Notes: generated by a model not told the origin, from the letters alone. Counted from the first letter of the whole stretch, positions 1 through 63,798 are shown. The stretch: 63,798 bases of DNA, filler included, from Octopus bimaculoides (GCF_001194135.2; 5 parts of 5 records of this genome joined end to end with filler, not necessarily neighbours in it), one strand, 5' to 3'. Made by a program: numbers and translations.

Positions 1-230
1 TGTGTGTGTGTGTGTATCTGAAAGGAGTGTCAATGGGAAAGAGAAGGAAAAGTGAAAGAAGAAAATTGTGTTTACAGCTGGTCAATTCTTTCAATGACAA
101 GTTGATTATTGGCCTTTAAAAATGGCAAAACCAGGTGGCTGTTTAAGGCCACCTGGAAGAAAGTTGTTTTTCAAAAAGTTGCCATCATTGTCCAGTGAGA
201 GAGAGTGGGGTGTGTTTGTGTGGGGGTGGC

Positions 231-265
<35 letters not shown>

Positions 266-789
266 CTGTGTATCTGAAACGAGTGTCAATAGAAAAGAGA
301 AGGATAGAAAGAAGGAAGAAAATAAGAAGGAATTGTGTTTACATCTATACAGCTGGTTAGTTCAAAAAAGGAAGGAGAGGAAGAGGAGGAGGAGGAGGAA
401 AGGAGGAGGGAAGGAAGATGAGGAATAGAAGGTAAGAGTATAAGGTCAGTGGGACAAAGGAATTGTTCTGGTTGGACGATGACCTTACACTTTGTAGGAT
501 TTATGCAGATGACTTAGGTTTACGATGAATCAATTTATTGAGACATTGAGGGTTAGATTTTTGTTTTGTCTTTTGTTTTTCTGTCATTGTTTCTGACCAT
601 TCAAGTAAATACATACACACAGATGCAAGAAGTTAGATATGAACAGGGTGAGTCCAAACAATAACAAATAACGAACCACTTCAACAATGAGTGAGTACAT
701 CCACCTAATTTCAACAAAGCAAAATTCAACAGAAAAAAATATGCTTTTCTACCTCATCTCCTTTGGTAACTATCCATAAGCGTTTTTTT

Positions 790-921
790 TACCTTCTTCT
801 TCTTCTTCTTCTTCTTCGTCTTCTTCTTCTTCTTCTTCTTCTTCTTCTTCTTCTTCTTCTTCTTCTTCTTCTTCTTCTACTACTACTACTACTACTACTA
901 CTACGACTACTACTACAACTA
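790..921. repeat. Compound (CTT)n/(CTA)n microsatellite
   Basis: Direct reading; explains the poly-Leu ORF. Confidence 0.95.
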
Positions 922-1208
922 CGTCGTAGTAGCATTTCTTCCGGCTTTATGTTATAAATTCAAATGTCACCGCAGTCAACTTTGCCGTTCACCCTGGCGG
1001 GTCCGACGAAATAAGTACAAGCGGAGTACCGAGATAGAAGTAATCGCTTATACCCCTGTTACTAAAGAAATGTCAGGCTTTTGCTAACAGTAGAAAAGAA
1101 AAACTACATGTTATAGTAACATGATTTACTTTATCAAAACATCCGCGTTTAAGTGGGGATAAATATTACTTTTCGGTTCACTACTGCCTCTGTCGCTACT
1201 GTTTGTTT

Positions 1209-1587
1209 GTTGGCACTCCGTCGCTTACGACGTCAAGGGTTCCAGTTGATCCGATCAACGGAACAGCCTGCTCGTGAAATTAACGTGCAAATGGCTGAGC
1301 ACACCACAGACACGTGTACCCTTAACGTAGTTCTCGGGGATATTCAGCGTGACACAGTGTGACAAGGCTGACCCTTTGAATTACAGGCACAACAGAAACA
1401 GGAAGAAAGAGTGAGAGAATGTTGTGGTGAAAGAGAACAGCAGGGTTCGCCACCATCCCCTGCCGGAGCCTCGTGGAGCTTTAGGTGTTTTCGCTCAATA
1501 AACACTCACAACGCTCGGTCTGCGAATCGAAACCGCGATCCTATGACCGCGAGTCCGATGCCCTAACCACTGGGCCATTGCGCCTCC
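1209..1587 (-). mobile_element. tRNA-derived SINE, family A
   Basis: Pol III A-box (TGGCCCAGTGG) and B-box (GGTTTCGATTC) head; near-identical inverted copy at 5071-5451. Confidence 0.85.
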
Positions 1588-2510
1588 ACTCTGTCGCTAC
1601 TATACATCTTTTAAAGAACTCACTGGTTAATCGTAACACCAGCGCCTGTTCAAGCGTTGTTTTCCTATATATCACTGGTGGAATGTGAATGGCTGCTATC
1701 TCTAGCGGTCGAGCGACCATGATTGAGAAGACCAAAGAAGCTCGAAATCACGTGTTCTGATGGTCTCGGTGCTGGAGTAGGTAGGGATTTTATCTCCCCG
1801 CTAGCGACATATACAAGCTTGCATATCACACCAAAAGCCAATATGAAAGTTTCTCTCATGCTATCTACCGCAGTATAGTTTGTTCTAACAGAACATTCAA
1901 GTTTAAGGGCAGATAAATCTTAACTCTCTTTTTAGTTTTACACACTGTCTACGAAATCATACACTGACAGCTTCATATAAACTGGATCTACATTGTTCGT
2001 TTCGACGATGATAATTAAGCTGTTCAATCAACTGAGTTACCTCTTCGCAAGTGGTTCTCCATTCCACAAGGCACGTAAATTTAAAGACGAATCACCATGA
2101 AAGGGTGTGCCACATTTTTCTTTTCTTTTAACCTTTCCGAATTACAAGCACAATCCACAATTACCGTCTACCCAATTTTACTCACACTCCTTGGATTCAA
2201 CCGATATAATGATAAAAGAAAGATAGTGAAGGTATCACATAGTGGGATGGAGCTCGGGTCCTCTGCATTTAGATGTGAACTTCTTAACCATGATTCGATC
2301 TTGGTTCATACATGGTGCTTCAAATCTTGACGTGTATAATTAGCACTTATTTCCTTTCTCTGCGTCTTGCTAGAGACCTTTTGATCCAAAGCGTTCTTTG
2401 TTGTATGTTTTTGTTCTCTCTTAAGATTGGCGTTTTCACTTTTATTGAGCATAAAGGAGACGGACCGTTACATAAACATATATATACATACGAATTTACG
2501 CATGTGTGAA

Positions 2511-2542
<32 letters not shown>

Positions 2543-2762
2543 GCGTGCATGTGTATATATCACTACATACACACCCACTCCTCACACATATACGTATACA
2601 AATACATGCACCGGCATGTACTTGTTCTGTTTGATTCGCTTCTTTATCTCTTGAATATTTTCTCGCATATTATACACACATACACACTAACACACACATA
2701 CATACTCACACACAAGCACGCATACACACACATATATACAAATAAAATATATATAAATATAG

Positions 2763-2823
<61 letters not shown>

Positions 2824-3826
2824 GTATATTTATATTTATGTATGTGTACATTTAACCGCTTTCACATATATAAACAAGTACATACTTAGGTTTGTGCATT
2901 TATGTATGTACGTGTATATGTATGTATTTAGATCATTATATTCTGGCATATATTTATTTATTCTGGTCGGTATTGGCATCTTTATATTTATTTCTCAGTA
3001 TTGTCACGACTCGTTCTGTCCATATTTTTTAACAGACTAATAGCTTTTACAGCGCTTTTTTTATGGAGTTTTAACAGTTTTTTACATCTGAAGTTAATTT
3101 TTGAAATTGATTCACTTGTTAGCGTATATACATCTATACGCCACACAGACACACTCACACACACACACACACCCTCACTCACATATACAAACACATACAT
3201 ATGTGTGTGTACGTAGCTACATATACATATGCACGCACTCATACACACACACACAGATATATATATATATATATATATATGCATATATACATACATATAT
3301 ATATGTATACATATATACATATATATACATACACACACACATATATATGCTTTTATGTAACAGTCCGTCTTCTTTATGGCTTATTCTGTATTTTCCCATT
3401 TTTTTTATTATTCTCTCGAGTATATTTTTTTTATATACTCGGGTATAGTAGTGGGTATGGCTCTCGATTTTCATTTATCTTTCTAAGTACTTCCATGCTT
3501 ATGCATATACCAATGAGAATTTATTTACGTGTGTACATGATTTTATATAAGTATATACAGGTAGGCGAGTACGTGCGAATGTTATCTGTGTGCACCTTTA
3601 CTTATATGTATACTTCTTTAGTTGGTATATATGCGAATTTATTTGGTATTTACTAATATTTGTACTGCGATGTTTTTTTTTGTGTTATTTTTTTGTGTGT
3701 GTGATCTTATTATTAGCAGTTTCTAAACAGTTTTCTCACCGTTTAAATTGTTGACAACTACATCGTTTTTTTGTTCTTTCAAATTGTTTCAGTGCTTAGC
3801 TTTTGATACTTCATGGCACATAACCG

Positions 3827-3869
<43 letters not shown>

Positions 3870-4029
3870 GACACAGACACAGACACATATATATATACGT
3901 ATGTATGTATATGTAAGTGAATGCGCATTTATGTATATGGATATCTATTTCCTACGTATATCTCTTGATATATATATGTGTATGTATGTATGTATGTATA
4001 TATGGATATGTGTAACCACACACGTGTAT

Positions 4030-4068
<39 letters not shown>

Positions 4069-4559
4069 CACGCACCTGCGATATTTATTCACTATAAATG
4101 AAACGCGCGTAAGATGTATTAAATATATTCATAAACTATCCTGTTTTGTTGTGCTTCATATAAGCGCACGCACGTATGCACGTGTGTGTGTGTGTGTGTG
4201 TTTGTGTGTGTCTGTGTGTATGTGTGTGTATGTAGGTTTGTGTTGTATGTGTATGTGCGCAGATATCATTTGAGCAAATACTTGTTTAAAATCGTAGGAG
4301 TAGAAGAATTTAATATAATGTTCTCAAAAACATGGAGATGAATTATTTGTGTCATTAGAATTCACAAGACTGTTACCTCTCGTTAGAAATCTTTATCATT
4401 CATACTGCACTACCGTCACAAGCATCCACTACTACAACGGTTTATAAAATTCTTTCTGATATTTCTCATATTTATTCCTTGTTAATGAAATACGCATAAA
4501 ATTATGTATAAAATATATTCACAAACAAATTATCCCGATGTTTTGCTTCATTCACCATG

Positions 4560-4755
4560 ATAGATCGCTGACCACTACATTTATATATTTTTTTTTCTCT
4601 GTGTTTCTCTCCTTATTTCTTTCTGTGTTCCTCTGAGTTGAAGAGTGTAGGCTCGAAACGTCAAAGACTCTCTCTATTCCCGAGCGTTAAACTAATACAT
4701 CCATTTGTTGTTTACACCGCCTGTCTTCGTCTGTTGTTTTTTTCGTAAATTCTCC

Positions 4756-4760
<5 letters not shown>
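4560..4760 (+). mobile_element. Short PLE-type tail repeat with minimal hammerhead-like motif; other copies at 13935-14080 (-) and 23041-23225 (+)
   Basis: Three mutually alignable copies sharing gaagagcgtaggctcgaaacgt and aactaatacatcc...gtttacac. Confidence 0.65.
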
Positions 4761-4788
<28 letters not shown>

Positions 4789-5070
4789 CATATATGGATG
4801 TGTGTGTATTTGTGTGCGTGTGTGTATCGCGTTTTGCTGCTGTGTGTGCGTTTATTGTGTTATTTTAGTTTCCTACTTTATTAGACAAGTTACTAGTGTA
4901 TGTGTATTCTCGTTTCTTTGTTTCCTCAACCTCTTATTTCCGTTTCTTTGTCGATATTTCAAAACTGCTTCATGCATTTCCATCTCCGATAGCGTATGTA
5001 TATTTCGGGAACGGTTTCCCCCGCCGCTCTTCATTCAACTTATTTTCGTATATCTATATTCTATATTGTA

Positions 5071-5451
5071 GAAGCGCAATGGCCCAGTGGTTAGGGCAGT
5101 GGACTCGCGGTCGTAGGATCGTGGTTTCGATTCCCAGACCAGGCGTTGTGAGTGTTTATTGAACGAAAACACCTAAAGCTCCGCAAGGCTCCGGCAGAGG
5201 ATGGTGGCGAACCCTGCTGTACTCTTTCACCACAACATTCTCTCACACGTTCTTCCTGTTTCTGTTGTGCCTGTAATTCAAAGGGTCAGCTTTGTCACAC
5301 TGTGTCACGCTGAATATTCCCGAGAACTACGTTAAGGGTACACGCGTCTGTGGAATGCTTAGCCACTTGCACGTTAATTTCACGAGCAGGCTGTTCCGTT
5401 GATCAGATCAACTGGAACCCTCGACGTCGTAAGCGACGGAGTGCCAACAAC
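5071..5451 (+). mobile_element. tRNA-derived SINE, family A
   Basis: Same family as 1209-1587, opposite strand. Confidence 0.85.
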
Positions 5452-5621
5452 ATTCTATGGTCTATTTCAGCTAACTCACTTTTTTACAGCTAATTTGTTT
5501 TCCTTCTTAATTATTTTAACTCTGTCTCTTAAAAATTACTCTCTAATTTACCTCATATTTTGATGTAACTTTTCGCCACACCACCTTTCGTCTAATTAAT
5601 CTTTGTGTTTGTCGTAATAAG

Positions 5622-6170
5622 GGGATCTGGTAGGACCGTTAACACGCCGGGCGAAATGCTCAGCAGTATTTCGTCCGTCTTTTCGTCCTGAGTTCAAATT
5701 CTGCCGAGGCCGACTTTGCCTTTTACCCTTTCGGAGTCGATAAAATCAATACCAGCTGAGCACTGAGATCGATGTGGTCGACTTACGTCGTCTCCAAAAT
5801 TGCTGGCCTTGTGCCAAAATTCGAAACCTATAATTATTTTATTTGTGTTTGATTTTTTTTCTTTTGTTTTTTTACTAAGATGGATTCCTTGTAAGTATGA
5901 TTATGTGTTTTTGTACATTTGAGCGCCGTCTTTTACCAGAACATATATTGGCTTCAAATTTTGGCAAAAGAAAAAAATTTCGCGACAGGGGGGTACGTTG
6001 ATTACATCGATCCCAGTGCTCAACTGGAACTTAATTCGTCGACCCCGAAATAATGAAAGACAAAGTTGACTCCGAAATAATGAAAGACAAAGTTGAACTT
6101 AGAATCTAAAGATAGACGAAATGCCGCTAGGTACTTTGCCCGGCGTGCCAATCTGCTAGCTTGACGCCTT
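5622..6170. mobile_element. Two family-B SINEs in inverted orientation (about 5622-5829 + and 5950-6170 -)
   Basis: gagttcaaattc(c/t)gccgagg(t/c)cgactttgcc...gtcgata core. Further copies near 960-1050, 52150-52370, 53470-53613, 57400-57620 and 57690-57870. Confidence 0.8.
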
Positions 6171-6721
6171 ACTCGAGTTTACTAATGCTCTGCATTTCTC
6201 AGAAGACAGCTTCTTGTATCCCAAACATTTCGCTTGGCACTAAAAGAAAAATCTGTTTTTAACTTCCATTTCCTTGAATTCGTAATGTCCCAGTCAGACG
6301 ATTAGGTTCTCTAAAATCAACAAGCAATGCATTGATATTTCGACTTTATATCCATTGTTATCCATCCATGGAAATCATAAAATATCGCTAGTTCTATGAG
6401 AAATTATTCTGAAGATGAACTAGTTATTATCATATCGGTTAAGAAAAATTCTATTGCTTAAACAACTGAACCTGAGTTATAAAAAATTTCTAAAGCAACA
6501 TTCGGGAGCCTACGGAAAAACAACTGTCACCTCCCAAGGATACACTCATTCAGTTCTCGGGTACTATAACCTGTATATCTATCAGGCTAGCGATATAAAT
6601 ATTGAAAATGTATAACTCTATTTTTTATAGTTTTTGATAGTTTTTATTAGACGTAACAATATTTTTGCTTAGATTTATATATGCATACACACACACACCC
6701 ACACAAATATATAGGTGCACT

Positions 6722-6768
<47 letters not shown>

Positions 6769-7096
6769 ATACACACATGTATATATATATGAGGACTTGC
6801 AAAGATACATATATGCGTAGGTTCGTGCAGACATTCATAGATACGTACGTACATACATACATACATTTGTATGTATGTGTGTACGTGTGTGTATGCGTGT
6901 GCGTATGTGAGAGAAAATTTGTGCATATGAATTTTCATATGTCATAGTTGCTGTCAAATTTAGCAATCTAATTAAACTTTCCAGCTGTTTGCCAATCTGA
7001 TAATTAATGTTATTATGTTGGAATAAATTGCAGAAACCGAAATTCAAGAGATCAACTTGCTGATATGAATTGTTATAAGACTAGGTTCGAAAACTC

Positions 7097-7108
7097 ATGA
7101 TGATGATA

Positions 7109-7166
<58 letters not shown>

Positions 7167-7219
7167 CAACGACGACGACGACGACGAGGACAACGACGAC
7201 GAAGACGACGACGACGACA

Positions 7220-7259
<40 letters not shown>

Positions 7260-7337
7260 CGACGACGACGACGATAATGACGATTTTAATGATGATGGTG
7301 ACGAGGAGGATCATCATCATCATCATCATCATCATCA
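7097..7337. repeat. Compound (GAT)n/(GAC)n/(CAT)n microsatellite
   Basis: Direct reading; explains the poly-Met/Thr/Ile ORFs. Confidence 0.95.
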
Positions 7338-8089
7338 AATGCATTGCCGTGATAATTATCCTTATCATTTTCTTCTGCTTCCTCTTTTTCTCAGAAGAAG
7401 AGATTCAAAAAAGAAAGGAGGGAATGGATGGGGGAAACAAGTCCAAAAATATATGTTAATTAGTTAGGCTCTGCGTCATTCTGTCATGAAGTTGAAACCA
7501 AACCAAATCCATAAACATGTGTTCGATTTCCTGTTTGTAACAACGTTTGGAAAACTGAATTTCAAACCAATGCTATGAATTTCTGATGTTCATTATCCAT
7601 TGTCACCCGATGCCGTTTCAGTATTTCGATATTAGCCCGAGTATTCCTAATCTCTGCCTATCCGTTTCTCTTTTCTCAGTATGGTAGTGAGAGACTGTGT
7701 ACTGCGATATTTTCAACTGGGTGAAAATATTCCACAAGATTTAATCATTATTGACGCAGGTGTGACCGTATTATAAGTTGCTTACTTTCCAACTACATGA
7801 TCCCAGTTTCAGTCCCACTGCATCGTACCTTGGGCAAGTGTCTTCTACTATAGCTTCGGGCTGATCAAAGCCTTTTGATAGTATATGATGAACGGAAACG
7901 TCCGCCGTATATGAAGTAACTTTGACGAAAGTAGCATTAATTTTCTAGGTCGTTCAACTTTGTTCAATGGCTCAGTGGGCCGATTGAATGAACCATTCAA
8001 TAACGAATCTATAACGATTACTTGAACAGCTGTAAGTCAAATTTACTATAATAAAGAAAAATATGTAATGATTATCATTTGTGCCCATT

Positions 8090-9060
8090 CTCCCTCTACA
8101 TAGAAAATAACTGGAAGAGATACCTGGATGACTTTCATACTTTGGCATGAAAGTATAGAGAGACTTAAAGCATTGCAAGCACTTATAAATGGACTTGATG
8201 TAACCAGTCAATTCACGATGGCAAATAGCCATCAACAACTTCCCTTCCTCGACATCCTCATTAAGAAATCTAACAACGTAATAAAAACAGATATATACTA
8301 TAAGCCCACGGACTCCAAGCAATATCTACCGTTCAACTCATGCCACCCCAGACACACCAGAATGAATATCCCCTTCGACCTAGAAAAAAGGATATGTACT
8401 ATAGTTTCTAATGCAAGCACCAGGGACACACGACTACATGGACTAAAGGATACACTCATCACCAGGAACTACCCACCTTCACTAACTGACATATGCTTTC
8501 AAGGTGCCCTACAACTCATGATCCACGAACTCAGACATCCCAAATTAAAGAAGGATTTACAATCAAAGCTTGTGATGCCTATAGCTGAGTCCACTCTGCT
8601 GCAAGCATTCGTCTGAGGTATCTCCTTCGACAATAACCCATAAGTAGCAGTTTTTTCATCCCTTTGCCCCTCGTATCTCCACGATGCCCTGAAAAAGTTA
8701 TTGATCTTGACCTTCATCCTCTGACTAAGCAATAAAAGCAAAATGGTATTTGTTCAGCAAACTGAAATCAGAATATCGTGAAGCACATTCTACCGCTGTT
8801 GAAGAGAAATAAGCTGTTTCAATTCATTTCATTTCAGGTACACTGCTAAAGCTCCTGGGAAGATATAAAGATCAGAACATTCTCATTTTCCAGTTAATAT
8901 ACAAACTTTATAACAGATGTTAGAAATCAATATCAAACAAAGAAGATAATCGTTAGAAAGTTATGAAAAACGAATAAATCACATGAACAGGAATTCAATC
9001 TAAAGTGTTTGCAACAAACCCACCAAAGCGAATATACATGGAATTTACTGATGAAACAAA
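8090..9060 (+). mobile_element. Penelope-like element, RT fragment and decayed 3' end
   Basis: WKRYLDD, LPFLDILI, TDIYYKPTDSKQYLPFNSCHPRH motifs typical of PLE reverse transcriptase. Confidence 0.88.
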
Positions 9061-10849
9061 GCAATGGTGGCTTGTCGTGTCTTGTGGTTGTTCATACTTC
9101 CATCTGTTAGACGCAAACTATGTTTGGTGTTGATAAATTGAACAAAAATAGGAATTACTTAAGTCTTGTCAAGAAAAACCAGAAAAGAAAATAATGATAT
9201 ATAAATGGTTATTTATATGCAGAGAATGAGATTGATAGGTTGCTTATTTGCTTAGTTACTGAGTTTACTGGATAGCTCGCTTGCCAGCATGACTGGTTGG
9301 TGAGATGGCATGTCCACATACAACCGCAGATAGACGATCTATCAGTATGCAAACGAGGAAAACAAAGTTTACAGGAAAGAAGAAACAAGCGGAGAAATAC
9401 AGCAAAATCAAAAACAAAACAGCAAAGCTGCATAATATTTAAAAGGTGTTATGCTAGACATATCAATAAAAGCTGTGAGTAAACATGGGAAGATGAAAGA
9501 GAATGCATACACACGGACATATAGATATGTATTTATACATATATATGCATATATATATACATAGATATGTGTATACAAACACACATACACATGTATATAT
9601 ACATATATGTGCACACTCATGAATATGCATGTAAATCTAAACCATCACAAACATACACAATAAACTAGTGCGTGTGAGCAAGTGCCTATATAGGTATACA
9701 CACACATGCATACAAGCGCGCACACACTAATACACACGCACATACACACGCACACACACACACACAGACATATATATATATATGAGGGAGAGAGAAAGAG
9801 AGAGATGTATTAGTAAATATATAAATACATAAATACATACATACTTCTATATCATCTGCGTACCTTTGTGTTTAGGCATGCATATGTAATCCTCCGTCGG
9901 TGTTTGAGGCTATATATATCGAACAGGCAATGACAAGTGAATGAATCTAATATACAGTCAGTTTGAAAATAGATAGATCAAAAATAGAATTACCATAATA
10001 GTAAACATGGTTTAGGGTTTAAGAAAACATGTTGATCTATAGACAGAAACGGTAACTTGTATAATATTAGCTGACAAAACAATCTCGACGTATATTATGT
10101 TCAGAATCTTCTGTACGAAAAAGAAAAACGTTGATAAATGCTCCATCGCCACGTTTTGCTTACTTCAAATAAAGAAAAGAAAACGAAAAATTAAAAAAAA
10201 AGGAAAAGAAATAATTACGGACAAAATGAGAGTAGAGAATATAAGAAAATAGGCAATACTGGACAAATTTCAGATATGTAATAGTTTTGTGGACTTGTAA
10301 ATTGCATTTTTTTCTTGGTGTAGTAAAGAACAGAAATAGATGAGTTACGCTGGTAACCTATATCTGTATTCGAATACATCTCATCAGCCATGTACTACAG
10401 AAGTGCTTTTCTTGGACTATATTTTGCCCTTCTCTCCGAATATTTGCTCCCTCCTCTTTCTCACGGAGAGCTATGCTCGAAACATCACACACACCCACTT
10501 GTTTCCATCTTATACTAAGTATCAAACTGTGTACGTCCTTCGGACTTATGCCGTTTTTGTTTTTATTTTTATCTTCGATTTGCCTTTACATACCATACAT
10601 ACATACATACGTACGTACATACATACATACATACATACATACATACATACATACATACATACAAAGAAGAACACAAGTAGGGTTTGAATTTCCTGCCGCT
10701 GTTTCGGTAGAACTTTATTGATGTATTCATACATTACATCATAGCATATATCCATCTTCAGGTTGATGCGCCTAGATTCTAATGGATCCTATAACTAATT
10801 CGTGTGCCTCTGTGTGTGTGTGTGTGTGTGTGTGTGTATTGCATCTCTT

Positions 10850-11324
10850 CCAACGTAATATATTGCATCCAACGTACTCTTTGCGACCCTTTATATACTG
10901 AACAATCGGGCTGTCGGCTAGCCAACCGATTTACTGAACATCTACGAGATATCTGTTGCCCGTCATTTTATATATTTCTCCAGCATTTGCTATTTTACAC
11001 TCGTTCTGGTCTAACGACTCCCTATGTTTGTTTTCGTTCGGTTTCCTTGTATGTCTCCAGTGTCCTGCTTTTGTTCCCAACATTGACCCTTCATAAATCT
11101 CAAATTTTATTTTGATACTTATGGGAGCAGCTGTCTTCGAAGACTCATATTGGCGTTAAATGCTCGAAATGAGTAGATAGAAAGCCGACAACTGTTACTT
11201 GTCTTGTTTCCCATTTGTATCTCACGTTGTTTGCGTATTGAACTCATTTTTTTCGTATTTCATGTGTTGTTTACTGTTGGTGATGTCTTGTACCCATATA
11301 TGCATATATGTATATGCATATATA

Positions 11325-11358
<34 letters not shown>

Positions 11359-11632
11359 NNNNNNNNNNNNNNNNNNNNNNNNNNNNNNNNNNNNNNNNNN
11401 NNTTAATTAATTAANNNNNNNNNNNNNNNNNNNNNNNNNNNNNNNNNNNNNNNNNNNNGCGTGGTACCTTGGGCAAGTGTCTTCTACTATAGGCTTGGGC
11501 CGACCAAAACCTTTGCGTGGTACCTTGGGCAAGTGTCTTCTACTATAGGCTTGGGCCGACCAAAACCTTGTGAGTGGATTTGGTAGACGGAAATTTAAAG
11601 AAGCCCGTTATGTGTGTGTGTGTGTATGTATG

Positions 11633-11666
<34 letters not shown>

Positions 11667-12053
11667 TGTGTTTGTGTGTCTGTGTTTGTCTCACCACCAT
11701 CGCTTGACAACCGATGATGGTGTATTTACGTCCCCGTAACTTATCGGTTCTGCATAAGTTTCCCTTCATCAGTTTTCCACGGTTTTATCTGCTCCGCATT
11801 ACGGGCATTAGGACAAGATGCGTTTTCGTCAAAACAGTTGCTCCCGCAAAGCAAATTAAATAAAATTTGGGATTGCGAAGGGTCAAAGTTGGTAATAAAA
11901 AGTAGAATAGTGAAAATGAACGGCAAGGGCTGTCTCGTTTTTCATGTTGTTTACGTTTGTTGACATCCTGTACCAATATGTGCATGTGTATATACATATA
12001 TATGTAAGTATGTACATGTATGTATGTATGTATTATGTATGTATATATACATA

Positions 12054-12148
<95 letters not shown>

Positions 12149-12721
12149 NNNNNNNNNNNNNNNNNNNNNNNNNNNNNNNNNNNNNNNNNNNNNNNNNNNN
12201 NNNNNNNNNNNNNNNNNNNNNNNNNNNNNNNNNNNNNNNNNNNNNNNNNNNNNNNNNNNNNNNNNNNNNNNNNNNNNNNNNNNNNNNNNNNNNNNNNNNN
12301 NNNNNNNNNNNNNNNNNNNNNNNNNNNNNNNNNNNNNNNNNNNNNNNNNNNNNNNNNNNNNNNNNNNNNNNNNNNNNNNNNNNNNNNNNNNNNNNNNNNN
12401 NNNNNNNNNNNNNNNNNNNNNNNNNNNNNNNNNNNNNNNNNNNNNNNNNNNNNNNNNNNNNNNNNNNNNNNNNNNNNNNNNNNNNNNNNNNNNNNNNNNN
12501 NNNNNNNNNNNNNNNNNNNNNNNNNNNNNNNNNNNNNNNNNNNNNNNNNNNNNNNNNNNNNNNNNNNNNNNNNNNNNNNNNNNNNNNNNNNNNNNNNNNN
12601 NATATATATATATATATATATATAATTTATATTATTATATGATTGAATGGCACGCATCCATTTCCAAGTTTTATCTTAATAATTCTGATGCGACACTAAT
12701 TCTATCACTATTTCTCTCTCT

Positions 12722-12752
<31 letters not shown>

Positions 12753-13480
12753 CCTCTTTCTTTATTCTTTATATCTCCCATGTTTTTCTCTTTCATCCTT
12801 TCTCTAATTCTTCTCCTCCCCACTTCACCGTTCTTTATCTGTCCCTCTCTCTTCCTAACTTTTCTCCCTTGACTCTCTCGTTGCTCACACGGGACCAGCA
12901 GCCATTTTTCTTTTCCTAAGTTGAATTTCTTTCTTTCTTCTCGTTCAACCACAGGGATAGCACGCATTCTTGTCTGTCTCCTGTCAAAGCTTGTTTCTCC
13001 AGCGTTCATCACTTCACCTCCTTATGGCTTAACAGCCCTTACCGTTTGTTTTCACCGTCCTGTTTTTGTTACCAACTTTCACCCTCCGCAAATCCAAAAT
13101 CTTATTTAATTTGCTTTGCGGGAGCAACTGTTTTGATGAAGACACATCTTATCCTAATGCTCGAAATACAGAGTAGATAAAGCAGTGGATGAAGGCACTG
13201 TTCTTTATGTTGCTTATCTTGTTTTTCTATTTGTTTCTTTCGTTGTTCGCAAAAAAAGCTCGTTTTCCACATTTTCGTATTTCATGTTCTCGTTTTTCAT
13301 GTTGTTTACGTTTTTTGACATCTTGTACCCATATATGCATGTGTATATACATATATATGTAAGTATGCATATGTGTGTATGTATGTATGTATGTATGTAT
13401 GTATGTATGTATGTATGCATATATATATATATATATATTATTTATATTATTATATGATTGAACGCCACGCATCTATTTCC
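10850..13480. mobile_element. Cluster of three related Penelope 3' ends (+ about 10850-11340, - about 11750-11930, + about 12850-13480)
   Basis: GIY-YIG remnant CDPLYTEQSGCRLANRFTEHLRDI. The shared segment (ccaaa...ttatttaatttgctttgcgggagcaactgttttga) occurs in both orientations. Confidence 0.7.
11359..11458. other. 100-bp assembly gap with TTAATTAATTAA linker (also 40428-40527, 50880-50979, 62628-62727)
   Basis: Identical N/12-mer/N layout four times; the 12-mer gives stops in all six frames. Confidence 0.9.
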
Positions 13481-14240
13481 AAGTAAGTTTTATCTACATA
13501 CATATATATATATATATATATANNNNNNNNNNNNNNNNNNNNNNNNNNNNNNNNNNNNNNNNNNNNNNNNNNNNNNNNNNNNNNNNNNNNNNNNNNNNNN
13601 NNNNNNNNNNNNNNNNNNNNNNNNNNNNNNNNNNNNNNNNNNNNNNNNNNNNNNNNNNNNNNNNNNNNNNNNNNNNNNNNNNNNNNNNNNNNNNNNNNNN
13701 NNNNNNNNNNNNNNNNNNNNNNNNNNNNNNNNNNNNNNNNNNNNNNNNNNNNNNNNNNNNNNNNNNNNNNNNNNNNNNNNNNNNNNNNNNNNNNNNNNNN
13801 NNNNNNNNNNNNNNNNNNNNNNNNNNNNNNNNNNNNNNNNNNNNNNNNNNNNNNNNNNNNNNNNNNNNNNNNNNNNNNNNNNNNNNNNNNNNNNNNNNNN
13901 NNNNNNNNNNNNNNNNNNATATATATATATATATATAGTGAGAATTTGCAAAAAAAAAACAAAAGACGAAGACGGATGTGTAAACAACAAACAGATGTAT
14001 TAGTTTAACGCTCGGGAAGTGAGAAAGTCTTTTACGTTTCGAGCCTACGCTCTTCGACAGAAAGGAACACAAAAATAAACAGGGAGGGGAAAATAGAAAA
14101 TAAAGGATATACATATACATATACATATACATACATACATATATATATAAACACACACGCACACACATGCACGCAACACATACACACCCCTGTGTATGTG
14201 TTGCGTGCATGTGTGTGCGTGTTATTTATAGAAGAATATA

Positions 14241-14545
14241 TTACTCAAAAAAATCCAACTTTAATTTTCCTGTTTTATTTACAATCTTGTAATAATAATA
14301 ATATAATATAAGATAATATACAATAATGAAACGATAGAATATTAAATGTCCATTCTGATTGAACTAGTACTTTCATGCATTAAACTATGCAATCTTCAGG
14401 TTCATGTAGTAGTGGTGACAGTTATGTTCTACAATTTACAAGTTCAATCAGAATGGACATTTAATATTCTATCATTTCATTATATTCTATTATTATAAGA
14501 TTGTAAATAAAACGTGAAAAATCAAAGTTGGAATTTCTTTAAGTA

Positions 14546-14546
<1 letters not shown>
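14241..14546. mobile_element. Palindromic MITE, TA-flanked
   Basis: Arms 14241-14365 and 14441-14546 are inverted complements; 75-bp spacer; TA on both sides. Confidence 0.7.
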
Positions 14547-14587
<41 letters not shown>

Positions 14588-14884
14588 TAGTTTACTTGTT
14601 TCAGTTATTTGACTGTGGCCTTTAGTCGAGCAAGTCGACCCCAGGACTTTGTAAGCCTCGTACTTATTCTATCGGTCACTTTTGCCGAACCGCTATATAT
14701 ATAAAGACGTCACTAAAGTAACAGAGGGCATTAAGTGGTAACGGCATTGCTAGAAATAAGAGTCAAAACAACTCGTATTGCTAGCAAGGCCGGTATCACT
14801 TAGTACCCCCTATCGCTTAAGTGGCGTTTATAAATTTACCTTTAGGTTATAAAATTACTAATAAACCACCCATATTATATGTAT

Positions 14885-14937
<53 letters not shown>

Positions 14938-14941
<4 letters not shown>

Positions 14942-16220
14942 GCTGAGTAAAAAGTAAGCAACGTTTTGAAACGTGAAATTCATCGCCATATATTTCAACA
15001 ATGCGCTAATTTTATTCATCAAAGTAAGTACCATTACAATCAACACATTTTTGCCAACGAGTTACAAGTTTGTTTATTCCAGTAAAATAAAAATCTGGAG
15101 TTCTGGAACTGATGAACCCTTTGAACACACTTTCAGCATTGGTTTGATTTTTGAACTCCTTCTCTCATAGGAAATCATTAAAGTGCTTAAGAAAAGTGGT
15201 AGCTGGCAGGAGAAAGGTTTGGGTAATAAGCTGGGTATGGAAGAACTGCGTAGCCAAATTCCCTCAACTTCTGGAGCGTCATTAGTGAAACGTGTGGTTG
15301 AGCATTGTCATGAAGAATGATTGGTCCTCTACTGTTGACCAGTCTGGGACAGAGGAGTAGCAGTTTTTCATTCAATTTGGCAATTTCATGGCAATACGTT
15401 TCTGCAGTAATGGTTTTATCGGGTTTTAAGAAGTTATAGTGGATGAGTCCAGCAGTACACCACCAAACAGTCACTATAACCTTCTTTTTAAAGAGCTCGG
15501 GCTTAGGGAAGGTTTTCGGTGCTTCATTTTGGTCCAACCACTGCGAAGAACGTTTTTTATTATTGTACAGAATCCACTTTTCACGGCAAGTTACAATACG
15601 GTCGAGAAATGGAACAGTTTGGTTATGGAGAAGAAATGACGAGCAAATTTCATATCTGCGCATTTTTTGATTTTCATCCAAATCATGTGGTAGCCATTTG
15701 TCGAGCTTTTTTGATTTTCCAATCGCATTCAAACAGTTGCAGACATTTTTCTGGCTGACTTGAAGTTCTTTTGTCAGTTCTTGGGTGGTTTTACGTGGAT
15801 CTTTCTCAATGGCGTATTTAATTGACCGTCATCGATGACAGATAGGCGTCCACAACACTCACAATCTTCAAGGCTCAGGTCTCCACTGCAAAATCGTTTA
15901 AACCATTTTCGAGCTGACCACTCACTGGTCATTTCTTCACCAAACGTTTCGTTAATATCGTGAGCAGTTTCAGCTACTTTACATCCTTTTTTGAAGTTGA
16001 ATAGCAAAATTGCTTGAATATCGCGCTTTGACAGTTCTATTTCAGATGATTGTAACAACGGTGAAAAAATATCAATGTTAATTTATTGATGCATTTGGGA
16101 AAGTCTATGTCTGTATTATCAAACAATTGCAAAAGATTGTTTAAAAAAATTCCAAACTACAAAAATCCGGTACAAATTCTTCCATGGTTCAAAACGTTGC
16201 TTACTTTTTACTCAACCTAA
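14938..16220 (-). mobile_element. Full-length defective mariner (Hsmar1/cecropia-like)
   Basis: About 30-bp TIRs (TTAGGTTGAGTAAAAAGTAAGCAACGTTTTGAA) flanked by TA; 1283 bp. Frameshifted transposase: IQAILLFNFKKG...WFKRF, WLPHDL, VTCREKW (first catalytic Asp lost), HDNAQPH, YYPNLSP. Confidence 0.93.
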
Positions 16221-16224
16221 TATA

Positions 16225-17640
16225 TCACACTTTCTAACCTCATGACAACCAATTTTAACAGCCATTTCTCCATGACTGCACAGAAGACCTTCTCCTGCGC
16301 TGTGTGTCATCAATCGATACATTCTGTTGTCATCTTCTCTATGAGATGCCAGAAGTTTAGATCATTTCTCAGCTTCACATCCCAAGTTTCCCAGCTTCTT
16401 GAACAGATTCCATTTATTATGAACGAATGGCATTTCTCCACATAGCTATCCTCCTCAAAATGCATCACATGCCTATACCAACTCAATCTTCCACCTATCA
16501 CACTACATCTGACTCTCTTTATGTTCACTTTTTCTCTCAGCTCATTTGTACTCTATCCACCAACATTACGTATCCAGCTAAGCATGCTCACTTCATTTGT
16601 TTCTATCTTTGCAAATCCTCTGCCTTCAACACCCGTGTTTCACTACAATGCTGTATCACTCTTCACATTCAAGTCTCATGCAATCTAACCTTGACCTTGA
16701 GGGGAAAGCTTTTTGTTACCGATGGCTCAGTGGTTAGAGCGTCGGGCTCACAATCATGAGGTAGTTGAGTTCGATTCCTGGATCAGGCTGTGTGTTGTGT
16801 TCTTGAGCAAGACACTTATTTCACATTGCTCCAGTTTACTCAGCTATAGAAATGAGTTGCGACGTCACTGGTGCCAAGCTGTATCGGTCCCTTTGCCTTT
16901 CCCTTGGATAATATCAGTGGTGTGGAGAAGGGAGTCTGGTATGCATGGGCAACTGCTGGTCTTCCATAAACAGCCTTGCCTGGACTTGTGCCTCGGAGGG
17001 GAATTTTCTAGGTGCAATCGCATAGTCATTCGTGACTGAAGGGGATCTTTACCCTTTTACCAACAGATGCAATAATTCCCTCAACGTTTTCCAACCCCTT
17101 TTTACTCAGGCTACTATGCTTTAAGAACACCTATCCCTACTATCACACCTTGATGACTGTGCCTCTGGACATGGCCTGTACAGCTTTCATAAGCCATTTG
17201 TCAACTCCTAGCTTCCTCGGTGACCATAAGACCATAAGCACGGCACCCAATCAAAGGTCTTGTCTAAGCCAATAAATGCCAGTTATAGGGACTTACTTTT
17301 AAATAAGTTCTTTTGCAGAAGGAAGAGTGCATCTGAAGTATCTTTTCCTGGTACATCTCCAAATTGTATCACATCCTAATCGATTGCTCCTGAACATTTT
17401 CGATAACTTTTATAACCTGATCATAGTGCATCTCCTTTAGCCTTCTGGCAGTTAACAATGATGCTACTACACCAGTCACTGAGTCTGTGCTGCTTCCTTT
17501 ATTTCGTGAGTGACTCTACCAAAAATTTCTAAAATAAAGAATAAATGCTGACGGACCAGTTGCTTTCCTTACTGTCATATCCTTAATCATGCTATCTACC
17601 GTACTGTTGTCAGCTTCAATGACTTATCTCTCTGCTAAAT
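16225..17640 (-). mobile_element. RTE-type LINE remnant interrupted by a SINE at 16722-17045
   Basis: GRLSWYRHVMHFEEDSYVEKC C-terminal motif; similar to the family at 21.6 and 34 kb. Confidence 0.75.
16722..17045 (+). mobile_element. tRNA-derived SINE, family D
   Basis: gatggctcagtggttagagcg...gagttcgattcc head followed by gtgttcttgagcaagacact. Confidence 0.8.
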
Positions 17641-17651
17641 CTACTTAGAAT

Positions 17652-17700
<49 letters not shown>

Positions 17701-18279
17701 ATGTATCCTCTCAAAGTCAAGTATTTAGTAGGAAAGATCTTGATATCTCCGTGCAGGAGAATCACGGTGTTCTCATCAAAATCCGTGTTAGCTAATAATT
17801 TACTTTGCATTTATGTATATATACTATACTGCCTCAGTATTGCACCTGCTTGCATAATATGCATTGTTATATCAACCAGTCGTCAACCATTCGAAACAGC
17901 TGTAAAGATATAGCATAAATCTATCAAGTGAATTGTATGCACAATTTTTCATACGCATGCCTCTCTCTTCACCATACATCTCTGCAACTGATGCTTCCTT
18001 TCTGGTTCTGAAGCAGATCTGGAGCAGAGAGGGCATGTCATTGAAGAAGTCGCGAATGGTGACAAACGCCAGTATCGTGTGTCTATCTTCCTGTTTATGT
18101 CAATATGTACACACACACACACACACACATACATACATACATACATACACACGCACACATGCGTACATACAAACATCTATGTGTAGACACAATTATGTGT
18201 GTGTGTATTCAGACAGGCGTGCGTACGCAGGCACACACACTACACACACACACACACACACGAAGCAGAGTTGAATAAG

Positions 18280-19570
18280 ACATATCCATGTAGTGATATT
18301 CAAGAGGTTTTACTGCATCTCAACGTGTTAAATATGACTTATATTTTATTCAAAGCTGCTCCATGCAACTTTATTCAATCCCAGCTTGACCAAGCTTTTG
18401 TGCACATCAGAAAACACACAGTATGCTCTTCTTATTACAATGAATTCATTCTTATCCGAGCTATGAATGACAGATTTGACGTTCGTAGCTGACGAAGCAA
18501 AAAACTCAGAAAGCCATGCATCCTACAATCTAATGGCCTCAAGTCGCAACCCAGAATGTGTTTTCACGCATGCACCGGAAGATAATTTTCTCCCGCGACT
18601 ATTTCTACAGTGGAAGGTCTTCTCGCATCCAAATGCACTCGAATATGTTAAATATGGCTTTACCTGCAATTCTAGCATCCAATTCCTTTTCCTACTTTCA
18701 ATCACTCATAAATAAGACTTTCTTGAGAAGACCAATGTCTTAGTCTTTGCAACATTAATTCTCATCCCTGCTTTGCAGCACTTGGCATCTTGAACCCATT
18801 CAATGTATGCTTGAGATCATCTTCTGATGAACCAAGTAACACCTTGTCGCCTTTAAATATCAGCCGATCGATCCTACACACACCGATTGTGATACCATTT
18901 CCACAATGGTTTGTGCAAGTCAATCCAGTTCATAGAAATTAGGAAAGGGACAGGTGAGAATACTCCTATCAAAGCATGACACCCACATTGGGTGGTTTTG
19001 ATTTAGTATGATTTACTCGAAGACAAACATCCGGGCATTCGCACAGAGACATTATGGTAGCCAGAAGTCACTGATAGATTTTGCTATCGTGCTGCACCTC
19101 TGGTAAATACGATGCGACTTGCAGGATGAAGTGAGAAGCTCTGGTGAATGATGAGATCAGAAACAAACGTGCGGACATTATTACATCCAAATACAGAGAC
19201 CTTCCTGAACAAACTGAGAATGTCGAAATGGGGTGGAAATTTCGTTTGGCAGTTTCTTCTTTGACTGTACAATGCTTTGAACAAAAGCGGATCGGTGCGA
19301 CGCAAGCTGGTAAAAGAAATCCTTGGTTTAAGAAAGAAGTTAAAGATGTCATCCGAGCAAAGAAGGGATCTTACAAAAGCTAGGTTTAGAAACAAGTTTC
19401 CCCTTCTGCGTATGAGGTACACTGAAGCGCGAAAATTTGCAAGAGACTAAAAAAACGTCCAAAGCTAAGTCATGGCAGGACTTTGGATTTAAACTGGACT
19501 CTGACTTAAAACTGGCCAAAAAAGTATTCTGGGAAAACATTTCCCAACTTTGTAAGAAGCCTTCTTACAT
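18280..19570. mobile_element. LINE (RTE-like) remnant in two opposite orientations
   Basis: About 18280-19080 (-): VCLRVNHTKSKPPNVGV...LFLISMNWID (RT core). About 19085-19570 (+): KRNPWFKKEVKDVIRAKK, KSWQDFGFKLDSD...VFW (linker after the endonuclease). Confidence 0.65.
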
Positions 19571-19721
19571 TAATCCGTTGCAGCACTTACCTAGCGTATC
19601 GAATCGTTTAGATCACCACATGCACACACAAACACACACACACACACACACACACATACATGTACACACACTGAGACCTGTAGTAGTTTGTTTTAGTGGT
19701 GATGGTATCAGGTGTTAAAGG

Positions 19722-19788
19722 AGGAGGTAGGAGAGAAGAGGAGGTAGGAGAGAAGAGGAGGTAGGAGAGAAGAGGAGGTAGGAGAGAG
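19722..19788. repeat. 17-bp purine minisatellite (AGGAGGTAGGAGAGAAG), about 4 copies
   Basis: Direct reading. Confidence 0.9.
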
Positions 19789-19989
19789 GAGGAGAAGAAG
19801 GGGAGGAGGGGTGTGTGCGCAAGGTATGTATTTATGCTATGCTTGCGTGCATGTATGTATGTATGCATATTGTGTAATGTAGTGTAATGAGATATGAATG
19901 TATACACACACACGTGTGTGTGACTGTGTCTGTCTGTGTGTGTGTGTGTGTGTGTTTGAATGATGAATAATGACATTATACCATACAAG

Positions 19990-20420
19990 AAAGAATTTTA
20001 ATTTATTAAAATTATCTCCCCTTCCAGAGAAGCTAGAACAGTCAACTTGATGGCAACTGGGAACAACTCTAGCATGAGAAGGGAGATAATCTCAGGAATC
20101 AAGAATTTTCAAACATTGACCAAAGGTCTGATTCTTTTAGAGATAAGACGACTGCTTCAGCCATGCGTTTCTACTTCAAAACGCTTCATCAGCATGGCAA
20201 TTGTACTCCCTTATCTCTGACAGACAAATATATCAAAAGTTTCTTCCAAACCTGCAGACACTAGGCTGGATCTTATCTTGGATCCTGAGTCGTTTAAGTG
20301 ACTTGAAAGTGCAAGAATTCTCTCTAAACTGGACGTGATTCAGTTGCAGCGTTAAACCTTTCCCTCAACTGTCGTCAGCTGTAATTTTCATTCAGGATAC
20401 AACGCACTCTCTCTCTATCT
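19990..20420 (-). mobile_element. Penelope-like 3' end with hammerhead-like motif
   Basis: Decayed GIY-YIG C-terminal-like translation followed by CTGATGA...GAAACG at 20198-20160. Confidence 0.5.
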
Positions 20421-21209
20421 ATCTATCTATCTTTACTCCAGGTAAATTCTATAAACTACATATAAAATATTTTATAGTGTAATATAACGTAATCTGACCG
20501 TCCTGCAAATATTAGATATATTAAAGAATAATTTCACTGACGCTAATATCGTTTATATCAAAATGGTGAAGTTTAGCAGTGTTGCTCGACAGTGGCAGCC
20601 ATATTTTATATATATCAAAAGAAGACTTTATGAGCACTTTAAAAAATATTATTCAAGAATACAAGTTACTGTAGCATTACATTTTCTTCCTGAATATTAG
20701 CCATCAACTCTTAACAATAGACACTGTTTTATGCCAATTATGTCTGGAGCTAAATTGACTTCAGTCATTCCACAACAAGTTGAGAGCAAGTTTAACCCTT
20801 ATATGAAACACAGGACATATTTCATTGGCATCCATACATCAGATATGATACACGTTTCCAATTTTTTCAACCACCACCAGAGTAACTTAGGGACTTATGA
20901 AAGGGAAGGTTTAAATTACTCAGAACATACGAAACCAAAAACTAACAGTCTGGATACCAGTATTGGCATTTAGAGTAAATTTATGAAAATGCTTTGAACA
21001 GGCAAACTGTTAATCTACGTTGTTTTAAGCATCTCATGAACTTCAAGTTCATCAATAGGCGAACTAGTACTCTGCTCAGGGCAGCCCTGGGGTTGCTGGT
21101 GCCCCAGGCTAAGCTGAACTTCAGTGTGTACAAGCTGACAGTCTTGGAAATTTCCTTGTTTTTGTCATGCCTACTTTGGCGCCCTGGGTGACTGCCCGAG
21201 TTGCCAGTA

Positions 21210-21450
21210 CCTTGAGCTGGCCAGTACCTTATGCTGTCCAAATACATTTGGAAACTGAAGAGGCTTAACACAAACTACTTCATCAAATGAAAATTTCTAC
21301 ATAAAAGAAACAATTCATATACTAACATTGTCAAAAAGGCCATCACAAAAGAGTTTAAGACTGGATTGTCCATTGACACTCCTGTATACTAATGATCAAG
21401 TTCTGATAACTTTTTTAAAGGAGAATTAGGAAATTCCAGACATGAAACCT
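21210..21450 (+). mobile_element. Penelope GIY-YIG C-terminal remnant
   Basis: LSKYIWKLK...NYFIK*KFL...SYTNI resembles the C-terminus of the element at 27.4-27.7 kb. Confidence 0.55.
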
Positions 21451-21609
21451 AAAATTGAAAGATCTTAAGTTAACTCAGCAAGGATGAAGCTTTTAGTAAG
21501 TCTGATGTAAGACAGGACCCTGGTATTATGAGGGAAATGGTTTTGCTCGATTTTCAGAAATGGATTGGATATAAATTCCATACGCTGTACCCAATGTAAT
21601 TATGAATAC

Positions 21610-22165
21610 ACAAGAGATGTAGTGCAATCATAGAAAGACTATCAGAAATGTACACTTTGTATGTGATACGTTACATGCACTGGATGGCTCACTAGAAGCA
21701 CTGTTGGCAACAAAGATCTTTTCCATATGATTGAAGGGAAAAGTGTATGATGTTTCTGTTAGAAATGTAATGCTGCATGGTAGTGAGACATGGTTGTATG
21801 CAGAGGACATCAGAAGGCTGGAAAGAAATGGAGCATGCATGTTCTGTTGGATGTACAATGTAAGTGTGCATGAAGGACATATGAAAATGCTGAGAGAAAA
21901 GCCAGGCATAAGGAGGATCAGATGAGATGTACAAGAAAGAAGATTGCATTTGTATGGACATGATGCATATGGATGAAGACTGCTAATTAAATAAATGCTG
22001 ATCACTAAACATGGCTGGAGCTTGTGAACAAGAGTGACCCAGGAAGACACGGGATGAAGTTGTGAATGCTGACTTCAGGTCCTTGAGTCTCTCAGGAGAG
22101 GTGACAAAACACCAGGATGATTGGTGATTTGTGATTCTCAGGAAGACTCACCCGTCTCAGCGAAA
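21610..22165 (+). mobile_element. RTE-type LINE 3' fragment
   Basis: KGKVYDVSVRNVMLHGSETW...RRLERN...MLREKPGIR. Confidence 0.85.
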
Positions 22166-22690
22166 CTGAGTTGCAGTAGAACTGTGTATTTATATTCACA
22201 ACTGGAACCATTGCCCAACTTCCTCCTTCCTCAAGACACCCACCAAAACCCATAACCTCCCTATCTGCAGATCTTCCTGGATACCATTCACTTTCCTTTT
22301 TATCCAGAACCATTTCAGTTATTATCCATCCTTCTCTCCACCCAAATTTTCAATTATCCCTGCCCCCATTGAGCTGCCAATTATCTCTCTTTCCACACCA
22401 CCATACATCTCTCACCCTTCTCATACTCTACGCATGCCTCTCTCTTCACCATCCATCTCTGCAACTGATGCAACATCCTTCCTTTCTGGTCCTGAAGCAG
22501 ATCTGGAGCAGAGAGAGCATGTCATCGAAGAAGTCGCGAATGGTGACAAACGGACTTTCACAATTGATTAACCAATTATTAATCAAAGAATAAATTAATT
22601 AATTGGTCAAATGGTTAACCAATTAACATCAAAGAAGTGAGAAAGAGCCAGTGAATATGATTATTATTGGTATAATAAACCTCCCAAGAT

Positions 22691-22732
<42 letters not shown>

Positions 22733-23514
22733 ACCTGGAGAGGGTCATTATATTAATAATCATATGGGGGTTGGGATGCATAGGCATGGCTGTGTGGTAA
22801 GAAGTTTGCTTTCTAACCACATGGTTACGGGTTCAGTTCCACAGTGTGGCACCTCAGGCCAAACAAAGTCTTGTGAGTGGTTGGTGGTAGCAAGGGCATC
22901 CAGCCATAAAAACCATAAACATGGTGTAGTCTTCTGCCTGGCCAGCTCCTGTCAAACTGTCCAACCCATGAGATCATGGAAAGCAGACATTAAATGATGA
23001 CGATGATACATACATACAATATATATATATATACATATATGTGATAGATCGCTGACCACTACATTTATATTTCTTTTTCTCCTTGTTTTTTCTGTGTTCC
23101 TTTCAGTTGAAGAGCGTAGGCTCGAAAAGTCAAAGATTTTCTCTATTCCCGAACATTAAACTAATACATCCATTTGTTGTTTACACCACCTGTCTTCGTC
23201 TGTTGTTTTTTTTCGTAAATTCTCCCATATATATATACATATATAAACGTCATATATCATCACCAACATCATCATCATTTAATGTTCATTTTTCCATGCT
23301 GACATGGGTTGCATGGTTCAACATGAACTGACATGCCAGAAGGCTACGCCAAGCTCTACTGTCTACTTTGGCATGCTTTCTACAGCCAAATGTCCTTTCT
23401 AACACCCTCAGCTTACCAGCACTGGTCAAACCGTCCAACCCATGCCAGCATGGATAACGGACACTAAATGGTGATGATGATGATATATATAGAGAGAGAA
23501 AGGTGGAGAGAGAT

Positions 23515-23535
23515 TTTGAAGTGATGTACAGATAT

Positions 23536-23582
<47 letters not shown>

Positions 23583-23735
23583 TAAGGTACTCAGAAATCT
23601 GGATGTTTGTACATTTACAGATTTTTATTAATGTCACATATTAAATAAAGCGCTTTTCACCTAGTCGTGTACAAACATCCAGATTTCTGAGTACCTTAAT
23701 TTTTTTCTATATAATTTCTGTACATCACCTCCAAA
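23515..23735. mobile_element. Palindromic MITE-like element
   Basis: Perfect 37-bp inverted repeat (23577-23613 / 23668-23704) nested in an outer imperfect inverted repeat (gaagtgatgtacagatat / atttctgtacatcacctc). Confidence 0.7.
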
Positions 23736-23738
23736 CCT

Positions 23739-23829
<91 letters not shown>

Positions 23830-24299
23830 AGGATCATCGTTCCATCCAAAGGTTATTACAATACGTGTGTGTCTGTAATACTCTTATAATGACAGAAGAG
23901 ACAATTCTAGATGCAACCACTTCAAAATTTGCAAAAAAGCTATAAAATGTTTTGTGAAATTATAAATCTAAGGGAAGTAACTCAATCTAAGGGACGTAAT
24001 CTCGCAACATTTTTTTTTTCTTTTTTAATGCAATACGGATATACTATTCTGTCTTCAGTTCATAATACAATACAGCTTTACTAACTCTTAACATAGAAAG
24101 GTATCCTTCGATCTTGGCTATTTCATACAATAACTTCAGCAACCAGGACCTTTCTAATGCAGTAGATATTGCTTCCTCAGGGTTATTTGCAAAGGATGAC
24201 ATTATCACATGGCAGAAATTTTGTGGCTCAGACTCATGATATATGGTTGTGGTATAAAAGTAAGTTCACAATGCATAATCTATTGAAAATTCAAGATCC

Positions 24300-25329
24300 A
24301 CTGGTTCGGCAAGGATTCTCAGTTGCTCAATATGTTGTATCAAGAAGTTCTGTCTCAAAAGTAATGACAGCCTTTCAGAAAGAGGGAAAAACCTTCTCGT
24401 CAAAGCAAAACTCCAGAAGAAAACCAAAACTTTCAGATAGGGACCATCGGATTTTAACGCGAATAGTTTGAAAGGATCACAAAAGTACAGCTCCCAAAAT
24501 TACTGCAGAGCTTAACGACCACCTCGAGAACCCAGTTTCCACAAAAACTGTTTGCCGGGAGCTGCACAAAGATGGATTTCATAGGAGGGCTGCAATCAGA
24601 AAACCACTATTTTCAAAAACAAACACTGCAAAGCGTTTAGAGTGAAATTAAAAACCTACAGAATTGGTCCCTAGAGCAGTGGAAGAATTTTATTTTCTCG
24701 GATAAGTCATCCTTTACCTTATTTCTGACCACCGGCCGAGTATACATGTGGAAACAGCCAAAAGAAGCTTTTGATCCAGACTACCTTCTTCCAACTGTTA
24801 AACATGGAGGAGGATCTGTGATGATCTGGGGTGCTATATCTTGGAAATCCACTGGCCCAATGGTTTTCCTTCATGGCAGAATTAACAGTCAAGACTATTT
24901 AAGCAGTTTATCTGATCAAATTCATCCTATGGTTGTGGAACTGTTTCCGGAGGGAGACGCAATCTTTCAAGATGATAATGTATTAATTCACACAGCTAAA
25001 GTTGTTACTGAATGGCACAAGGAACATTCTAGTGAAGTTAAACATCTTATCTGGCCACCACAGTCCCCGGATCTCAATATTATTGAACATTTATGTTGCA
25101 TTTTAGAAAAACAAGTAAGGAGTTGATATCGTCCACCATCATCACTACAAGAACTGGAGACTGTTTTAGCTGAAGAATGAACAAAATTCCTTTGGAAACA
25201 ATTCAGACTTAGTACAAGACCATAGCTCATAGGATTCACGCTGTAATTACTGCCAAAGGTGGTCCTACACCATATGAAAATAAATTTGTTTGAAATTTAA
25301 AGGTATTTCCATTATTTTGTCCAACCCCT
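24300..25329 (+). mobile_element. 5'-truncated Tc1-type (DD34E) transposon
   Basis: RKPKLSDRDHR, KHGGGSVMIWG, FQDDN and WPPQSPDLNIIEHL motifs. Right TIR-like end ...CCATTATTTTGTCCAACCCC; left TIR not found. Confidence 0.88.
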
Positions 25330-25879
25330 ATCATCATCGTTGTCGTTTAACGTCCGCTTTCCATGCTAGCATGGGTTGGACGATTTGACTGAGGACTGGT
25401 GAACCAGATGGTTACACCAGGCTCCAATCTGATTTGGCAGAGTTTCTATAGCTGGATGCCCTTCCTAACGCCAACCACTCCGAGAGTGTAGTGGGTGCTT
25501 TTACGTTCCACCGGCACGAAGGCCAGTCAGGAGGTACTGGCAACAGCTATATATATAAGTTAATTAAAATAATAGGGTAAAAAATTTTATATTAATTAAT
25601 ATCAATTTAATACCAGGAAAACAGCACATTAAAAGAATCAATTATATATATATGTATGGATATATATATATATATATATAGCAATGTTAAATCTCTGAAC
25701 GAGGTATAAACAGTAACTGCACGATAACGTGAAGTATATTTGCCACTTAAATGCAGCTAAACCCTAAGGGTGAATGTTACTGTTGCTTTTAGCCCGAGGA
25801 TAACATCTCCTCCAGCTGGCTATTGGCACACATCTGTGCCGTCTGTATTTGCAAAGGGAAGTCATCCTTCTCATCTTGA

Positions 25880-27750
25880 TCATGCAAGTTCCATGAAGAT
25901 ATACAACAAAATAAGAAACTCTAACAGGTCCTTAATTCTCTCGGATGAGACTAAGAACTTATACATGATAGACACATACACTTATGATAGGCTTTTAAAT
26001 GATTCAATCACTCAGAAATACAGACACACTTTCCCACATACTTATAATAACATTAAATGTGAGGCTAAACAAACAGCAATTAGCCTAGGTTTAGCAGACA
26101 GAGTAGAGATCTTGACCAAGAGAAATGCTTTTATAACTCTGAAAGATTACAAGCCAAATTTTGCCTTTAACCCCAAATGCCACCTGATCAACCCAGCCAA
26201 GTCTGAGATTGGCCAGGAGAGTATGTACATACAATGGTGACATAAGAAGGTACATGAGCCTCCCTCTGTGGTAAAGAACCAATGAGGTGACCTCATGGTT
26301 TATTGCCAACTGGGGGAGAAGCAGGGCTAGGTTTACACAGTTCGACATTATCGACTTTTATCCATCTATTTCTAACGAGTTGTTGATGAAAGCACTTTCC
26401 TTTGCCAAGGGCTTCACGGGTATTAGTGATAGTGATGTTAGACTTATTATGCATGACAGGAAAACAGTGCAATAGGTCTCAAGATCACCACTGAGACTAA
26501 TCTCACCACAGTAGATTTCTTAGATGTTACTTTAGATCTGGGCTCTGGTATCTACAGGCCCTATCACAAACCAAACAAGAGACTGTCTTATATCAGCACA
26601 GCCTCTCCCTACCACTACCACCCATAGTTTTCAAGAACCTAGTGGAGGGTGTAAACAAAAGGATCTTGAATCTATTTTCGAGCCAAGATATCTTCAATGC
26701 CACTGCCCCCTACTACAATAAGGCACTGGCATTGGGTGGGTTTAGGGACTCCATCTCCTACATGCCTGGCCCTAGCACCCGGAAAAGGAAGCGCTGCAGA
26801 AATGTCATTTGGTTTGCTCCACTCTTCTCACTCAACATCAAGATTTTCCTTAGATTAATAGACAAATATTTTACACAAACACATAGATACAGGCATTAGT
26901 TTAACAGGACAACCTAAGAGTCTCCTTTGTGTACCTAACATAAGAAACATTTTATCAAGTACCCACAATACAGTGATATCTACACCTAATATCCATAATA
27001 ACAGTAATGTAACATCAAATGGTAATATTATTAGCAGATTAACCAGGTCTCACGCCAATACAGTTACCACGCCCAGAGATAACCACCAAGCCGGGACCAG
27101 CATCACAGAGAGCGTCACCAAAGACCTCGGTACCACCGCCTCAGATGGTGAACAAACCATAGATGAAAATAGAGTGACTGGCACAAATACAGCACCTGGA
27201 AATAATAACCTATCCAGAACCAACGACTTGGAAGAAGTATCTGCTGTTGCCAGTTCCACAACCTTAGATGAGGACCAAACATTGATCTTCAACACCGATG
27301 GGATGACCAGCCCCGTGCCATATGTTACCAGGAGTGCGTGAATAGGACCACATCCCATGTTTATAAATATATGGTTCAGTGAGTACTTCGTTCAAGAAAC
27401 GTTTTCCTAACCACCAATCATCCTTCAGAGTCCCAGAAAGACGGTTTGTCACATCCCTGGCTCGCCATGTGTGCCATCTGACAGATCAAGGAACCACGTG
27501 TGATATCAGGTGGAAATTAATTGATTATCCAGGCCCATATATTAATGGAAGTGGCCATCGCAAGATCTGCATGGCGGAGAGAACCAAAATTTTCAATGAC
27601 AATAAGAAGCTTGGTGCATTAAACAGCTGTAAAGAAGTGTTTTTTAAATGTATCCACTTCAAGCACTACTTACTAGAAAATTGGATCTCCCCGTTTGCCC
27701 TCTCCGAGTCTATAAATTTTTTCCCCTCCGATTAAGGAGAAATAACCCGC
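25880..27750 (+). mobile_element. Degenerate Penelope-like element (RT and GIY-YIG)
   Basis: SDETKNLY, LINPAKSEIG, FDIIDFYPSIS, VDFLDVTLDL, RNVIWFAP, STSFKKRFPNHQSSFR motifs with stops and frameshifts. Confidence 0.88.
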
Positions 27751-29594
27751 ACTCATTAACGTTTTACGTATTCCTCCACACACACACAGATATACATATA
27801 TGCATATATATACATGTAGGTATGTATATATACATATAAGGTTTGTGTGTGTGTATGTGTAAATATATATATGTATGTATGTATGTATGTAGGTACATAT
27901 ATGTGTGTGTGTGTGCATTCAAAGCCAGTGAACAACAATGACAGAACTTGTTTGACTTTGAGTCTCTTTAACAATTCAAAATAATGAATTTAATTTCTCT
28001 TAATTCTACTTCAGTTCATCTAATTGTATTTATTTATTGCTACTTTTCACAAAAAAAGCCTTTATTTTTTTTTTGATATCCAATGTGCATTTTCGCTTTT
28101 TTTCTTCTTTCTTTCCCCATATCTTTTCCACATGTAGTTTCTATTTTCTTTTTGAAACACATTTCTATTATGTATATATATATATATATNNNNNNNNNNN
28201 NNNNNNNNNNNNNNNNNNNNNNNNNNNNNNNNNNNNNNNNNNNNNNNNNNNNNNNNNNNNNNNNNNNNNNNNNNNNNNNNNNNNNNNNNNNNNNNNNNNN
28301 NNNNNNNNNNNNNNNNNNNNNNNNNNNNNNNNNNNNNNNNNNNNNNNNNNNNNNNNNNNNNNNNNNNNNNATATATGTCTGTATGTATGTATATATAGCT
28401 CAACCATCATTCACAAACTAGAATGAACTGGTAACGTATTCTTCACTTTCATTACTTATAGAGTTGTGGACAGAAGCAGACAACCTGTCTGTTCTTCAGC
28501 CTTTGCCCAAGCAAAGGAGAGAGAGTGAGTGAGCAAGCGTGAGAGAGGGGAGGAGGGAGAGCTGCACCAACAGTAAGTTGGAACTCATTTCAGCAGAGCT
28601 CAATTGGATTAATGTGAAAGGATGTAGTTTGTCCAAGGATACAACACACAACTGATACCAGGAATCAAATCCACCACTGGATGACTGTGAACCCAACACT
28701 CCAACCACTAGGCCACACATGCACATCATCATCATTTAACATCCACATGCCATACTGACATGGGTTGACAGGATCCAGTGTGTTCAAGGACTGCATTAAG
28801 CCCCAATGTCTGCTTTGACATGGTTTCTATGGTTTGCTACCCTTCCTAATGCCAACCATTTTGCAGAGTGTGGACTGGATGCTTTTTATGTGGCACCAGC
28901 ACCAGTGAGGTCACCAAGTAACTTGCAAAGCAAAGACTCTTCAATTGATTGGTGAGGCTTTATGCTAGGAGGTTGAGAGGATAATGCACAACAGAGGGAC
29001 AGGAACTGGTGTCTTGCTATAAAACGGATATAAGGCTACCCCAATTGGGAAAGGAAAGATGGTGGTGATGAAGTGTCAAGGTGTACCCTCATTTTAAAAG
29101 AAGGTGGGTATAAGAGAAGATAAAGAGAGAGAGGACTGCAAAAGCTGGGAGGGTATTTAAGTTCATATAAGAGAGTAAAAGGAAAATGACAGACAGTTAG
29201 AAATGGTGGTGGAGGTAAGATGCAATAAAGAACAAAAGAAAAATAGATCGTAATTAATATTCATCATTTATTTGATTTTAAAAAGTTGTTGAAAGAATTT
29301 CAAACTCGTCAGCATTGGTTAACTTGTTCGTTGAAAAATATCATATTCATGTCATTCCCAAAAAGGGTTTTTCCCATAACTATTCATGAGGCAACAACCA
29401 AATAAACCAAAACCAAGTCATTTGCTGAAAGATAAAACAAAATAAAGTAAAAAACATTGAATCCATAAGAAATATTTCCCATGATAAACATTCATAAGAA
29501 AATGTATTAATCATGGGAAAAGAATTAAGATGGCTTCTTATAAAATCTAGAAATGATTTGGTTAAATTCAAAATGCTTCAAATAATATCATAGT

Positions 29595-30400
29595 CCTCCA
29601 GGCGATCACAGAGGAATTCAAGACAGGTTGCCCCTGGGAGCTCCTCTATGCTGATGACCTTGCACTAATTGCGGAGTCACTATCAGAACTAGAGGAGAAG
29701 TTTCAGGTGTGGAAGCAAGGACTAGAATCGAAGGGCCTTGGAGTCAACCTAGCAAAAACCAAAATCCTAATAAGTAGGAAGGTAGATAAAACACAAACCC
29801 CTTCAGGTAGATGGCCCTGCTCAGTATGCAGTAAAGGAGTAGGTAGTAACTCTATAAGATGTACCCGGTGCAAGCTATGGACACATAAGAGGTGCAGCAA
29901 TATCAAAGGCAGATTAACTACAAAGTTAGTCTTTGTATGTGGCAGATGTCCAGGTGCAATAAACACTGTAAACAAACAGGAAACAACTTCTATNNNNNNN
30001 NNNNNNNNNNNNNNNNNNNNNNNNNNNNNNNNNNNNNNNNNNNNNNNNNNNNNNNNNNNNNNNNNNNNNNNNNNNNNNNNNNNNNNNNNNNNNNNNNNNN
30101 NNNACTGGCCTTGTAGGGTTTTTGAGCGAGATCGTTGCCAGTGCCCCTGGACTGGCTCTTGTGCGGGTGGCACATAAAAGACACCATTTCGAGCGTGGCC
30201 GTTTTCGTGCGGGTGACACGTAAAAGCACCCACTACACTCTCTGAGTGGTTGGCGTTAGGAAGGGCATCCAGCTGTAGAAACTCTGCCAAATTAGATTGG
30301 AGCCTGGTGTAGCCATCCGGTTGCACCAGTCCTCAGTCAAATCGTCCAACCCATGCTAGCATGGAAAGCGGACGTTAAACGATGATGATGATGATGATGA
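29595..30400 (+). mobile_element. 5'-truncated RTE-type LINE, same family
   Basis: ELLYADDLAL, PHD-like Cys cluster, and a 3' UTR ending in (gat)n. Confidence 0.88.
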
Positions 30401-30488
30401 TGTTTATGAAATTGTTTTGCAAGAGTCTTAATGTGAAATTGTGTGTTGAAATAGATTTTGTTATGTGGGGGGGGGGCATCCCCCCCAA

Positions 30489-30724
30489 TTAACCACCTGG
30501 ACTATATACTAGGTCTTCAGTTTTTTTTTTATTCTTGTTCTTATTTTAGTGTTCTTTGTCTGAAATCTTTCATCACACATTCTGTGACCTCTTCAACGAC
30601 TCACCATCCCAAGAATGGACTAAACAAAACGGGAAAAGACACAAAGATTTCAGGCAAAGGACACTGAAATAATAATAATAATTAAATCTGAAGTGAAGAC
30701 CAAGTATATAATGCATGTAGTTAA
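30489..30724. mobile_element. Palindromic MITE, TTAA-bounded (piggyBac-like?)
   Basis: About 80-bp imperfect inverted arms (30489-30569 / 30644-30724), each ending in TTAA. Confidence 0.55.
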
Positions 30725-31299
30725 CTGGTAAAAAGATATGACCATACAGTGAGATTGAACCTAGAACCATGTAGTTGGGAAGAAAACTTCTTACCACACA
30801 GCCACATCTGTTGTTATGAAAACAAGAATATTTTGTCCAAGGAGGTTAATCAGATGCCAAACTCCATAACCGCTTCTAATCGATTTTCTCATTGATATCA
30901 GACTCCACTGAGCACAAGTTTAGGACATTTATTTAAAGTCACTCACAATACTTAAAATAAATCATAACTTTTAAGGAATTTTTTCCCAGTTTCACATGAT
31001 TGATCTATAAACTGATCAACATGAAGCTGTGGATTTTCTGATGTTCTAGAATTTAACCCCCATTTCATCCTAACTCATGTAGATGGCTTTTAGCATTCAA
31101 GCAGAACCACCTTAGGCATTCAAGCGGACATCCTCTGACTTTTGTGATGACCATTATGGATTCTTGGACAGACCAATTCTGAACATTCACACACACCATG
31201 TCCCACAGGTAGCTTTCTACGATAACAGCAGCAGTTTTCTCTCTACCCAGTCAGCAATTACATTAATAGCATCTTTTGTTGTAAGTAACCAACACAATA

Positions 31300-32330
31300 A
31301 ATCATGGTTCTATATTTAAGAGATGAGGAATTATTTACATTATTTACTGGCGGATGCAACTTTCTTGTGTAGAGACTCAAAACTTATACCACCTGGCTTG
31401 AATATAATGACACCAGTGGATTCATATAAAGCTAGAAGAGTAGTGAAAAGGGCAGGAAATGCCCTAGTCTGTGAGAGGATCCATTACAACCGTTGGAGAA
31501 AAACATTAACAAAATCAAAGAGAGGTTATCTTCATTACATAGGAAAATAAGGAGAGATGATAGAAAGAGAATCCAACAAGATCTAGAAAAGTCGTACATG
31601 AAAGAATTTGAAACGGTGAAGATACGCCTGATCAAGAAGTTTATGAAACTCAAAGGCCAGAGAATGAAGACTGAAATCCGTCACCCACCTGTGAAAGCCT
31701 TAATTAATGTAAGTAGTCGACATCTGGAATGCTCTGAAGAAGCAGTTCTAAACAAAGGTCTCAACTTTGCGACAACCATCAAGTGCATTCCATACTTGGA
31801 CATAATAGCCCCTATTGAAGAGATAGCCATACAGATACCAAAAGCTCAGGGAGATGAACTAAGGTGGAAAGTGAGACAGGTACCGGAAAAAGCAAAACTT
31901 CCTAAATCAAACATCACTAAAGAAGAAAAGTTCGCTATCAAAAGACTACAGAGTGACAATTACATTGTAATACTTCTGGCAGACAAGAGAAATGCTACAG
32001 TGGTGATGAACAGGTCTAACTACTCAGAGAAACTGGCAAGTCTTATAAGTGATGGTAGCTACAGCAAAGAAAAGAAAGACCCAACTCTGAAAACAGAGAG
32101 GAAAAATGTATGGAAAAATGGAGACCACCTCCCCCTGAGGGATGAAGTTAAAATAATAGACAGAGAACACCACTGGAAAATATGAAAACTAAAAGAAGCA
32201 GCACATATGCTAGGATACAACAACTTCCTAAGCAGACCGAGTACAGATGTGAACAGCATATGGGAACCGGTGTTAAGGAAAGATAGAAAGATATTAGATT
32301 TATAGGTCCTAAAATTCACTCCACAATTGG
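31300..32330 (+). mobile_element. Internally deleted Penelope-like element
   Basis: VLNKGLNFA and LADKRNATVVMNRSNY (pre-RT region) are joined directly to a GIY-YIG tail (IIDREHHWKI*KLKEAAH). Confidence 0.8.
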
Positions 32331-32399
32331 TCATGGGCATACTGTGTAGTGGTTAAGAGTGTGGACTACTAACCCCAAGATTCTGAGTTCAATTCCAAG

Positions 32400-34815
32400 C
32401 AGCGATGACGAATGACAAGAAGGAGATCAATGTGGAAGCTTAAGGACCCTTCATATGGTCAGAGAAATCTGATGAGAGGGAGGAGGAGCTACAGACTTGT
32501 GACATAGGGGGCAACTGGAAATTCCTGTGGGACAGCTTGCTGAGTGCTACAGACCAAATCTGCAGCTGGTGCAAAGTCCAAACTTAGGGTGACGATGCTG
32601 TAGATAGGGCCATTAAAGCAAAGATGCATGGGAAGTTAGGAGACAGGTATATATATAGCCTAGGAAGAAGCAGAAAAGAAGAAGTTTGCCTAAGATTGCA
32701 AGGCAGTGTATGAGAGAAAATTGTGATGTCATAGGAGAGAAATATGTCTGCATGGATGATGGTGCACCTGCATGTAATGATTCTGCAAAGAAAGAGGTTT
32801 GAAAATACCATTATGAAAGACTGCTAAACATGGAGAATGAACGGGAGAAGGAGAGTCTGCCAAATGTTGACCCAATTGAGGGACCAGCTATCCAAATTGA
32901 CAGTACCCTGGTAGATAAAGCAATTAAGGATAGGAAGACGGGGAAAGCCCCTGGCCCATCAGGAATCATTGCGAAGATGCTTAAAATATCTGGTGGTGTG
33001 GGTTGTGGTCTCGTCACCCATATTATGACTAGAGTTCTGTATCATAACCATAGTCAACTGCTACAAATGTAAAGGTGATGCCTTAGATAGAAATAATTAC
33101 AGAGGTAGCAAACTGTTGGATCAGATATGGAGAGAGTTAGTCTACATGAGATGCAGGTTGGTTTTGTGCCAGGGAGAAGCACCATTGACATTATATTTCT
33201 GGTAAGCCAACTGCAGGAGAAATATATAGCCAAAGGTAAACTACTGGACTTGGCTTTTGTTGACTTGGAGAAAGCCTTTGACAGGGACCCATGATCCCTT
33301 ATCTAGTGGGCAATGTGGAAACTAGGGATAGACAAGTGGTTGGTGAGAGGTGTAGTAAGGTGAAGGTCGCCAATGAGTACAGCGAAGAATTCAGGGTACA
33401 AGTAGGGGGTTCACCAAGGATTGGTCCTCAGCCTCCTCTTGTTCATCACAGTCCTCAAGACAATAACACAGGAATTCAAGATAGGATGCCCCTGGAAGCT
33501 CCCCTATGCTGATGACCTTGCTCTAGTAGCTGAATCACTGCCAGAACTTGAGAAGAAATTTCAGGTATGGAAGCAAGATCTAAAATTGAAGGGTCTTGGA
33601 GTTGATCTAGCAAAAACCAAAGTCTTAGTAAGTAGGAAGGCAGACAAATCACAAATCCCTTCAGGGAGATGGCCCTGCTTGATCTGTAGAAAAGGCGTAG
33701 GTAGAAACTCCATAAGATGTACCCAGTGTAAGCTATGGACACATAAGAGGTGCAGCAATATCAAAGGGAGGCTAACAGGGAAAATAGCTTTTGTGTGGAA
33801 ATGTACAGAAAATAGACTCCTTCAACTGCCAGGGGAGTACTAGATAGCTTCTGTTATCTAGGTGACTAAGTAGTGGATGTGGATACTCCAAGAACATAGC
33901 TGTGAGAATAAGATTAGGCTGGGCAAAGTTCAGAGAGCTTCTACCTTTGTTGGTAAGAAAGGGCCTCCCCCTCAGAGAGAAAGGCAGATTTATGATGCCT
34001 GTGTGTGAACAGCTATGCTGCATGGAAGTGGAACATGGACTGCAACAGCTGAGGACGTGTATAGGATTGAAAGAAATGAAGTTAGTATGCTTCACTAGAT
34101 GTGCAATATCAGTGTGCATGTTTGCACACTGAGTGTAAGCATCTTGACAGAGTGTAAACATCTTGAGAAAGAAGTTGGGCATAAGAGGCATCAGATGTGA
34201 TGTGCAAGAGAGACGACTGCACTGGTATGAGCATGCAATGCATATGGATGAAGACAGCTGTGTAAAGAAGTGCCAATCTCTAATTGTAGAGGGAACTTGT
34301 GGAAGAGGAAGACCCAAGAAGACATGAGACAAGATGGTGAATCATGTTCTTTGAACTTTGGGCCTCACAGAAGCAATGACTAGTGACCGAGACCTTTGGT
34401 GATATGCTGTACTTGAGAATACTGGTCAAGCCAAGTGAAATCATAGTCATAGCTGATGCTGGTGTCACGTAACTGACACCCAGGTGGCACATAAAAAGCA
34501 CCTTTTGAGCATTGGATCACATGGAGACAAAGTGACTGATGCCAGTAGTACTTGGAAAACTCCTTTCGAGTGTTGGACCTCATGAAGGTAATGACCAAGA
34601 CCTTTAGCATTATGTCATGCTTGAGAAGAAGACCCATGAAGCCGAGCAGAAGTAAAAGCACTCATTACACTCTTGGAATGGTTGGCATTAGGAAAGACAT
34701 CCAGCCAAAGAAACCATGTCAAATCAGACTGAGGTTTGGTGCAGCCTTCCAGCCCTGGTCAAACCATCCAACCCATGCCAGCATGGACAATGGACATTTA
34801 AATGATGATCATCAT
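32400..34815 (+). mobile_element. Degenerate RTE-type LINE (RT, Cys-rich insert, 3' UTR)
   Basis: FVDLEKAFDR, LPYADDLAL, WPCLICRKGVG, FCYLGD, RIRLGWAKFRELLPLL, followed by a 3' UTR with a (gat)n-like tail. Confidence 0.9.
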
Positions 34816-35133
34816 CAGCGACAAAGAAACGAGGTAGGTATCAGGTGATCATGAGATGTGCTAAAAATAACAGCTAAATCTTCCTTAAATCACACACAAA
34901 AAATTACTTTCTTTGCATAATTGTATGAATATCTGTGTGTAGAACACAAATTTGCAAATCTTTTCTGAAAATTCCCAAAAATACAGAAATTATGAGGGGT
35001 TATATGGGGTGCTTAACCCAGAATTTAATTTTTAAAACCCGCAGCTTTCCTAGAATACACTCTATGGAATAGACCCGAAATACTTACCGAGTGAACAGCT
35101 ATATTACCTTTTTATGATTAATTAAAATGAATG

Positions 35134-35388
35134 CAGTGTTTCTCAACCATTTTGTTCTCTAAGGACCTCTTTGATCCCTATTTTATTCAAGTGGACCCTC
35201 TTCGCTATTCAAGGTTTTGAAAATCATTATATTTTTATAATCAAATATTATTAGGAATTGTATTTAAAAGACTGTTACAATATTTTGTGTCTTGTAGCTG
35301 TATAAGCAATTTAATGCAGATGAATTTTAACAGCAAAATCATAAATGGATCCCCAATGGGCCAAATGTAATTCAGTTGAGAACCCCTG
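35134..35388. mobile_element. hAT-type non-autonomous element
   Basis: TIR-like ends CAGTGTTTCTCAACC ... GTTGAGAACCCCTG. No matching 8-bp target-site duplication. Confidence 0.4.
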
Positions 35389-35511
35389 GTTTAACTTCTT
35401 TTTTTTTTTCATTACATTCCTGGATAACATGATTCTCACTGATTTTAAAACACATCAATAAATGTTTAAATAATCACAACTTACACTTCCTTTTTCAAAA
35501 AAGCAACTCAC

Positions 35512-35579
35512 ATAAGTGCTTTTCTGACAGCATTTGCTATCTTGTAGTATTTTGTTCCATCAATGTAACCATCTCCATT
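35512..35579 (-). CDS. Candidate 68-bp exon, phase 0-2, with an EF-hand-loop-like NGDGYID
   Basis: ttttttgttatttttag| acceptor and AT|GTGAGT donor. Only phase 0 is open: NGDGYIDGTKYYKIANAVRKAL. Confidence 0.38.
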
Positions 35580-37255
35580 CTAAAAATAACAAAAAAATAT
35601 AGACTAAATAAGAATAATATACAAAATAATCTACATTATAAACTTTAAACACTGAATTCATTTTAATATTTGTTTCAACTGAATTTTTTTTATTTTTAAA
35701 TTTAATGTAGAGTAAAATATTGTTTTTAATCAATAATTGATCACTGATAACACTTAATATAAATAGCAGAACAGGATTTATCACAAATTTTCAATCATAC
35801 ATTTTACTGCTCAACAGCATTTTAATATAATCACTTTCATCTCCATTATGTATCAGATATGAAAGTGTTGTATTGCACATTTGACATATGATATAACAGG
35901 ATGATAATAATAATAATAATAATGCCCTTGCAAATCGTTCTACTCAAGATATTGGTAATAACCCTTGACAATATACAACTCTCGGCTTTACTCTGATGAA
36001 GGCTCTCTGTGTATGTCCATTTATATTGTGGCACAGTCCATCAGGAGCCAACCAATAGGGGTGTTCTACTTCCACACAACAGAAAGCTAAGGAAAAAAGT
36101 CTGAGCCCTTTTGCTACCATACTGCTTTTGATTTACACTGCTTTGCTCTAATTAATTTAGAAAATAAAGTATTTATTGAAATAAATTTGTCGTCATTAAG
36201 CTAGAGGTTGATATATAAATTAATGTGTAATTTTGATGAGAGATTTTACTTTAGATCGTTTATAAAAAATGTATTTGTATCAGAGAGTCAGGGGCAGTTT
36301 CAAACAGATTGGTATCAAAAGGGTTAAAATATACCTTTTTAGAATGAATAAGTTTGTCATTTATCGTCACTTCAAGCCAACCAGTTTGAGTTGGGGTGGC
36401 TTCATAACTCTGAAAAACAATTTGATTCACATTTCAATGTTTGTTTTTATAAAGCTTGTTGAAATGGAAATTATTACAAAGATGAAACAACAATGAGAAC
36501 AATGCAGAATCAATTAAGGTGTGTTGGAAAGTCATCAATACTTTAATCATATAAGGTCCTCACGAGCAAAGAATGGCAAACTGATAATAGAAATATATAC
36601 ACTGCAAAGCTTGGGTAATATATAAATTTGATAATAATGAAGAAGAAAATTTACCTCAGCAATATAACTAACAAAAGCACTCAGAGAGCGCAAACCTCTG
36701 CCGAGGCAACACCAACATCCTCTCAACAGTTAGCTGGAGATGATTTTTAAAATGAGAATATCAGAAATAAACTTGATTGCTCTCACAAACGAGAATACGA
36801 AAAATGAACCTGACCACTCTCAAAAATTAAGCAAAAAAAAACAGAAAAATAATCCAGAATTTTTGTCCGGAACCAAATGCAGTCATGGAAAGTGAAGGTG
36901 GGCATGCGGGCCGTGTTTGTAATGGTGTGTGTGTGTGTGTCATCTGTAGTGGAAACAGGGCCTTTTTTTTAGTCTATCCACTGATATAACGTCTTTACAA
37001 TCATTAAGGTCTATAGTGAAACATGTATCCATGCGTGAAAGAAAACGGAAAGGACCTGCATACAGTGCTGTTAACTGAGGTTTAACAACATCATTGCGCA
37101 CAAAAACATGAGTCCAAGAAGTAAAGCTTCATTCAAAGCAGAACCTAGTTTGATTTCTTTATCCATCAGTTTCTACTAAGATAGAGGCGGTAGTGCAACT
37201 AATAATAGAGAAACGAAAATAAAACTTTGGAAACAGCAATACTGCCACAACTTAC

Positions 37256-37273
37256 ATGGAAACCATGAGTGTG
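37256..37273 (-). CDS. Candidate 18-nt microexon
   Basis: tctttctcttattatctcccttgatag|CACACTCATGGTTTCCAT|GTAAGT. Strong signals at both ends, length a multiple of 3, reads HTHGFH in phase 0. Confidence 0.3.
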
Positions 37274-37801
37274 CTATCAAGGGAGATAATAAGAGAAAGA
37301 CTATAAAAACTATTAATTACTTCAGTCTACTGGAGTGATAAAGATAGAATGAGGCATGTCACCACTAGACTGAAACAGCTGTAAGACATTGTCCCATTTT
37401 CTGTCACTATATGTCATTTTTATAATTACTGATATGACATAACATGTCACGTGTTTGTATATTATTATTGTACTTTTAGTAAACAAATAAACAAGTAAAT
37501 TGACAAAATACAATGTCTGCAANNNNNNNNNNNNNNNNNNNNNNNNNNNNNNNNNNNNNNNNNNNNNNNNNNNNNNNNNNNNNNNNNNNNNNNNNNNNNN
37601 NNNNNNNNNNNNNNNNNNNNNNTGCTTTGTTTATGTTCCCGTTCCTTTTTTGTCCACGTTTTTTGACTTCCTTTATCTGGATATGCATCTATATATACAT
37701 ATAGATGTAGGTATGTACATATATGTATGTATACATGCATATGCTCATATATCATTTATATTATTATATATGCATATATATACATGTATATATACATATA
37801 T

Positions 37802-38100
37802 ATGATGGCTGCCCCCTCGTTATCGAGTATGGCCATTGCACGAAGCTTAACTTGACGGTGCTGTGATCGAATGTGACTTTTTAGCCCAGCCAAAGATCTA
37901 CAATGTCTTGCTCAGAGTTGGCATCGAAAACCTTTACTGGCAATAGCTGGCTGTTGTTGTAATTGGGCTCCATGTACCTTTGCGTGTCGTTTAAGTCCTC
38001 CTGCTGAATCACACTCCCTTCCACATGCCCAACAGACATGATTAGTATGGTGTGTAGCATCATCACCAGCGGCCTGATAGTCAATCATCGGTCTTGCTTT
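37802..38100 (-). mobile_element. LINE (RTE-like) 3' end with two C2H2 zinc fingers
   Basis: HVCWACGRECDSAGGLKRHAKVH...FRCQL*ARHCRSLAGLKSHIRSQH; in-frame TGA at 37914-37912. Confidence 0.7.
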
Positions 38101-51330: not shown

Positions 51331-51603
51331 TAGGTGCAGTCACGATCCTGTATATTGCACCTCTCAGCGTTTGGTCGTTTGGAATGAGCCAAAAGAAGTC
51401 CGCCATTTTGATGTCACTTCTAGGATTATTCACAACCATTGGTGAAATCTTCCTTGGTGTGTTTGTTGATTTGCTTCATTTTAAAAGCAACAACTTATAC
51501 ATCTTCTCTCTGCTAATATTCGCTATTACTACCATAATGATGCCATACTGTTACACCTTCCAGTACATCGCTCCTGTAGTCTGTATCTACAGTGTAGCAC
51601 ATG
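51331..51603 (+). CDS. SLC16/MCT-like MFS transporter paralog A, internal exon (about TM7-TM10), 273 bp, phase 1-1
   Basis: Acceptor ...ctttattttatcacag| and donor CATG|GTGAGT. Encodes (V)GAVTILYIAPLSVWSFGMSQKKSAILMSLLGLFTTIGEIFLGVFVDLLHF...MMPYCYTF...SVAHG. About half identical, with the same length and phase, to the exon at 58449-58721. Confidence 0.88.
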
Positions 51604-52455
51604 GTGAGTTTATAATATTATTAACATCATGAAATTAATGAAAATATTTCAATAAATTATAATAAATACGATTCTATGTTCGAAATATTGATGTTTTAAT
51701 TTTGGACGAATTATTAATCAAATCTGCACACATATGTGTTGATAGTGGTTTGCCTAGTCTTAATATTTTCTTTTTAATTTCTATACCTGTCCGTCTCAGG
51801 TTTGACTCAAGCACTTTTAAGCAATCTATATATTTCGTAAGAAAAATATACTTTTGCTCTATCTTATAGACTGCACTAACGGAAAAAGAATTCTTAGGCA
51901 TTTCTACTAAGAACATCTCTATATCATCTAGGGACACATATATGGAATCTCTTCTACAGAAAACCACTGAATTTATAAACAGATTAAGATGGCGACATTT
52001 TTTTTACGAAGCTATGTTCAATATATTAACATATGTTTTAATTTTGGACGATTTTTTTCTTAATCAAATCCGCACAATTGTGTTGATAGAGGTTTGCCGA
52101 ATCTGAATTTTTTCCTTGTATTTTTTATGTCTACATGTGTGTATGTATAATATATATATATAATTTTGGCAAAAGACCAGGAATTTTAGGTGAAGCGTTA
52201 AGTCGATAGCATCGACCCCAGTGCTCGGCATCTACTTATTTTATCTCATCCCTCAGAGGATGAAATGCAGAAGCGACCTCGGCAGCATCTGAATTCAGAA
52301 TGTAAAACCAGACGAAACACCGCTAAGCATTTTGTCCGGCGCAGCAATGATTCTTCCAGCGCGCAACCATCATTCTGTTAGACTCTTTTATGATTCCATT
52401 AATTTTATGCTTTAGACATATAATGGTCAGTGGTTCTATTCTTCGTTTACTCCAG

Positions 52456-52581
52456 GGTTTATTGTTTCACTCAGACTGGTGCTAACCACTGAAGCCGTTG
52501 GCATACAACATTCAACAAAGGCATACAGTTTTGTAAGTGTCACCAGTGGAATTGCGGGTTTATTTACCCCTCCACTTTTTG
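52456..52581 (+). CDS. SLC16/MCT-like paralog A, internal exon (TM10-TM11), 126 bp, phase 1-1
   Basis: tttactccag| acceptor and G|GTAAGT donor. Encodes GFIVSLRLVLTTEAVGIQHSTKAYSFVSVTSGIAGLFTPPLFG, with the SLC16-type G-x-A-x4-PP motif. Not present in the ORF track. Confidence 0.88.
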
Positions 52582-52848
52582 GTAAGTACATCAAAGTTAT
52601 TCTTTAAAATATTCCTCTAAATTAATATAATTACCAAATTAATACACAGTTTCTGTGTGCCTTTTCCTTCCCTATCGCTCTGCTTTTTTTCATTTACAAA
52701 ATAATGGTTTCAAATTTTGGATCAAGGCCAGGAATGCATACATACATACATACATACATACATACATACATACATACATACATACGTACATACATACATA
52801 CATACATGTATATTGATATATGAATGTTCATGTAATATTCATATATGA

Positions 52849-52889
<41 letters not shown>

Positions 52890-52899
52890 NNNNNNNNNN

Positions 52900-52937
<38 letters not shown>

Positions 52938-53613
52938 CTATAACACACACGCACACATATATATATATACACACACTCGTATATATATACTTGCGTGTCT
53001 TTGTGTTTATCCCCACACCTGACGGCTTGACAACCGGTGTTGGTTTGTGTACGTGCTCTTAATCTAGCAGTTCAGCCTAAGACTCCGATAGAATACTCAC
53101 TAAGCTTTAAAATAAATACTGAGGACGGTTTGTCCGACTAAGCGTTTCAAGGCTGTGCCGTAGACTGGCCGCGGTCTTTTAACTGAAACAAATAAGATAT
53201 GCAAGATTATATTGACAAGATACTCTACCGAGGTAAATCATAACATAGCTAAAGAAAGCAGACAGAAATAAATGATAACATTGTCAGCGCAATTATATTG
53301 ATCCAAATAATTAGCACTGTCTCTTTATTTGTTATTTGTTGCACGGTTCAGCTATTGGACTGCGGCCATACTGGGGCACCACCTAGATGTGTTTGGTCGA
53401 ACAAATCTATGCAAATACTTATTCTAAAATCTGTTACTTATTCTATGGACTTCTTTTGTTGAACCACTGAGATACAGGGGCCAGTCGATTAGATCGACCA
53501 CAGTACGCAACTGGTACTAAATTTATCGATACCGAAACGATGAAAGTCAAATTCGACCTCGGCGGAATTTGAACTCAGAACGTAAGGACAGGCGACAGAC
53601 GAAATACTGCTAA

Positions 53614-53990
53614 GCAATCGAAGTCGCATGTCGAGGGTTTGTTGGACACAGTGTGAAGCGACTGTTGTTATCGTTAGGCCTAACTCATCGTAAGGTAAAT
53701 GCCACCATGACCGATATCCAAACCACAGCGGAGAAGGCTAGCCACTGGATTGGGTTAAAAAGAGACGATGAGCGATGACTAGAGAAATATTGAGCTTTGT
53801 TTTTAATAAACAGTTGATCTAGCATGCGGGGCCTCATATCAGTGAGGTGGGGCCGGTGCGCATTGATCCCGTCGAGAGGTGGTCCCCGAAACGGCGTGCT
53901 TTCTCTCCTTATGACCCCATAAACTTACTGGCTTCCGGTTTGCGGAGTTCTCGACTGGTAGCACCTGCGTGTGCAAGTTGTTAGCAAAAC
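53614..53990 (+). mobile_element. 3' end of a restriction-like-endonuclease non-LTR element (HERO/NeSL-like) in an intron of paralog A
   Basis: AIEVACRGFVGHSVKRLLLSLG...TAEKASHWIGLKRDDER* (53614-53778) matches the EVGCRGF...AE-x-AS-x-W-x-W-x-KR pattern. Confidence 0.7.
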
Positions 53991-54073
53991 ATTCAATAGC
54001 ATAGATCAATGTTCGAAAATTATAATGATGCGAAATTTTCCATGTTTTTAGTGAAACTCGTTTATCCTTTTAG

Positions 54074-54195
54074 GACTGGTTTACGACGTCACCGGATCGT
54101 TTCTGATTGTCTTCTGTGGAGCTGGCTTTTGTTCTTTAATTGGACTAGTGTTTATTTTGACAGTAGTTTTACGTAATAAGTTTTCTGTCAAATGA
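54074..54195 (+). CDS. SLC16/MCT-like paralog A, last coding exon (TM12 and stop)
   Basis: tttatccttttag| acceptor, phase 1. Encodes GLVYDVTGSFLIVFCGAGFCSLIGLVFILTVVLRNKFSVK*, matching the SLC16 C-terminal G-x2-(Y/F)D-x-TG-x-(Y/F) motif. TGA at 54193-54195. Confidence 0.88.
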
Positions 54196-54359
54196 ATTAT
54201 ATTTTAGAAATTGTTGTTCGTGTTTTGTTTTTGAATATGACTTCGTTTATATGAAGTTGTTGTGAAGCTCTTGTCGAATGACTATAAATAATATACTATA
54301 TGTGTGTATTTTTGCGCGTGTTGAAAACCGGCTCCCTCCTCAGTGGAAGATTTATAATA

Positions 54360-55639
54360 TTAGGTCGTCAAGTATGAAATTTGTTATAAGGTATATGATA
54401 AACTTTGACAGCTGCTCATTTTGTGCCATTATTATATTTTAACAACCTTTATCTTTTGCTAGAAAGCTGACACATCAATTTCTTTATTCTAACTCATCTT
54501 GCGCTTTATAAAGTATTTATAAATCGTTTTTTGCTATTTTTGTTTAGCGATGGATAAGTTAGAAATTCGTACAGATTTGAAATATGAGTTCTTTCTTGGA
54601 AATACAGCATCACAAACAGCTCGGAATATTAATGGAGTATTTCATACTAATTTTATTATACAGCAGACAGTATCAAATTGGTTTGCAAAATTTCGTTCTG
54701 GTAACTTTGACCTCACAAATGAGCAACGCGGTCGACCAGAAACAAAGGTGGATAATGACGAACTGAAAGCCACAGTCGAGTCAGATCCATCCCCAAGTGC
54801 CCGTGAATTATCGTTGTTGTTTGGTGTTAGCAAGCAAATAATATTGACTCAGCTGGTTCAAATCGGTAAAGTGAAAAAAGTTGGATAATTGGGTTCCACA
54901 TGAACTCAATGAAAATCAGAAACATCAACGTTTGGAAGCCTGCATTATTTCTCGTCATAAAAATGAATCATTTTTAAATCGAATTGTAACATGTGATGAG
55001 AAATGGATCCAATACAACAACCGTAAACGTTCAGCACAATGGTTGGACAAAGACGAGTCACCAAAAGACAGTCCAAAAAGCAAAATTCATCAAAAGAAGC
55101 TGATGGTGTGTGTTTGGTGGTCTGGCGCAGGTGTGATCCACTATGATTTCATTAAACTTGGCTCATCAATCACGGCCGAAGTATACTGCAGCCAACTGGA
55201 GCAAATGATGCAGAAATTTACAAAAAACAGCCTAGATTAGTCAACAGACCCTCTCCTATTTAATTGCAAGACAACGCCAGACCACACATCGTAAAAATGA
55301 CATTGGCGAAACTCCAGGAGTTGGAATTGGAAGTTCTCCATCATCCACCATACTCACCTGATATTGATACCCCCACTTACCCCCACTTCTTCCAGAATTG
55401 GAATAACTTTTTGATTGGAAAAAATTTAATTCCGACGATGCTGTAAAACAGGCCTTCCAAGATTTTATTGACTCCAGATAGCCAGCTTTTACAATCCCGG
55501 GCTGGACAAGCTACCGCTGAAATGGCAAAAGTGTATTGACAACATGGGAGCATACTTTGATGAATAAAACTATTCCTTGTTTTCATAAAACATTAGCAAA
55601 CTTTTTTCTTTTCTGCAAATCTCATACTTGACGACCTAA
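54360..55639 (+). mobile_element. Full-length defective mariner
   Basis: TIRs TTAGGTCGTCAAGTATGA(A/G)ATTTG flanked by TA; 1280 bp. Transposase split into three ORFs containing WVPHEL, VTCDEKW, QDNARPH and YSPD. Confidence 0.93.
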
Positions 55640-56323
55640 TAATTAACGACCTAATTGACGACCTAATAATTAACAAATAGAAGAGTCATACATACATACA
55701 TACATACATGCATACATTCATAACGATTGCCTCATCCTATCCGATGATAACGGTCTTACATTCAGCAACTTTGCTCTGGTTTTCTTTCATCTTTGCATGT
55801 CCGCAGAAATGACTGCATCCATCACGATGGGACTTTATAAAGTACAAAACGGATCAAGAAATGAAACGAACAATGAAACATTTGTTCGTTCTAAGATTTA
55901 AGTGACACTAACTTGTACGACAGTTTTGCCACCCCCTCGGTCACCACAGTAGGTTCCAACAACAAAAATTGCAACATGACTGGTACTCTTTTGGCGGTAA
56001 GTTTCTGTTAGAGTGTCTTCTCCTAGAAGAGCTGCATTCCCTAAGGCTTTGTTAAAAAGAACGCGAGCCTCCTCTTCTACCCTTCTATTTAATTCGTAGA
56101 TAGGACCCAGACAGGTATTACTGTCCAGATTCAGAACAGACCAGTGAATAATGGTAATTAAGGGTGACTCAAAGCTCCCCAGAACTCCCGAACTGTAGCT
56201 TAATGCCATATCCATGACATTCATATACACATACAAACAAGGAAAATAATATGAAAGCCTTGAAAATGCGCTAATTTTTTATACATATATACGTTGGAAG
56301 AAAACATAAGAGGTAAGAATTTT

Positions 56324-56360
<37 letters not shown>

Positions 56361-56634
56361 AAAAATACAAAAATATGTTATCATATAATAAAAGACTTTA
56401 CGTAACATCTTATTTTGCCATAAGATTGAAAATCTTTATTGAGACGATAAATTTTGAATTGAGAGATATTTTACAAGTAATTCTAGCATTTCTTATATCT
56501 TTATAGTGATTCACTCATTGAATTAAATATCTCCTGTTTAGACCTTAAATCGTTCATCTTTTAAAGATCGATCTTATTGATTAATAGAAAAATTAACAGT
56601 TTAAAAAACAAAGAAAAAAATTAGAGAACAGTGT

Positions 56635-56765
56635 TTATTTCTGCAGACGTTTTTTACATGCACCGCGAAAGCAAATTAAAATCATTAAGATTAATGAAGT
56701 AAACGCGCATGCTCCACCTAAATAAAAAACCATGACAAATGATTTTGTGACGTCAAAAATCAGTC
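56635..56765 (-). CDS. SLC16/MCT-like paralog B, last coding exon (TM12 and stop)
   Basis: catttttaatttcag| acceptor, phase 1. Encodes GLIFDVTKSFVMVFYLGGACAFTSLILMILICFRGACKKRLQK*. TAA at 56637-56635. Confidence 0.88.
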
Positions 56766-57925
56766 CTGAAATTAAAAATGATTTCATTCATTAAATTGAA
56801 AATTATTTTATATTTCGTTTGCATAGAGTGACGTTACCCCCACCTCATTAAATCTTTCAGATATTAATTGTCAAAAGTTCATTTACTCTTTCATTCAACT
56901 GTTAATATCTTCTATACTAACTGCAGAATATAAACAGAACAAATAATTTCTAATAACTCCTACCCACTGGGGATGGAGTAAGTAGGTAACCTCAAGTTAA
57001 TAATTTTTTTTTTCTATAGCAGAATATGGCTCACACCATGAGGCCAAAAATCAATCCAGTTTTCAAATCATTCGTATACATTTTATCCGACAAAAAACAT
57101 CAAAATTGTCCACCGTTTTCCTCATTACTAAAATTGCAATTAGCTAATATACAATTAACTATGCTGAATAAGCAGCTTGAGGAGGCGTCTTCCTGGGGTT
57201 CAAATAGCAGTGTCGTCTATTTTTATAGAATACCCGCGTTTAGATGGCAATAAACATTATTCTCATTACTTCAACAGATTTCAACACTAGCGTTCGGGAA
57301 ACAGCATGCTTGTTATGTCTATCATCATCATAGACACAAGTAGTCAACTGTTACTTTTCTATCGAACATTGAGTAAAGGAAAGCATTGTTGATCGTTTTA
57401 ATAATATTGATTTCAAATTTTGGAGCAAGGCCGGTAATTGTTTTGTGGGGGAGGGGGAGATTAGGCAATTGTGTCGACCCCAGTATTCTCTTTCATCGAC
57501 CCCAAAAGGGTGAAAGCCAAACTTGACTTTGGTGGGAATTGAACTCAAAAACGTAAAATCGGAAGGAAAAGTGTCATGTATTTTGCCCAACGAATTAATA
57601 ATTCTACCATCCCACCTTAGCTACTTCAGCAAAATTTCTTTCTACTAAAGTCACAAAGCCTGAAATTTATTTTTGTTTTTTTCTTTTGGTGGGGTGAGGG
57701 TACTAGTCGATTCCATCAACCCCAAAGTTCACTGGTACTTAATTTATCGACCACGAAAGGATAAAAGGTACAATCGACCTCGGTAGAATTTGAACTCAGA
57801 AAGTGAAGCAAACGAAATCCTGCTAAGTATTTCGCCCGGCGTGCTAACGATTCTGCCAGCTCAATAATGCCTTCGGCTCGTCTACTCCCTACTTGATAGT
57901 ATTTTAGTAATATTAATGAACTTAC

Positions 57926-58051
57926 CAAACGTAGGAGGGGAAGCGAAATAGCCAATTCCACAGAACACACTTAGAATACTGAATGCTTTTGTGGACGCTT
58001 CTAAACCAGCTACGTCTGTTGTGAGGACCAGTCTGAGAGATACTCCTAAAC
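57926..58051 (-). CDS. SLC16/MCT-like paralog B, internal exon (TM10-TM11), 126 bp, phase 1-1
   Basis: tttcaatttattccag| acceptor and TTTG|GTAAGT donor. Encodes GLGVSLRLVLTTDVAGLEASTKAFSILSVFCGIGYFASPPTFG. Confidence 0.88.
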
Positions 58052-58448
58052 CTGGAATAAATTGAAAAGAGAAGACCAGAATAGTATATTCATAATTTGA
58101 CGATATATTGGCAGAGGTTATGTTCTTGGTCCATAGGAAATTCAAAACTCTGTATAATAAACATTTTCATTCAGAAGGAATTTTCGTTCCACTTTCTTTG
58201 TTTATTACTCTTTTACTTGTTTCAGTCATTTGACTGTGGCCATGCTGGAGCACCGCCTTTAGTCGAGCAAATCGACCCCAGGACTTACCCCAGAAGAATA
58301 CGTTCACAAAGACGCATATATTTATATCCCTAATACTCTTTTAAGACTTATGCAAGACATGGGAGGATCTGATAATGCTTCTCAAACTGTTTGCTTTTAC
58401 GTGAATGTAGTTAATATATAATCATAAAAACGGGTTTCACAAACTTAC

Positions 58449-58721
58449 CAATCGCAAAGCCAAAAATACTTGTTACGCAAGCCATGAGTATAAAGTGGTT
58501 ACAGAAAGGCATCATTGCTGAGGTAATTGTGACAAGGAACAATGAGAACATGAAGACCTTCTTGCTGCTAAAGTGAAACACATCAACAAATACTCCGAGT
58601 AACAGTTCACCAATAGTTGTACAAAATCCCAGAATAATCATGAGGACTGCAGACGTCTTTTGGCTCATTCCAAATGACCAAACACATAGGGGTGGTATAA
58701 AGGTGCACAAGGCCGAAGAAC
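58449..58721 (-). CDS. SLC16/MCT-like paralog B, internal exon (about TM7-TM10), 273 bp, phase 1-1
   Basis: ctattttag| acceptor and ATTG|GTAAGT donor. Encodes SSALCTFIPPLCVWSFGMSQKTSAVLMIILGFCTTIGELLLGVFVDVFHF...MMPFCNHF...FGFAIG. Confidence 0.88.
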
Positions 58722-59573
58722 CTAAAATAGAGTTCATATACATACATGCATATATATATATATATATAATATATATATATATACATANNNNNNNNNNNNN
58801 NNNNNNNNNNNNNNNNNNNNNNNNNNNNNNNNNNNNNNNNNNNNNNNNNNNNNNNNNNNNNNNNNNNNNNNNNNNNNNNNNNNNNNNNNNNNNNNNNNNN
58901 NNNNNNNNNNNNNNNNNNNNNNNNNNNNNNNNNNNNNNNNNNNNNNNNNNNNNNNNNNNNNNNNNNNNNNNNNNNNNNNNNNNNNNNNNNNNNNNNNNNN
59001 NNNNNNNNNNNNNNNNNNNNNNNNNNNNNNNNNNNNNNNNNNNNNNNNNNNNNNNNNNNNNNNNNNNNNNNNNNNNNNNNNNNNNNNNNNNNNNNNNNNN
59101 NNNNNNNNNNNNNNNNNNNNNNNNNNNNNNNNNNNNNNNNNNNNNNNNNNNNNNNNNNNNNNNNNNNNNNNNNNNNNNNNNNNNNNNNNNNNNNNNNNNN
59201 NNNNNNNNNNNNNNNNNNNNNNNNNNNNNNNNNNNNNNNNNNNNNNNNNNNNNNNNNNNNNNNNNNNNNNNNNNNNNNNNNNNNNNNNNNNNNNNNNNNN
59301 NNNNNNNNNNNNNNNNNNNNNNNNNNNNNNNNNNNNNNNNNNNNNNNNNNNNNNNNNNNNNNNNNNNNNNNNNNNNNNNNNNNNNNNNNNNNNNNNNNNN
59401 NNNNNNNNNNNNNNNNNNNNNNNNNNNNNNNNNNNNNNNNNNNNNNNNNNNNNNNNNNNNNNNNNNNNNNNNNNNNNNNNNNNNNNNNNNNNNNNNNNNN
59501 NNNNNNNNNNNNNNNNNNNNNNNNNNNNNNNNNNNNNNNNNNNNNNNNNNNNNNNNNNNNNNNNNNNNNNNNN

Positions 59574-59633
<60 letters not shown>

Positions 59634-62002
59634 ACCGTGTTGGACCTCTTTTTAGGTGCAAAATATACTGTCATGTGACACTAATGTACAGATGCAGCGG
59701 GAAACGTACAGAGGTTATAAACTTAATCATGTGTTCATTCTCTACAAACACCTGACAGAAAATAGTCAAAGCATTGATTGTTTGGACTTGTTGACTCAAC
59801 CATGTCAGTCTTAACTTTCGACGCCTGACTATGTCACTTGATAATAACACACAGACGTAGCAGGGAACTTACAAACATTTCTAAGACCAATCAAATCCTT
59901 TTGGACAATCTTCAGGAGTCTTGGAGGTCAGCCAATCTTGGCAAAGATTTTGAACAGGCCTATTCAAAACATATACTAATTTGAGCCATGAACTCACTCT
60001 AAAAGTAGGGCAAGCTTCAAACACTAGTCAGAAGCAAGATAGCTGCGACATAAACCACATGTTTCTATTTGACCTTTTTGAAAATCAGCGTAAACTGAAA
60101 CCGGTTACAGTTTCATATATTTTAATAAAAAATATATCAATTATTCTCAGTGCATTNNNNNNNNNNNNNNNNNNNNNNNNNNNNNNNNNNNNNNNNNNNN
60201 NNNNNNNNNNNNNNNNNNNNNNNNNNNNNNNNNNNNNNNNNNNNNNNNNNNNNNNNTATTTCCTACATGGTTGTTTATCACTTAGACACGCACACACACA
60301 CACGTATCGATGTAGACAAAATCATTTATCATGTAGTTAGCCACACGAATACCAATAAAGGTTTTGGTATCAGTATAGAGACACAGCGATTAAATATTTA
60401 GAGAATGACGTAGGTGGGGGTGGGAATAGCCATAGCTGATTCTTGATATGAAACCTGGTTAATGAAGTAATTACTCACATACTTAGTATAATGAGTAAAG
60501 AAAACGTAATTAATTAAGATAACACAGTGAAGTGAAAAATTAATTACAATAATGAAAATAATTTGATATTGGATGCATTGAGAATTGTGTCTGACTTTCA
60601 GCTGTGACAACTGGTGATATGTTTCGATCTTATTGGTGTTCATCAGCGAAACATTGTCTTTAACTGTTAATGTGATATATTAGATGACAGAGACATATAA
60701 GAAATGTTAATAAATGATCACAGAGGTAGGAGTGATAAGGTAGGAGAATCACGGATGGCTTTTAGAGGAGAACAACCTAGAAAGTAGACCCTAAATGAAT
60801 TCCTTTGGTAAGCCTTTATATTCTAATTAAAATTACAACATTAATAAGTATAATTTTTTTTAACTACACAAAATTCGTACTCAATCCACAAATATGAAGT
60901 ATGTGACGAGACAAATATCATTGGATTAGTCTGTGTCGCTTGCTTGGGATTTTCCAAATATTCAGGTTATATAAATATGACGAGAAATAAATAGAAAATA
61001 GAAAAACGTGAGCCCTAAGTAGAAATATTTCTCTCTATTGCAAAGAGAGAAACAACTATTTTATATTTTAATTCCGTATAAGCACACGAAGCAGTTATGA
61101 TCGAAATAATGATGTGTATATTTATTTTTAACAGGTCTGTAGAGAGAGCTGTGTTCTCCAACATAAAATACCGCAACGAATGCATTTCACATTTTGACGT
61201 TCAGGAACGTGTTGTGAATAAGCATACACATTATTTATCTGTAGTTCATCAAAGTTTTGTCACAATTTTACAGTTTTCTGACCTTTATCTCTCCTAATTG
61301 GGCAGTTATCACAATCATTTACAAGAGATCATATTCCAACAGTTACCTTTTATCTTTTACCTGTTTCAGTCATTAGACTGCAGTCATGCTGGGGCATCGC
61401 TCTGAAGAATTTTCGTCGAGTGAATCGATCTCAGTACTGTTTTAAATCTTGGTATTTTTTCTGTTGGTCTCCTTTGCTGAACCACTAAGTTACGGGGACA
61501 TAAACACACCAGCACCAGGTGTCAAACGGTTGTAGGGGACAGATACAAACACGCACACACAGATAGATAGATNNNNNNNNNNNNNNNNNNNNNNNNNNNN
61601 NNNNNNNNNNNNNNNGTTTCCATCAAGCAAATCCACTGGACCTGAGGCCATAGTTGAAGACACTTGTCCAAAGCGCTACACAGTGGGAGTGAATCCGGAA
61701 CCTTGTGGATGGAAAGAAAACTTCTTATCACACACGAATGCCTGTCACAATTATCCCGGATAACATAAACACATTCACTGAAATNNNNNNNNNNNNNNNN
61801 NNNNNNNNNNNNNNNNNNNNNNNNNNNNNNNNNNNNNNNNNNNNNNNNNNNNNNNNNNNNNNNNNNNNNNNNNNNNNNNNNNNNATATATATATATATAT
61901 AAGTGACCGTATTATGTCAGCTTTCATAATGCGTAAGTTTTGAACTTAGAAAATGCATAAAATCATTCGAATAACACCAGCAGCAGCAGCCGTAGCTGCA
62001 GC

Positions 62003-62066
<64 letters not shown>

Positions 62067-62071
62067 CTCAC

Positions 62072-62240
62072 ACACCCAACCAACGTAGGCCATCGTGAGC
62101 AGCACAAAGTCGATATTTCTAAAATTCTTAGCTCCAATTGAAATTGATCGGCGTTCCACTACTGAATTTCTATGTAGTCTCTGCTTGTTTATAATGGTTT
62201 CATCTTTGATGCCACTTTTATCTGCTGGTGGAGGACTCTG
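62072..62240 (-). CDS. SLC16/MCT-like paralog B, exon with the end of the central loop and start of TM7, phase 0-1
   Basis: ttttatcaattttag| acceptor and GTGT|GTGAGT donor. Encodes QSPPPADKSGIKDETIINKQRLHRNSVVERRSISIGAKNFRNIDFVLLTMAYVGWV. Resembles the (L/F)-(K/R)-N-x2-F entry into SLC16 TM7 and joins the 58721 exon in phase. Confidence 0.72.
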
Positions 62241-63685
62241 CTAAAATTGATAAAATAACATATTCTTTACATAAAAAATTTAAACAAAGAGGTGCCCCAA
62301 CATGGCCGCAGTCAAATGAGTGAAAGAAGTAAACGAATAAAAGAATAAAAATATCATTTCATACATCAAGGGTTTTACAAGGGTCTCCTGTCTATTTCGT
62401 GTATTGTTCGTTCATGCTTTTTCTTTTCGTTTCATGATACGGACAAGTATAATATCGAACACAGAAACAGTTTCGTAACTTGAAACATTTGAACGCGTAT
62501 TATTTGTGGAGGGATATATTTTGTGCTGAGTCAATGGTGATAATTATACGAATATGAAATATCGTTAATTACGTTTTCCTAATTGACAAAAAAGAAAGAA
62601 AAATATTTCAGTGAATGTGTTTATGTTNNNNNNNNNNNNNNNNNNNNNNNNNNNNNNNNNNNNNNNNNNNNTTAATTAATTAANNNNNNNNNNNNNNNNN
62701 NNNNNNNNNNNNNNNNNNNNNNNNNNNATGTTAGTTTCATATGCAGTTTATTAATTCTATGACAAATGGGCTCTTCAACCAAAAGTTTTATTTTTTGCAG
62801 GCATGGCAGTGTGATTAAGAAGCTTGCTCCCTAACTGTTTAATCTCAGATTCAGTATCATTGTGTGGCACAAGAGTCTTCTGTTATAGCCTCAGGCCAAC
62901 CGGAACCTTGTGAGTGGATTTAGTTGACAGAAACTGAAAGAAGCCCAGTGCATGCGCGTGTGTGTGTGCAAATAGATGTATGATTCCTATTTTTGAGTTT
63001 AGAGCCCCAAGTAGATTATCATCATCCAGTCTGCTTCCAGTATAGTGGTTTAGTTGCTACTATATTTAATAGCATTACTACTATATACAGGAAGTAAATG
63101 TAGGATAAACACAAGTTTATACCATTTGTTCATAAGTTTTTTTCAGTATTGAACATATGGGAGAAAATGAGGTTAGGGCTGAGAATATTTGAAACCACTG
63201 CTGAGTCGAGATACTTGTTGTATTTCAGATATATTGACTACATACTTCCTTGTGCTAACAGGTTAATGAATAACACAAGGTGTTTTCCTTGATAAGTTAT
63301 GTGTTTCATATGGAATTATCATGAGAGAATAAGAAGACAGTTTGCTGTTACCTTTCTTCAGATATTCTTTATAAAACACAAGCTAGAAACAAGTTGACCA
63401 CGCCTGCCTGGGCACTTGGAACATAATGGTCCAGAACAAATACAAGGTATTTTGTTCAACACTAACAATTCAGTTAACCTATTACTCTAGACAAGTACTT
63501 TATTAACTCTGGAAGGATGGAAAGCAAAATTAACATTGGTGTGACGTGAACTCACAATGTAAAGCATTGAAACAAGCTGCAAAGTATTTTGTTTAAGATT
63601 AACAATTTTGTCATTTTTGTCAATTACGTAAAGATATGGTGGGGATTATAATAAAAACATTGCAAAGATAACAAGTGAACGGTAC

Positions 63686-63766
63686 CTGATTTAACTTGAC
63701 AATATTGTTTCCAGTACGTTCACGGTCTTGGTACTTTTTGACCTTAGCTTCACATCTTTTGTATTC
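63686..63766 (-). CDS. BIN3: Bridging integrator 3 (BAR domain) internal exon, 81 bp, phase 0-0
   Basis: tctttttgcttcag| acceptor and CAG|GTACCG donor. Encodes EYKRCEAKVKKYQDRERTGNNIVKLNQ, colinear with the human BIN3 segment as I recall it (DYRRLQAKVEKYEEKEKTGPVLAKLHQ). Confidence 0.8.
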
Positions 63767-63798
63767 CTGAAGCAAAAAGAATCATTAATCAGTGAAAA

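What the first reader, a model, noticed from the sequence alone, without database searches (positions are those of the whole stretch)
51331..58721. Both SLC16-like paralogs replace the TM8 Arg with Glu and carry an Arg in TM10
Seen: TM8 reads TTIGEIFLGVFVD in paralog A and TTIGELLLGVFVD in B; TM10 reads VSLRLVLTT(E/D) in both. These stretches are conserved although the rest of the exon is only about half identical. Established: SLC16 TM8 usually has Arg here (the GR motif; human MCT1 R313 binds the carboxylate, and MCT8 R445 pairs with TM10 D498). Inference: by ungapped alignment the new Arg lies 7 residues after the D498 position, on the same helix face. The pocket charges therefore look inverted, suggesting a lineage-specific subfamily with a different substrate (amines, cations or zwitterions) or different proton coupling.
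Basis: partly seen in the sequence, partly recalled or inferred. Interest (0 to 1): 0.75.

Follow-up and report, generated by a model that had tools for sequence, protein, structure and literature searches.

The report
Octopus SLC16 transporters with relocated arginine
Two neighbouring octopus genes of the monocarboxylate-transporter (SLC16) family lack the usual substrate-binding arginine in helix 8 and carry an invariant arginine in helix 10; this is real and typical of a cephalopod gene cluster, but loss of that arginine is already known in other SLC16 carriers, so it is a moderately interesting variant rather than a new kind of transporter.

Summary
The piece is Octopus bimaculoides chromosome DNA. 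It carries the C-terminal halves (TM7-12) of two convergent SLC16 genes with canonical splice sites. The 10-N gap lies in an intron, inside a (TA)n run, and does not touch coding sequence.

Three independent alignments put the Glu of TTIGE on MCT1 R313 / MCT8 R445. They put the Arg of SLRL seven residues after MCT8 D498, which is MCT1 L374.

- The Glu is not conserved. The O. sinensis ortholog of paralog A has Asn, and other clade members have Gln, Lys or Leu.
- The TM10 Arg is invariant. It also occurs together with the TM8 Arg in many mollusc SLC16 proteins, so it is probably inherited rather than a swap.
- Loss of the TM8 Arg is not unique: human MCT12 has Asn, platypus MCT9 has Lys, and an arthropod group has Glu.

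Best reading: a cephalopod-restricted, tandemly expanded SLC16 subfamily. It is not an MCT1-type proton/lactate carrier, because K38, D309 and R313 are all absent. The TM10 Arg is probably the anion-binding residue, paired with a polar TM8 residue. The substrate is unknown and is most plausibly a zwitterionic or organic-acid metabolite.

The parts
51331..51603 (+). Paralog A exon encoding TM7-TM9 and the start of TM10 (273 nt). It enters with a split codon.
   Evidence: Acceptor cacag|TA, donor CATG|gtgagt. The translation is GAVTILYIAPL...SVAHG. It is 100% identical to UniRef protein P0001.
51432..51470 (+). Paralog A TM8 motif TTIGEIFLGVFVD. The Glu codon GAA is at 51444-51446, on the MCT1 R313 / MCT8 R445 column.
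52456..52581 (+). Paralog A exon encoding TM10-TM11 (126 nt). VSLRLVLTTE is at 52464-52493 and the Arg codon at 52473-52475, on the MCT1 L374 column.
   Evidence: Acceptor ctccag|GG, donor TTTTTG|gtaagt. Column assignment.
52890..52899 (.). Assembly gap (10 N) inside a (TA)n run in intron 2 of paralog A. It is non-coding.
   Evidence: The orthologous intron in O. sinensis is of similar length.
54074..54195 (+). Paralog A last coding exon (TM12 and stop codon).
   Evidence: Acceptor ttttag|GA. The translation is LVYDVTGSF...RNKFSVK*.
62072..62240 (-). Paralog B exon encoding the end of the TM6-7 loop and the start of TM7 (169 nt).
   Evidence: The translation is QSPPPADKSG...MAYVGWV, with donor GGGTGT|gtgagt. 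The NCBI model P0002 starts inside this exon.
58449..58721 (-). Paralog B exon encoding TM7-TM9 and the start of TM10 (273 nt). TTIGELLLGVFVD is at 58620-58582 and the Glu codon at 58608-58606.
   Evidence: It matches P0002.
57926..58051 (-). Paralog B exon encoding TM10-TM11 (126 nt). VSLRLVLTTD is at 58043-58014 and the Arg codon at 58034-58032.
56635..56765 (-). Paralog B last coding exon (TM12 and stop codon).
   Evidence: The C-terminus ...RGACKKRLQK* equals that of P0002.

Best explanation
The finding covers the C-terminal domains (TM7-12) of two convergently oriented members of a tandemly expanded SLC16 subfamily found so far only in cephalopods. The sources label its members 'MCT9-like', 'MCT12-like' or 'MCT14'.

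In this subfamily all three residues of the MCT1-type proton/lactate machinery are gone:
- K38 is Thr, Ser or Asn.
- D309 is Thr or Ala.
- R313 is Glu, Asn or Gln.

The only mid-membrane charges are the TM8 Glu (or its polar replacement) and an invariant TM10 Arg.

The most likely history is as follows. An ancestral mollusc SLC16 had Arg in both TM8 and TM10. The cephalopod lineage lost the TM8 Arg and kept the TM10 Arg.

The inferred mechanism is that the TM10 guanidinium projects into the central cavity close to where the TM8 Arg normally sits and takes over binding of the substrate's anionic group. The TM8 Glu/Gln/Asn hydrogen-bonds or salt-bridges to it between transport cycles. This is a TM8-TM10 pair like R371-D424 of MCT8, with the polarity reversed.

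The proteins are therefore probably facilitative, not MCT1-style proton-coupled, carriers. Their substrate is probably an organic acid or a zwitterion, by analogy with the Arg-less carriers MCT12 (creatine) and MCT9.

Shown here: gene structure, alignment columns, conservation pattern, taxonomic spread, SLC16 fold. Inferred: cavity exposure, the Glu-Arg pairing, substrate class, and absence of proton coupling.
For: **Gene structure.** Established.

**SLC16 identity.**
- Best solved-structure matches by sequence are MCT10 (2e-7), MCT8 and MCT1.
- Pfam assigns MFS_1.
- The AF2 model of the O. sinensis ortholog of paralog B has pLDDT 77 and pTM 0.75. Its top Foldseek hits are MCT1 7yr5 (TMt 0.93) and MCT10 9hhq (0.91).

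**Columns.**

**Family pattern.**
- The Arg is invariant in 12 of 12 octopus sequences. The TM8 residue is E8/N2/Q2.
- The wider clade, with Q, K, L or E in TM8 and always Arg in TM10, forms one group in a neighbour-joining (NJ) tree. Its named members are Octopus, Argonauta and Acanthosepion.

**Ancestry of the TM10 Arg.**
- It co-occurs with the TM8 Arg in Ostrea, Mytilus, Ylistrum, Batillaria and Octopus P0057.
- These are the next-best BLASTP relatives after the cephalopod clade.

**Position of the two residues.**
- They are the only mid-membrane charges. In the model's DSSP helices, Glu360 is 9 residues from the cytoplasmic end of TM8 and Arg419 is 8 residues from that of TM10.
- Rat MCT1 Leu367 (the same column as human L374) hydrogen-bonds the inhibitor AR-C155858 together with Arg306 and Ser364 in published MD simulations (PMC4357239).

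**Selection.** dN/dS against the O. sinensis orthologs is 0.42 for A and 0.32 for B.

**Precedent.** Arg-less SLC16 carriers of zwitterions exist: MCT12 has Asn (PMC9982067) and MCT9 has Lys.
Against: - No coordinates were available. Cavity exposure and Glu-Arg contact therefore rest on helix periodicity, helix-end counting and a published homology/MD model, not on measurement.
- The NJ tree is crude. It does not place the mollusc group with both Arg as the immediate sister of the cephalopod clade, so the TM10 Arg could be convergent.
- No member of the clade has been assayed, and no expression data were examined for these two genes.
- In the assembly, paralog A has a 1-nt deletion in an upstream exon outside the window. 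Paralog B lacks an exon, apparently in an assembly gap. Neither gene is demonstrably intact in this genome build.
- The TM8 segment of A evolves fast between the two Octopus species, with 11 nonsynonymous against 3 synonymous changes in 36 codons.
Confidence: 0.6

Rival explanations
1. One reading: the pocket charges are inverted, with an acid where the carboxylate-binding Arg was. The subfamily has therefore switched to cationic or amine substrates, or to a different coupling ion, and the Glu is the key substrate-binding residue.
For: - The Glu is exactly on the R313/R445 column.
- It is the only acidic residue in the membrane core.
- Most octopus paralogs (8 of 12) keep Glu, and a transcript-derived clade member, P0049, also has Glu.
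- An arthropod 'MCT9-like' group independently has Gly-Glu at the same place.
Against: - The acid is not conserved, even between orthologs: Glu in O. bimaculoides A and Asn in O. sinensis A.
- Gln, Lys and Leu occur in the wider clade.
- The invariant residue is the Arg, which would repel cations.
- The Arg was present in relatives that still have the TM8 Arg. The pattern is a loss, not a swap.
Confidence: 0.15
2. The TM10 Arg is structural or part of the gating network. It would pair with the TM8 Glu/Gln/Asn or with the motif-A Asp at the cytoplasmic end of TM8 to hold the C-domain together, as D424 does in MCT8. Substrate recognition would then be mainly hydrophobic or polar and would not depend on charge.
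For: - In MCT8 the TM8-TM10 pair (R371-D424-Y339) stabilises the C-domain, and D424 does not bind substrate (PMC12078798).
- The Arg lies in an invariant block SLRL..TT(E/D), which is typical of a packing or gating element.
- The Asp at the end of TM8 (MCT1 N321 column) is invariant.
Against: - In MCT1 the same helix face of TM10 (rat F360, S364, L367) lines the ligand path (PMC4357239).
- A buried unpaired Arg, as in the paralogs with Asn, Gln or Leu in TM8, is costly unless it meets a substrate anion.
Confidence: 0.15
3. These are decaying or relaxed duplicates. In a fast-evolving tandem array, one or both window genes would be pseudogenes, and the TM8 change would reflect lost constraint rather than new function.
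For: - Paralog A has a 1-nt deletion that shifts the frame in its TM6 exon in the assembly.
- The databases hold only half-length models for both genes.
- The TM8 segment of A has dN/dS of about 1.1.
- At least 5 paralogs lie within 100 kb.
Against: - All seven window exons are open with canonical splice sites.
- dN/dS over the C-terminal halves is 0.32-0.42, and 0.32 for A outside TM8.
- The O. sinensis orthologs are full length.
- B's break is explained by a missing 3n+2 exon next to a 2013-N gap.
- The motif pattern is shared by the whole clade, including full-length transcript-sized contigs.
Confidence: 0.1

Closest known systems
Vertebrate MCT12 (SLC16A12) and MCT9 (SLC16A9), facilitators of zwitterions (creatine; carnitine/creatine)
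   Same: - They are SLC16 proteins that naturally lack the TM8 Arg. Human MCT12 has Asn (PMC9982067) and fish MCT12-B-like has Asn. Platypus MCT9 has Lys in 'TTVGKLLLGVLAD', which is strikingly like the octopus 'TTIGELLLGVFVD'.
- None has Asp at the D309 column (fish MCT12-B-like excepted).
- NCBI names the octopus genes after these two.
   Different: - Identity to platypus MCT9 is only about 26%.
- They do not group with the cephalopod clade in the NJ tree.
- They have no Arg at the TM10 L374 column: MCT9 has Phe and MCT12-B has Ile.
MCT8/MCT10 (SLC16A2/A10), thyroid hormone and aromatic amino acid transporters
   Same: - They are the best sequence matches among solved structures.
- They have a TM8-TM10 ion pair in the C-domain (R371-D424) facing the central gate (PMC12078798).
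- They have no K38 or D309.
   Different: - The polarity and register are reversed. Octopus has Glu/Asn/Gln on the R371 column and Ile/His/Leu/Asp/Ser/Asn on the D424 column, with the Arg 7 residues further along TM10 (MCT8 M431).
- Tyr339 of the MCT8 network is Pro in octopus (my reading of the sequences).
MCT1-4 (SLC16A1/7/8/3), proton-coupled lactate/pyruvate transporters
   Same: - The fold is the same: the AF2 model matches MCT1 7yr5 with TMt 0.93.
- The family signatures are shared (DGGWGW, YFxKRRALA).
- The TM10 Arg column equals rat Leu367, on the ligand-lining face with Phe360 and Ser364.
   Different: All three essential charged residues K38, D309 and R313 are replaced. Identity is about 22%.
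Mollusc/lophotrochozoan SLC16 group with Arg in both TM8 and TM10 ('GITNTxGR' plus 'SLRTIV'), uncharacterised
   Same: - The TM10 'SLR' motif sits at the same column.
- These are the next-closest relatives by BLASTP, at about 30% identity.
- One member (P0057) lies on the same Octopus chromosome record as the window.
   Different: They retain the TM8 Arg and have Asn at the D309 column. They are widespread in bivalves and gastropods rather than restricted to cephalopods.
Arthropod 'MCT9-like' group with Gly-Glu in TM8 (mayfly, copepod), uncharacterised
   Same: It has Glu on the R313 column.
   Different: It has Thr, not Arg, at the TM10 column ('NYSLTS'). It forms a separate clade in the NJ tree.

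Membership tests
SLC16 (monocarboxylate transporter family, MFS) | 12-TM MFS fold with a long cytoplasmic TM6-7 loop | tested here: met
   The AF2 model of ortholog P0004 has 12 long helices and a disordered stretch at 211-289. Its top 14 Foldseek PDB hits are all MCT1, MCT2, MCT8 or MCT10. The window itself encodes only TM7-12. TM1-6 of paralog B lie in the flanking locus L001.
SLC16 (monocarboxylate transporter family, MFS) | Signature [D/E]G[G/S][W/F][G/A]W leading into TM1, and YFxK[R/K][R/L]xLAx[G/A]xAxAG in TM5 (signatures recalled from the SLC16 literature) | tested here: met
   Paralog B's upstream exons encode PDGGWGW and YFDKRRALAIGINNCGGG. The second signature is met only loosely at its end. 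Both lie outside the window.
SLC16 (monocarboxylate transporter family, MFS) | Closest sequence relatives are SLC16 members | tested here: met
   phmmer against the PDB gives MCT10 at 2e-7, MCT8 at 8.5e-7 and MCT1 at about 4e-3, with no other transporter family. The named homologs are all 'monocarboxylate transporter ...'.
SLC16 (monocarboxylate transporter family, MFS) | Conserved TM8 Arg (MCT1 R313 / MCT8 R371) that binds the substrate carboxylate | tested here: not met
   Both window paralogs have Glu. The feature is not universal in accepted SLC16 members: MCT12 has Asn and MCT9 has Lys. This does not exclude family membership.
Proton-coupled lactate carriers MCT1-4 | The charged triad K38 (TM1), D309 and R313 (TM8) | tested here: not met
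   The octopus family has Thr/Ser/Asn, Thr/Ala and Glu/Asn at these columns; the separately aligned Gln-bearing C-terminal fragments have Leu at the D309 column and no TM1. The K38 column could be read only for paralog B, from its flanking exon, and for the orthologs.
MCT8/MCT10 type | The R371-D424-Y339 network linking TM8, TM10 and TM7 | tested here: not met
   The R371 column is Glu and the D424 column is His (A) or Ile (B). The Tyr339 position is Pro, by my reading of the TM7 alignment.
Arg-less zwitterion facilitators (MCT12 / MCT9) | Orthology to SLC16A12 or SLC16A9 | tested here: inconclusive
   They share loss of the TM8 Arg, and the TM8 motif is MCT9-like. However, identity is only 26% and they do not group together in the NJ tree. 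No rigorous phylogeny was run.
Arg-less zwitterion facilitators (MCT12 / MCT9) | Transport of creatine or carnitine without proton coupling | not testable with these tools
   This needs uptake assays.
Cephalopod Arg-less / TM10-Arg SLC16 clade (defined here) | A non-Arg residue on the R313 column together with Arg in a TM10 'SLR' motif on the L374 column | tested here: met
   Both window paralogs and all 12 octopus sequences meet it. So do Sepia, Argonauta and unnamed Logan members.

The most novel reading that the evidence does not exclude
The cephalopod-specific clade could be the missing carrier family for guanidino or opine metabolites that cephalopods use in place of creatine and lactate. 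These include arginine, which cephalopods use in phosphorylated form (arginine phosphate) as their energy store, and octopine, their anaerobic end product.

In this reading the TM10 Arg binds a substrate carboxylate and the TM8 Glu/Gln/Asn binds the guanidinium or amine. The tandem expansion would have diversified substrate range or tissue use.

This is my own speculation from general cephalopod biochemistry. It rests only on the analogy with MCT12 and MCT9 (creatine/carnitine) and on the clade's taxonomic restriction. Nothing here tests it.
Probability: 0.07. Interest if true: 0.7.

Novelty: new variant of a known kind. Interest (0 to 1): 0.35.

Why it matters
The TM8 arginine is treated as the hallmark carboxylate-binding residue of SLC16 transporters.

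This clade replaces it with Glu, Gln or Asn while keeping a strictly conserved arginine on a neighbouring helix. That makes it a natural experiment on two questions: whether the anion-binding site of an MFS carrier can move between helices, and what determines substrate class in the many orphan SLC16 members.

It also flags a cephalopod-restricted, tandemly expanded transporter cluster whose substrates are unknown. If the substrates proved to be lineage-typical metabolites, this would fill a gap in cephalopod physiology.

As it stands, the result is a sequence-level variant in annotated 'MCT9/12-like' genes. Known precedents exist for loss of the arginine.

Tried and rejected
1. **Gap and reading frame.** I tested whether the 10-N gap could break the reading frame. 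It cannot, because it is intronic.
2. **First homolog search.** The 172-aa fragment returned only 3 hits because of the word index. I rebuilt a 454-aa paralog B from the flanking locus and searched again.
3. **Direct geometry test.** Structure prediction returns no coordinates and none are stored in /data. The distance between the Glu and the Arg, and their cavity exposure, could not be measured. I fell back on helix-end counting and published MCT1/MCT8 data.
4. **A charge swap between TM8 and TM10 in one step.** Rejected as the history, because relatives carry both Arg.
5. **Orthology to MCT12-B, as the NCBI name suggests.** Not supported by BLASTP rank or by the NJ tree.
6. **Profile search with the word index to extend the clade to other cephalopods.** It added one unnamed Gln+Arg sequence and two gastropod proteins that have the TM8 Arg. 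No Nautilus or squid names were obtained.
7. **Literature search for cephalopod SLC16 work.** It found only a general report of mollusc MCT expansion (PMC11939762). It found nothing on these residues.

Full report
**What is in the window**

The piece 50980-62627 is identical to part of Octopus bimaculoides chromosome record CM046620.1 (GCA_001194135.2). That record was fetched as locus L001, and it carries the same gaps.

The piece holds two convergent gene ends.
- Paralog A (+) has exons 51331-51603, 52456-52581 and 54074-54195.
- Paralog B (-) has exons 62240-62072, 58721-58449, 58051-57926 and 56765-56635.

All exons have AG/GT borders. The two internal exon lengths (273 and 126 nt) and the splice phases are the same in both genes. 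The translations equal database proteins: P0001 is a 155-aa fragment of A, and P0002 is B, named 'monocarboxylate transporter 12-B isoform X2'. A and B are 48% identical over 172 ungapped residues.

The 10-N gap at 52890-52899 lies in a (TA)n run within intron 2 of A. That intron is 1492 nt here and 1551 nt in O. sinensis. The gap has no bearing on the coding sequence.

**Check of the observation**

Three alignments agree on the columns.
- HMMER alignments to solved MCT10 and MCT8 chains place the Glu of TIGE on the Arg of GVGRLL/GLGRLV. This is MCT8 R371, which is R445 in long-isoform numbering. They place the Arg of SLRL seven residues after MCT8 D424 (D498), on MCT8 M431.
- MAFFT alignments of 45 and of 150 sequences used human MCT1 as reference. 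I verified that reference as 100% identical to PDB 6lyy_A. They give MCT1 R313 for the Glu and MCT1 L374 for the Arg.

MCT8 D424 aligns with MCT1 F367, which is rat F360. The octopus Arg column is therefore rat Leu367.

**The family**

A search with a rebuilt full-length paralog B found a set of Octopus paralogs that are 50-77% identical.

In O. sinensis at least five of them lie within 100 kb. The arrangement with A and B converging on each other is conserved there.

Across 12 octopus sequences only 25 of 171 C-terminal columns are invariant.
- The TM10 Arg is invariant.
- The TM8 position is Glu in 8, Asn in 2 and Gln in 2.
- Notably, the O. sinensis ortholog of paralog A has Asn (GAA to AAT).

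An exhaustive HMMER scan of 1.84 billion cluster representatives gave 1712 hits at E<=1e-3 but only four at E<=1e-30.

Among the 149 nearest representatives:
- The R313 column is R 100, E 15, Q 15, N 4, K 4, M 3.
- The L374 column is R 51, T 51, K 10.

In a neighbour-joining tree, the sequences that lack the TM8 Arg but have the TM10 Arg mostly fall in one clade. Their TM8 residue is E, Q, N, K or L. The named members of that clade are Octopus, Argonauta hians and Acanthosepion pharaonis.

Sequences with both Arg ('GITNTxGR' plus 'SLRTIV') come from oysters, mussels, a scallop, a gastropod and Octopus itself, on the same chromosome record. They are the next-best BLASTP relatives after the cephalopod clade.

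A separate arthropod group has Gly-Glu in TM8 without the TM10 Arg.

**Comparison with known carriers**

- In MCT8 cryo-EM structures R371 binds the thyroxine carboxylate. In the resting state it is salt-bridged to D424, which also holds Tyr339. R371 is described as equivalent to MCT1 R313 and as highly conserved (PMC12078798).
- The Arg is not universal. A study of MCT1 chose the R313N mutant because Asn is the natural residue in human MCT12, a creatine carrier (PMC9982067).
- In my alignment a fish MCT12-B-like protein has Asn. Platypus MCT9 has Lys in a motif, TTVGKLLLGVLAD, that is very like the octopus one.
- MCT7 keeps K38 and R313 but lacks D309, and it is pH-independent (PMC8980330).
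- The octopus family lacks all three: K38 is T/S/N, D309 is T/A, and R313 is E/N in the full-length paralogs; the two Gln-bearing sequences are separately aligned C-terminal fragments with Leu at the D309 column. An MCT1-type proton/lactate mechanism is therefore unlikely.

**Structure**

An AlphaFold2 model of P0004, the full-length O. sinensis ortholog of B, has pLDDT 77 overall, about 90 in the helices, and pTM 0.75. It is most similar to MCT1 7yr5 (TMt 0.93) and MCT10 9hhq (0.91).

Coordinates are not exposed. I could not measure whether the Glu and the Arg touch or whether they face the cavity.

Three indirect arguments bear on this.
- They are the only charged residues in the membrane core of the family.
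- In the model's helices, Glu360 lies 9 residues from the cytoplasmic end of TM8 and Arg419 lies 8 residues from that of TM10. They are therefore at similar depth.
- The Arg is at i+7 from the D424/F367 column, and so on the same helix face as rat F360 and S364. In published simulations, rat Leu367 hydrogen-bonds an inhibitor together with Arg306 and Ser364 (PMC4357239).

These arguments make a cavity-facing TM8-TM10 pair plausible. They do not prove it.

**Interpretation**

The pattern is best described as loss of the TM8 Arg in a lineage that kept a pre-existing TM10 Arg. The TM8 residue is free to be Glu, Gln or Asn. This points to the Arg as the functional residue, probably the anion-binding one. 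The TM8 residue would be its polar partner.

It does not point to an acid-based cation site.

The substrate is unknown. By analogy with MCT12 and MCT9, a zwitterionic or organic-acid metabolite carried without MCT1-type proton coupling is the most reasonable guess.

**Status of the two genes**

dN/dS against the O. sinensis orthologs is 0.42 for A and 0.32 for B, which indicates purifying selection. Within A, the TM8 segment has 11 nonsynonymous against 3 synonymous changes in 36 codons.

Outside the window, A's TM6 exon carries a 1-nt deletion in the assembly.

B's N-terminal and C-terminal halves are annotated as separate proteins, P0254 and P0002. This is because a 3n+2 exon, which encodes 44 residues in O. 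sinensis, is missing, presumably in a 2013-N gap.

Whether A is intact needs resequencing.

**Novelty and score**

Mollusc SLC16 expansion by tandem duplication is published (PMC11939762), and Arg-less SLC16 members are known.

I found no description of the specific cephalopod pattern, a variable polar TM8 residue with an invariant TM10 Arg. It is a new variant of a known kind. It is moderately interesting and testable by standard transport assays.

Noticed in passing
window 54358-55641 (+): A Mos1-type mariner transposon remnant of 1284 bp with 26-nt terminal inverted repeats (96% complementary). Its broken ORFs hit the Pfam families HTH_48 and Transposase_1. It sits about 165 bp downstream of paralog A's stop codon, between the two convergent genes.
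   Followed up: partly
L001 about 24216-23944 (minus strand), outside the window and upstream of paralog A: Paralog A's TM5-6 exon has an apparent 1-nt deletion in a Thr codon (AGA GGG AC- CTT ATT). This shifts the frame into a stop. The O. sinensis ortholog is intact. It is either a real pseudogenising change or polymorphism, or an assembly error.
   Followed up: partly
L001 1734-10022 and gap 7454-9466 (window side: beyond 62627): NCBI splits paralog B into a 229-aa N-terminal protein (P0254, ending in out-of-frame AESSTSR*) and the 183-aa P0002. Exon 3 ends in phase 1 and the next visible exon starts in phase 0. A 3n+2 exon, which encodes 44 residues in O. sinensis P0004, is missing, probably in the 2013-N gap.
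   Followed up: partly
L002 (O. sinensis CM016876.1, 101.7 kb): At least five SLC16 paralogs of this subfamily lie within 100 kb on both strands, and the convergent A/B pair is conserved. The NCBI model P0008 fuses the C-terminal half of one gene to the full A ortholog across about 80 kb.
   Followed up: partly
window 51373-51480 (paralog A TM8 segment) compared with L002 87561-87668: Between the two Octopus species, the TM8 segment of paralog A has 11 nonsynonymous and 3 synonymous differences in 36 codons. The rest of the C-terminal half has dN/dS of 0.32. In O. bimaculoides this segment resembles a neighbouring paralog (P0010/P0005) more than it resembles the positional ortholog. Gene conversion or a local shift in selection are both possible.
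   Followed up: no
window 51016-51070, 51225-51283, 52744-52806, 52850-52935, 61999-62063; SINE-like 58212-58287: The introns and flanks are dense in microsatellites: (AAT)n, (ACAT)n, (TA)n around the gap, and a (GTA)n run directly after the donor site of exon B0. There are also SINE-like repeats shared with other parts of the locus. Several N gaps (58789-59573, 60158-60256, 61574-61615, 61786-61884) all lie in the intron between B's exon at 62240-62072 and its exon at 58721-58449.
   Followed up: no
alignment A3 (representative search hits): Many insect SLC16-like proteins that keep the TM8 Asp...Arg pair carry Arg or Lys on the MCT8 D424 / MCT1 F367 column of TM10. Another group has Lys on the L374 column ('SQK'). 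Positive charges on the cavity face of TM10 therefore recur in invertebrate SLC16 proteins.
   Followed up: no
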